Assembly (NCBI RefSeq): GCF_021869535.1
Contig: NW_026262679.1
Span: 74,462,001-74,526,000 of the forward strand
Reading direction: 5' to 3'
Origin: Mytilus californianus
Lineage: Eukaryota
DNA: 64,000 nt
Position 1 is the stretch's first letter. The number at the start of each line of letters is the position of its first letter. Both the position numbers and the translations under genes were made by a program. Positions 1 to 64,000 of this stretch are shown one piece after another. The notes under the pieces were generated by a model. The model was not told the DNA's origin and ran no database searches. It saw only the letters and a program-made list of their open reading frames with translations.

Positions 1-429
1 CTTTTTTGAATGTGCCCGTTTCAAGTCAGGAGCCTGTAATTCAGAGGTTATTGTTTGTTGCTGTATATCATATTTGTTTTTCGGTTTAATGTTTTTTTTA
101 GCATTTTTTACTAAGTTACTCGCCAAAAAAGCCTAGTCCACATTAAATAGTGTAATATGTACAAACAGTGTGGCTCCATTATTATCAAGTACAATCTGTA
201 ACATTGGGGGATAGGAAAACGGGGGGGGGGGGGGGGATTGGTTGGCTGGCAACCGTGTATACAGTTTTGTAAACATAACAATTCTGTTGAGGCACAGAAT
301 TTTTCTTATTTTCCGTTTTACATCAGTGGTGTTTTTTGCTGGTCAAAGTGCCATAACTCAGACCTTAATAACCATTAAGTAAAACCTGCATGTTGTTTAC
401 TGCTATTGTTGTTGTGCTTTTTGTTATTG

Positions 430-868
430 GTAACAAATAGAAAATATTGAAACAAAATTATCCTAACGTCCTGAATGGCTCATCTGGCAAAAACGGATTT
501 GTTTTACTGTGCGTATTGCTATGTGTTTCTTTATTCTACATTGGCTAGAGGTATAGGGGGAGGGTTGAGATCTCACAAAACATGTTTAACTCCGCCGCAT
601 TTTTGCGCCTGTCCCAAGTCAGGAGCCTCTGGCCTTTGTTAGTCTAGTATGTTTTTTAATTTTAGTTCATTTATATGTTTTGGAGTTAAGTGTGACGTCC
701 ATTTTCACTGAACTAGCACACAATTTGAGTTAGGAACCAGCTGAGGACCACCTCCGGGTGCAGGATTTTCTCGCTGCATTGAAGACCCATTGATGGCCTT
801 CTGCTGTTGTCTGCTCTTTGGTCGGGTTGTTGTCTCTTTGACATATTCCTCATTTCCATTCTCAATTT
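430..868. repeat. Abundant interspersed repeat, family B (ends ...ttccccatttccattctca)
   Basis: Shares the core gtcccaagtcaggagcct. Related copies at about 16775-16865, 38714-38940 (reverse) and 59215-59330 (reverse). Confidence 0.75.
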
Positions 869-3340
869 TAAGTATCAACAAACCAATTACAGCTAATATG
901 GATTTGCTCATTTCCACCCTCCCACAGTTGGGAGTAGGCAAAACGTCTAGACGGTCCCATTCATTCCGCCCATACTTTGAAGAGGACACAAATTTCTTTT
1001 TTTCATCATAAGGATTGAACATACAATACCTAAAATAAACAAATCAACCTGTGACAAATCTGATTCTATTGGTACCTAGTTCATTAAAATCCAACCAGAA
1101 ATTACCTCACAAATTTTTTTTGTTAAAAAGGTAGTTTTTAATGATATATATGGACTTTGTTTACTTGAGGGGACCCAACCCATACAGGGCTATACTAAAT
1201 CAACACAAAAACTTACCCTTACCCAACTTTTACTTCAGGGGTCCTAAACTATAGAGATATATCAAAATATTTATATTTCATAAATACAAACTCATGGAAA
1301 CAAATGCTCTGTATCAACTTTTTAAAATAGCTGTCAAAAATACAAAGTTCCCCTAAGAAACGTATGTGCTTTGTGTTATTCATTGTTCCATGACAAGGTT
1401 ATTGTGCCATATGGTAATGCAACTGATAATTTTTTATTACTTTTACTTATAATTATTGACTAACAATCAACAAGCAATACAAAACACCCAGACAGATTTC
1501 AAGAGATGAATCTATGAATTGCAGTGTTATAATGTGCTACACTAAAATCTTGAATTTTAAGTAGGATTATCCTCTCTTTGCATACAAATTCTATGTTAAA
1601 TGAGACGTTATTTTTGCTGTGAAGTATATTGATTTAAGAACTTACAACTTCTAAAACAAACAATATCAAATAAAAATCTTTTCTATTTTGTAGTCAAGTG
1701 TTTGGTCTTAATTTCAGGTGATTTAGTCTCTTATGCAATGTACCTAATTCATGTGATTTTCATTTGGAGTTCATAATTTTCTTTTTAGTTATCTTATATT
1801 AGCACTGTAGGTCTATATATTAGGAGGGGTGAGATAAATTTTTCATGACTATGAGTTTACCACCTGAAAGTAAATGACCGAGTATACATGTATAAACTTT
1901 CTGTCATTAAGTTTCTATTTATGCCTGTTAGTCTACATTTAGAGAATGTGATTAAAGTCTTTATCTACTTTTCTTTTTACAAACATACATATAAATGCAT
2001 GTACATCTTGACTTTTTCAATAAATATATCTTCAAACATCTTAACCATCAAGTCATTTCATTTTCGTGTAAACTCAAAAACTATAGATAAAGGGACACAA
2101 CTCCTTTTCATTTTCGTAAATTCATTGATGGATATATATACAAACACATTTTATAAAGTGAGAAATTTGTGTGAGGGTTTTATTTTGGCGATAAAGATAT
2201 AAGGTAAAAATATCACCTCCCATAAATTGCATCTTAAAGAGAGATAAGAATCAGGAACTCGAAAGTAAAACCCCAGGAACAGATTTCTTTCTAGAAAGTT
2301 TGATACCTAAAAACTGCAAAAATAAACCATTTAAAACAGTATATCAACCATGAACAATTTACTTATACAAAATCCATGTCATTCTTTAAAGGACATCAAG
2401 GTTTCCTTATTAGTTTTCTTAACAAAGATTATCCACATTATGGCCACATGTGACAAATCAATACAAAAAAAACACGGTAATAATGACAATGTTTATTCAT
2501 ACATATAAAAACACATTAAATCTGAATCATCAGAAAAATTTAAATGTTTTACAAAAACCCTTATCACATAGCATTAGGCAGTCCGATTTAACTATTGCAA
2601 AAGTATTGACTTTTAGAAAAACAGTTTACGTAATACTTTTACCTACATTCTATGTATTTGATGATGAAGAACATATAACAATACATCAACTTTACAAATG
2701 CACCATTAAAACCTCTGTACAAAATTACAAAGTTAGCAATCAGATCTTATTATTCAGACATAATTTTAAAAGATACCATATAACTTAGCTACAAATGTAT
2801 ATGCTCATAACTACATGTATGCCACCTGATGGGAGGGGTGGATATACCCTTTATTTTTATAGCCCAAAAGACAGAAATGCCCCCCTAAAAAAGATTAAGC
2901 AATATAATGAATATATGAATTATTAATTAAACCTAATTCCTTTCAATTTTAAACCATTAATCTAAAAAATATATGTGTATATGACATTTTTCTGTGTATA
3001 TTTGGTTTGATAATTGTACAGTACACACAAGATGACTCATGTAAAATTAACTCTTGCTAGTGTTGGGTGAATCACAGTGAAATAAGGTGATTGTAAGTGA
3101 TAGAGGTCAAAATACTATCATTCATGTCTGTTTCAATATCTATTTCAGAGTGAATCATTCACGATCACCAGCATTCAGTGAATTTTCACTGAACCATACT
3201 GTACATTCAGAGAGAATATACAAAATAAACATGCAAATGACACGATCATAACACTAGGACAAAATGATAATTAATGCAAATGATTAATAAAAAAAAATAT
3301 CATCAGTTGTTCACAATGACTTGTACTTCAGCCTTTTGTT

Positions 3341-6300
3341 TTACTTTCCTCCTGTAGCACCTTGTTCACTACCACCTTCCCCACCACCTGCTTTCTTTTC
3401 CTGTTTTAGCCTCATTATCTCTGCATCCCTATAAAAAAACAGCAAGATTGTAATTATCAATGTGACCACTGAAAGGTAAAGATCTCTCTCATTTTGTAAA
3501 GTGAACTTAAATTAAGCATTAAATTGTATTTTGCAATGACATTATATGAAAGCAATATTTTGAATTGATGTTATTTTCCTTTGTTCATAATTGTACATTA
3601 GTAGTTGAAACTATATCTAGAACATGTAGATTTGTAGACCATGCAACACTTATGGAATTCTTAATAAAAAGTTTTCTTAAAGTACATGTATGGTCATACA
3701 CACACGTATAAATATACATCATTCTATAACTTGAATATACATCCATGACATCTGAATATACAATGTATATTATCAATAAATTGCATGACAATGGCTTGAT
3801 AGAATCTAAATAATGTTCATGTCACTGAACTATGCTGTTTGAACTCTCAAAGGTGAAGATATAGCTATTAAGCCTGTGACATAAAAGTTTTGATTGCATT
3901 TGGTGCTATCTTTACCCTAAAAAGAATCAACTTACTAATACTCTTGAAAACATGTACAAAGTACACGTAAATAGATTAGGCCAAACATAATAAAATGTTT
4001 CCTTCCTAACATTGAAAGGTGGGTAGGATGGAAATATCTTTTTTTAAATATAGTTTTCAGATCCTTGTATTATTTAAACCATTTTACCAGATAGATATTC
4101 TACCATTTTGTAATTATCAAAGAACAAAGTGACAATGTTTATTACATTTTGATCAACTCTTTTTCATACTTTGATGAAATAACAACTGATATGTTAGTGA
4201 TAATTTCTTGAAGAAATCATAAGAAATAAGTTGGGATCGGCTGTGAAACCCTTAACACAAATCATTTTTTTACGCCGTTATGTAAAAAAACAATGAAGTA
4301 ACGTCAGGGTATAAATTAATCAACAGTTAATTTGCACTTCATCCACTGTAATTATGGTTATACAATGTATTTCATCACTGATCATTAAAAAAGTGCATTA
4401 TTTTACTGCACATCTAGGGTTTCAAATTAAATTAGCTGTCACATTCCATTTTTGGATGCACACCATTTCGCTGGTGATTAGCTTCACCCCTCTTCCCTTT
4501 TTCATAATTTTCCAACAAATCAATAATATCAAGTACAAAAATGTATGCTGTAACAAAATATTCTTTTAATATTTAATTTGACAAAAGAATAGTTATATTG
4601 GAATTGATCACTTGAATTTCATCACTTTGACTTAACGTTTTAATTTGTCACAAGACCGATCGTCATAACAGATACAGGTTGGAAATTCAAGAGTGGTGGA
4701 TAAGTTAGCATTTTCTATATCTAAATATTATCTTTTTAAATTTAAAGTACATTTAGTTGCCCCTTCCAACAGTTGACAAAATGGTTGAAGCAGACTTCTG
4801 GACATCCAATAATTAGATCTTATTATCTTTCAAAACTTAACTTTAAAGCATTTTCTTTCATAGTTTTAAGATGAAATCGTTAGTTTTCGGTTGAACGTAA
4901 GTTGTATGGTATAGTGTACAATGTACATGTAACATCTTTGATCATTCTACCTACCTATGGCGGCGTTCATCTAAAGTTAATCCTTTATTGGCACCCTTCT
5001 CTGAACTCTTCTTTTGTTTTTGCAGATCTTGCTGTTTTTTTGCAGCTTTTGCACGGGCAAGATCTCTCTGATTTCCTCCTAAAATTCATAATCGCAGTGC
5101 AAAGTTATAAATATACATGTATATAATCTTCTTCAAACGGTCTCCACTTGAATTGTTAATAAAGAATTAGAGAAATGGTAGTGAAATAATAAGTAACAAT
5201 GGACTGGTCAAGCATTGGGATTGGATTATAAATGCAATTAATTACAAAAATCTGTACAAAAAAAAAATCAAGTTCATAATCAAGATTGCAGAAAAACAAA
5301 TGCATTGGTCAAAATGATCGTTACTTCTTATCTATTTTTATATATATTGTGTTGTGCACAGTTTACGAAATGTATATAAAATAAGGTCCTTATGTACATA
5401 AATCCATGTACATATATGTGTATTCAAATTGACAATAAACATGATAAAATTTAAGACAAACAGACTGAATTACTCTGTTTCAAACCTATATAGAATATGT
5501 TACAAATGTACATTGGCATACAGCCCAGATACAGATTGTATTTTTCTTGGTTAAGTATCGATATGTAAACAGGGGAATTGTAAAACAGTCTTCAGTGTTG
5601 ATACATGTAATTTACAAGCATAGTCATGATAGTAGTGTTAATCTATTTGGTATAAAACAGAAAATTCAAATGTCAGTGCAAGCAATGAAAATTAATTCTA
5701 ATTATATACTTTGATGACCTATATATTGTCAACCAGTATAATCACAGTTAGCATATCTAATTTTAGCGCAAACGCATTAATACACAAAATTGGCCGTTTC
5801 GATTTACTCTGTCCTAATTTAAAGGACCAAGTAAACTCAATTTCTACAATAAAACCCACATTTTAGGTAGGCCAAACTTCATATACAATACTGTTATCTC
5901 TATTTTAATGCAAATTAAACAAATCAGTACATTTCAGTTTTTAATTCTGTGTAAAATTTCATAAAATGAAAATCTCGCGGAAGGATGTTATCTCCTTTGG
6001 CAACTAAACAAGGTGACATCATATACATGTATGCTTTCTGTGTCAAATGTCAGAAAATTATAAATGCCCTGTGGGAATTTATATCTGGTTTTTGTATTAT
6101 TCTTTGTCATGTTTGTTGCTGTGCCGTGGCAATGACATTGTTGTTACAGGTTTGATAGCTGTTTGTTATCTTCTGCCTATCTTTTACAAGTCTTATATGA
6201 ATGAACTTGGCCTTTGATCATCATGACAATATTTTCTGATTCACAAAACGCTGAAGAAAACCAGATCTCCTGTAGTTGGTGATCGCAATACTGGTATACC

Positions 6301-7921
6301 AGTATTGTCCACAATACTGGTATAAAAATTTTGTACCAGTATTGTAACTTTTTTTTTTAAAACAACAATACTGGTACATTACTGATATACCAGTATTGTA
6401 GTTGTATTGTTCACTATACTTTAAGGTGTATAATGAAAAATGAATTTTAAGCAAAATTAGATATTGAAGATCAAAGGGAGATTAAATGAACTCAAAAAGA
6501 TTATAGAGGATAATTGTGAAATCAATTAACAACCAGTTAAAAATAATTACTATACTTGTACAAATAAACAAAAATTATTGTAATTAACTCATCTTATTCA
6601 AACAATTGTTAATTATATAAATAATTGCTAATAATTTTATCATATTTCTATATTTTATTTAATTCAATTTAGATAAAATAAAAGCTTTATTATCTGAGAT
6701 ATTATTTAATAAATTCAAGCAAATTATTACAGTCACTATAACACTGTAAATTCAGCATTTACATGTATGCCATCGTATATTTTTTACAGATATTTTAATA
6801 CATGTATACTAAGATTCTAAGCATTTGTTTGTCTTTTTTTTCTTGTAACATGTATAAATCTTTCACAATAAACATGATAAAAGATATCAATATCTATTAA
6901 ACATAAAAACTAAAAGTTGCTTAATCATGTTAATAGGGGAACCTGATTATAATCAAATTAACTAGTTTGTCTACATGAATGTTAAGGGTAGTTAAAGCAG
7001 TTGATTCAGAACCATGGGCAATACAATTTGTAGCAGATATATCTACTGGTACAAATACTCAAATACTAATACTAGACAAGCACTCCTACAGTAAGAGAGC
7101 CGTACAGGTGCTATCTAAACAAGCTTGTAATCTAGTAAGCGTAAGAGAAAGTCCACAGACTGAATACATAAATATCAATATAGGAAGTGGGGGTTGCAGA
7201 AATGCCATCTGAAGAAGAAATAAACAATACCAATGTTGATGATACAGAAGCTATAACAGCATTGATGTCAATATAAAATTCACTAAAATATACTATTGAG
7301 ACTTGGACAGAGAGAGCTGGAAGAAAACATAGAAGAAAGTAAAGAGTTTGTTAAAATGCTGAGACAGTATGGTTCCCTTAAGAAAAAAACATCAGAAGAT
7401 TCAACTTTCTTTGATTACAATCACAGTGTACCATCAATGGCATCATCAGTTAAACATACAATCATTCCATATAAAATTGTCATGTCATATGTTAATATCA
7501 TTATGCATATATATGTGACACCTTTGATAAAAGATTAATTACCTATATGTATTGTTTATTTAAAAAAAAACACAATACTGGTACAATACTGGAATACAAT
7601 ACTGGTACAAAATTTTTATACCAGTATTGTGCACAATACTAGTATACCAGTATTGCGATCACCAACTACAGGAGATCCAAATTATGTCACCTTACTTTAA
7701 AACAATAAGAAAATGAATATATTTTATATTTTATAGCAATAAACTAAAACACGATACAACACATTAAAAAGGGTGCGAACGTGAAAGGGGAGCAAACGGT
7801 CCCGGATTCGTATTTTTTTTAGGAAAAAACACAGCCATAATTTCGTTATGATCATGATGAACCTTAAGTTTGACCCAACTACAAATTACTACAACAAAAA
7901 CAGTAGCTACTTACTGGTCAT
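3341..7921 (-). CDS. SERF: Small EDRK-rich factor (SERF/MOAG-4 family), 72 aa; coding exons 7921-7915, 5078-4955, 3428-3341
   Basis: Exons ATGACCA|gtaag, ag|GAGGAAAT...CATAG|gtag and ag|GGAT...TAA join in frame to MTRGNQRDLARAKAAKKQQDLQKQKKSSEKGANKGLTLDERRHRDAEIMRLKQEKKAGGGEGGSEQGATGGK. MTRGNQRDLAR and RDAEIMR.KQ are the SERF signatures. Confidence 0.95.
5763..6050. repeat. Dispersed repeat also present at about 27530-27830
   Basis: Shared gcaaacgcattaa.acacaaaatt...gtagaccaaac...ctttggcaactaaa sequence in introns of SERF and SUB1. Confidence 0.65.
6267..7674. mobile_element. Non-autonomous TIR DNA transposon (about 1.4 kb) in SERF intron 1
   Basis: Near-identical TIRs of about 80 bp (ctcctgtagttggtgatcgcaatactggtatac... 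/ ...gtataccagtattgcgatcaccaactacaggag). AT flanks both ends (6265-6266, 7675-7676). Subterminal CAATACTGG/CCAGTATTG motifs repeat in both orientations. No transposase recognised. Confidence 0.85.
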
Positions 7922-8517
7922 GTTTCAAACCTCACTTTGTATAAATACAATATACTTATATCAGTTTTCTATCAGTCAAGAGACTGCATACGCAAAATTG
8001 CACCCTTTCCCTAAGATTCCAGGTTTATTTTTAGTATTTGAATAAAGGAAAGATGGTAAATATGTTTGTTCAAAACTTTCCTTTTTCTTTTGTTCAATAC
8101 ATAAGTTCATGTCCGAAGATAAAATGAATCAAAGATATTTATAAATAATTGAATGAGATAACTTGTGGTCTTCTCCAACGGAACCAAATTTCTTATTTAA
8201 GACAATTTTATCTCTTTATAAATAATAAAAAATATCTTCCCTTTATTCTTTTTTTAAGGGTACTACCGGTATTGGATTGAGATCAAACAGAGGTTCTTTC
8301 GGCCTAATTATCGATGCTCGACGTTTCGGCCATACTACCAGTTCAGCTATAAATGGGGGAAAATATAATTGTTTTTACAGAGAGAAGTCAAGTAACAAAA
8401 TACAATTCATTTATATATTATTGATAAAAATGTGTATTAATTTATGAATGATTAAATAATATTCGTAAAATGGTAATAAAAAATCATGTAAATTTGTAAG
8501 AGAGGCGAAAGAGAATC

Positions 8518-9380
8518 CGGGTCCGTTCGCGCCCAATCACGTTCGCCCCCATGCACGTTCGCCCCCTTTCACTTTCGCACCTTACACGTTCGCACACAAA
8601 GTCCGTTCGCACCCTACACGTTCGCGCCCAATTCTTATTGGTTTTGTGTTTAATAATTTGTAAACGAGTTTTGGTAAGTGTATTGCTATAAATATATATT
8701 TTTTCATTGTTTCTAAATAAAGTGAGATTCTGACAAGGTTTTTTTTTGTCATGGTAAATGTATTGCTATAAACATTTTTTTTTCATTGTTTTTAAATAAA
8801 GTGAGATTCTGACGACCAGTATTTTATTTTTGTGTTGAATGATTTTTAATCATGTTTAGGTAAGTGTATTGCTCTCTATATATCTATATCTATATATATA
8901 TATATAAATAATTTTTTTCATTGTTTCTAAATAAAGTGAGATTCTGATACACATGAGATCAAAGGAGCCAAGCTGTTAAAAACAATTATCTTTCATGTTT
9001 TTTATTTAAAATCTTCAAAGTTTTACTCAAACCAAGCTAAATACATGCAGTATTTACATTTAAAGCAAGTTAAAACAACCATGACAACAATCATGATTTT
9101 TAAACACTCAACAATAACATCATATTAGGCTGTGTATAAATACCAATTAGCAGTAATCATACATAATTAACATTTAATAATTAATCATCAAATCAATTTA
9201 AAACAATATTTCATTTAAAAATTCCCGAATTTTTATTTATGAAAATAAAAATATTTTACAAAACATCTAAAAATTTATCAGGTATTTGAATTAAAAAAAG
9301 GGTGCGAACGGACCTAGGGGGCGAACGTGTGGGGTGCGAACGTGTAGGGTGCGAACGTGTATTGGGCGCGAACGGACCCG
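8518..9380. mobile_element. MITE-like element with 20-bp TIR and cacgttcgc subterminal arrays
   Basis: cgggtccgttcgcgcccaat at 8518 is the exact reverse complement of 9361-9380. Multiple acgttcgc/gcgaacgt repeats lie inside each end, and the interior has an about 60-90-bp unit repeated three times. A truncated right end of the same family lies at 7771-7809. Confidence 0.8.
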
Positions 9381-9858
9381 ATACCACAATAGATACCAAA
9401 GGGACATTCAAACTCATAAATCGAAAATAAACTGACAACGCCATGGCTAAAAAAGAAAAAAAGACAAACAGACAAACAATAGTACACAAAACACAACATA
9501 GAAAACTAAAGACTGAGCAACACGAATCCCACCAAAAACTGGGGGTGATCTCAGCCGTGCTCCGGAAGGGTAAGTAGACCCTGTTCCACATGTGGCACCC
9601 GTCGTGTTGCTTTTGTAATTACACACCCGTTATAAGTCTAATTCGGGAAAGGGGACGGGATTGTAGTTACGATATTAGGAACATATTCGCTATCATCTGT
9701 GAAACGGATAGCGTCTCTAAAATTTACGAAGGGGTGATTTCAACTTCACCACTTGGAACTCTTAATTTGATAGCTTCCTTGTGAGCAGCAAACCTCTATC
9801 AAGGAAATCATGATAAGAAATACAAGACCTGGAGTATCGTATCAAATGGGAGATATAT

Positions 9859-10649
9859 CTGAAAAACACCAAGCATTGTGATACATAGATACACAAATTA
9901 TTTATAATACATGTATTGATATTAAATTTTTCAATAACAGTTTAAAGTTAGGTATTCTAATTTTATGTATATATATATGATAATTATCTACTAGATCATA
10001 CTCATCATTTATCACTCTGGAATAGATTACATGAACATGTTGATAAAGTTAATGATGGCATCAGCCTTCTCCTCTTGCCACATGCATCACTGTCAATACT
10101 ATGATGTCGAACATGAGAGGTATCAGGAGAGGCCACAAGAGATCATTAACAGATAAGGGTCAGACAGGACATGTTGGACAGAATCACAAAATAAATAACA
10201 ACAGTAAATAACAACCAAAGTCAAGGGGAGACATTTCAAATACAATCAAACAAAAACAAGTATATCAATATATCACGGGTGATCCGTGTATTTGGCAATC
10301 GCCAATGGCAGTCAACAGGGTTTAAGAACATTTGTTGTTCGACCTGTTAGTCAAATGCGTTTTGTTAAAATATACTTTTTCACTTTTTTGATCTTTTGGA
10401 AAATGTTGTTTGTGCTGTATTTAGATCCCTCTAACAAGAAATTTGTTTTGCATGCACACGTATAAAAATTGCGATTTTTATCCAACGCAATCATAGGTTT
10501 GAACGTTGTTTTCAATTTAGACTTGAATATATCAATATAAATATAACAATATCAATAAACATCATAGAGAGCAATTTTATGATGCACACAAATCACTGTC
10601 CAGTTGTAATGTTTTTTCAGATAAAATAAAAATAAATTACAAAAAAAAC
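9859..10649. mobile_element. About 790-bp insertion flanked by a 12-bp direct repeat
   Basis: tgggagatatat at 9847-9858 and 10650-10661. The insert ends in an A-rich tract, and removing it restores the PLE RT coding sequence. Confidence 0.7.
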
Positions 10650-11611
10650 TGGGAGATATATTCTCCGTATGTAGGCACTGCTGGAATGTTGCTTCATAAA
10701 AATGGAAAGTTCACTATTGGGAAGCTGAAATCATCTCTTTTGTCATAAAGTTTTGTTTTCAACCAACCCTCATTGTCAATTTCTAGATGTAAGTCAAGAT
10801 ATGAGACAGACTTAACTGTATCTGTTGTATCCTTTATCTCAAGTTCGATGGGATAGATAAGTTCAACATAGTCACCAAATTTTGAATTATTTAGTGAGAG
10901 AACATCATCTATATAACATATACGGAACAAGAAATAATAGTTATTTAAAAGGGAAGAAGATTGTTGTTCTTACCATGCAGTTGTTGGCGCCCTAGTTTCT
11001 CTAACTTAATATGTTTGTTAGGGATGACAAACTGTGAATGTTCTTTTCTCTTGTTGCAAAAACAAGTTGCTTTCTTTTAAAAAGAAAAGCAACACGTGAA
11101 CCCGAGACGGCTGACTTGTCACCAAAAAATTGTTTTTTGGCTTTTGATTTGAAAAATTAACTGTGAACAGAATAAGATATCGTAATGATGATGTTAAAGC
11201 ACCTTTATTGAAAATATGTTATTGTGTGTAGATTCTTGTACAAGTCAATTGAAAGCAATGTTGGATTGTATATCATTTTTCTTAAGGAAATCCCGGTTTC
11301 TGCAAACCGAATGTCCAATGTAACTTGCACAAACCAATCGCACTATTAATTTAAGCACTCATGCAGTTTGCTTTATAATCTGAATGCATTTATCTTATCT
11401 TTCACATCTTTTTATTTTGTTTCCTGGATGTCTTCAATTATTTTCACACTCGTTATTGAAGCTGTCTGTACTCATGGTAGATGTTGTATAGATAAATTTA
11501 AAGTATCAATATATATAATCGGCAGTGATCATGTTAGCAAATGGGAAGGGAGACAGGGGCCGCCCCCATATGGAGCTACATCATATGGTCAATGTACATG
11601 TATACTTTTAA

Positions 11612-14072
11612 CGGTAAGCGGACAAAAACTGTCACAGGACAAAAATTCACAAGACAGAAAGTCCCAAATTTGATAGGACAAAAGTAACAGAACAAAAAGA
11701 TTTTTTTTTAAATATTTTTTTTACAAAGATGATTTAATTATATATAGTTCAAGAATATATAAAAATGTTTTTTTAAAGATGAGGGTTTTTTTTATTAAAA
11801 GAATAAATTAATGCCACGTGGATATAAACATGTGCAACAATAAGAAAACAACCCAATGCCAAAGATAATTGAAAGACATCTAGAGGTCAATATACAGTCT
11901 CAAACAATAGACAAAATGAAAAAGTATATCCAATTGTTGAATTGTATTGTTAAATGTATTTGCAAGATTTAAAATTTTATATCTTTGACAACTTTTTTAG
12001 TATGAGGTTTAACTTAACATTTTATAAAATTTTGATTTCATTGTGGCTAATCTGTAAAAAAAAAACATGAATTAGAGAAGCCAATACTATTTGGACATTA
12101 ATTTGAGAACAACAAAATAGATGTCTATTTCGGGGATATATAATTGGTCATACATGTAGATTTGGAATCTTATTTTATTATGACGTCAGATTTGGGTGTC
12201 GACTTCAGGAATGGAGGTTGGTTAGAGACTGGACGTCAATCTGAGTCTTACATATGTATATATATTGATTCAGTTGTGAGGGTAAATAGACACTGATAAG
12301 TCTGATAATATTTTATAGTTTAATGTTTGTTCACCTGTTTACTATGATTAGCTGGAAGTATGTTCTTGTTTCAAAAAGAGGGGCACTCAGCATATATTAT
12401 TAATTTGTGCATGAAGTGACAACTACTTGCTAGAAACTGAATGTTTTGACCACAACTTTGTATGTTTTAACTGGGATACGTACATATAATATAAAAAAAA
12501 AATTACATGTCTTTTTCAGGACTTCTGATCCATGTAGTTTGGCATGTTTGTTAGATCATAGAGGTGGTTATGAAGGGCGAATGTTCATGACAGGCCTCTA
12601 TTACAAAGTAAATCACTGGATTGAGCTTTTTGTCTAAGTGTATTATTAAAGTGCTTTGCTTCGAGCTCAGTTCATTGTTATGCAAATGCATTCTTTGTGA
12701 AATAAAGATTTGACAAACAACTCACATCTGCACATGATCTGCTGTAAGGTAAGATGATTAAAACTGTCAGCACAAGGAGTTATTGAAGTAGCATCCTTTC
12801 AATGTAAGTATTTAAGGGAAGATTAAAGCATTTTATTTACACTTGAACCAAACATTTTTTGTCCAGAAGCCAAATAAAAAAAGCACAAATTTACCAAACA
12901 ATGCTACTCGTGCTACTAGCAATATGATGCTAGGTGGTTTTGTAACACTTTTTTTAAACATTTGTGCTGCCTGCTAATGAGTCCTGAGTGTAAATGATTA
13001 TTCACTTATACATACCGGTAATGTTAGTAAGTATATTTTTTTTAATCCTTTTGTCCGTCAGTCTTGTTCATATCTAAAAGAATTTTATCAGTTTGTAGGA
13101 GTTATGAGCATCTGTATTGGTATCTGCCATATCTGGTATATTGTCGTTACTTAAAACCATAATATATCTTCTAAGAAACAATTTCGACATTTAAACAACA
13201 AAATCTTTTGCTAATGATACTGGGAAGATCCTGAACAAATTTACAGTTTTATGTGGACAAATCCAAGTAAGAAATGACCACCTCAAAAGAACATAAATAG
13301 AACCATACAAATATTACATGCATGCAGGTTCTCGGATACCATCTCGCATATTAAAATCACATCATGCAGAAATGCACCTAATGTGTTCCTTTTCTAATTT
13401 TGAGATTTTGCTACTATCCAAAATTAAAATTGTGGAACATATTTTATCGGAATCATTTGGCAATCCTTGCAATCTTCTGCTTCTTTGCGTAAATCTCTCC
13501 AGCGTTGGAGCACACTCAGCTAGTTAACGGATCATTTTTAAAAATGTTAATGTATTCACACAGAAGTTATTCCAAAGTTAAAATGTTTAAAGGAAATCCT
13601 CCAATGGAACGTTGCACATGCACAAAATTTATTCACAGGAATGTACATATATTATACACGAAGCACTTAGTACGTTGGTCAATATGTAGATTTGATATTA
13701 AAAGCAATGTCTATCTAAATAAAGTCCATGAACGGTCGGCACTGATTTAAATTAGTGTCTCCTCCATGACAGTCTTGAATATTAAAACTAAATATTAAAT
13801 AAAAGACACTGCTATTTTTAGTGTTTGGTACGGGTTGTCTGTCACTGTGCACAACAGTTCAACATAGAACCCTACGGGGAAAACCAGAGAACTCTTTTTG
13901 TCAGAAAACACCGTCAAACATCCAAACATACTATCCACACTATCTGTGTCCACACTTGTTTTATTAAAAGAAAAAATAATCTCGAAATTGAATTGTGACG
14001 TTTTGTCCTGTGACTATTTGTCCGTAACTTTTTGTCTGTGACTATTTTCCTGTGACTTCTGTTCTTCATTCC
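11612..14072. mobile_element. Putative TIR element (about 2.46 kb) with gtcacaggacaaaa subterminal arrays
   Basis: Imperfect inverted arrays at 11612-11698 and 13992-14072. ttttaa flanks both ends (11606-11611, 14073-14078). No transposase recognised inside. Confidence 0.55.
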
Positions 14073-15166
14073 TTTTAACACATCAAACTCCTACCGTTGC
14101 CTAGATTGGTTCCCTCTCAGTTTTATAACCCTGGATCCGCATCTGAGTTTAAAGCATAGGCACTTGTCTCTGAAAATACAATTACATATATACTTTAATA
14201 TAACATAAGGTACCTAACTCGTATATTTGCAAAATGTCACCCGGTCGCGAACTTCCGTTATATTTCGATTATGCTGTTGTCTATCCCACTGAAACTTGTT
14301 ATGTCGTAAATCTACAAGATGGTGTTTAACACGCTTATTTCTATTGTCGGATCCGGAATCATTCGTAACAGGCCTTCTAAGTATGTCAACCGTAATTATT
14401 TCGTCTTCTCACAACCAATTGTAAATTATAAAAAAAATACAGGCAATAATGTTGTCGTTCTTTAACGTCACTACTTTACAGCGATACTTCAAACTGAGAG
14501 TGCTTTTCTTTCTAACCGAAATTTTGCAAACGTTGTGTGGCGTTTGTTATCGTTTGCTAAACGCTACAAAAGTAGAAACAAATACATCGTTTAATCAGTG
14601 TTTTCTGACCCTGTTTGAACTTTCAATAATGCATGCACATGTTGTTCGTAAACAGACTTATTACGCGGTTATAATTAAATGCGGTTCCTTCAACCAACAT
14701 GGTAATATAATCTCAGAACTTTACACCGTTTTTTCTATTTCATATGTATGAAAGTTTGTTGCCTATAATTAAGATTATTACTAACAGTGTTTCTGGATTT
14801 TGTGCTTATACTGTTAAAGCATGTGTCCCTTTTCAAAGATCTTCAAACTATTACATTGATTTAGCAAGTTATTCTTTTATATTTTTGTTACGTTTATACG
14901 ATATGATAGGCACTAGGGCGAAGATTTCACTGCTCTGTTTGTCTTTTTGCAGATTGTTCCAATGTTTTTTTTATAATTTTACTAAAATTCAAGGTTGAAG
15001 TTTGAAACAAATGTAGCGTTTGTACAAATAAACGATGAACGACAAACTGTAGACGCATTTTTAGCGAGTGCATAGTTTGTCAAAGTTTATGTAAACTTTG
15101 CAAACGTATGTTAGATATGCTTTATTTAAAAAACAAAAAAAAAAACAAAAAAAAAACAAAAAAAAA

Positions 15167-15275
15167 CAAATGATCAAAACATATGCGCGCTCAGCCGTTT
15201 GCATCGTTTGTGTTAGAAAGAAATGATCAAAACATGTGCGCGCTCAGCCGTTTGCATCGTTTGTGTTAGAAAGAA
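15167..15275. repeat. About 53-bp tandem duplication
   Basis: aaatgatcaaaacat[a/g]tgcgcgctcagccgtttgcatcgtttgtgttagaaag occurs twice. Confidence 0.85.
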
Positions 15276-15559
15276 ATGCACTCTGAGATTGCAAATTCTT
15301 AGACATTCATGCCTACTAGTTCTACTGAAGAAAATATCATAGGGAAGCATGTTGTTTGAACAACGACTGAACTGTAAGCTGTTCATGCACACCATAAACT
15401 TTCCACCAGTAATGTATTGACTTCCTATATTACACAAACAACTTATAGAAATCGTTTTATATCTGTACCCAGTGGCAGTGAAATATTTAGCTGTAAATAG
15501 TCTTCTGTATCATGATCTAGCATTCGTGAAGGAAATTGTTTTCAAATATTGTGACAAGG

Positions 15560-16180
15560 TTTACATATGATAATAAACAGTATTAAGTATTTTTTAGTTT
15601 ACGAAAATTCTTTCAACTCCCCCAGGCAAAGTTGACCTTAGATGGATTTGGCTATTATTTTTAGGTGCTATTTGGTCATATATCTCTTCTACTGTTTCGG
15701 TTCTTATATATCGTTGGCTTTCATATATTCGGCTTTGAGCGTTACCGAGGATGGCATAATCCAGAAAAGTGCTTTGGACGTATGCAATTTATAAAGTGTT
15801 GTTTTCATTTTTTACAGCACTTGGTCTATACCGCTGCTTGTTGAATATCAGTCCCCGAGGGTGTCATAGCTCAATAATCAATACTTAGGTACTGAGATGA
15901 TTTATAACAAACATTTCTTAAATTGTCCGTTTATAAATTTAGAGTTAACTATTAATTAACTACGGTTTCAACTCCCCCAGGCAAAGTTGACCTTAGATGA
16001 ATTTGGCTATTTTTGTTAGGTCCTATGTGGTCATATAGCTCTTCAACTGTTTCAGTTCTGATACATCCTTGGTTTTCAAATATTCGTCTCTGAGCGTTCA
16101 TGATGAAGATAAATAAAAAAAAGCGCTTCGAACGCATGAGATTTATAAAGTGTTGTTTTCATTTTTTTAGAGGTTTTGGA
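15560..16180. repeat. Two tandem about 355-bp units of family C (tcaactcccccaggcaaagttgaccttagatg)
   Basis: Unit starts at 15613 and 15968. Reverse-oriented related units at about 41570-42240 and 52370-52800, and a fragment near 23440. Confidence 0.7.
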
Positions 16181-16374
16181 TAAGCTATATTACTTTGAGT
16201 GTCAGTTTGACTCCATTAACAGTTATGTTTTCTTCAATCTAACCAAAACAAACACGAATTTTCCAATTAGATGAAAATTGTGTAATCAAACAAATAAAAC
16301 TTAACTAATTCAAAATATTATCTAAATATATATTCAATACCGGTCGGCAAACACCCTTTTCGTTTCAATGATAG

Positions 16375-16585
16375 AAAACAAAGGATATAGGGTATACATC
16401 CATGACACAAAATCAGTACATGCACAGCACAAAACACGTACACAAAAAGCAAAGGAACAGCGCTTTTATTGCTGTTCTTCATCTCAAAGTCACTTTGAGG
16501 CCCTCAACACGGAGCAAAAAACTCTCGCCTCACTGCAAGTTTAAGACGGCCCCTAGCATCGGGTTGAGCGGAATTCTTTGCAAAA
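16375..16585. repeat. Dispersed repeat also present at about 62905-63125 in reverse
   Basis: ORFs 16402-16692(+) and 62880-63110(-) share ..KKQRNSAFI.VL.LKVT.RPSTRSKK.....CKFKT.PS.GLSGILCK because the DNA is homologous. Confidence 0.75.
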
Positions 16586-16894
16586 ATAATTTGGATAGAT
16601 TTTGTAAGATGTTACACCAAGCTAGTCTGTGTACATGTGTCATATATAACAATGACTGCTACAAAAAAAAAAAAAAAAAAAGAAACGTGTAGAATTTTAC
16701 AACGTTTTGAATGGTGAGTTACCAGATGTCCCGTTGAGTCCGTATCTAGATAAATATACATGATTAAAAATATAAATAGACCTGTTGGTGACCTTCTGCT
16801 GTTGTCTGTTCTATGGTCGGGTTGTTGTCTCTTTGACACATTCCCCATTTCCATTCTCATTTTTACACTATCAAGTATGAACGATTTCAATCAT

Positions 16895-16993
16895 ATAATA
16901 GTTATTGAAGAACTGGTCATTATCGTGATATATGGACTGTCCTACGGGCAGTCCATGTATCACGATAATGACCAGTTCTTCAATAATTATTAT
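16895..16993. repeat. Palindrome with 48-bp arms and 3-nt loop
   Basis: 16895-16942 pairs with 16946-16993 with three mismatches. Confidence 0.9.
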
Positions 16994-18408
16994 GTTTATT
17001 TCATTGAGGAACCATGTTTTTAAAAATTCTCATAAATTCAAATTGTTCAAAGCGAACTCGAGTTATTGACATATTGTACGATTCCCATAGGAAAGAGTGA
17101 AGACCAGTCATAGTGATAACTATAAGTCACTGCCATTCATTTAATTTTTAAAGTGCAATTTTTCAGTATATGAATAAAAATTAAAGTTTTCTATAAGTTT
17201 ATAATTCTTGTTGCTGCATGAGTAGTTGGTCTCTATTAGCATCGGAAAGTACGGCAAAACGACCATTTGAGTTGTCTGTCGCAGACATGCCTTCCACTTT
17301 CCAAACGTCTGAATCGCGATTGCGTTTTATTAAAGGGACACCACTCTAAACAGAGAAACCACGCCCCACTGGTCATTAACATGTAAAAGTCCGTTAACGA
17401 CCGCTTTTCTGGTCTGTTTTTTTTCTGTTAAAGACCGATGGAATTTTTTACTAAAGAATAAAGAATGTCATGTGGCCCCTTGTTATATCCAATAAGAGAA
17501 GCTAATTCTTAACCGATATGAAATAATGAAGGTTAATTCAATAAAGTCCTTTGGGTACAACAGATTTATAAAGTGTTCACAGTTCCATTTTCCTAGCACA
17601 TAATTGATGCCTCTGCTATTGGATTGTTAGTTTAAGAAATTTTCATACTGGTATTAGTGATGTAGACAATATGATCAGTGTACAGATAAAGGGTCAAATT
17701 TGAAATAAGAACACAGAGTATAAAACTTATAGAAGCTTTAAAAATTAGACCAAGAAAATTTTCTTGCAGACTTAAAAAAGGTTGAATTCACTAAAATAAT
17801 AGATCAAGATGATATAAATCAAGCATATTCAGATTTTGAAAAGGCTGTGGTAAATGTTTTAGACCAACTGCTCCCTTGAAGAAAAGGAAACAATGCAAAC
17901 AACCTGCACCATTTTATGAACTGCGAATGGGACAACAGAGAAATCTTGTAAATAAAATAAAGAAAAAATCCATTAAAACATATTTTTACGAACGCTGCAT
18001 AGGCGGACCCTTTTATTACAAACAAAGGCAGCAACCTAACAAAAAAATGTCATCCTATGTGATGAAGAAACCATAATAAGTGACCAAAAGAAAGTAGCAG
18101 AACACTTCAATGATTTTTTTTATAAATGTGGCAAAAGATATTGGCAACAACACACCTGCTACCAATAACCACCCAAGTGTTAAAAAATACATGAAAACAA
18201 AAGTGCCACACAAAAACTAGAATTCAGTACCTCTCAAATGAGTTTGTAGACAAACAACTTAAAATATTAAACATCAAAAAGGCAACAGGAAACTTAAAAT
18301 ATCAAATATCAAAAAGGCAACAGGAATAGATGGCATCTCAGTTAAATTCCTAAAACTAGCACAACCAGTTATCACAAAACCAATAACTGAATAAACAAGA
18401 CTATAAAA

Positions 18409-21400
18409 TATGGCAAGCCGTTCTCGACAAAACTAGTATGTTTAAACCATTTTTCGAAAAATTTACACACTGAGAATTAACAAAAAAAAGAAAACAAAAA
18501 AAAACCAAACACTGAGATTAAAAAACCTAAAAACACACACTGAGAATTAAAAATTACACACTGAGATTTCACAAAAACGTACTGAGATTACAAAAAATGA
18601 ACAACATACACTGAGAATTGAAAATTACACAATGAGATTTCAAAAAGACACACTGAGATGATATAAACTGAAAAACACACACTGAGAATTTGAAATTACA
18701 CACTAAGAATTTAAAATTACACATTGAGATTTGTGCGCACTATTTATGCGCACATATCTAATTAGCATACTTAATCTGAATCTATTACAAGCTCAAAACA
18801 ACTAGGACAGAACTCGTTAGTCCTTCAATTTGGCGCTAAATGTTTTATTAAACACATTAAAAATACAACGTATAGAAAAACTACGTTATTACAGACCAAT
18901 AGAACAAGAAATATACCAACTTACTCTCATTATAAAATATAACCAAATGGTGAAAAACTTTATTAAAATTATAAGAAAACATTGGAACAATAAGATAAGA
19001 TAAGAAAACTTTATTTTGATTCGGCATAAGTTAAAAAGACACAACACAAGCTCTAAGGAGCTTTTGACCGAATATAAAAACATATACATAACATATAAAA
19101 ACAGTCTAATTTGACATATAAAACAACCTGTTATACGAAGTTAAATCTCACTTACATAGCATGCAATACAAATTTAGCAACAAATTTAAAATGAAATAAA
19201 ACATGCTAGACCAGAGCAACCAAAAGCAACATAAGTAATAAACATCTCAAGAATTATCTGCAAGCAGAACAGCGACATTCCAAACCGTTCCAGGACTGAA
19301 CAAGACTCAGTTTAAAATGTGAAAAACTATTTTCAGTCCTGAAATGGTTTGGAAGGCTGTTCCATAAAGTAGCGGCAGCAAATTTGAAAGATTTTTTACC
19401 GTAACGGGTTGACTTTACCTGTGGAACATCCAGAATATTTACATACCTGAAAGAATACTTAGATTTTTTGACACTCACCAAATTTTGTAAGCACACAGGA
19501 GCTATATTATTTATAATCTTAAAAGTTTCTAGAGCCATTGTTCTAATCCGTCTAATCTGCAAGGAGGGCACCTTAGCTTTAAGTAAGAGGTCCTCGTAGG
19601 GGCTGGTAAAATCCTCATATACAAAACGGAGTGCTCTTTCCTGCACCTTTTCTAATTTTTTGGAATTTTTCTCAGTGCAAAAAAGCCATGCCAAAGGACA
19701 AAAATTAAAATTACTAAGAATAACGGTATGAAAAATAGTAAGTTTACTAAGTCTATCCAAAACTGAGCCCAAAAGTTTTAAAACATTTAATTGCTGTGAT
19801 GCCCTCCTACAGATTGAGCTGATATGAACATCAAAATTTAACTGATAGTCAATTTCAATGCCTAATAATTTTACTGTTTTTTCACATGTAAGGTTCGAGT
19901 TTTGAATATGTATAGATGGGTTTTGTTCAAAGGTCTTTTTGCCAACAGCCAAAACTTGAAACTTGTCGGGATTTGCTTGCATTTTATTCACCCGGAACCA
20001 CTCAATAAGTATTTTTGACTCAGATTCCAAAGTTGAAATTAATAAATCAAAATCTGGAGTACAGAAAGACAAAGTATTGTCATCTGCATAGTTATATAAA
20101 CTACCATTTTTAACAAAAAGAAAAATATCATTTATAAATATGTTAAACAACAATGGCCCTAGTATAGAACCCTGTGGTACGCCTTTATGGATGTCAGCCC
20201 AACCACTCAGAACATTGTTGACTTTAATTTGTTGTTTACGATTTGATAAATAGGACTTTAAAAGAGCAACTGCATGGGGGGATACACCATATGCTGATAA
20301 TTTATCTAGCAAGATATTGTGAGGCAGGCAGTCAAAAGCCTTAGAAAGATCCATTAATACCGCTGCAATGTACTGGTTTTTATCAAGAGCTTCACGCCAA
20401 TCTTCTAACACTCTGAGAAGTGTGGTCTGACATCCATGTCCACGTCTAAAAGCACACAAAAAAGGATTAAATATTTTATCAAAGTATTCAGTTAGTTGAA
20501 TTTCATATATTTTTTCAAAGATTTTAGAAAATATGGGTAAGACACTAACTGGTCTATAGTTTGTTTTTAATAATGGGTCACTCTTTTTATGAAGGGGGGT
20601 CACTTGGGCTACTTTAAGTTTATCAGGAAACAGTTATTTGCAATTGACAAATTTACAAGAGTTGTCAGCTGTTGTGCAATATAAGATTTACAATTTTTTA
20701 CTATTTTTGCTGGAATACCATCAGCTCCTGTAGCCTTCTTGATGTTTATTTTATTGACATTTTTGTTAGATACTTTCTTGAATTCAAAGTCAGAAATATG
20801 CTTTCTGTTACTCAAAATTTCTTTTATACTTGGGTGATTTGAGGTGTCATATACCACATCTGCTCCAATTTTGTCTGCTACTGTGCAAAAATACAAACAA
20901 TGCAGTGATTTTTTTCCCAAAGTGCCTATTATATAGCATATAAACGTAACAAAAATATAAAAGATTACCTTGCGAAATCAGGGTAACAGTTGAAAGACTT
21001 TTGAAAAGGGACCATGCTTAAACAGTCTTAAGCAAAAAATCCCGATATACTGTTAGTAATAATCTGAATTATAGGCAACAAACTTATGAATATAAGTTAG
21101 CAAAAAAAGTTGTTAAGCCTTGAAATTTATTACGAATGTTGGTTGTAAGAACCGCATTTCATTATAATGACAAGAGTTCGGGAGACCAAGATATTAATCT
21201 GCTGAATTATTCAGCTCATGAATATTCATTAGTAATTTGCATATTAATCTCAACGTGTATTTTTGAAATCTCATTGTGTAATTAACAATTCTCAGTGTGT
21301 TTTTTTTCAATTTATTTCATCTCAGTGTGTCTTTTTAAAATCTCAATGTGCAATTTTAAATTCTCAGTGCGTGTTTTTCATTTTTTTAAATCTCAGATTG

Positions 21401-21564
21401 TATAATTTTGATTTGTCAGTGTGTTATTTTAGATTCTTAAATCCAAGAATTTGTATAGTAAGTCTTACTATACAAATCCTATACAAATCATTGTTAAATC
21501 TCAGTGTGTATTTTTTTTCGAAAAAATGGTTTAAACATAGTTTTGACGAGAACGGCTTGCCATA
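18409..21564. mobile_element. Non-autonomous TIR transposon with TATGG...CCATA ends and 6-bp TSD (IS3EU-like)
   Basis: TIR tatggcaagccgttctcg...tttaaaccattttt(t)cgaaaa of about 70 bp at both ends. TSD ataaaa at 18403-18408 and 21565-21570. Subterminal acacactgaga arrays at 18465-18730 and 21260-21510. The superfamily call rests on recalled IS3EU terminus/TSD rules. Confidence 0.8.
18992..20895 (-). mobile_element. Younger 5'-truncated CR1/L2-type LINE with a 449-codon open RT frame (19254-20603)
   Basis: RT motifs NYRPVSVLP, FLCAFRRGHGCQT, MDLSKAFD, GVPQGSILGPLLF, YADD. A one-base frameshift separates it from ORF 20609-20920. It has a (cttat)n tail at about 18990-19005 and a possible TSD aacaat (18986-18991, 20896-20901). 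Confidence 0.92.
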
Positions 21565-23799
21565 ATAAAATCAGCTACTTTTCCAGACCAACTAAAACAA
21601 GCACAAGTTGTACCATTGCACAAAAAGAACAATGTACTTGACGTAGGCAACAATATATAGATCAGTAAGGATACTTCCTGTTATTTCAATTTTTTTCGAA
21701 CGGGCAATTTACAACCAGCTAGTTGAATACTTCAATGCACACTTTCAACCATACTTATCAACTTTCTACTCAGAATAATTGAGGATTGGAAAATGGCAAT
21801 TGATAAAATAAATTCATTTGCTCAATACTAATGGATCTTTCTAAGGCCTTCGAATATCTTCCTCACGATATTCTGCTGCTTAAGCTTGCAGCGTATGGTC
21901 GGACTTTCAACTTCTTCTCTAGAACTGATGAAAAATTACTTATCTAACAGTGTTCGAGTTGGCTCCAGTGTAAGAAATTGGCAAAATATACACAAAGGAG
22001 TACCATAAGGTTGTATTTTTGGTCCTATACGTTTCAACATTTTCTTAAATGATATCTTTCACGTCACCTCACATAGTTCACTCTACAATTATGCTGACGA
22101 CAATACACTTTCTTTCTCATTCAAATAAGGATATAGACACAGTTATTTCTACACTTGAAAAAGACAGTTTGGCTCAGATAGATTGGTTCTCTTCCAATCA
22201 AATGAAGGCAGACCCTGAAAATTTTCAAGCTTTGGCAATTGGCAAAAAAACAATGGACAAAAACATTACATTTGACATTGCAGGTAACAAAATAAAATGT
22301 GAAAAGAGGTCAAACTATTATGCATCACAATTGAACTTAATTTCAACACACATATATCTAACATTTGCAAAAAAGAATCCAGACAACTTAATGTCTTAAA
22401 AAGACTTGGTATATACTTGAACAAACTGAACAAACTTAACAATATTCACTCTTTCATTATGTCAAACTTTAACTTCTGCTCATTGTCCTGGCATTTCTGC
22501 AGCGAGGCAAACACTACTAAAATTGAAAAGTACAAGAAAGAGCACTCCGCTTTATTTACCAGGATCACAATAGCACATATGATGATTTACTTTTGAAATA
22601 AAAAATGCCATCTCTTAAAGTAAGACGCATAAGAACCATGGCAATAAAGGTATTTAGAACAGTCAACAAAGGAAATACAATATACCTACGTGATCTTATA
22701 AACATGTAAGAAACAAAAGAAACAAAATATTATTTCAGATGTCAAAACTTAGCTGAAATACCTACAGTTAGAACTACAGGGTATGGCTTGAAATCATTCA
22801 GATATTCTGCAGCCAAACTATGAAATGAGTTACCAAACCACTTTAGAACTGAAACATCTTTTACTCAATTCAAGAGTCTAATAAATTCATGGAATGGCAA
22901 CTCATGCCATTGCAATGCATGTGCTTAGTATTTATTTTAAAGTTTTATGTTACAGTTTTGAAACATGATAGTGCGCTGCTTATTATAATTCCACTCTTTT
23001 TGTGTTTTATTTGTTTAGCGTTTTATTTTTTGTGATTGCTGTGCTAAAGTGTTTTATGTTGCTGCTTTAATGCTTCTTTTAGCTTAGTTTTCATGCATGC
23101 ATATAATGTTTAGTATTTAAATTAGTTCAGCCTTGACTAACTGTACATTGAATATATGTTTTATGTCTTCATGCTTTAGTATCAGTATTGTGTATGTTTA
23201 TTGTGTAAATGTATGTATTTGTCGGTTATAAAAGCTCAAAGAGCTTATGTTATTGTTTTGTGACATGCCGACTTTAAATAAAGCTTTTGATTTGATTTGA
23301 TTTGATTTGAGTTACCGAAGGTATCACCAGGTCAGAAATTGTTGTTTCGGTATACTGACTTAATTTTATAGTTTGATTTTTAAGTTAAATTCTCCGATGA
23401 ATCCTTAATGAATTATCATAAACGTACAAAAAATAAAATAACTCCCTCAGGCAAAGTCACATTAGATGGCAGTGGATTGGGTTATCATAGCTGTGCACCT
23501 GTAGTTCTGAATCCTTGCATGGCTTTCATTATTTGAATATGAACGGTATATTCATTATAGTTTTTTATGTGCTTTTAATGTACTCTGTAGAGTTGGGCTT
23601 TTTTTTAATAATTATTGTTTATTTCAATCAGAGACATATAATTTTTTTGTTAATATGCTGAATGAAATAAAGATTTATTTCCTTACTTACTGACCGTTAT
23701 ATTCCGGGGGCTAATATTGTGAGCCATGGGACGAAACAAAATGGTTAAAATCTTGGGGACGAGTCGTCTTCCTAAAACATCAAAGATCATCGGATTCTA

Positions 23800-23900
23800 A
23801 TCCGCTCCTTGATACTTCCGGTTACCGAAACAGAAAAACCCGCAATTTTCTGATTTTTAGTAAAGAACATTCTATTCGGCTGGTAACTAAATAGGTAAAC
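23800..23900 (+). promoter_or_regulatory. Candidate promoter / non-coding first exon of SUB1
   Basis: Local CpG enrichment, an ETS-like acttccgg motif near 23814 and a donor-like aatag|gtaaac near 23894. SUB1 needs an upstream UTR exon, but this placement is inference only. Confidence 0.3.
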
Positions 23901-24559
23901 ACATGAACCTGTATTATCTTACTTTTAACTGGGAATACAAAACTGAGACTTAAGACGCTATACATGAACGAAGCTTTAATATGCATTTAAAAAATAAAAA
24001 TCCTTGAGTAGATATTTTGGGCTATTCCAGAAATATAGTCGGTCCCCACTATGACATGACTATGGAACAGGAAGACATGCGAAGTCAAACTTTTTTTCCT
24101 AGGAGAAATTTTTCAGATTTTACTAAATTGTCTGGATTTCCACCTATTTGTCTTAACTAAATTTTTTTTCTTTAAACTAAAATATGGAAATCCAGTGTCT
24201 TTCATAGGGTTTGAGAACAATAAAAATGTATGGAAATAATTTCTAGTGTCTTCATTAAGGGTGGAGGGGGCATGTATTATTTCTGGAATTTGATGAAATG
24301 CAAATTTTTATGTATAAATGACTGTCAAGGAAGACTTGACATGCCCAAACATATGCTGCAGTTCAGGATTATGAACCCTTTTGTTGTTTCAATGCTAAAC
24401 ATGGAAATTTTATCAAAAATCCACAGCCTTTCCACTTGTGCTCTAATATTTGACAACTCGGTGCTTAATAGATAGAGGATTATTGCATGCAGTGCTAGCA
24501 ATGAATTCCCTAAACATGCTAAAGCAAATTTATAAATTAAGATATTGGTTAAAACAAAT

Positions 24560-26320
24560 ATAAATATGGACAATTTCAAGTACACCTTCTAGGGTGTGCT
24601 TGACTTTCTACTCTAATTGAAAAAGTATTTAGTCTATGTGTTGTCCTACACTGTTTCTTAAAAAGTTTTAAAGAGTGACCTCTAGTTGTTATAGAAATGA
24701 TAGATGGTGCTAAAGTAAAAAGATACATCCAGTTGATATCGATCAGCTTTATTAACAATACTACTTATATGTATTTTAAACTTTAAATTTGACTCGAAAG
24801 TTACTCCAAGAGCCTTTTCTTCATTCACCATTAATAAAGCAATAAAGTTGTCTGAATCATCCAACATGGTATATCAGTATTGTTGTTCATTGTCAGGATT
24901 AATATGTAACACTTTAAATTTAGCAGTATTAAATTTTAACTTCAAAGTTTTTGACCACTCACACAAACTTTTCCTGCAATTTACTGTGCGCATTATCTGA
25001 TGAAACCGTACTTGCCAACCTCTGACAATGACAAATCATGTCATGACATGACATATCAAATAGTGTGTGAAAATGCGTGACGTAGATGCGGCCTTTTTAA
25101 TATGAAAAAATTGTGACTTGGATGGAGAGTTGTCTCATTGGCACTCATACCACATCTTCTTATATCTATTACCGTATATAAATTTTTTAATATAAAAAAC
25201 AAAATTCTACTGTAAACTTTTAATATATTCAACTGTGGCCTGTTTTGCTGCTTTCAGAACAACACAACTAGGCACATACTGAAAACAACAACTGCCAGTT
25301 TGATTAAATTTACAAGACAACAATGCACATAATGTGTCATTGTCAAGTTCAGATCGAAATTCAGTGTATATCTTCTTAATAATAGAAAACGCTCTTTCAC
25401 AATCTGAATTGCTATTTGTCATAAGGTGCACAATGCATTATTCGGCCCTCGATCACTTTCTTTGACCCATTTGAACTCGGACTCCCAACTTTTTTGGTAC
25501 GTACAAAAGTGTTGTTTCGCTTAGCAGTCAGCTTTACTAGACGATGGTGCAGGACCAGAAAGCGACCTCTTCCTGCTGGACATTTCCCCAAAGTGAATTT
25601 GAAAAAAAAAAGAAAGTCACAAAACCTTAAAAACTACTCACAAACTTACCTGTAGAACTTATGTTGTTTGTCCATATTAGCATATAAAAATATAAACAAA
25701 GAATACTTCGAAATTTTCGGTATTTATCTTCTAATTATGAAAAAAACAGAGAATAGCGATATCACTAACGACTAAAAAATCAAAACAATGAAAAAGCGTG
25801 TAATGGCGTGTAAAGTGGTAAAAAGCGTGTACACGCCATGTGACAAAATCTTAGCGTGTAAACTGTTGAAAAAGCGTGTATTACACGCGAATATAATGCA
25901 AGTTGGCAAGTACTAGTATGGATGAAACTTAATAATATATTTTACAGTTGTCAGCAAAAATTTTCACAATGCCCTCCACAACATCAGGAAGGTCATTTAT
26001 AAAAGTTTAAAATAGAACTGTTCCTAAAATAATACCCTGAGTCTGGTATGACACTCACTACATGTACATCTGATGAAGTTGTATCAATTATACCAACACA
26101 TTGCTGAAGTCCTAATATAAAACTTTTAATCCAATTTTTAAAATACTGCCCTTAATTCTAAGGTTTTCAAGTTTCAAAAATTAATGCTTTCAGCAGAGGT
26201 TTCATGTTCAAGTTGTTCAGGCTCCAGTCAGTCGGGTCCAAGTTGATCCAGCCAGTGCTTGCCATTAATGAAACAATTATCAAAATACAAAGTATTTCTG
26301 ATCAATTTTGTCACTTTAAT
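24560..26320 (-). mobile_element. Highly degraded LINE RT remnant
   Basis: Fragments PDVVEGIVKIFADN (about 25990-25950), EEKALGVTFESNLKF and TRGHSLKLFK. Boundaries approximate. Confidence 0.6.
25007..25920 (-). mobile_element. Internally deleted hAT transposon with 8-bp TSD
   Basis: TIR gtacttgccaac/gttggcaagtac; TSD gatgaaac at 24999-25006 and 25921-25928. Coding remnants YQKSWESEFKWVK...ALCTL (N-terminal zinc-finger-like) are joined to SNSDCERAFS...LLSCKFN (hAT dimerisation domain). Subterminal agcgtgta repeats. Confidence 0.85.
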
Positions 26321-26984
26321 TTGTAAAAGATAAAAAATTTGTACAAAATTTTACCTGTCGAAATCCCAAACGGAATTAAAAAGAAGCATGCTTAGGGATA
26401 ATGGTTTGGAAATAGTCATTTCTGCCAGACTAACCTAAACTGAAACTTGTTTGATGGAAATGGCAAATTGGGAGTTAGATCTGACAGGGGGTTATAGTTT
26501 CTTTGTAATCAATATCTGTCCTGCAATACAATACATTTATATATATTATCATTGGTCATGACTCTTTTCTGTCAGAAAAAAAAATCTGTTCCATCTGATA
26601 AAACTTGCATGACAGTCTAACCAAATGTCAGACAGAAGCTCAAAAGAGTTTGACGAATACCATTTCTGAGCAAAAGTGATGATCTTTTAATGGAAATCAC
26701 CTTATGTGTACATTAGTCCACTACATATGCATGTACATATGCATGTAGCTGAAATAATAGAAATAAGGAAAATGCTACAATGGTTATTTAACGTATATGT
26801 TAATTATAGTTTTGAAAGGTTTTCCTTTAGGCATCAAGTTGAAAAAATAAGTATTAAAGTAATTGTGAATCACAAAGAAGATAAGACATGTAAGTATTTA
26901 AATAAAGACTTCAACATACAATGCAAATAAACTTTTTCTTCATACATGTACATGTCAACTAAAATAATTTTTGTATTTCAGGCT

Positions 26985-29900
26985 ATGCCAAAATCCAAGG
27001 AATTCATCTCGGACTCTGAATCAGACTCCGATAATGAAGTAAGAATATGTCGAAATTTTTCTAGTAAATCTCTAACTTAATTTTCTGTTGTAACATGCAT
27101 GTGGTTTTATCGTTTCATATCAGGTCCTGAATAGGGAAATTGTATGCAACTAGTGCATCCATCCATGTGACATTCTATTAAAGCGCTTATGCTATTACAA
27201 TGTTCTCCGCAGATATTTCATATAGCATCCTGGGAAACAGGGAAATTTGAAATACCATCTTGTTTCTAAAAATAATACTAAATAGCATCACATCCATAAC
27301 ACAACCTATAAGAAAATCAATTCAGATAGCATCACATTAAAAAAATATAGCATCACATTACCATGATGCTAAAAGGCCCTGGGGAGAACACTGCTATTAT
27401 TTATATATCAATAAAACCAATACCTACAAATGTATCTGACAGATTCCAATAATAACTGAAATTCTAATATGACGGCCAATATATTGTCAACCAGGCAGTA
27501 TATCTACATGTACATGTACATGTACTTATAATGCAAACGCATTAAAACACAAAATTGACTGTTCCACGTTATGCCCACCTTATTTATACGACCAGGTTAA
27601 CTCAATTTGCGACAATTAAACCCATGTTTTACGTAGACCAAACGTCAAATACAATAGGGTTATCTCTAATGACTCTATTCTAATGCAAGATAAACAAATC
27701 ATTCCATTTTAGTTAAATATTTTGGTGTTCAATTTCATAAAACGAAAATTCCACAAAATGATGTTATTGCCTTTGGCAACTAAAAAATGTTACGTTATAT
27801 GTATGCTTCCAGCGTCGAATGTAAACAATGGGAGTTTTCAGGCCTCAGAATGTAATAAAATTAGATAAAAAGAAGTGATATTTTTAAAATTTATTTAATT
27901 TTATTGAATAGTATTATTTTATTATATGGGAGATAAAATGGACCATCTAAAACAATATCATGTGTATAGGGCTTTCACGGTTGACAAAATTACCATATTT
28001 GACCTATTAGAATCAAAATAATTCATGGCAGCTGTAGATATATTTTCATTTAACCATTGGTTTGGCATTTATTTTCGTATCTTACAACTTGCTTTTGCTT
28101 GGAATTAAATAAAACACATATCATAGGTTTTGGATCGTAAATGGGTCCAGCAAGCTGTTCTTATTAACATGTTTAACTTCTGCTTCTTCATTGACAAAAT
28201 CTTGAACATACACTGATTTTAAAATTACATTTGTCAGAGACAAGGTTCTGTTCCAAGTAAGTAGTGTACTATTACCTGAATCCTACAAAGTAGTTCCCTA
28301 AATGTCTGACATGTCTCACAATTTTCTACATTTGTAAGGGTCTTTGGTAAAATAGAACTAACCTTCTTGTAAAGTGTACTTTTATACTTCTAATGTGCAT
28401 GTACATGTACTTCTGATTTTTTTTATGAGTAAAAACTCTAAATTGTTGCAGGCACCTAAGAAAAAGAAAACAAAAGTAGAGAAAAAAGTAGAAAAGAAGG
28501 AACCTCCAAAAGCAGCTGCAAGCTCTGGCCCTGGAAAATCTGGAGAAAGAACTTTCCAGGTAATTTTTCATTTTCAAAACAAATTTTGAAGCTTACAAAT
28601 GCAAGTATTCAATATTTTTCTTGCAAAGGATTTAAAAAAAATAATTCTGTAGCTAGAAGAGTAATTATTCACTGAAAGGCTTGCAGTTTTAGTAATTTCC
28701 TGTACAAATTGACTCATGATACCAAGAGGGGCATTTATGGTAAGAAAAACTACCCGGTATATAAATAAAAGTTACAAAAGTGTACATATTGTGGAATAAA
28801 ATTAATAAGGAATTTTCTGATTTATTTACTTGAAATTTGCAGGCACCGGTTGGGTTGACTATAGTCATCCCTTGGTCTTTTTCCAAACGGCAATAAAACC
28901 CTTGTTACAGACAGCCGTCTGTTTGGCTGTGAATGATGTATAAATTTGCAGCCACATTTATTCAGGATAAAGACATTAAATCTGATTCCTAGTGTAGAGA
29001 ATATGCCACGCTCTCTGCGCGTGATGAATCCTTATAACAACTATTTGAGAAGTTGGTAGGTGACCTGTTGTAAGGCTAAATTTCTGTCCCTATCCAATAT
29101 ATTCTCATGGTCAAGTGTACTGTCATTCCTGAGTTCTGGCCCACTATTTAGACCCCTATACATACTGTATTATTAATTTGTTCTTGTCCATAACATGCAT
29201 AAAATATTTGCCACTGTACATAAAGCAAACAACAATCAATCCATCAGAAATTTGCTGCACCAAGTCTGGTCTGGTCCTGTAATTTCCATGTTTGTTATAT
29301 AGACTCTAAAACGTACAATAGAAATATAAGAAGATGTGGTATGAGTGCCAATGAGACAACTCTCCATCCAAGTCACAATTTGTAAAAGTAAACCATTATA
29401 ATTCAAGTACAAGCCTACATATGGAAATGAAATTTGGAAATGTTGTAAGGAACCACTAAATACAGGTCAAGTTTGAATTTGGCAGACTTTTGTACATGTA
29501 CATTGTATTTCTTTAGAAGGAATGCTCCTACTTAAGGGAAAAAATAACAAAATTTTAGGTATCAACACAATAACTTGAGGAATCCTCCACTAAATCAATT
29601 GAAATTTGGAGGTTTTTTTAGGGTTTACTGAACACAGGTCAGTTTCTGATTTGACTGATTTCATATTTGTTATTCTTTGCCTTGATAATGTGAAAAAATT
29701 TTGAACTGGTGGTTTGTAAGATACAAAGATGAAGTTGCAATGTTGTCCATTGCAGCGAACAGATGATGGTTCCTGAACAGTTTTTTTTATGCATTCACTG
29801 CCAGAAACTAGGCTTTAGAAGTTTATTCACAACCCTACATGTATATATCGTTCAGAAATATCGGATGCTACTTCTGCCTATATGTATATCCTGTGGGTGG

Positions 29901-31018
29901 GTCCATCAGTGTCTAATGAACACATTCTATTTTTAATTTTTTTTTCTTCTTCAGATTTCAAGAAACCGATGGGTATCAGTTAGTGAGTTTAGAGGCAAAG
30001 TTATGGTAGGAATCCGGGAGTTCTATGAGGCTGATGGTGAATTAAGGCCTGGAAAAAAAGGTGAGGCATTATAAGGATATTAAATATTAAGATTGATAGG
30101 GAAAAATAAAGTCATGAAAGTTGTTGGCTCTCAGATATTGTATGGAAAATCCATATTCTTTAATAGAAAATTGAAAATCTACTGAAAATGTTCTGACCAA
30201 GTTTCCTTGTTCTGAACAGATGATATGCAAATACAATGCACAATTATTTATTATTCCAAACAAAAGACTGTGTGTTTTTCAGTTTCACCTTTCATTAAAC
30301 AGAATATGAAATTAGATTCTGATATGAACAAAGGATTTTTTTCAAAGAGTTTTTATAGTGTTATATCCCTTGGAACATTTTACTTTTTTTCAGTACCTAT
30401 TTTTGTCTTGTTTGTAACTCCTCTAATATGGTCAGTACATTGTTAATGAAGCATGGTATAAGATCTTTATGTACATACTACCGGTACATGTACTTTTGAA
30501 ATCATTATATTCATGTACAAGTGTGCATGTTGGTAGGATGTTTCAATTCATTTTGATTTTTCAAAAGCAAGGAATAATATTTCAACTTGTCAGAGAGTTC
30601 TATTTCTACATGTTCTATGTGCTGGCTCCATATTGAAATCCAACAGATATCTCCACTTTTATGTGATGTTTGTAAATAATAAACTGATAAACTGATAATT
30701 GGTTAATAAGTTTATATTTGTGAGTTAAAGATAGAGTATGGGTTTGAATTCAGATGACTTTTTTCAAGGAATTACTGCACTTGGAATTTTTAATTATGCA
30801 TATTACATGTATGCAAATAAATGTGGCAGCAAGGAGGGGCATTCCTGGTGTACAAATGCATTTAGGTAGTTGTGTCATGTTTACATTTTAACTTGTATTG
30901 CAAAGAAATTAAATGTCCTCTTATTTTTACAGGTATTTCTTTACCTCTAGACCAATGGGAAAAGTTAAAGAACCAGTTTGATGATATTAACGAAGCTGTG
31001 AGGGAAATGAATAAATGA
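26985..31018 (+). CDS. SUB1: Activated RNA polymerase II transcriptional coactivator p15 (PC4/SUB1), 117 aa; coding exons 26985-27038, 28452-28559, 29955-30060, 30933-31018
   Basis: All GT-AG and in frame: MPKSKEFISDSESDSDNE|APKKKKTKVEKKVEKKEPPKAAASSGPGKSGERTFQ|ISRNRWVSVSEFRGKVMVGIREFYEADGELRPGKKG|ISLPLDQWEKLKNQFDDINEAVREMNK*. Ser/acidic then Lys-rich N-terminus followed by the PC4 ssDNA-binding domain. An acceptor 3 nt before the ATG (exon starts 26982) implies an upstream non-coding exon. Confidence 0.96.
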
Positions 31019-32206
31019 AATTGACAAACAAGAACAGCCCTTAAAAGACAGATCATTTGCTTAAGACTGAACATTTGTTAAAGACCTATTATTTGTAAAG
31101 ACCATGGTCTAGTATCATGTTTTGTTCAACTTGATATACATGTACAGAAAAATAGATTCTTCAATTGTTTTAAATACAATGTACAAGTTGATAATGAGGA
31201 AAAGTTGAACTATCACTGAAATTCAATATGTTGTTAAACATTTTTTTTGTATAGGTTACAACTAGTAGTTAATTGTACCACATGGGTAGAAAGATTTCAT
31301 GTAAATGAAAAAAGTATGATTTTTATTGTTAAAATGAAATTAATTGGAAAATTTCTTCAGACTAAGTTATGAGAAAATTTATAATGATTTATATATTCTA
31401 GCCATTCTTTTTGTATGTCATTTATTCTTGGGTGCTGACTACAGTGACCTGCCTCATTTTTACTGCCTTTGTTGTCGTACATGTAGTTGTGGAGTGTCTC
31501 ATACTATCTCGAATGGTGTCATGAAAATAATAAAATTATTTTTGCACATTATTTTCGTGACTCTTAATTATGATATGCTTGGAGGCATTTACAAGAGAGT
31601 GTTTGTTTAAAAAAAGTATTCTTGTCCTACTTAATCAGTTTCATTGTATCTGTGATTGAATGAGGGGCTGGATGGGGGATCCTTCATTTCTGTATTCTTT
31701 AATTCATTTTTCTCTATTCTTTATACTTTTTGCCCATTATTTTCTTCTTCATAGTTTAGCACCTCATTATTCTCTATTCCTTATTTTTTGGTCCATTTTT
31801 ACACAACCGCAAAAAATTTGCGTTCGTATAATGCTATCATGTTGGTGGTGTCGTCGTCCGAAGACACAATTGGTTTCTGGACAATAACTTTAGTTTAAGT
31901 GAATGGATCTCTATGAAATTTTACCAGAAGGTTCAATACCACAAAAGGAAGGTTGGGATTGATTTTGGTGGTTATGGTACCACCAGTTTAGGAATTAGGG
32001 GCCAAAAACAAGCATTTTTGTATTTTCGGACAAAAACTTGTGTGTAAGTGTATGGATCTCTCTGAAATTGTACCACAAGGTTCCATATCACGAAGGGAAG
32101 GCTGACATTGAGTTTGGGGTTAATTTCCCCAAACGTTCAGAAATTAGGGGCAAAAAAGGGTCCAAGAACAAGCATTTTACTAGTTTCCAGACAATAATTG
32201 TACAAT

Positions 32207-32450
32207 TGAGACTTACCTTAAGTCGAAATTTGATTGTAATTTTGTTGAACCTATTTATGCTGAGAGTTAACATGAGATGCGCACGCAGATCGAAGAGGTC
32301 ACTTTTCAGAGAATGTAACAGAGCACATATGCACATGATACACCAAAAGAAAACTGGGTGGGAATACGAGTGATAGGGAGGGCATGTTAACTCTCAGCAT
32401 AAATAGGTTCAACAAAATTACAATCAAATTTCGACTTAAGGTAAGTCTCA
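32207..32450. repeat. Perfect 68-bp inverted repeat with 108-bp spacer
   Basis: 32207-32274 is the exact reverse complement of 32383-32450. Confidence 0.9.
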
Positions 32451-34204
32451 TTTAATTGTACAATTTTATTGAACCTATATGCTGAGAGTACCATGAGATT
32501 TCAGAGATATGTGATCTGTTACTCATGTTCACTGTAATTTATTACAGCCTCATCAAATCATAACCTGGCGAAATAAGTTGCCTGTGGTCATTCATAATGC
32601 TAAAAATATTGTCACTTTTGGAACTAGTCTTGGCCGTGCCAGAAAGTTCCGATACCGAGTCAATGCTCGAATGTTCAGCCATGTCATTAACAAATGTATG
32701 CTGACAACGTGACAAATTATCCATCACAAGCTACATCGTTAGAATATTAATCCATCCAAAAACTATATCAAATCGTAAAGTTTGTATTCCAAATGTCACA
32801 AATATATTAATTTCCAGTTAAAAACAATTAAGATATCCATTATTTTCAAATAAACATAAGAGGAATAAATTCCATGACTTGACCTCATAAGACCAAATAC
32901 GCTAGTGACCTCTACGATCTGCGTGCGCATCTCATGGTACTCCCAGCATATAGGTTCAATAAAACTTGTGTTTAAGTGTATGGATCTCTCTGAAATTGTA
33001 CTACAAGGTTCCATACCACAAAGGGAAGGCTGGGATTGAGTTTTGGGTAATTGCCCCAAATGTTTGAAATGAGGGACAAAAAGGAGCCAAAAACGCATTT
33101 TTCTAGTTTCCAGACAGTAACTTGTGTTTAAGTTTATGGAACTCTCTAAAATTGTACATTTTTCCTGAAAAGAAAATTATCTTCAAAATTTCAAAAAAAA
33201 ATTGGGGAGGGGGGGGGGTTCTAACCTTGTATTACTATTTTTGATTTTAGGCGCCATTTTTAAATTGGTCTACATAGAGGTCCAAAGGGTCCAAAATTAA
33301 ACTTTGTTTGATTTTATCAAAAACTTAATTAATGAGGCTCTATGATATGCTGAATGTTATTGTGCATTTAGATTTTTTATTTTGGGCCCTGTTTTCAAAT
33401 TAGTCCATAATAAGGTTTGAAGGGTCCAAAATTAAACTTTGTTTGATTTCAACTAAAATTAAATGTTTGGTGTTTTTTATATGCTGAATCTAACTATGTT
33501 GTTAGATTTTGGATATCAGACCATACTAGGAAAATTAAATGTCCCATTTCAAATTTTTAAAATCTTTGACCACATTTATTTTGTTTCAGCAACCTATATT
33601 ATGTCAACAATTTGATCACAATCCAAATTCAGACAGTATCAAGCTTGAATATTGTGTCCAAACTTGTCCCAACTGCTCAGGGTTCTACCTCTGCGGTTGT
33701 ATCAGGCTGTGCTCAGCAAAGCATTTTATTCTCTATTCTTTTTATTTTTTGCCCATTATTCTCTATTCTGTAATCCTCCATCCACACCCTCTTGAATGAT
33801 ATATGAAAAAGGTATAGTAACAGGACTATTGTCAAAATTACAGTACAACAGACCAAATCAACCAACAAGAAACGGCCTCTTCACAAGTTCTGACATACAA
33901 AACAGACAAAGATTGATTGGTTGTTGGTGTTTAATGCCACTTTCAGCACAATCGGCTATATCATGGCGGTCAGTATTTATTGATGGAGGAAGCCAGAGTG
34001 CCTGTAGAAAACCAACAAATTTCAGCATTTAAGATTAGATTCAAATGCACCTATCACATGCAGTGTTCAAACTCTCAACCTCACTGTTGACAGGCTAGTG
34101 ATACACTACTTAGACCACTTGGCCACATGGGCCTCCAAAGATAAAGAACAGCACATGGTTCATAGAGCCTAATTTGGAACAAGCACAAATGTTGTTGGGT
34201 TTAA

Positions 34205-34720
34205 TATAAAAATAAGGAGATTAGGTATGATTGCCAATGAGACAACTATCCACCAAAGTTAAAAAAAAAGTGGATGTAAGCAATTATAGGCAACCGTACA
34301 GCCTTCAACAATGAGATAAACCCATACTGTATAGTAGGTTTTAAAAGGACCCGACATGAAAAATATGAAACAATTCAATTGAGAAAACTAACGGCCTAAT
34401 TTATAACAAAACAAATATGACAGACATGAACCAGTGACAACCACTGAACTACAGGCTCCTGACTTGGGGCAGGCACATTAAGAATGTGGTGGTTTAACAT
34501 GTTTGTGAGCACTCCACCCCCCCCCCCCCCCCTCCCATACCTGGGACAGTGGAGTAACAGTACAACATAAGAATCAAACTATAAAAATCAGTTGAAAAAG
34601 GCTTAACTCATCAGATGGATACAAAGCAGAAAAACATCAAACATAAACACAGTCCGGACATGGTATGGTATTTATTCATCCGACACTTAAGTACAGATCT
34701 GAGAGTACTCTTAGTTACCA
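34205..34720. repeat. Family A interspersed repeat copy (reverse orientation)
   Basis: Reverse complement of the 38945-39530 copy. Confidence 0.75.
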
Positions 34721-36137
34721 CTTTTATGTGTTTAAAATGAATTTCTTATCTGCTGTAACACCATTCAATTATGAATTAAACAAAAACTTGCAGGTGGCAT
34801 CAAATTGAATTTTCAAATCAGACTACATGTTCCTTAACATTTCAAAAGAAACATAGTGAAGTGTTGAGTCTAAAATCACAGAAAACATGATTTCACTGAG
34901 ATCATTTTTTAACAAACCAAAAATTCTGAAAATTCTGAAAACCCACTTTGAGTTATTGTACCTGAAGTGTCTGTTTTCAGCAAATTTCACAGGTTTTTGT
35001 TAATATCTTGAAAACTATTATAGATAGATAGAATCTTAAAATAGTAAATATGACCAGAACAATAGGATCTACAAATAAGTCCAGACTGACAGGAGTTATT
35101 GCCCTTGAAAGACAATTTTTACCAAATTTTTGAGTGTTTTTGCAGAAATAGCAAAAATGGTCAGTACAATTTGATTTTCAGATAAATCTTAGCTGTAATC
35201 ATCAATTGATTTCTTATAGTTGTTGTTCCTTGAAAGCAAGTTTTATCTTCTTTCTTTCAGAAACTATAGGAAATAAGAGAGAAATAGTAATTGCAACGAT
35301 GGTCAGCACAATATTTTCTACAAACAAGTCAACAGGGCCAAGATAGTCGATTCTAGACTGGAATCCTGCTCACTGCTCAACAGTAGACTTAGTACTGACA
35401 CGAAAAGGAGGTCGACCAAGATGCCAGGCTACAATTGATTCCTTACAGGAGTTATTGCCCTTGAAGGATTTTAACCTTTTAGTCGGGAAAATGAAGCAGT
35501 TGGAGAGGATCTGCAATTTGTAAAAATGATAAGATCTACATGTCAGTCACTATTGTGAAAATAGTTACCTGACCTGTTATAGGAGTTGTGACCCCTTTAA
35601 AGATGATTTTTTATGCCTGTTTACGGGACACATTATGGTATACTGTTGTACTTCCGTCGTCAACACTTCAGACTATAACTCAAACACGCTTTCACCAATT
35701 TTCATGAAACTTTGGTGAATTGTTTATATAAATTTTAGACTTTATGTTTCCGAGGTAAGGGATTTTTTCATAAAAAATGGGGGATTTTCCAGTTCTCCGA
35801 CTATAACTCAAAATTACTATGAGCACATTTCATGACACTTTGGTGAATTGTTTAAATATATTGACAAACGTTCCCTTTCGAATTAAAAAAAAATCTGACA
35901 TTACGTTTTGGAGTATTATGAGTTTATTCATAAAAAAGGGGGGGGGGCGATTTTCCGGTTTTCAGACAATAACTCATAAACGCTTTTTTTCAATTTTCAT
36001 GAAACTGGTGACTTGTTTATATCTAATGAATTAAGCTCCCTTTTGTTTTGTTTTTTTATAAATTACTGATATGACATTGTGAAGTTGTGGAACTTTATTT
36101 GTTGAAAAATCGTCCAAAACTGTCCATTTTTCAGAAT

Positions 36138-36682
36138 TTTATTATGCCCCCGCCGTAGGGGAGGGGCATTAAGTTTTACCCTTGTCCGTACGTCCCCGCC
36201 AAATTGGTTTCCGTTCTCTAACTTTAGTTTGCCTCAACCAAATGTTATGAAACTTATACACAATGCTTATTACCACAAACCATAGATCAAGTTTGAATTT
36301 TGGTGGCATCACTTTTACCGTTCTAGAGTGACTGTTGACTATTGTAGCCTGGCATCTTGGTCGACCTCCTTTTCGTGTCAGTACCCCCTATAGAAGTGAA
36401 CCTTTAAATCGATTTTTATCTGTTTTGTGCGGGAACCATGACAGATAGAAAATTTGCCTCTTTACAAATGGAAAAAACTGCTGAATTTTTCGTTTCCATT
36501 CTCTAACTTACGTTTGCCTCAACCAAATGTTATGAAACTTATACACAATGCTTATTACCACAGAACTCAAAATAAGTACGAATTTGGGTAGCGCCACTTT
36601 TACCGTTCTAGAGTTATGTCCCTGTAAAATATTATTATGCAAGCGGGGGCATCATTTGCGTCCCATGGACACAATCCCCATT
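36138..36682 (+). mobile_element. Second HINE-like element (ttttatgccccgcc...gcgggggcatc) nested in the 35607-36947 copy
   Basis: Two internal units (ttccgttctctaactttagtttgcctcaaccaaatgttatgaaac) at about 36210 and 36495; another unit at about 45900-46030. Confidence 0.6.
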
Positions 36683-38944
36683 TATTCGTTCGGAAATCGA
36701 GGCCACAAACTTACTTCAACTTGAGGTAGCCTTAATAGTGCCAAATTATTCATGTTTTGTGTCAATTGGTACCACTGTGTGTGCATGTCTTTTTTTTTCT
36801 TTTAGTTTGGGGGGGGGGGGGGGGGGGGGTGGTTATTTGTGCAAAGCTCACTGTAATTTTAGTTGATCGTATAACTTCTTTCAAGAAGAAAGACTAGCTA
36901 ACAGAGGGACGGGCATATGATATGCGCTCATGACGCAGATCTTTATTAATATTTTTTTGAGAGAAGCTGTAAATAGCAAAAATAGTCAGCACAATAAGAT
37001 CTACAAATAAATTATGGCCGAAATAGTCAATTAACCCCTATAGAAGTGACCCTTTAAATCGATTTTTATCTGTTTTGTGCGGGAACCATGACAGATAGAA
37101 ATTGAAAATAGCAAACAGGTCCAATACAATAAGATCTTCCAACAAGTTACCATGGCCGAAATCGTGGCCGTAATTGACCTTGAAGGATTTTTATCTATTT
37201 TTTGCAGAAACTCTAGCACACGATCCACAATCAGTTAAGATGATGGAAAAATTCAACAGGCAAGTTGTAGGAGTGTTATGCCAATATACAGACGATTTTT
37301 ACCCGTTTTTGCGTCTTTTGCAAAATTTATGGTAGAGAGAAACTGTAAAAACAAAAAAGTTCAAACACAATAAAATATACTTTTTTTGTCAATATTGCCG
37401 AAACCGTGAATTGATTCCCCATAGGAGGTATTGTCTTTGAAGGATGATATTTATCTATTTTTAGGGACACTATAGCAGATAGTATCTTCAAAGCTAATGA
37501 CTTCTGATCAGTCAACATGGCGGAAATAGATCATTGATCATTTATCGGAATATTGTACTTCAAAGATGAGTTTTACCCTTTTTTGCGGGTTTTTTTTGCA
37601 GAAACATCACAGAAAGTCATAATTTTAACTCATTTTATTTTGGATTTCTGCATATAATCTTTAAAATGATAATGGTTATATAAAAACTTAGTCAATCCAA
37701 TTTGACATGATCAGTATTCAGTACACATACTCTTGTTGCAATTGTATAATCTATTTCTGTCAAAAATTCCAGGTGAGTTATGCAGGCTCGTGGGAGCCTC
37801 TTGTTTGTCTTTATACGTTTTTAGCACAGAACAGTATACTCAAACACGATTGAATGTAAAACGTATTAAAGATTTAAAAATTTTTCAAATTACTTCATTA
37901 TTTAAAAAAAAAGGCCAAGATGGCTGCAAAAAGGAAAAATGGAAGCATCATCAATTTAATTTCGATAGATAATTTCAGTGGAATTTTTTAGAGTATCTGC
38001 ACGATCCAACGGTATTTCATCCTACCCAAATCAGTTAATGGAGTAATTGTCTTTAATGAAAGATGCGTTACATCTAGTACTAGAAGTAGCTCCAGTCTGT
38101 AGATTATGTACTACTAAGAAAAACTACATAATATAGAAAAAATCTTACTGAATTAAAACGTTTAAACAAATTCAAACCTGCCATTTCTAACATTTCCATC
38201 ACCTATAATAGTGTTCAAATTCTTATGTTCACATTCAACTGGATATCAGTCTTTAAACATTTTTTACGGCTTTTATGAAACTGAAAATTGTTCTGAATGT
38301 ATAAAGGCATTGTTAAACAATAGCTGATTAAGTATACATCAATAAAAAAACCTAGACGCCGAATAGATACAAAACTTTAAAAAGTCACAGCTATATATGT
38401 GACACCGACCCTATATACGTGACAGCATAGATGTCTTTAAACACCAAACGCGACAGTAAAAGGGATCAAATGATTTCGATTTTAATCAGATCGCTTATCT
38501 AGCATTTGAATGTTTTGGGTTTTTTCTACTTCCTCAATATTTTATGGTCTTATAACGTTATAAGACTGCATTTATAGTCAATGTCCTTGTGCTGGATTCG
38601 CCTTGCATTTTTTCTGTTTTATGACCTTTCAATATTGATTGGATCAACATGTAATGCTGATGGACAACGGAAACTGAATTGCAGTCCATGCATGCACACG
38701 CGGAGAACACTACATAAAAATGAGAATGGAAACTGGGAAGGCGTAAAACAGACAACAATCCGACCAAAGAGCAGAAAACAGCCAAAGGCCACCAATGGGT
38801 CTTTAACACAACGAGAAAATCCCGCACCGTGAGGCGGGCTTCGGCTGGCCCCTAAACAATAATGTATACTAGTTAAGCTAAAATGGACGTCACACTAAAC
38901 TCCAAAACATATAAATGAACCAAAATTTAAAAAACATACATTTA

Positions 38945-39530
38945 GTCTTAGATACATGATTTTTTTCATTAGTTGTTATTGGTTTTGAACTAGCTGTCAG
39001 TAACTACGAGTACTCTCAGATCTGTACTTAGTGTCTTTTTGTTTTTGGGATGTATAAGTACCCGTCCACGTCCACTCTGTGTTTTTGTTAGATGTATTTC
39101 TATTTGTATCCATCTGTTGAGTTAAGCCTTTTTCAACTGATTTTTATAGTCTGTTCTTATGTTGTGTTGTTACACCACTGTCCAAGGTTAGGGTGAGGGT
39201 TGAGCGCTCACAAACATGTTTAACCCCGCCACATTCTGTATGTGCCTGTCCCAAGTCAGGAGCCTGTAGTTCAGTGGTTGTCGTTGGTTCACGTCTGTCA
39301 CGCATATTTGTTTTTCGTAAATTGTTTTGTTATAAATTAGGCCGTTAGTTTACTCTATTGAATTGTTTCATATTTATTTTTCATGTCGGGGCCTTTTATA
39401 GCCGACCATACGGTATGGGTTTTTCTCATTGTTGAAGGCTGTACGGTTGCCTATAATTGCTTACATCCACTTCATTTTAACTTTGGTGGATAGTTGTCTC
39501 ATTGGCAATCATACCACATCTCCTTATTTT
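38945..39530. repeat. Abundant interspersed repeat, family A (core ccaagtcaggagcctgta; end gagagttgtctcattggcaatcataccacatct)
   Basis: Near full-length copies also at 51165-51710 and 34205-34720 (reverse). Terminal fragments near 25130, 29330, 42990, 50275, 61340, 62050, 63190 and 63715. Confidence 0.8.
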
Positions 39531-42319
39531 ATATACAAGACTTACAAACCCCAGAGGTTCATGTATCAAAACTTACAAAACAATAAATTTACGGAGCAAG
39601 TTAAATCTAAATTAAATAGATTGTTTATTTGTCGTATTAGAAAAAACGGAAATTCCTAAATATATATATATATTCTATTTTTGACACTTTCTTCTCTTGA
39701 AAACAATCCAACACATTCCTTTATATCTATGATCTATGCCACCACATAGCTTTCGTTCGGACATTTTAAGATTTTGAACTATATTCGGATAAAGAAACAC
39801 TTACTGACTTGAAAAACGTCATTCTAAATGAAGTACGCATATCTCCATTTGGTTTTGTTCAGTTTTTGTATGGGGTATATCTGGGAATAAGTCGTCATTT
39901 TGACGATTATGCTGTTCTTAAAGTGTCGGTTGTGGCTAAAACAAAAGTCGTGGAAGCGAGACAATCCAGATAAAAAAAATTCTTTTTCTTTTTCGAATTT
40001 CCATTTCTTTCACTCTTTTTACCTTTTATCTTTTTTAGCTGACATATTTTTTGGGGCAATTAAAAATCAAATACAATCTGCGGTTATATTTTTTTAAAAT
40101 CCATAACTTTGTCAAACCTTCGTGAAAATTCACGAAACTTGAAAGGATGCTTCTTCATGTCTACAAGACAGAACATAGAGCAAAATCTTGAAAATATTTT
40201 TTTTTCATTTACAGTATTTTCCTGATAAATTGGCTTTGTTTTTGGCAGTCAACATTATACTTTTACACTTATAGCAGCAATTGCAGATGAGACATATTAT
40301 TTGGCGGAATTCTTTACGATTTTTTTTAAACGCGAAATAGACAGGAGCTAGGTCAGAGGTGTTATTGCTCTTACAATGAAAGATCTTATACATTATACAC
40401 TACTGTAAGTAACTGTTAAATCTGAAGTTTGTTTGGATTAGAGCAAGAACACTACTATTATTGTAAGATCGTTTGGATCAGTGAAAGAAAGTTAAAATGT
40501 TAAAGAAATTTTGATTTAATTTAAGAAATTAAACCATACGGAAAATAGAAAAAAAACTGTGTTCATACCCCAGCACCTGTGGAACAATGAATCATATTCT
40601 AAAAGATAAATATTGTTTTTCTATATGAAATGTCATAATTTGTTTTTAAGATTTGTAGTCTTGTCGTCAAATACCATGCGTACTTTTACATTTAAAGACG
40701 TCAACTTATGATAATCGGTTCGAGGATCAATTACGTGTTTTATTTGATTGTAAAAACAAATCCTGCTGTGGCTATGTTTGTGTTTAGAAAGTCGATTGGT
40801 CACTTACAATAACAGCAGACTGACCACGTTAAGATTTAATTATTGTTATGTACATTTAAAGGGACTAAAAGTCCACCTAGGCGGCTCGAGGTCATTTTCG
40901 GTCCAAAAGATACATGTAGATATACGTCAATATTGAAATCTTGTTTATTGTTGACAGCTTTCTATTTTAGCCGAATATTTTGCTTATATATATATTTGCG
41001 AGCATCAACAAGGTACTCTATTTAAGCTACAAGTCTTCAAGAAAGGTAAGAGAAATATTCGTATCAAAACAATTGCTATATATCATATGTCATATTTCAT
41101 ATTTTCTTTCCATAATTCTCCTTTACAAATTTTCCGAGACGATATTATGCTTAGGTAATGCTAGGAACATTTACCGATTAAGCTTATCTTCAACACAAGT
41201 GCTGAAGTCGAGGTTATATCTACCATTTAATACCAAAAAGAAAGAGAAAAACATATGGAACTTAAAAAACGCTAGTTACGTTAGTAGGTACAGTCAATCA
41301 GGCTACATCTTAATATTTTGCATTAAATGACAAAGTTTTTTAAAGAATACACAAAAAAAACCCAATCGTATACGGTTAGTATTTATCAACAAAATGTATC
41401 GAATTACAAATAAAGTCCAAATGATAAAATTGAGAAAATACTGAAATAAACATTTATGTTGAAAATTTCAACATATGAAATACATACAGTCAATTTCAAA
41501 ATAAACGATCAGTTACCGCGTAGAGATAGAAGTAGAAAAAGATATTTTATAAATTTCGTTCGTTCGAGGCACTTTTCTGGATTTAACTTCATTAGGGACA
41601 CTCAAACCTAAAAATTAATGGCCAGGGATGTATAAATATGTTGAAACGTTAGGAGCTATATGACCAACAGTGACATAAAAAGAATAGCTAACTTCATCTT
41701 GTAGCTTCTTTTCCTGAGGGCGCTGGAACCGTTGTTTCTTAATAATGTCTTAATTTATCGACGGGAAGTTTTAAAATATATGTTAAAAATCATGTCGGTA
41801 CCGAAGTTTCGACTACCGAGCTGATGATACCCTCGGCCACTAACAAGTCCTCCAGCAGTGGTATCGACCCAGTGCAAGTAAATGCTTTAAACTCTTTAGA
41901 AACGCTTTTCTGGACTTACCTTCACCGGGAATGCTCAGCCCTAAATATTTGAAAGCCAGGGGTGTATAAATAGATACAAACATTAGGCGTTAAATTACAA
42001 AAAAGGGACCTGAAAAGAATACCTAAATTCATTTCAAGTCTACTTTGCTCGAGGGAGTTAGATTTCCAAAACTTAGTTTGTTAATAACTAATTAATCTAT
42101 CGACGGGGAAAAAAACATGTTAAAAATCATGTCAGTACCGAAGTATCGGCTACTGAGCTAAATAAATGATACCATAGCATCGGGGACTCACAGCCCTACA
42201 GCTCTTGTATCGATCCGGTGAAGTATAATACGACAATCATATCAAGCAAAATCGATGGTCTCCTATCGATGAACTGGACGTGGAATGATATTTCCTTAAG
42301 TTATGACTGATTGACTGGC

Positions 42320-42900
42320 TTTTTATACGCCCGTTTACGGGAAGTATTATGGTATACCGTTGTCCGTCCGTCCGTCGTCAACATGTCGGACAAGAACTCA
42401 AAAACCCTTTGAACAGTTTTCATGAAACTTTGGTGAACTGTTTATATCTATTGACGCGAGCTCCCTTTCGATTTTTATAAATTTTAGATTTTACGTTTCC
42501 GATTTATTGGGTTTTATTCATTAAAAAAGGGGGCTTTCCAGTTTTTGGACAATAACTCAAAATTACTTTGAGCAGTTTTCATGAAACTTTGGTGAATTGT
42601 TTATATCTATTGACATGAACTCCCTTTCGATTTTCATAAATTTTAGATTTTTCGTTTCCGAGTTATGGGGTTATATTCATTAAAAAAAATGGGATTTTCC
42701 AGTTTTTGGACAATAACTCAAAAGTGCGTTGAGCAGTTTTCACGAAACTTTGATGACTGGTTTATATCTATCAAAATACCCCCCCCCCCCTCCTTTTAGT
42801 TTTTTTTTATAAATTTCTGATATGACAATGAGGAGTTATGGTACTTTATTCTTTGAAAAAGCGACAGGCGTATCATGCGCTCATGGCGCAGCTCTTTATT
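42320..42900 (+). mobile_element. Satellite-bearing Helentron/HINE-like (pearl/DINE-1-type) element
   Basis: T-rich 5' end, (gtcc)n microsatellite, about 160-bp internal tandem units (starts 42388, 42547, 42708) and a 3' palindrome gcgtatcatgcgctcatggcgc. A related copy at 35607-36947 carries nested insertions. Confidence 0.65.
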
Positions 42901-45900
42901 ATATCTTGCTATGCGGTAAGGGTTTTGCTCATTGTTGAAGGCCGTACGGTGACCAACAGTTGCAAACCTTCTACGTCATTTGGTCTCTGTTGGAGAGTTG
43001 TCTCATTGGCAATCATCTTTTTATTAATATAATGTTTGAATTATATGAAGGTCTAATCACAATAGGATGTACAACATGAAAAAAGAAAGAAGGAATTGAA
43101 AAAAAGAAAAAAGCAACTCCTTATCTTTGCATGCTGATTGCTAAATATGGATTAAAAAAATGGAACAAATATCTATTATTGGATGAATAACATTATATTA
43201 TTCAATGACAATGTTATTTTATAAACCTGTTATAAAACCTTACATAATGATGATATGTATTTATTTTTGACTTATAGCCAACAGGATGTTTTGCTCTAAA
43301 TGTGCTATTATAACCACATGCATGTTTCAAATGTACATTGTATGGTGTACATATCCGCAAACAACTACATAAAGCAATTTACGTTGCACTTCCAAGAAAG
43401 ATGACTGATTTTTTTAAAGTTTTTTTGTACTTTTATCAAACACGACCAATATTGAAAGGTATGATAAGTTCTCCGATTTCAGGGACTTAATTTTGTTGAT
43501 AGGTTTTAAGTTTGTGTATTTGATTGATTGATTGATTGATGTTTGTTTTACGCCGCATCAGCCCAAAAAAGCTACATATCTCGGCGATGGGGTATTTGAT
43601 GCTGACGTCCGATTGGAAATAGTTAAAGCTTGAAGGAGACGTCCCTTTTACTGTTGCCATTTGGTATATCGAGACCAAAAGATCGTGAACAAATATGTGT
43701 AGAAGTATCGCGATAGGTCGGAAGGGATCTGGTATAGAATCTTGAACTCAATTTAAAACAATTCAACCTCCACATCTTAACCTAAAATCCGTTATATTAT
43801 CATAAGACGGAACAGATCATTTTTTCAAATAACATGTCTATCTAAACAATCATTACTACTTAATAATACTGTCGATTCCCGGCTTGGTCTCACCAAAAAT
43901 TCGAAAACTGTATGTCATTTCTTTTACGCTATATAAACACGCACCACTAAATAGAAAGAGTATTTCTTTTATGACGTTCGAGAACAACTCGTGTCTGAAT
44001 CTCGCCTCGCACATCCTCTTCATAAGATCTGTCTATTGTGTCTATGCTGTCATGATATTAAATGTCAAACTGCGTTATTGGCACATGATTTTCGTCTCTT
44101 GATTGTTCACAGTCCATCCTTGTTTCCATAACTATAATTTAGCTATCTTTTCAATTCCTAAAAAGTAGAAATATTTTTAAATGATCAAAATTAATGTAAA
44201 TGCTGAGTTACATAGTAAAACAGTTATACCATACGTATCTTTGATACAAAATATTTTTTAAAGCCACAAATATTCAGTTTGGGGTACACGAAACAGTATG
44301 CCAAGTATATGATATATCAAATGGGGAACATATTGGATAGTGCAACAAACCACAAATAAAGACAATTAAACAGCAGTGTAAAAACATAATCCGTATAGCC
44401 CTATTTGAAACAGAAACAAATGTGATGGCTTTGACACAGTGTTTTGTGCGCACAAACCGGCCGCCCCCTTGTCCATCTTGACCAAATAAACATTCTAATA
44501 AATATATGGAAAAATATTTATGTCAAAAATATGATAAAACAAGCAAACACAAAAGTTTTATACGCCATATTCCAACCTTTCCATTAAACGTATATTATCC
44601 ATTTATAACGTATTGTATCAAATTTAGTATTATTTGTTTGGATTCTTATGTACAACTATTTATCAATAGTTCATTAAAATTACAATTGATGAAAAAGTAC
44701 TACAAGCCTCAAAATTTAAGTTGCCCAGAGAATACATTTTATATCTGCAATATATCTATACTTAAAATATGACCACTTACATGGATGAGTAATTGTTTAC
44801 AATTTTCAAATAACTGTACTGTTTGGTCATTGGATATTTTAGTAATCTGTTTAATTTCTGAACTTTTATTTGTTTTTCGTTTTTTGCTGTGGTGATGTTA
44901 GTTTGTCTTCAACTTTGGTATCTTCCGCCTCTCTGTTATAACAGTTCACTGTAACTTTTTGTGTGCATGTTATTACCTTCATTTAATGAAGGATTAAATC
45001 CATCTGTATTTAATCTACAAAAATACATTACAAAGAAAAATCAATTGGTTTTAGTGTCAAAGCTCCGATAATGCAGTAATGTTGCATTCAGTCCGAAACA
45101 ACTTATCGACATTCGTTATGAACTTTTGTAATACTTTTTCGCACCAAAAAGATAATGTACCGCATATGATAACATATATCACTATATCTATTTGTCGTTT
45201 GAAAGGGGATAGTCGCCCTTTTACCAGTGCAATGACATCAGCTAAAATAATGTCACCATGCAATTATTTTCAATTGTTTATCAGACTTTTGCAAATATTG
45301 CTTTGCCTTCACTGGGGTTGGAACTCCCTCATTTAAGGCAAATAGCGTGTGGCATGAACATATTGACGAAACCTCTCATCTACCATTAATCGATGACTCC
45401 TGGTATCTTTTTAACAAATCATGTTTATCCATTGTATCTAAAACACAGAAACTACACATCGTAGATATAGTATTACGATAAAACTGGTTGAATATAAAAA
45501 AATCATGATACCGGAAAAGTAACAGCTTCTTCGAGCAAGTAAAGCTTTCAAACTATATCTTTTAGTTTAAGTCCTGGCATTTGAAAGAATCAAACAGGTC
45601 GCGGTAGGTAAATAAGGGTGTAATTTTGGGGTCTATCTCTGGTTTTTTTTTGTGTAAGGAGTTGTTTCATTTATGATTTTTCTTAACATAGTTTCCCTCT
45701 AGTTGCGAAAGAAGTAACTGAAGTACTTACTAAGGTAGATTTGGATCGCAAATTCAAGGTTAAACATAGCACGTATAGCACTTTATTCTAAAAAAAGATA
45801 ACATCTTTGAAGATAATTGTATTCATTGCATGCTGCTCATTATCTATTTTTGCTTCTGAAAAAAAGGCAAACGCTAGTTGCATTACAGTTTCCATTGGAA

Positions 45901-46282
45901 ATTGGTTTCCGTTCTCTAACTTTAGTTTGCCCCAACCAAATGTTATTAAACTTATACACAATGCGTATTACCACCAAACACAGATCAAGTTCGAATTTGG
46001 GTTGCGTCACTTTCACCGTTCTTGAATTTCCTCCTTACTGTATGTTATTGAACAATGAGAGTACTCAAAGCCCCGAGCAATCTCTAATGACAACATACAG
46101 AAACAAATGTCATTAAGTTTCAAAGTTTCAAAGAAAACAAAACGTAGATATGTTTGAATTATTTACAAGTTAGTACATATATATATGTGTCCCATAGACA
46201 CATTCTTCTCTTATTTGAAGATGCAAAATTCACTGTCAAATACTCATGAATTTACTTCGTTATCTCCTTCTTTTTCAGGAAA

Positions 46283-49200
46283 ATGCATATTCAAATAATC
46301 ACACTTTGCGTAGGATATTTTATTACCTATGCATGTGCATCAGTTCCAATGGAAGTATCCAGTACATGGGGAAAGAATGGCAAATTAAAGTCGTCTGCGT
46401 TCTGCACATTTAATGTTACAGAAAAACAAAGAAAGGGTGCATGGAAAATGACAATAAATACCAATATTCCAACAAAATATATCAAGGTATGAATTAATTA
46501 AAGAGAGGCAAAAGATACCAAAAAGTAGTCAAACTCATAATTCGAAAACAAACTGACAATGCAATTGCAGAAAACGAAAAACGACGAAAAGAGAAACAAC
46601 AGAACATAAAGAAAAAACATAGAAAACTAAAGTCTGAACATCACAGACCCAACAAAAAACCCGGGGAATAAGAGGGAAAAGGGGGGGGGTCTCAGCTCTG
46701 GAAGGGTAAGCAGATCCTGCTGTTTATTCAAAAGAGAATGATCAGAAGTATGACAGAAACATAAAGTATGACAGAAACATAAAAAATATACATTAATTCG
46801 GGTAATAAACTCAATTACAGAAAATGAGAGCAAAAAAAACACAAAACAAAAAAAGTGTAAGACCAATAAAAAAAACAAATTGCTGAAGAAATCACAATAC
46901 CATTCTGAAATCTGAAATTTAACAATGCAACATACTAGTAAGTATGTCGATGTAACCCAGAGATATGCTAAAAATCAGTATAAATGCATGTACCAAGTCA
47001 GGAATATGTCAGTTGTTTTTCACTTGTTCCGTTGATTGTTAGCGTTCAATGTTGTAAGTTTTTATGGACTTCCCCTTTTATAATTTGCCTTGGAGTTCGG
47101 TGTTTTTGTTATACTTTTTCACAGTGGTCTTTTACCCTAATCTTGCTTTTTTTGTCATAAAACTTGAAAAACGAATACAGATTTATCACGATTAATCGAA
47201 ACAAACATTCCTAATATCACATTGGTAACAAATTCTGCAAGATGACTTTTTCATTGAGGTGGACAGTTTTGATTCATTTTCTTATACAAAACGAGCAAGT
47301 AAATAAAAGTTCTGTATTGAAGAAGTCTTATTTGTAACAATAAAAAAAACAAAATATTTTTTATAATGACAAAATGTCTTCCAAGAAAGACGTGTACGTC
47401 TGTACGTCCTCTCCAAACATTTATTTATTCCATGTTTTGGAATGGAAACCATAAAAACCACTCATATTAAAGTAAAATTAGCAGGTACACATCGTCATGT
47501 CCTGTAAAAGAACCTGTACAAGTTTGGTGAACGACGCCGACACTAGACGCTATAAGGGGACAAATACACTTATGGTACGGATTTGAGTGCGCCCCTTTGG
47601 AAAATCTTTCATTAGGTTCGCTCGAGATAAAAAAAATAAACAAATTCCTTAAGCTTTTGCGAACACCAACACAAAAATAAGAGCAGTCATAAGTCAACGG
47701 TCGACCTTGTCTTTGTGTGTTAGAAAATTGCAATATTGGATTTGTTTAAACATACTGACTCTGTTTATACTGAAAATTTTAAGTTTAAAAAGTTCATGAA
47801 ATTAAACATACAATGCAGATCAGGCGGTTTTTTTTACCAACGGATGTAACTAAAGATTCCCAAGACAGCCGTACCAACGCAGTGATAGATTTAGTACATG
47901 TAATATAAACGTATTGCTACCGTAACAAAACCTGTTTTTAGAATACCGTATTACACTTATCCAGGAACGCCCGCGACAGAAATAAATGCTATATATTTAT
48001 CTATTTTTTTTTTTACAGTTGTTAAATATTGCAAGATACAAGTTAATTTTTATTATAGGTATGGGTAATGGAAGTCACTGACCGCCTTGATGACGGTAAA
48101 ACATACAAAATGAGAAACAAGTATGAATATGGGCAGAAGACAATTGACGTACATTTTACACTTACATATAAAGAGGCAGACGTTCCAATTTCTGGTTTCT
48201 GTTCAAGCAGTGTCGAGGAAACAGCACCCTTGAAAGATGCCGGAAACATTATCAATGAAAATGACTGGGAGGAGAATGGGATGATGGTCATGCAAGGAAA
48301 ATGTATCCTACCTGTTGAAAAGAAACTTGAAGATTTTTATATATCTGTTACTTTAAACGAGGAAACGTTCAAATTAAAGGTATGACTAGACTTCTTCAAT
48401 TGTTATATAACTCATTATTCAATCAAATTCTCGTGTCTTACAGATGTAAGACGATTTTAAGGTGATGAAATACGTTAAATGTGCTCAAATTTTCTTCTTA
48501 GATACAATGTACTGAATGTTTTAGGTTATTGTAAAACCTGTATAAAATATGGCACGTTTTTTCCCCTTAATTCAGGACTGGAGCACAACCGAGTTTTCAA
48601 GAGACCCAAGTGGTCGTTGGTACACATTAAAGAACAAATGGACAGCGCATCCACCAGAATTTACTTTTATTTTCCACATTTATTACGATGCTGACAAACC
48701 TCCAACCGGAAGTTGTGCTATTTTGACAGGAAGTGAACCAAAACCACCTGTAACACAAGAACCACCTGTGTCACCTACAACAAGACAGACGATACAACCG
48801 ACGACAACGCAGAAACAAGCAACACCAGTAATAACAAAGCAGAGTACACATTTGCCAACAACAGAAACGCACACGACACCAGTAACAACAAAAAGTCAGA
48901 CATCACCGTCAACAACGAAAAGTCAGACATCACCGTCAACAACGAAAAGACAGACATCACCTTCAACAACGAAAAGTCAGACATCACCGTCAACAACGGA
49001 ACGTAAAAAAACGCAACGAACAACCCAGCATCAAACCGTATCACCCACTACATCAAATGTACCAGCACCAACAAATCAACCAGGTAAATTTAACGATAAA
49101 CAAATGACCAAAAGCAAGCGGCTCTTTCCATTTGCACAAATTGGCATTCTATTTGCCAAACAAACCATATTCCATTTGGGCCAAGGCAAAATCTTTCATT

Positions 49201-52200
49201 GAGTCAATGTAATAGAAGAGAAAGGATAAATTAATAAGGAATGACGTAGGTAAATAGCATGAATATTTTGATAATATATGTGTATTATTTAGCGTATATT
49301 ATAATTGGTAATTAGCACTTTCACTCTCCAACATTGCATTTTACCTCTCGTCACCCATATAATATCGAGCAGGATAATTTCCTCAGTAAAGATCAACACG
49401 CAATATCTACAGCTTTGGTTTGTATCATTAAATCACACAAATGTGTGTCCCCATTTTTGTTTTTTCCTAGTCAGATTTTTTGTAAATAACGTTTTTTTCA
49501 TTTTTTTTTCCCCGTGGATTTTTGATACAGGAGCCATAAGTACAGAAAAGGGAAAGTAAACAATAAATTAAGAAAATTAATGAGTAGTTTGACAATGTCA
49601 CACTGAACGGATACCGAATATACTGTACTTATAATATGGGAGTTCATGTCACGGTGGTCAAGATATCCTGTTACCTGTCCTTTCAGATAACGGTATAAAT
49701 TATTTAACATCTACAATTTTTCTTATCTTGTCATCCGTCAGTTAACTATGAGCATCATTATGGATCTAAAGATTATTATATTTATGTATGTAATTTCTCT
49801 AACTTCAGGAGCCACGCACCAGGGAATATTGAACTTGTACCATAACAAATTTAAAGGAGATGTAAGTATTTGAAAGTATTATATTTACTCTTTATCTAAT
49901 GCATATATCCTATTTTATTCATTGTTTCACTCTTTGACATGTATATCTATATACATGTATTAATCCAAAATATGTAATTATTCTAACATACTAGTAGATA
50001 CAAATATGTGCATGTACTTAAATGTAACGATATAATTGTTAAACTTGTCATTTTTATATAATTTATGTATTCAGGTTTTTGACTCACGGATAAAATAAGA
50101 ATATATACTAGTTGAAGAAATGATACACTTATTTAAAGGTTTATCAAAATATAATGTTCTAGAAATGTAGAAACAGCAAAAATGTCTTGATTCAGTATTA
50201 TTTTGCTCTAAAATAAAAACAGAACAGGCCATATGGGGACCTCCTTATTTCAACGTCATTTGGATTTAGGTGGTTTGTTATCTCATTGGCATTCATGATG
50301 ATGGGAGTTTTTAACGACCTTGACTGGCTATACAGCCCTCGCACGGTCGGCTTAGATTGGCATTCATCTACATTGTACTTATTTTTATCCATCTACATTG
50401 TACTTATTTTTATACAACAGCCGTCACTGAAATTTGCAGTTTTCCTTTAAATAGGAGTCGTCAAATGAGAGAGTCGCCAATCTGGCAAAACCTCTTAAAT
50501 TTAGAATTATATGTACAAGAAAACAAGGGGAATGACAAAGATGTTCTACTGTTAAGGTTAAAACCGATAGTTTAAGTCACGTGAAAATCTTCGTGATAAT
50601 TTTGTTTAACCTAAGTCAAGCCGTCGTTTTAAATCACAGATATGAAGTAAGCCATAAAAAACGTCAAAATATTCGACGCCCACGATTTCACTATATCCTT
50701 ATCAGGCTAGGGTTCCAGGATTTTTCAGAAAAGTACTAATAAACATTTTTCTTTCTGGGAAACTGCCAAATAATTGCGACCTTTTGAGTTAGATAGTTTA
50801 TAATACGAGCAAGAGAATCATTCACTTCCATTGAATTCCTTTGAATATTTCTTTTAGCACACGGTTTTCCGATTCGATATTTTTGTTTTGATGTCACAAC
50901 TAAAAGCCATGAAATGGTCCTTTTTACCTTTAAAGCGATAAAGATCCATCTGTCAATATGTCACATTTATCATCGATTCATTTTACATTCAAATAATTTT
51001 CCATTTTTATTTAAAAAACAAAGCAGTTTTTCGTGGAATTTTTTTTTGTAGACGATACTGCAATTTTCTCTAAACAAACACTGATCACATGAAACTTTAT
51101 AGATTATTCTTAATGGCATAAAATTGGTCAATTATGTATCAGAGAAATCGGTAAAATAAATTTATGAACTAGCTGTCAGTAACTGCAAGTACTCTCAGAT
51201 CTGTACTTGGTGTCTTTTTGTTGTGGGGATGTATAAGTACAATGTACCCATCCACGTCCATTCTGTGTTTTTGTTAGATGTAGTTCTATTTGTATCCATC
51301 TGATGAGTTAAGCCTTTTTCAACTGATTTTTATAGTTTGTTCTTATGTTGTACTGTTACACCACTGTCCAAGGTTAGGGGAAAGTTGGCGCCTTCAAACT
51401 CGTTTAACCCCGCCACATTCTGTATGTGCCTGTCCCAAGTCAGGAGCCTGTATTTCAGTGGTTGTCGTTTGTTGCTGTGTAACATATCTGTTTTTCGTTC
51501 ATTACTTTGTACATAAATTAGGCCGTTAGTTTCTAGTTTGAATTGTATTACATTTGTCATTTCGGGGCCTTTTATAGCTGACTATATTGTATGAGCTTTG
51601 CTGATTGTTGAAGGCCATACGGTGACCTATAGTTGCTAATTTCTGTGTCATTTGGTCTCTTGTGGAGAGTTTGTCTCATTGGCAATCATTCCGCATCTTC
51701 TTTTTATATTTATGGTACCAGTTTCAGAGAGCACGTGACAATGAAATAATCCGTTATCAGGTACGCTCGAGATAAAAGTTCAGTAGGTCAAGGAAATACA
51801 TAAAATGTCTGAAAGCTACAACATTAAATATAGCAAATCAAACCAGCCAAAATTGTATACGGCGGTGAACCGAATTTGCTCGAAGAAGTTACAACCTTAA
51901 GCTTTACCTTATGCAACACATTTAATTTGTAACTATGAACGGAATATTATCAATCAAGATATCAAGTTTAAATCATATCAGTAACCATATGCATAAACAA
52001 TTAAACTTCTCAAATATCCCTTGATAAAAATGTCGATTTCAAATTAAAATAATTGGAAATTTAAATAATAAATGAATATGTTCTACTTTCAATCCTCTAA
52101 GAATCATGAATTATTACTTTTTTTTTATTGAAGTTTGAATAATTGATAACGGTTATGCAATAGTATTAATTAGTTCTTCCTAACATCAATGAAAGTAAGA

Positions 52201-55200
52201 GATAAAACAAACAAGAATAAACTATTACAATTAAATTGAAACGGTCTAAATATTGATTAATTTGCCACAGTCGCTTACACATTGCATTTAAAATACATAT
52301 ACATTTGAAATCTTACTATTTGAATAAGCTCTTGGTCGCTCCTTTTCTATATTGGTCTCCTAATTTTTGGTACGAAAAATCTAGTACGCAGTTGCAGAGC
52401 ATTGACAACAGAAAATTCCAAAAAGTTTAAAAACATTAAATTTACAAAAAATTACTATAGCAATGACATTTCATGTCAACAAACAACTGCTGGCTACTGG
52501 GCTGGTGATACAATTGGAGAAGAAACGTCCATCAGCACAAGCATCGAGTCATGATAGATTGTAGGCGTATTATTTGGTATGCCAGACACGCTTTTCGCCT
52601 TCATAATTCTCATCAGTCGCGCTCGAATCAAAATGGTTTGAGGGTCAAATCAAGTTGGAAGCTGAAAAGCATTGACAATCAAATATTCCCAAAAGTAGTG
52701 CCAAATATGGCCTATGTCATATATAACGCAGATAAAAATCCACAGGGGTTCGAATATTCAACATTTAAAAAAAAATAGTAAATTTACAAACAAAAAATTC
52801 GCCACTCAATTTTTATTTCACAAACCAAGTGAAATTAAATGAAGAAATTGCACGAAGTAAAAATGGAATGAGAACGGGTGCGTCTACAGTAAGCGTTTAT
52901 GTCAGTCGTTTCTACAACCGTCTTAGAATACTGACACCGGAAATATTATTAGTTACATAGTGTGCTAGTGACCTAATACGATATATATATAGGGTCAGTA
53001 AATTCCATATGGGGTGAGAGCGAATACGATATATATGGGGTCAGTAAATTCCATATGGGGTGAGAGCGAATACGATATATATGGGGTCAGTAAATTCCAT
53101 ATGGGGTGAGAGCGAAGCTCGAATCCCCATATGGAATTTACTGACTCCATTTATATCGTATTAGGTCACTAGCACACTATGTAACGAATTTATCTTAACG
53201 ACTATCTTAACATGTGGTATTTAGACTAGTGGCCTATCAAAGTGATCAAGTCTTCAATAGCGTTAGTATTAAGAACCTACTTCCATTGGTCTATACAAAA
53301 ACAAATGCCAACAATAACAACTTGTTAACTTTAAATGTGCTTTATGAATTTATTTCAATCATTCATCATATTCAATTTCTTCGTCTGTTAAAAACCTTTA
53401 AGATTTTTCCTCAACACCGTGTTGTTTTTATAAAGGGACGTAACACCACTACTAACCGTGTATTTAAATAAGCCCCGCCTACTAACCCAATATGGAACCC
53501 TACTAACCCAATATGGAACCCTACTAACCCAATATGGAATATACACGGTCTCCACGCGGTTGCTTTCAACCAATCATACTCCTAGAAATGTATAGGAGGT
53601 AAGATAAACAGATTTATTTCTCATGTAAATGTTTTTTAACTCTTTCAGGGCACTTATTATGGCGCTGGAGAACAAGGAACATGTAGTTACTCACCTCCAA
53701 GCCTGCCTCCAACAGTTGCAGCAGGAAACATAAGACGTTATATTGCATTGAATAGACCACAGTTTTTCAACTCATTGTCTTGTGGAATGTGCTTTAAGGT
53801 GATTCAAGTTACTTGTATAAAACCAGTTAAAAGAATTAAGTTAGTTTCATCCACTGTTCTAACACAAAGAAACCAGAGAATCGACTGTTGTGAGGAGGGT
53901 AGGGGTGTTCTTGTCAATATCAAAGTGGGGAGAGAACCATTTACCCAGCGTGTAGACCTTCTTATTGCTGTATTTCATGTTGATATTGTACATGATATAC
54001 GCTCAGATCAAAAAGTTGTACCAAAAATGTATAAAAACAGATAAAAAAGTACTCTGCTGGTTTTATTTCATCACCTCACTACACATCGTTATATTATATT
54101 TAGCTTAACATGTCAAACGTTTTTCAAAACTCTTAACTTCTTAAGTAGCAAAATTGATAGCAAAAATCATAACAGATACAAATTTCATTGCATGTAAGTG
54201 AAATATTTTTACATTTGTATTTATGTAATGAAATACCAGTAAATCATTACGAATATACTTTTTCTAAGCAGCGTGATTATAGAGATATTACAATCATTTG
54301 TAGGTACACGGAAGTGGTAAAGGTTTAGGAAGTGACCCAATAATAGGAGATTCTATCGTGTTTGTGAAAGATTTATGCCCAGAATGTCTTGCTGGTAAGT
54401 ACCTTGTACACAAAAATTGATTATTCACTTGTGGAGAAGGATCTGCTTACCCTTCTGAAGCACATGAGATCATCCCCGGAATTTGATGGGTTCGTGTTGC
54501 TCAATCTTAAGTTGTCTATGTTGTGTTTTGTGTACTGTTGTTCATCTTTACTTCGTTTTTCGTTTTTATTTGCCATGGCATTTCCAGTATGTTTTTGACT
54601 TATGAGTTTGAATTTCCCTTTGGTATCTTTCGCCTCTCTTTCTGAATAAGGCAAACAAAACTTATCTATATTTGTTTCCTGCCTCCCGGCTAGATATTTT
54701 GGAGAATTGTTCTGGATTTTAAAGATGACTAAACCAAAATGTCTAAACTATGACTGTGCATTACCAAAAATGTCAATAAAAAGTGTTAGGGGAGGCGTAT
54801 AAATTGAGAGTAGGTTAGTGTAGCCAAGAAACAGAACTATATCTTATTTAGCTTAAGGAAAGTTAGTACAAAACCCCAACAATACTGTACGTCTCTATCA
54901 ATTACAGATAATTATGAATTATCTCAAAAATGCTAAAAGTATATTTAGAGAGAAATTCCTTATTATATAAACCATTTTGCATGGATTTGTATGAGTGTTG
55001 TTAGTTAATATCTTACGATATAATACAACGGTCTAGTGCGAGTTATTGATGTTCATCGTTTTCTCTCGTTCACTTTAGAAATACTCTCCGATGTAAATAC
55101 TCAATCAATTATAAATAAACTTGGGCCCAAAAATCCCTTACACATTCTGCTGTGCATTGGAATCCGATTACCCTTTGTTTCACGCATGTAATGACTCAGT

Positions 55201-58200
55201 TTAATCTCATGTTTTCTTAATTTTATTGATTTTAAAACTAAGTTATTGTACCAAATGAGAATGCCTTAATTTTGCACATAATTGTGAAATTTGAAAATAA
55301 AAGACTATTCACCAGTGTTGCCTCCCATCTCACGTTTATATGGTTTAATGCAGGTTTTCTATCTTATTATTTATCAAGGATCTGTAGATCTAGCAGAAAA
55401 CGGAGATGGCAGGTGGGAAGTAGAAATACAAGCAGTTCAGTGTCCAGTAGGCAACACAAAATTGGAATACAAATTTCAGGGAAGTAATCCATGGTACCTA
55501 AAACTTCAAGTTAGGAATGCAAGGTAAGTATATCTTATCGTTAATTTCAAATGAACAGTTGGTAACACAAAACTGGAGAACAATTTCCAGGGTCACAATG
55601 GCGCTATGAATTGTAACTTTCCATTTCCATTTAGCAACATTCCATCGACGCCTGTTTATTGAGTGTATATTTCCCAGTTGATACGATATTTCAGGGCTAG
55701 AATTGTTTATCATGATGTCCAATGATGTTCAAAGGGTTGCTGTTTACGGGAAGGGGATATAATCGCTTTATCTTAAATCGCGAAATCAGCAAAAAATTAA
55801 AAAAAATTGTATGGCATATTTTGTCATCAACTAGTTATAAAAAGAAATGAAAGAGAAAAAAGAGGAAACAAACATATATGTACTGTTTGTATTGTACCGT
55901 CATATATTTGTGTTTGCTGGTTTATAAATAAATGGCTGAAGAAATAGCCAATAAGCTAATCTATGAATAGATCAGTTAAACATGTGATAATAGAAAAGGC
56001 GGCTTATGACGAATTATTTCTTGATTCATCAAAATCTCTTTACGCACTAGACAAAACCTCTATTCAACCATAAGTCTCAGTGAGGCGTACAACAAAAAGC
56101 AAAAGCTCACGTATCAATGCAAAAGTAAGACAGTTGCTAACACCGTTTTTTTTTAAATCTCATATTTTTCTCACAGAATTCCAGTCACTGGACTGTCACT
56201 ATGGCAACCGAAAAGTCAAAGATGGGCTGCTATGCAGCACAGCTCAGACGGATTTTGGTTAATGGGTCCAGGTCATTTCGAGAAACCAGTCCATCCATCT
56301 GCTCAGGCTCCACTTAAAATGAAATTAACAGCTGCAAATGGCGTTGTAATAGAGGATCAAATTACTAAAATGCGTAAGTTGAAAAAAAAAGAACAAAAAC
56401 AGAGTTCGTTTAATTTAATCCTGGTATCTATGATGAGTCTATTTAAAATTCATATCTAAAGTCTTACGCTATCATATCGAAGTGTTTGCGAAACAACTGT
56501 TAACGTAATGTTCATTTCTTAGAGATTTTTTTGTAAAAAAAAAAAAAGATAGATCACAAAAATTGTACAACGATTTCTTCTGAAGTATGTACAAGTCCAT
56601 TCATTTACAAATAGCTAAAGAAACATGTATTTTTTATGCTTAAAGGACGTTCTTTACCAATAGACCTGCACAGGTTGTGATACAAATATATATGTACATT
56701 TGAGTATTTTGGGTTACTTTAACACGTGTTATCTGCAATACCTTTATTTTTACCTCAACGTAGGCAGTGGTGAAAAATATTATTGAACTGACATAAAGTA
56801 TTGAAAACAGTTATTTTTCAAATATTAAACATATTTTGATTAAAAATAAATATAGAGCAATTTACTTACATAAAATAAAGCGGAATTTGAAAATATTAAA
56901 TTAATTTGATGCACCAAATGCACTTTTCAAAAATGAATCAAATATTAAAATTCGAACGTACTTTACATTACAGTAAACTCGAAATAACACAAAAAGGCAA
57001 AGGAAAATCTGTGGAAAATTATTTATCTTAATCTAACGAAAACATCTTATTCTCCCCAAAATTTCACGGAAATCTGTAAATATTAATGCGAGTAGAACAG
57101 TTATTGTACTCGAGGGCTAGTGCAATATAATATTCTACTCGGGACAATATCAGTAATATTGGTGCAATAACCGCATGAATTTTCTGATATCAAATCGACA
57201 CGCATCAAAATGGTGCTTAAAGGTATTCTTATTGACAGGTTTTTAAAGCTAGTGGATATTTTCAATTAAAAGCCGTCGAACATAGTACTTTAATATGGAT
57301 ATGCATAAGGCGAAGGAACCTATAAACATAAATCATGAAACATATAATTTGGATCGAAAATCAAATTATCACCACTTTTAATTATTCTAAAATTGGAATG
57401 ATTGTAAAAACTTTTGAGTTTGACATTTGATGAATAGCTTAATTGCATGAAATCATAAACAATAATAATCTGTGTAAGTGATATGCTTTTTTTCTACGTC
57501 TTATCGTTTATAGCAATTAAGTTGCAAAAATAATAATCAAAAACTTCCCTTTTTAGTGAACGGGAAAAGTAATTGATTTTTAAGTACATTAATGCTGCTT
57601 TAAAAGCAAAACACAAAGTAATGTGCTGAAAAAAAATATGCACTAGGAAAACTGATATTCGAGAAAATAATCTCAAAATGATCAATGTTAGTGGAAAATA
57701 GTTAACATAAACAAAACCATTGTTTGTCATTTAATGTTATATATGCACACTTAATGTAATAAATGTAATTAAAGAGTATGAGAAAGTTATACTCATTTTT
57801 ATATAATTGTATATCATATCCAACTATAGCAGTCATCACGTGACTTTGGTGACGTCACACATCACCCGTATAATGCCCCAGTAAAATATATAGAAATGCA
57901 CAGGGGCTTTCAGGAATCGATAAAATAAATTACTTTAAGTTCATGATACAAAAAGTGTGGAAATATATATTAATTCTTCATATATGATTAATGATTAACG
58001 TTTAATTACAGAAACTGATAAATTAATAAAATTTCACATTTAAAATATAATTGTTTTTCGAAAGTTATTTGTTTGCAAAAGTATGAACATGTTAAAGTAT
58101 TAGATATTAACTACTAACATTTTCATACGTGATTTGAAACAATAAGTAAAATTAAAACTGGATGTATTTTAAAAAGCAGAACTAACGAAATGTATGTTCT

Positions 58201-58864
58201 TTTCCAAACATCCAAGTAAGCGGAAAGACACTGTATATACCACAGTAATCTCTTGTGGGGATGTACTTACGATGTACTTGGACATTCAAAACTGGTTTAA
58301 CCGCACCACATTTTGTTTTTGTACCAAGTCTGGTATTTTGTTTATATTTCGTTAGTTCTGCTTTTTAAAATACATCCAGTTTTAATTTTAAACTGTTTTG
58401 AACTGATAAATTAATAAAATTTCACATTTAAAATATAATTGTTTTTCGAAAGTTATTTGTTTGCAAAAGTATGAACATGTTAAAGTATTAAACATAATTC
58501 ATTAAAACACATACCTAAAACTCTGGCTTAGTCTTTTATTTTCTTCTTGGAAGATTTGGGGGCAGGAAGGTTCATAGAAGTTCGTAGAATACCAACAAAT
58601 TCTGGCTTAGTCTTTTATTTTCTTCTTGGAAGATTTGGGGCAGGAAGGTTCATAGAAGTTCGTAGAATACCAACAAATTTGGTTTGTCTATATTAACTAT
58701 TTTCCACAAACATTTGTTTGTTTCAATGATAATGATTATATGAAATGTTATAACATTGATCCACAGATTGATTATATTTCTATTTTTTTCTTACAGCTAA
58801 TGAAGTTGTTATTCATGGTACTGGTAAACAATTTCCACGGGACCCGTCTTTACCACAGGCTTAA
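46283..58864 (+). CDS. Secreted expansin-like protein (signal peptide - CBM2-like x2 - Thr/Ser linker - DPBB domain - CBM63-like domain), 578 aa; coding exons 46283-46486, 48059-48379, 48576-49083, 49809-49861, 53649-53798, 54304-54394, 55379-55523, 56177-56373, 58797-58864
   Basis: Nine exons with GT-AG ends and compatible phases sum to 1737 nt (578 aa plus stop). The C-terminal half (KFKGDGTYYGAGEQGTCSY...IALNRPQFFNSLSCGMCFKV...VFVKDLCPECLAGSVDL...WEVEIQAVQCP...YKFQGSNPWYLKLQVRNARIPV...LKMKLTAANGVVIEDQITKMP...GTGKQFP) matches the EXLX1/YoaJ pattern along its length. AATAAA at 58898-58903. Confidence 0.9.
48885..48992 (+). repeat. Coding 27-bp tandem repeat x4 (TTK[S/R]QTSPS) in the expansin-like linker
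   Basis: acaac[a/g]aaaag[t/a]cagacatcacc[g/t]tca occurs four times in frame. Confidence 0.95.
51165..51710. repeat. Family A interspersed repeat copy in expansin-like intron 4
   Basis: Colinear with 38945-39530. Confidence 0.8.
52952..53185. repeat. Fold-back element with internal 46-bp unit x3
   Basis: gttacatagtgtgctagtgacctaatacgatata is inverted at both ends. The unit tacgatatatatggggtcagtaaattccatatggggtgagagcgaa starts at 52977, 53025 and 53071. Confidence 0.9.
53487..53540. repeat. 21-bp minisatellite, about 3 copies (cctactaacccaatatggaac)
   Basis: Direct reading of the sequence. Confidence 0.85.
58523..58679. repeat. About 78-bp tandem duplication in expansin-like intron 8
   Basis: ctggcttagtcttttattttcttcttggaagatttgggg...gaataccaacaaatt occurs twice. 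Confidence 0.9.
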
Positions 58865-61800
58865 ACGGTTTATAATAATATGTAGAAATTGAATATAAAT
58901 AAAGGTTCTCTGGTATACGATTTTTGTTTATGTTCAGATTTGTATTTCAAGTATTCGCTTTATAACCAATTATACATAAAAAGGATAACATGATATCCGA
59001 AGAAAATTTGACAGCAGGTCTCACTAAGTACCAACATCCTACTCCTAAAAATAAAAGTACAAACACCGAAAAACAACAACGAACAAGACATGGCCCAGAA
59101 CCTGACTTGGTACAGAAACAAAATGTGGTGCGGTTAAACCAGTTTTGAATGTCCATTGCCTATTTACTGGTACACTTGTATATGTATTGAAAATTTTAAG
59201 CATATTTTATAGATAAATAAAATTGAGAATGGAAATGGGGAATGTGTCAAAGAGACAACAACCCGACCATAGAGCAGACAACAGCCGAAGGCCACCAATG
59301 GGTCTTCAATACAGCGAGAAACTCCCGCTGTTACATAAACCCAAAGTCATACAATCACTAAGATCTGTTTTCAGAACTATGATAGAATTGAATAAAACTA
59401 GGTGAAATGGCTTCAATTTGTAAATTGTTCATTCAAGTCTTCATGTTCTTATGCACTATCATATGTGCTGTTGAATTCAGAAACATGATGACTCACGTAA
59501 GAAAATATGTATGGCAAAGTTCAGGTACAAAGTTGTTTTTGCTGTGCATAAATATAAACTATGTAGATTACATCGGAGTGCACGTTTCAAATGTGGCCTA
59601 CATTTCCTACTTGAATGACAAACAAGTCCTAAATATGTTCAAGTTTGTTTGTGACATCAGTTACTGTCTGGTGAATTTTTATTGTACATATTTGAATAAA
59701 ACTGTATCAAAAATAAAATAAAAAGAAAAGTAGTTATCTAATTATAGCTAGCCTGTCAACACTGGGGTTATGAGTTCGAGCCCCGCACATGACAGGTGCG
59801 TTCGATTCCAATCTTTATCAACTAGGATTCTAGTTTTCCTATTGAAGGTCGGTGGTTGTCTCCGGACACTCAGCTTCATCCAACAATAAAAACTGGCCGC
59901 AACGATATAGCCAATAGTGCAGAAAATTGCGTTAAGCACCAACATTTGATCAATCAATCAGGCAATCAATCACGAACCAACCCAGGGCAGTAGTACAACA
60001 ACATAACTCTACACAAATAGAAAATAATTGAAAAGGGACCATTAGATCGGTACTAAAAACAAAAACAACTGAAACAATGACTAAGATTTTAAATGTTCCA
60101 ATCTAGGAGTAGTCGCAATAATTGAAAGATAATTCGAAGTTCAATTAAAAAAAAAGGTGATAAATAGACCTTTTTTTCCCAGACAGATATATCAATATTC
60201 ATATTATTCCTTATTTATCGTCATTTGAACGTTAAACCCATTATTAACAGTTTTTCTATTTTCATATAAAAGCACTATTGTACTCACTCGTAAGTAAATA
60301 TTGTTCCATTTACTTTTGTGTTAAAGCAATTAAAATTCGTAACTGTTGAGTAAAACAAAAGTTAATAGATACCTAATGATGCAACAATGGCTTATCCTTA
60401 CAAACCATTAATCAAATATCAATTTGATATTTGGAGATGAATAAAATTGCTAAATGGCCATTAACAAAACAACTAGACGGTTTACATAATCATCACATGA
60501 TGGATGAATAATGCAATCCGGTACTAATGTCACGAAGTAGGACGAATTAGTTTACATAATTCTTTAAAATTCATTCACAACATGTCTGAACCGAACTTTG
60601 ATTTTGTTTTGACTTGGTTTTGGTGCTAGCTCGACATTGATGACCGTTTGGTGACATATTTATTTCTGTATTTGTTTGTTTTTCATGTTGACATACAGCC
60701 ATGTATTCTTTGATTATTTTTTTCGTAATTAGTTTTCCGATCTGTTGTTATAGTGTACCGCTAAATTTAAGTTGTCTACCTAGGAACAATCATTTGAGTT
60801 CCCTTGACATTCGGAACGACTCCGAATGTTCTTTAAAATGGCCTTCATGTAGGACTCAGAACAAGTTCGGGCAGTTATACCTAAGAACATATGGACATTT
60901 CTAAGGTAGAACTGTTATATAATAGAATTGTTCTTATACAGATAAGAATAGTTCTATGACAGATTACAGTTCTGAAGATGGGTTATAACTGACCCAAATG
61001 TATTTGTACACTCATATCTGCTTATTCATAATTATTAACTATAGGACAATTCTGATGCTTCCGAAGTTTCATGAGATCATGCCAATAACAATTTATTTGT
61101 GTGACACTTTCGCAGAGTAAACAATATCATATACCTTTTTTTACGATTACATATACCTATCTACATCCTCCTCCTAAATAAACAAAACCGTAAACAAACA
61201 AACAACAAGCAAACAAACACAGTATCAAACAAAATTAAACATTCATAACTAGAACAATAAGGTAATAGTGTCAAAACTTCTATGGATATTGCACATCATG
61301 TTTTTTTCTGCACTGTTCTATCGCTGCTTATATAACATTAAGAAGATACGGTATGATTGCCAACGAGACAACTATCCTCCGAAGACCAAAAGAAAAGGGT
61401 GTAAACAACTATATATCATGGTAAGACATTCAACAATTATCAAAACCAATAACGTATAGTAAGCTTCAAATTGAGAAAACTTAGTCCTTTGCAAAAAGCA
61501 ACCAATGCCAACCACTTGACTACTGTTTCCTAGGACAGGCGCATAAAATATAAGCTTGCTTTTAGCTCTTCATGACCATCTTAATACTGGGGTTGGACCG
61601 AAGATTAATTCGTATTAGTTCATAAATTTTCATCAGTTTTATTTTTGTCCCACCTCAAAATCATTACGTTTTCCTTAGGACTAAAAGAAACAATTTAAAA
61701 AAAGCATTTTTTATTCTTTTTGTTATGATTTTTTTTTGGATTCTGTTGTTTTTACAAGCATTGCAGGTATAACTTAAGACAAACACTTCCTTGGTTCCTA

Positions 61801-64000
61801 ATTTATTGTGATATCTTCTCCCCTTTTTGCATGTCTAGTGGTAAATATTTCATGAATATTCACGAGAGTACAATTTAACAATCAAAATAAAATGATGAAA
61901 AGGGACAAAAACTTTGTCTAGTGAAATCTATCGAATCCATCAAAGAGTTTTTTTCAAAGGTCTTTAATTTGCAGAGAGTTTGGCATTGTTATGTATGGCG
62001 AATCATGGCTATCTTTATACTGATTTGACCGAAGAATAATCAGAGGCGGTATGATTGCTGATGAGACAACTAATCATAGACAAAAGGACAAAGTGTGAAC
62101 AATTGAAGGTCTTAAACAATAGACGAGACTCATACGGCCATATCGTGTAGTAGTTTATGCCCGTATGACAAAATTGTAAACAAACACAAAGGAGAGAACT
62201 AACGGATTGATTTGTTCAGCAATAAACGAAAAACAAACATGACAGAAAGCTTCCACTGAATTACAGGTTCCTGGTTTGGGAAGACTCTATCAAGTCATCA
62301 CGTAAACAGAGTGATATAAATGAACATAGAAAATAGCTTGAACATTCTACAATAAGGATCTCCCCTTAATACATTTATATGTGCGCCAGTAACTATTTTT
62401 CGTGCATAATTTTACTTTAACATAAATACATTTGATCACAAAGTCACGTACGCGAAAAACTGATAGCATCGTGCATTTCTAGATTATAGTAGATAACATA
62501 AAAAATAACCACAATTTTGTCTCGAATGACGTGCTTTTATCATATTATTCTTTACCCATTGTCGAATGAAAATTAGATATCGGTATGTTTGTTTGTTTTA
62601 AGATAAAAGACTATTGTTATCTTTAATAACTAAATATGGTGGCATTTAATTAAATGTTTACTCGCGTTTGTTATAAAACTATTAAATTTCTGATTACCCA
62701 TTAATGGGTTATAATAACAATACCATGTTCATTAGTTGGGATGCAAAATATGTTAGAATAAATAAATATTAGCTGAACAATTATAGATGTTTTGTTTTCA
62801 CGTTATCGTCACATGATGAGAGCAGCACAATAAACTGGATTCTGTTATCAAAATTAAGGACTCTTGAAAGGATGTCTTTTCAGCTTAAAGCAGAGTTGTT
62901 CGTCAGTTTGCAAAGAATTCCGCTCAAACCGGTGCTAGGGACCGTCTTAAACTTGCAGCGAGGTTTTTTTTTGCTCCGTGTTGAAGGCCTCACTGTTACT
63001 TTGAGATAAAGAACAACAATAAAAGCGCTGTTCCTTTGCTTTTTGTATTTTTTACTGTGCACATACTGATGTTTTGTCATGGATGGATACCCAATATACT
63101 TTCTTTTCAATTGAAAATAACAAATCGTGCTTTAGTCGTACGTTGAGTTATTGTTGCTAACATTTACGCCATTTGGTCTCTCTGGTGGATAGTTGTTTCA
63201 TTGGCATCATACCACATCTTATTTTTATACTAACACAGAGGCGAGGTGTATTGATAAATCAGTGTTTATATACAGTAACTAGTACTGGTTACTATGGGTA
63301 GTAATTTATTTCCAGAACATACATAAAAATATACTAGAATTGACACAAATTTTGGTCGATACAACAGACACACCAACCACAAACACCCGACAACCCGACT
63401 GCTCAGAGAAAATAGACATACAGATAAAGAAATGCAATAACGAAAAACTAAAAATAACAAAACTCCAAACAATCGAACACCCTTAAAAACTGCTATATAA
63501 AACAAACAAACAAATAAATAAACATATACTCAAACAAATTAAACACCCATAACTAAAACAATAAAGTGATGGTGTCAAAACTTCTTTGTGTATTTCACAT
63601 ACTCATGTTTTTTTTCTGCATTGTTCATGCTTCTGCTATATGAATGTAATTGGATGTATATAACATACATAAGAGTGTAAGAGGGCATGATTAAGTTACT
63701 TGATATACAATTAAGAAGATATGGTATGATTGCCAACGAGACAACTAAACACCGAAGACCAAATGAAAAGGGTGTAATCAACTATATATCACGGTACAAC
63801 ATTCAACAATAATCAAAAGACATACCGTATAGTAAGCTTCAAAACGCGTCTGGATAACAAAACGATAAACATAGTATAGTCCTTAGAAAAAAACACCAGG
63901 ACAAACACTTTACTACTGGCTCCTAGGACAGACACATAAAAAAGCTTGATTTTAGCTCTTCATGACTAACTTAAGACTGATTGGACCGAAATTTGATCCA

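Follow-up and report, generated by a model that had tools for sequence, protein, structure and literature searches.

Two coding units follow one another on the forward strand of the Mytilus californianus window (the whole stretch of DNA analysed, 64 kb in length): an upstream unit (46283-49083) specifying two CBM2-like modules and, 545 bp downstream of it on the same strand, an expansin unit. The region 49748-58864 is, in our assessment, probably a genuine M. californianus gene of six coding exons, encoding a secreted ~254-aa expansin of the EXLX1/YoaJ kind, with the CBM2-like unit most likely a separate gene. The surrounding 64 kb consists of AT-rich animal DNA and contains a non-LTR retrotransposon. 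Features of the locus are:

46283..46486, + strand: exon 1 of the upstream unit; start codon and hydrophobic signal peptide, then the first half of CBM2-like module A
48059..48379, + strand: exon 2 of the upstream unit; second half of module A and first half of module B
48576..49083, + strand: exon 3 of the upstream unit; second half of module B and Thr/Ser/Pro-rich mucin-like linker
49084..49202, + strand: read-through tail if the exon 3 donor is unused; 39 further codons and TGA at 49200-49202
49203..49747, + strand: spacer between the coding units; ATTAAA at 49427 and AATAAA at 49562
49748..49861, + strand: expansin exon 1 (coding part); start codon at 49748 (or 49760), signal peptide and start of the mature protein
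53649..53798, + strand: expansin exon 2; N-terminal D1 (double-psi beta-barrel) with GTYYG and CGMCFK motifs
54304..54394, + strand: expansin exon 3; mid D1 as far as CPECLA(G)
55379..55523, + strand: expansin exon 4; end of D1 with the D82-equivalent Asp (D446), and start of D2 with the W-Y pair
56177..56373, + strand: expansin exon 5; D2 core (CBM63 / Expansin_C-like beta-sandwich)
58797..58864, + strand: expansin exon 6; final D2 strand and TAA stop

A sequence-only reading of this DNA had joined nine GT-AG exons into one uninterrupted protein, and this ORF was exactly reproduced from the window (1737 nt joined, 578 aa plus stop), with every quoted motif present, AG/GT borders and pyrimidine tracts at all nine exons, and 100% identity of residues 56-578 to the M. 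californianus RefSeq protein XP_052101135.1. The fourth exon of that model (49809-49861) forms the 3' end of a longer exon, the first of the expansin, with its own ATG and signal peptide; the alternative acceptor chosen both there and by RefSeq (AG at 49807-49808, exon start 49809) lies within the signal-peptide coding sequence, and the exon start coincides with the predicted signal-peptide cleavage site of the expansin. Comparison with RNA upheld the model in part: the junction 49861/53649 is present in one spliced RNA contig, whereas the acceptor at 49809 is read through unspliced. Collinear proteins from M. coruscus, M. trossulus and M. edulis agree with the other expansin junctions.

Exons 1 and 2 of the upstream unit both end in phase 0 at the identical alignment column, after an invariant Lys in exon 1, and exon 3, whose linker-coding part includes 27-nt tandem repeats at 48856-49024, ends in phase 1 at a conserved CCAG/GTAAAT donor. 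The orthologues P0059, P0060 and P0044 begin in the same manner as exon 1, and homologues of the complete unit (signal peptide, two CBM2-like modules and mucin-like linker) were found in Mytilus only. The internal repeat of module A and module B is significant (local score z = 8.2), and an AF2 model of medium confidence (pLDDT 69.6) has eight strands, in keeping with the earlier description of N-terminal beta-sandwich repeats. Their closest resemblance is to CBM2 and to the CBM modules found in endoglucanases of animals: language-model neighbours fall in CBM_2/CBM49/CBM_3 clusters; the top AFDB matches are modules from proteins that carry the name ‘Endoglucanase’ (E 5.9e-6, TM 0.74, 24% identity); CBM2 domains occupy ranks 1-2 of a wide VIA-align search, at a Z of 6.8 that is below 8 and not decisive; and Foldseek superposes CBM2 at a TM of about 0.5. 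Pfam CBM_2 returned no match at E up to 1 for P0043, P0044, P0059 and P0060, nor for single exons. The likeness to CBM2 (Cellulomonas fimi Cex 1EXG, XynD 2XBD, ScLPMO10C 6F7E) is that of a ~100-aa beta-sandwich, although the cysteine pair of classical CBM2a is placed otherwise. CBM2 modules bind cellulose through a planar face made of three exposed aromatics; Trp18, Trp57 and Tyr71, candidates for such a trio, do not vary in either module of any species, and their spacing is reminiscent of W17/W54/W72 of C. fimi Cex.

Whether these modules belong to the same protein as the expansin, as had been proposed, is where gene predictions and transcripts part. A fused protein with the same junction has been predicted for three Mytilus species by RefSeq and submitter models (XP_052101135.1; M. 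galloprovincialis XP_076103678/9 and submitter VDH99837; M. edulis submitter CAG2240088), its frame is uninterrupted across a consensus donor and acceptor, and donor, acceptor and phase compatibility are also conserved in M. trossulus. The read-through tail beyond the exon 3 donor is not conserved, a stop following after just 5 codons in M. trossulus and M. galloprovincialis, which is compatible with an intron as much as with a free C-terminus. With its acceptor at the cleavage site, splicing would join the upstream unit to the mature N-terminus of the expansin, and since the modules are cellulose-binding-like such a fusion would be functionally sensible. Even so, the 578-aa fusion as main product, in which the CBM2-like modules would anchor the expansin on crystalline cellulose, much as happens in bacterial proteins that join CBM2 to an expansin, is considered unlikely. 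RNA contigs (X2 record 1, X7 record 8) are unspliced across 49808/49809 and continuous over 49677-49861, so the 3' part of the spacer is 5'UTR of an expansin transcript that starts at or before 49677 and has a stop in frame at position 49688. Another run (Logan SRR30826389, for which no species is recorded) yields an intronless mRNA contig of 1128 nt whose protein is 79% identical to that of the window; here, too, a stop lies in frame 5' of the ATG. The upstream exons have zero depth in all of four RNA runs, among them runs in which the expansin exons are covered, a junction 49083/49809 being testable only where the upstream exons are expressed. Expansin orthologues of chitons, gastropods, other bivalves and a brachiopod, that is, all those outside Mytilus, are stand-alone proteins of ~245 aa with their own signal peptide; the locus is split in two by the annotations of M. 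trossulus (322 aa and 250 aa), M. coruscus and RefSeq M. edulis; the spacer contains polyA signals; and the fused RefSeq model XP_052101135.1 begins at the internal Met56, lacking a signal peptide. The single-protein claim is a matter of gene prediction only, set against RNA contigs, orthologues and three Mytilus annotations that favour a stand-alone expansin of ~250 aa. The upstream three exons most likely form a separate gene, and a conjoined isoform spliced through the acceptor at the cleavage site may exist in addition; the conflict between fused and split annotations among five Mytilus genomes is in need of resolution.

The C-terminal 234 aa constitute a true two-domain (D1+D2) expansin of EXLX1/YoaJ type. 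A family profile built from 28 members and searched against PDB sequences matched both domains of 9ms5 (6.7e-21), EXLX1 2bh0/3d30 (2.4e-19) and 4jcw (1.9e-14), as well as maize EXPB1 (2.8e-8) and the D2-only Phl p 2 (0.005), with profile positions 31-226 covered by the expansins matched at 6.7e-21 to 8e-13. The NCBIfam model expansin_EXLX1 (NF041144) aligns over profile positions 1-191 of 194 at E 1.1e-19, scoring 70.4 bits against a cut-off of 100. A Pfam check proposed earlier gave a divided answer, in that homology over both domains was established by the family profile while the window protein stays under the gathering threshold for EXPB1_D1 (14.5 bits versus 27) and has no match to Expansin_C, as with CBM_2 for the upstream modules; at E < 0.01, EXPB1_D1 is matched by 9 of the 28 family members and Expansin_C by 7. 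The Pfam and NCBIfam expansin thresholds derive from plant and bacterial sequences.

Structural modelling points the same way (AF2 pLDDT 91.5, pTM 0.87). Domain 1 is a six-stranded double-psi beta-barrel and domain 2 a CBM63-like beta-sandwich of the Phl p 2 kind; the 12 best Foldseek matches in the PDB are exclusively two-domain expansins, and both domains superpose on EXLX1 as anticipated (3d30, E 1.8e-15, TM 0.71/0.80, 236 columns). In EXLX1, the conserved D1 residue D82 is required for wall loosening. HMM alignment places it opposite a family-invariant Asp (model residue D446, motif GSVDL), and W125/W126 opposite a W-Y pair in which the Trp is kept in most members and the Tyr position is variable, whereas Y157 corresponds to an invariant Asp, with the aromatics F and W 2-3 residues further along the same strand in the alignment. 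Six cysteines are invariant in the family.

Profile, NCBIfam and Foldseek results agree with the claim of a complete D1+D2 expansin, encoded by an intron-rich animal gene, over a GH45 enzyme. That the locus encodes a GH45-like hydrolytic endoglucanase, or represents gut-content contamination, is extremely improbable. The DPBB fold of D1 is common to GH45, accounting for weak Foldseek matches, but GH45 chains cover D1 alone (TMq about 0.3, E about 1e-2) where expansins cover both domains at 1e-15, and the family profile matched no GH45 in the PDB sequence search. The likeness of GTYYG to the expansin TxYG motif suggests that the second catalytic Asp of GH45 (the base) is absent, and hence that hydrolysis would not occur; going by published GH45/expansin alignments, the base presumably has no counterpart in this motif. 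Contamination had been left open for bivalve expansins, which were listed by Chase et al. (bioRxiv 10.1101/637728) without a decision between cellular genes and contaminants; for this locus it is effectively refuted by the AT-rich, retrotransposon-bearing animal DNA around the gene, by spliceosomal introns that are conserved and by a syntenic arrangement in M. trossulus.

Homologous expansins are present in Lingula, a chiton and numerous gastropods and bivalves; in Lingula the neighbouring genes are GST and CYBA. Mytilus, Haliotis, Liolophura and Lingula agree in alignment column and phase for all five introns; three of the five are also common in column and phase to the green alga Elliptochloris, one of these recurring in Apatococcus, and two are common to molluscs and the sea anemone Actinostola. 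Chance alone would predict some 0.04 coincidences (5 x 5 intron pairs, roughly 690 possible sites). Phylogenetic analysis recovers monophyletic molluscs (SH-aLRT 95) with Lingula as sister (86), and separates eukaryotic from bacterial expansins (SH-aLRT 96); the branching order of alga, amoeba, cnidarian and lophotrochozoans is not resolved by the tree. Outside the animals, the closest relatives come from eukaryotic microbes (38-46% identity), with bacteria reaching 27-31%. The family already existed, with the same five introns, before molluscs and brachiopods diverged, and groups with eukaryotic-microbe and green-algal expansins and not with those of bacteria. Intron conservation across molluscs and Lingula, together with sharing with alga and anemone, indicates a gene that is old, is not contamination and is unlikely to be a bacterial gene with later introns.

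An old horizontal transfer followed by intron gain, as suggested by the sequence-only reading, is weakened accordingly. Direct passage from a bacterium to an animal ancestor with all introns acquired afterwards would fit the patchy metazoan distribution, the bacterial origin of the best solved-structure matches and annotation names citing YoaJ; it is nevertheless rated very unlikely, given the introns common to Elliptochloris, Apatococcus and Actinostola, the higher identity to eukaryotic sequences and the supported eukaryotic/bacterial split. A fuller scenario is less likely than not: metazoan expansins would stem from an intron-bearing eukaryotic gene, either passed from a green-alga-like donor to an early animal lineage as genomic DNA complete with its introns, or ancient in eukaryotes and since lost by most animals, and Mytilus would have started to assemble a new multidomain protein by conjoining its lineage-specific gene for two CBM2 modules and mucin to the expansin, via the acceptor at the signal-peptide cleavage site. 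The shared introns move the question of origin from transfer between bacterium and animal to eukaryote-to-eukaryote transfer or an old eukaryotic gene. The question posed by Chase et al. is settled by an expansin lying in animal DNA, syntenic between Mytilus species, with five introns conserved from chiton to brachiopod. Reads for ‘Expansin-YoaJ’ called bacterial in a study of Kellet's whelk (PMC10913743) may be the animal's own. Public annotation already carries the names ‘exlX’ and ‘expansin-YoaJ-like’, and a literature search found no functional study, both as the earlier reading had supposed.

Molluscs have GH9 and GH45 cellulases of their own. In the mechanism proposed here, the mussel expansin would be secreted via its signal peptide, and D2 would dock through a flat aromatic surface on cellulose or another beta-glycan related to it. 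The D1 groove, in which an Asp and a Thr are conserved, may then loosen the polymer network without hydrolysis, opening the substrate to the GH9/GH45 enzymes of the mussel. Were this predicted activity, as a non-lytic cellulose-loosening partner of molluscan cellulases, to hold, it would bear on carbon turnover in the sea and on biomass processing. A role in algal digestion alone is called into question by the carnivorous whelks Nucella and Babylonia, which have three expansin paralogues each, a poor fit with a purely algal-cellulose function. The target could instead be chitin or another structural beta-glycan of the animal or its prey (shell/periostracum, byssus, radula, egg capsule, adhesion), a reading considered improbable for the mussel protein: the retained W-Y pair and D82 equivalent, CBM2-like modules in the adjoining unit that resemble those of animal cellulases, and the mollusc's own cellulases, with M. 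edulis Cel45A 1wc2 among the Foldseek matches, all speak against it. On the side of such a non-dietary substrate stand the paralogues kept by these predatory or scavenging whelks, the lack of conservation by alignment of the third aromatic in the EXLX1 cellulose-binding strip, the ‘peptidoglycan-binding’ label given to some related expansins (JGI) and, by depositors, to two PDB expansin chains, and a sea-anemone ‘Expansin-YoaJ’ with a chitin-binding domain that is up-regulated in the adhesive pedal disc (PMC6626399).

Bacterial expansins (EXLX1/YoaJ 2BH0, 3D30, 4FER; Clavibacter 4JCW/4JS7; Streptomyces 9MS5; Xanthomonas 9MS4) have equal domain order and size, and of the Bacillus subtilis EXLX1 residues noted above, D82, W125 and W126 have conserved equivalents by alignment, while Y157 aligns with Asp; identity is about 22%, the mussel gene is eukaryotic with five old introns and six invariant cysteines in its product, and its host is an animal without a wall-colonising lifestyle. 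The D1+D2 fold is also common to plant beta-expansins and group-1 pollen allergens (maize EXPB1 2HCZ and Phl p 1 1N10, Foldseek E 3e-12 and 1e-11, respectively), and D2-only Phl p 2 superposes on mussel D2 (TMt 0.75-0.76), yet plant proteins are more distant than bacterial or eukaryotic-microbe expansins, and their plant-specific insertions are missing in the mussel. Expansin-like proteins of plant-parasitic nematodes are injected into plants, have no D2 and show another domain order. As a secreted animal protein combining a CBM2-type module with D1, Globodera Gr-EXPB1 (CBM2 + DPBB) would parallel the predicted Mytilus fusion (10.1101/637728 and established background), although D1+D2 is complete in the mussel, whose CBM2-like modules probably come from a gene of their own. 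The GH45 enzyme Cel45A of Mytilus edulis (1WC2), from the same animal lineage, has the DPBB of D1 in common and gives a D1-only match (TMq 0.32, E 7.5e-3), GH45 being without D2. Expansins of Vannella robusta (UniRef entry P0098), Elliptochloris bilobata (P0112) and Apatococcus (P0151) fall in the same clade as that of the mussel, against bacteria; the Vannella protein differs from it by a Ser/Pro-rich tail and anchor, and two algal introns are without mussel counterpart.

Reading through the + strand at 46200–58950 and joining candidate exons reproduced exactly the nine-exon, 578-aa model proposed in the sequence-only reading (1737 nt, i.e. 578 codons plus TAA), with every motif quoted there present; exon borders are AG and GT(A/G), with acceptors rich in pyrimidine. 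The model joins, across 49083/49809, an upstream unit with a signal peptide, two putative CBM2-like modules (A and B) and a mucin-like linker to an expansin unit with a double-psi beta-barrel domain (D1) and a CBM63-like domain (D2).

Exons of the joined model and retrotransposon features in the window
46283-46486, + strand: exon 1, AG/GT-type splice borders in the joined ORF
48059-48379, + strand: exon 2, AG/GT-type splice borders in the joined ORF
48576-49083, + strand: exon 3, AG/GT-type splice borders in the joined ORF
49809-49861, + strand: exon 4, AG/GT-type splice borders in the joined ORF
53649-53798, + strand: exon 5, AG/GT-type splice borders in the joined ORF
54304-54394, + strand: exon 6, AG/GT-type splice borders in the joined ORF
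55379-55523, + strand: exon 7, AG/GT-type splice borders in the joined ORF
56177-56373, + strand: exon 8, AG/GT-type splice borders in the joined ORF
58797-58864, + strand: exon 9, ends in the TAA stop
19254-20603, - strand: reverse-transcriptase ORF (449 aa, RT motifs) of a non-LTR (LINE-like) retrotransposon
22049-22399, + strand: second fragment related to that retrotransposon ORF, near the first

Residues 56–578 of the model are identical (100%; cluster look-up and BLASTP) to RefSeq XP_052101135.1 (P0043, 523 aa), which has the same nine-exon chain but starts at an internal Met, without a signal peptide; P0043 and its sub-ranges served as queries in place of the spliced 578-aa sequence. 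Fused models are also annotated in M. galloprovincialis (556 aa; VDH99837, XP_076103678/9; a single gene in both assemblies) and M. edulis (CAG2240088, 606 aa), and stand-alone expansin models in M. coruscus (254 aa), M. trossulus (250 aa) and RefSeq M. edulis (254 aa), with a separate upstream protein in M. coruscus (327 aa) and M. trossulus (322 aa), the latter called separately at a locus (L001) syntenic with the window. Molluscan matches from phmmer and a follow-up search carry the names ‘expansin-YoaJ-like’ or ‘exlX’, as had been anticipated of automated annotation.

Identification of the C-terminal part as a complete D1+D2 expansin is borne out by profile and structural comparison across both domains. 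The HMMER comparison that had been suggested was divided in outcome: Pfam returned nothing above threshold for single exons or full proteins (EXPB1_D1 14.5 bits vs a cut-off of 27; Expansin_C no match), while NCBIfam expansin_EXLX1 matched the window's protein end to end (E 1.1e-19, 70 bits, below its cut-off of 100). Within the family, EXPB1_D1 matches 9 of 28 members and Expansin_C 7 of 28 at E < 0.01. A profile of these 28 members (alignment A1) retrieved nine distinct PDB chains, each either an expansin or an expansin-related pollen allergen, among them Streptomyces 9ms5 (6.7e-21, both domains), Bacillus subtilis EXLX1/YoaJ (2.4e-19), Clavibacter 4jcw (1.9e-14), maize EXPB1 (2.8e-8), fungal 7wvr, Phl p 1 and Phl p 2. 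The AlphaFold model of the mature expansin part (P0043:290-523; pLDDT 91.5, pTM 0.87) has two-domain expansins as its best 12 Foldseek matches in the PDB, and agrees with the proposed likeness to EXLX1 (3d30: E 1.8e-15, TM 0.71/0.80, 236 columns); D2 taken by itself resembles Phl p 2 (TMt 0.76). A hydrolytic GH45 reading was rejected, GH45 enzymes, including Mytilus edulis Cel45A, reaching no better than E ~1e-2 and TMq ~0.3 in Foldseek against expansin matches down to 1.8e-15. In the HMM alignment, EXLX1 D82 aligns with a family-invariant Asp (model D446), W125/W126 with a W-Y pair, and Y157 with an invariant Asp; an F and a W follow two to three residues later in the same strand. Six cysteines are invariant in the family.

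The fusion of this expansin to the upstream modules as a single gene is not upheld by the transcripts seen, which are stand-alone. Stand-alone proteins start with Met and a hydrophobic signal peptide, the counterpart of which in the window is an ORF from 49748 (second ATG 49760) continuing straight into the proposed exon 4; the proposed acceptor (AG 49807-49808) therefore falls inside the region coding for the signal peptide, precisely where cleavage is predicted. Transcript evidence was drawn from four RNA runs (three contig runs and raw RNA run X16) placed on window positions 48000–53900. A 507-nt contig of run X2 aligns at 49677–49861 and then 53649–53800, and is spliced and therefore RNA; it confirms junction 49861/53649 of the proposed chain and runs unbroken through the proposed acceptor (49808/49809) into the 5'UTR, as does a 152-nt contig of run X7 covering 49745–49861 without mismatches. 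Upstream of the expansin ATG the frame is stopped by a TAA at 49688, and polyA signals lie between the units at 49427 and 49562. In an intronless 1128-nt mRNA contig (Logan SRR30826389), a stand-alone orthologue of 246 aa (79% identity to the window's protein) is preceded by an in-frame stop in the 5'UTR, and orthologues outside Mytilus are all ~245 aa, each with its own signal peptide. Because contigs cross the acceptor unspliced, the frame is closed upstream and orthologues are of this length, a stand-alone expansin transcript is shown and the fusion is not.

Exons 48059–49083 drew no coverage in any of the four runs; the three contig runs cover expansin exons only, and X16, empty over the exons of both units, is uninformative either way. 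The fusion is a prediction without support from the transcripts at hand, all from samples without upstream-unit coverage, and could still exist as an alternative isoform. Run X14, with 93% of exon-2 words present and a contig volume typical of RNA, seems to be a sample expressing the upstream unit. In M. trossulus the upstream gene meets a stop five codons past the conserved CCAG|GTAAAT site, as do M. galloprovincialis genomic ORFs, vs a frame open for 39 more codons in M. californianus, to 49202; the read-through tail is therefore unconstrained, fitting an intron or a free C-terminus equally. Each of the four RNA runs gave very high contig and read depth at 51150–51750 and 52925–53700, in the long intron 49862–53648, together with numerous variants and loose ends; these stretches are dispersed repeats that are transcribed or plentiful at other genomic sites, and do not belong to the gene.

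Modules A (~ residues 20–117) and B (~125–223) of the upstream unit are homologous to one another, judged by a local score of 79.5 vs 29 +/- 6 for shuffles, and a phase-0 intron splits each after the same invariant Lys. Their proposed cellulose-binding character finds backing in structural matches to CBM2 and none in Pfam: the unit has no match in Pfam, NCBIfam or PDB sequences, nor has the module profile in PDB sequences, and a homologue search with the modules found only two proteins, both from Mytilus, and no wider family. Language-model neighbours, a lead only, are CBM_2/CBM49/CBM_3 clusters (score 0.82). For the medium-quality AF2 model of module B (pLDDT 69.6, pTM 0.62, eight strands), the compact matches that Foldseek ranks best in the PDB are the CBM2 domains 2rtt and 6qfs (TM ~0.5); a wide search independent of Foldseek also places CBM2 domains on top, at middling Z values (6f7e and 2xbd 6.8; 1exg 5.9), and the four best AFDB-cluster matches are modules within ‘Endoglucanase’-named proteins (best E 5.9e-6, TM 0.74, 24% identity). 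The modules are thus predicted, with moderate confidence, to be divergent, animal-type CBM2-like cellulose-binding modules. The linker (exon 3) contains, at 48856–49024, 27-nt (also 54-nt) tandem repeats encoding a Thr/Ser-rich 9-aa unit, is Thr/Ser/Pro-rich and mucin-like overall, and varies in length among Mytilus species; the C-terminus of M. coruscus P0059 reads the repeat in another frame, which may come from a frameshift or from faulty assembly. Ahead of the ATG at 46283 lie a pyrimidine tract and an AG (46268–46282, ttctttttcag|gaaaATG), so the unit may have a further non-coding 5' exon.

Expansins have been annotated in several marine bivalves, with cellular gene vs contamination unconfirmed (Chase et al., bioRxiv 10.1101/637728), and ‘Expansin-YoaJ’ transcripts in a whelk study were binned as bacterial (PMC10913743). 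The retrotransposon ORF and fragment in the window are typical animal repeat content; with AT-richness (GC 0.29–0.35) and many tandem repeats, that ORF marks the DNA as animal-type. Contamination is rejected on this ground, together with the syntenic M. trossulus locus and introns conserved from molluscs to the brachiopod Lingula: the gene is a real, ancient animal expansin. Searched by phmmer against 1.84 billion representatives, the 65-aa D2 exon returned mostly exon-sized fragments, the first full-length relatives being P0011 and P0016; profile searching extended the family to Polyplacophora and numerous Gastropoda and Bivalvia, frequently as two or three paralogues (carnivorous Nucella and Babylonia among the gastropods), Lingula (42% identity; its gene lies between GST and cytochrome b558 genes), a sea anemone (where the gene model is chimeric), amoebozoan Vannella (46%), the trebouxiophyte algae Elliptochloris (38%) and Apatococcus, and many environmental sequences, with bacterial expansins at 27–31% identity only.

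The suggested phylogeny, run as a quick maximum-likelihood tree of 91 rows, places the animal homologues in a eukaryote-type group apart from bacterial rows (SH-aLRT 96), with molluscs monophyletic (95) and Lingula as their sister (86); alga/amoeba/cnidarian/lophotrochozoan branching is without resolution, long branches being involved. The most informative new result comes from the introns, mapped onto one alignment from exact exon chains rebuilt from genomic loci. M. californianus, M. trossulus, Haliotis, Liolophura and Lingula have five (phases 0, 0, 1, 2, 1) at identical columns, and Elliptochloris has three of the five: one ahead of GTYYG (phase 0; also in Apatococcus), one within the Gly preceding S/A-x-D (phase 1) and one within the Arg/Lys preceding (I/V)P (phase 2). 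The latter two, the only positions assessable there, also occur in the anemone Actinostola. Chance would give ~0.04 coincidences (5 x 5 intron pairs, ~690 site-phase possibilities), and the introns are therefore older than the animal gene lineage. This argues against a bacterial origin with later intron gain, and favours either eukaryote-to-eukaryote transfer in which the introns were kept or an ancient eukaryotic gene that was lost many times.

Several relatives showed local peculiarities. The annotated Actinostola sp. protein P0118 (347 aa; GCA_033675265.1, locus L006, 8001–29622) is a chimera of a partial, internally duplicated expansin D2 region and a 7TM receptor segment, and the gene needs re-annotation. 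An intronless homologue, P0104 (41% identity; Logan ERR7850081 contig, GC 0.23), lies beside a PP2C gene on a gene-dense, very AT-rich contig, probably from an AT-rich microbial eukaryote. In M. trossulus, the final 20 codons of expansin exon 2 recur as two short extra copies (L001, 13258–13317 and 13343–13402; 85–90% protein identity) just 3' of the real exon, in the following intron, a small local duplication not present in the window.

The M. californianus expansin is thus already annotated, yet uncharacterised; as the sequence-only reading had supposed, a literature search found no functional work on any molluscan expansin. The protein would be secreted from the cell, with D2 binding a polysaccharide surface and the D1 groove, with its conserved Asp, loosening the polysaccharide without hydrolysis, an action that could assist the mussel's endogenous cellulases. 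A live rival is that the substrate is not dietary but chitin or matrix of the animal itself, in keeping with the retention of expansin paralogues in predatory whelks and with the up-regulation, in the pedal disc of an anemone, of an ‘Expansin-YoaJ’ carrying a chitin-binding domain (PMC6626399).
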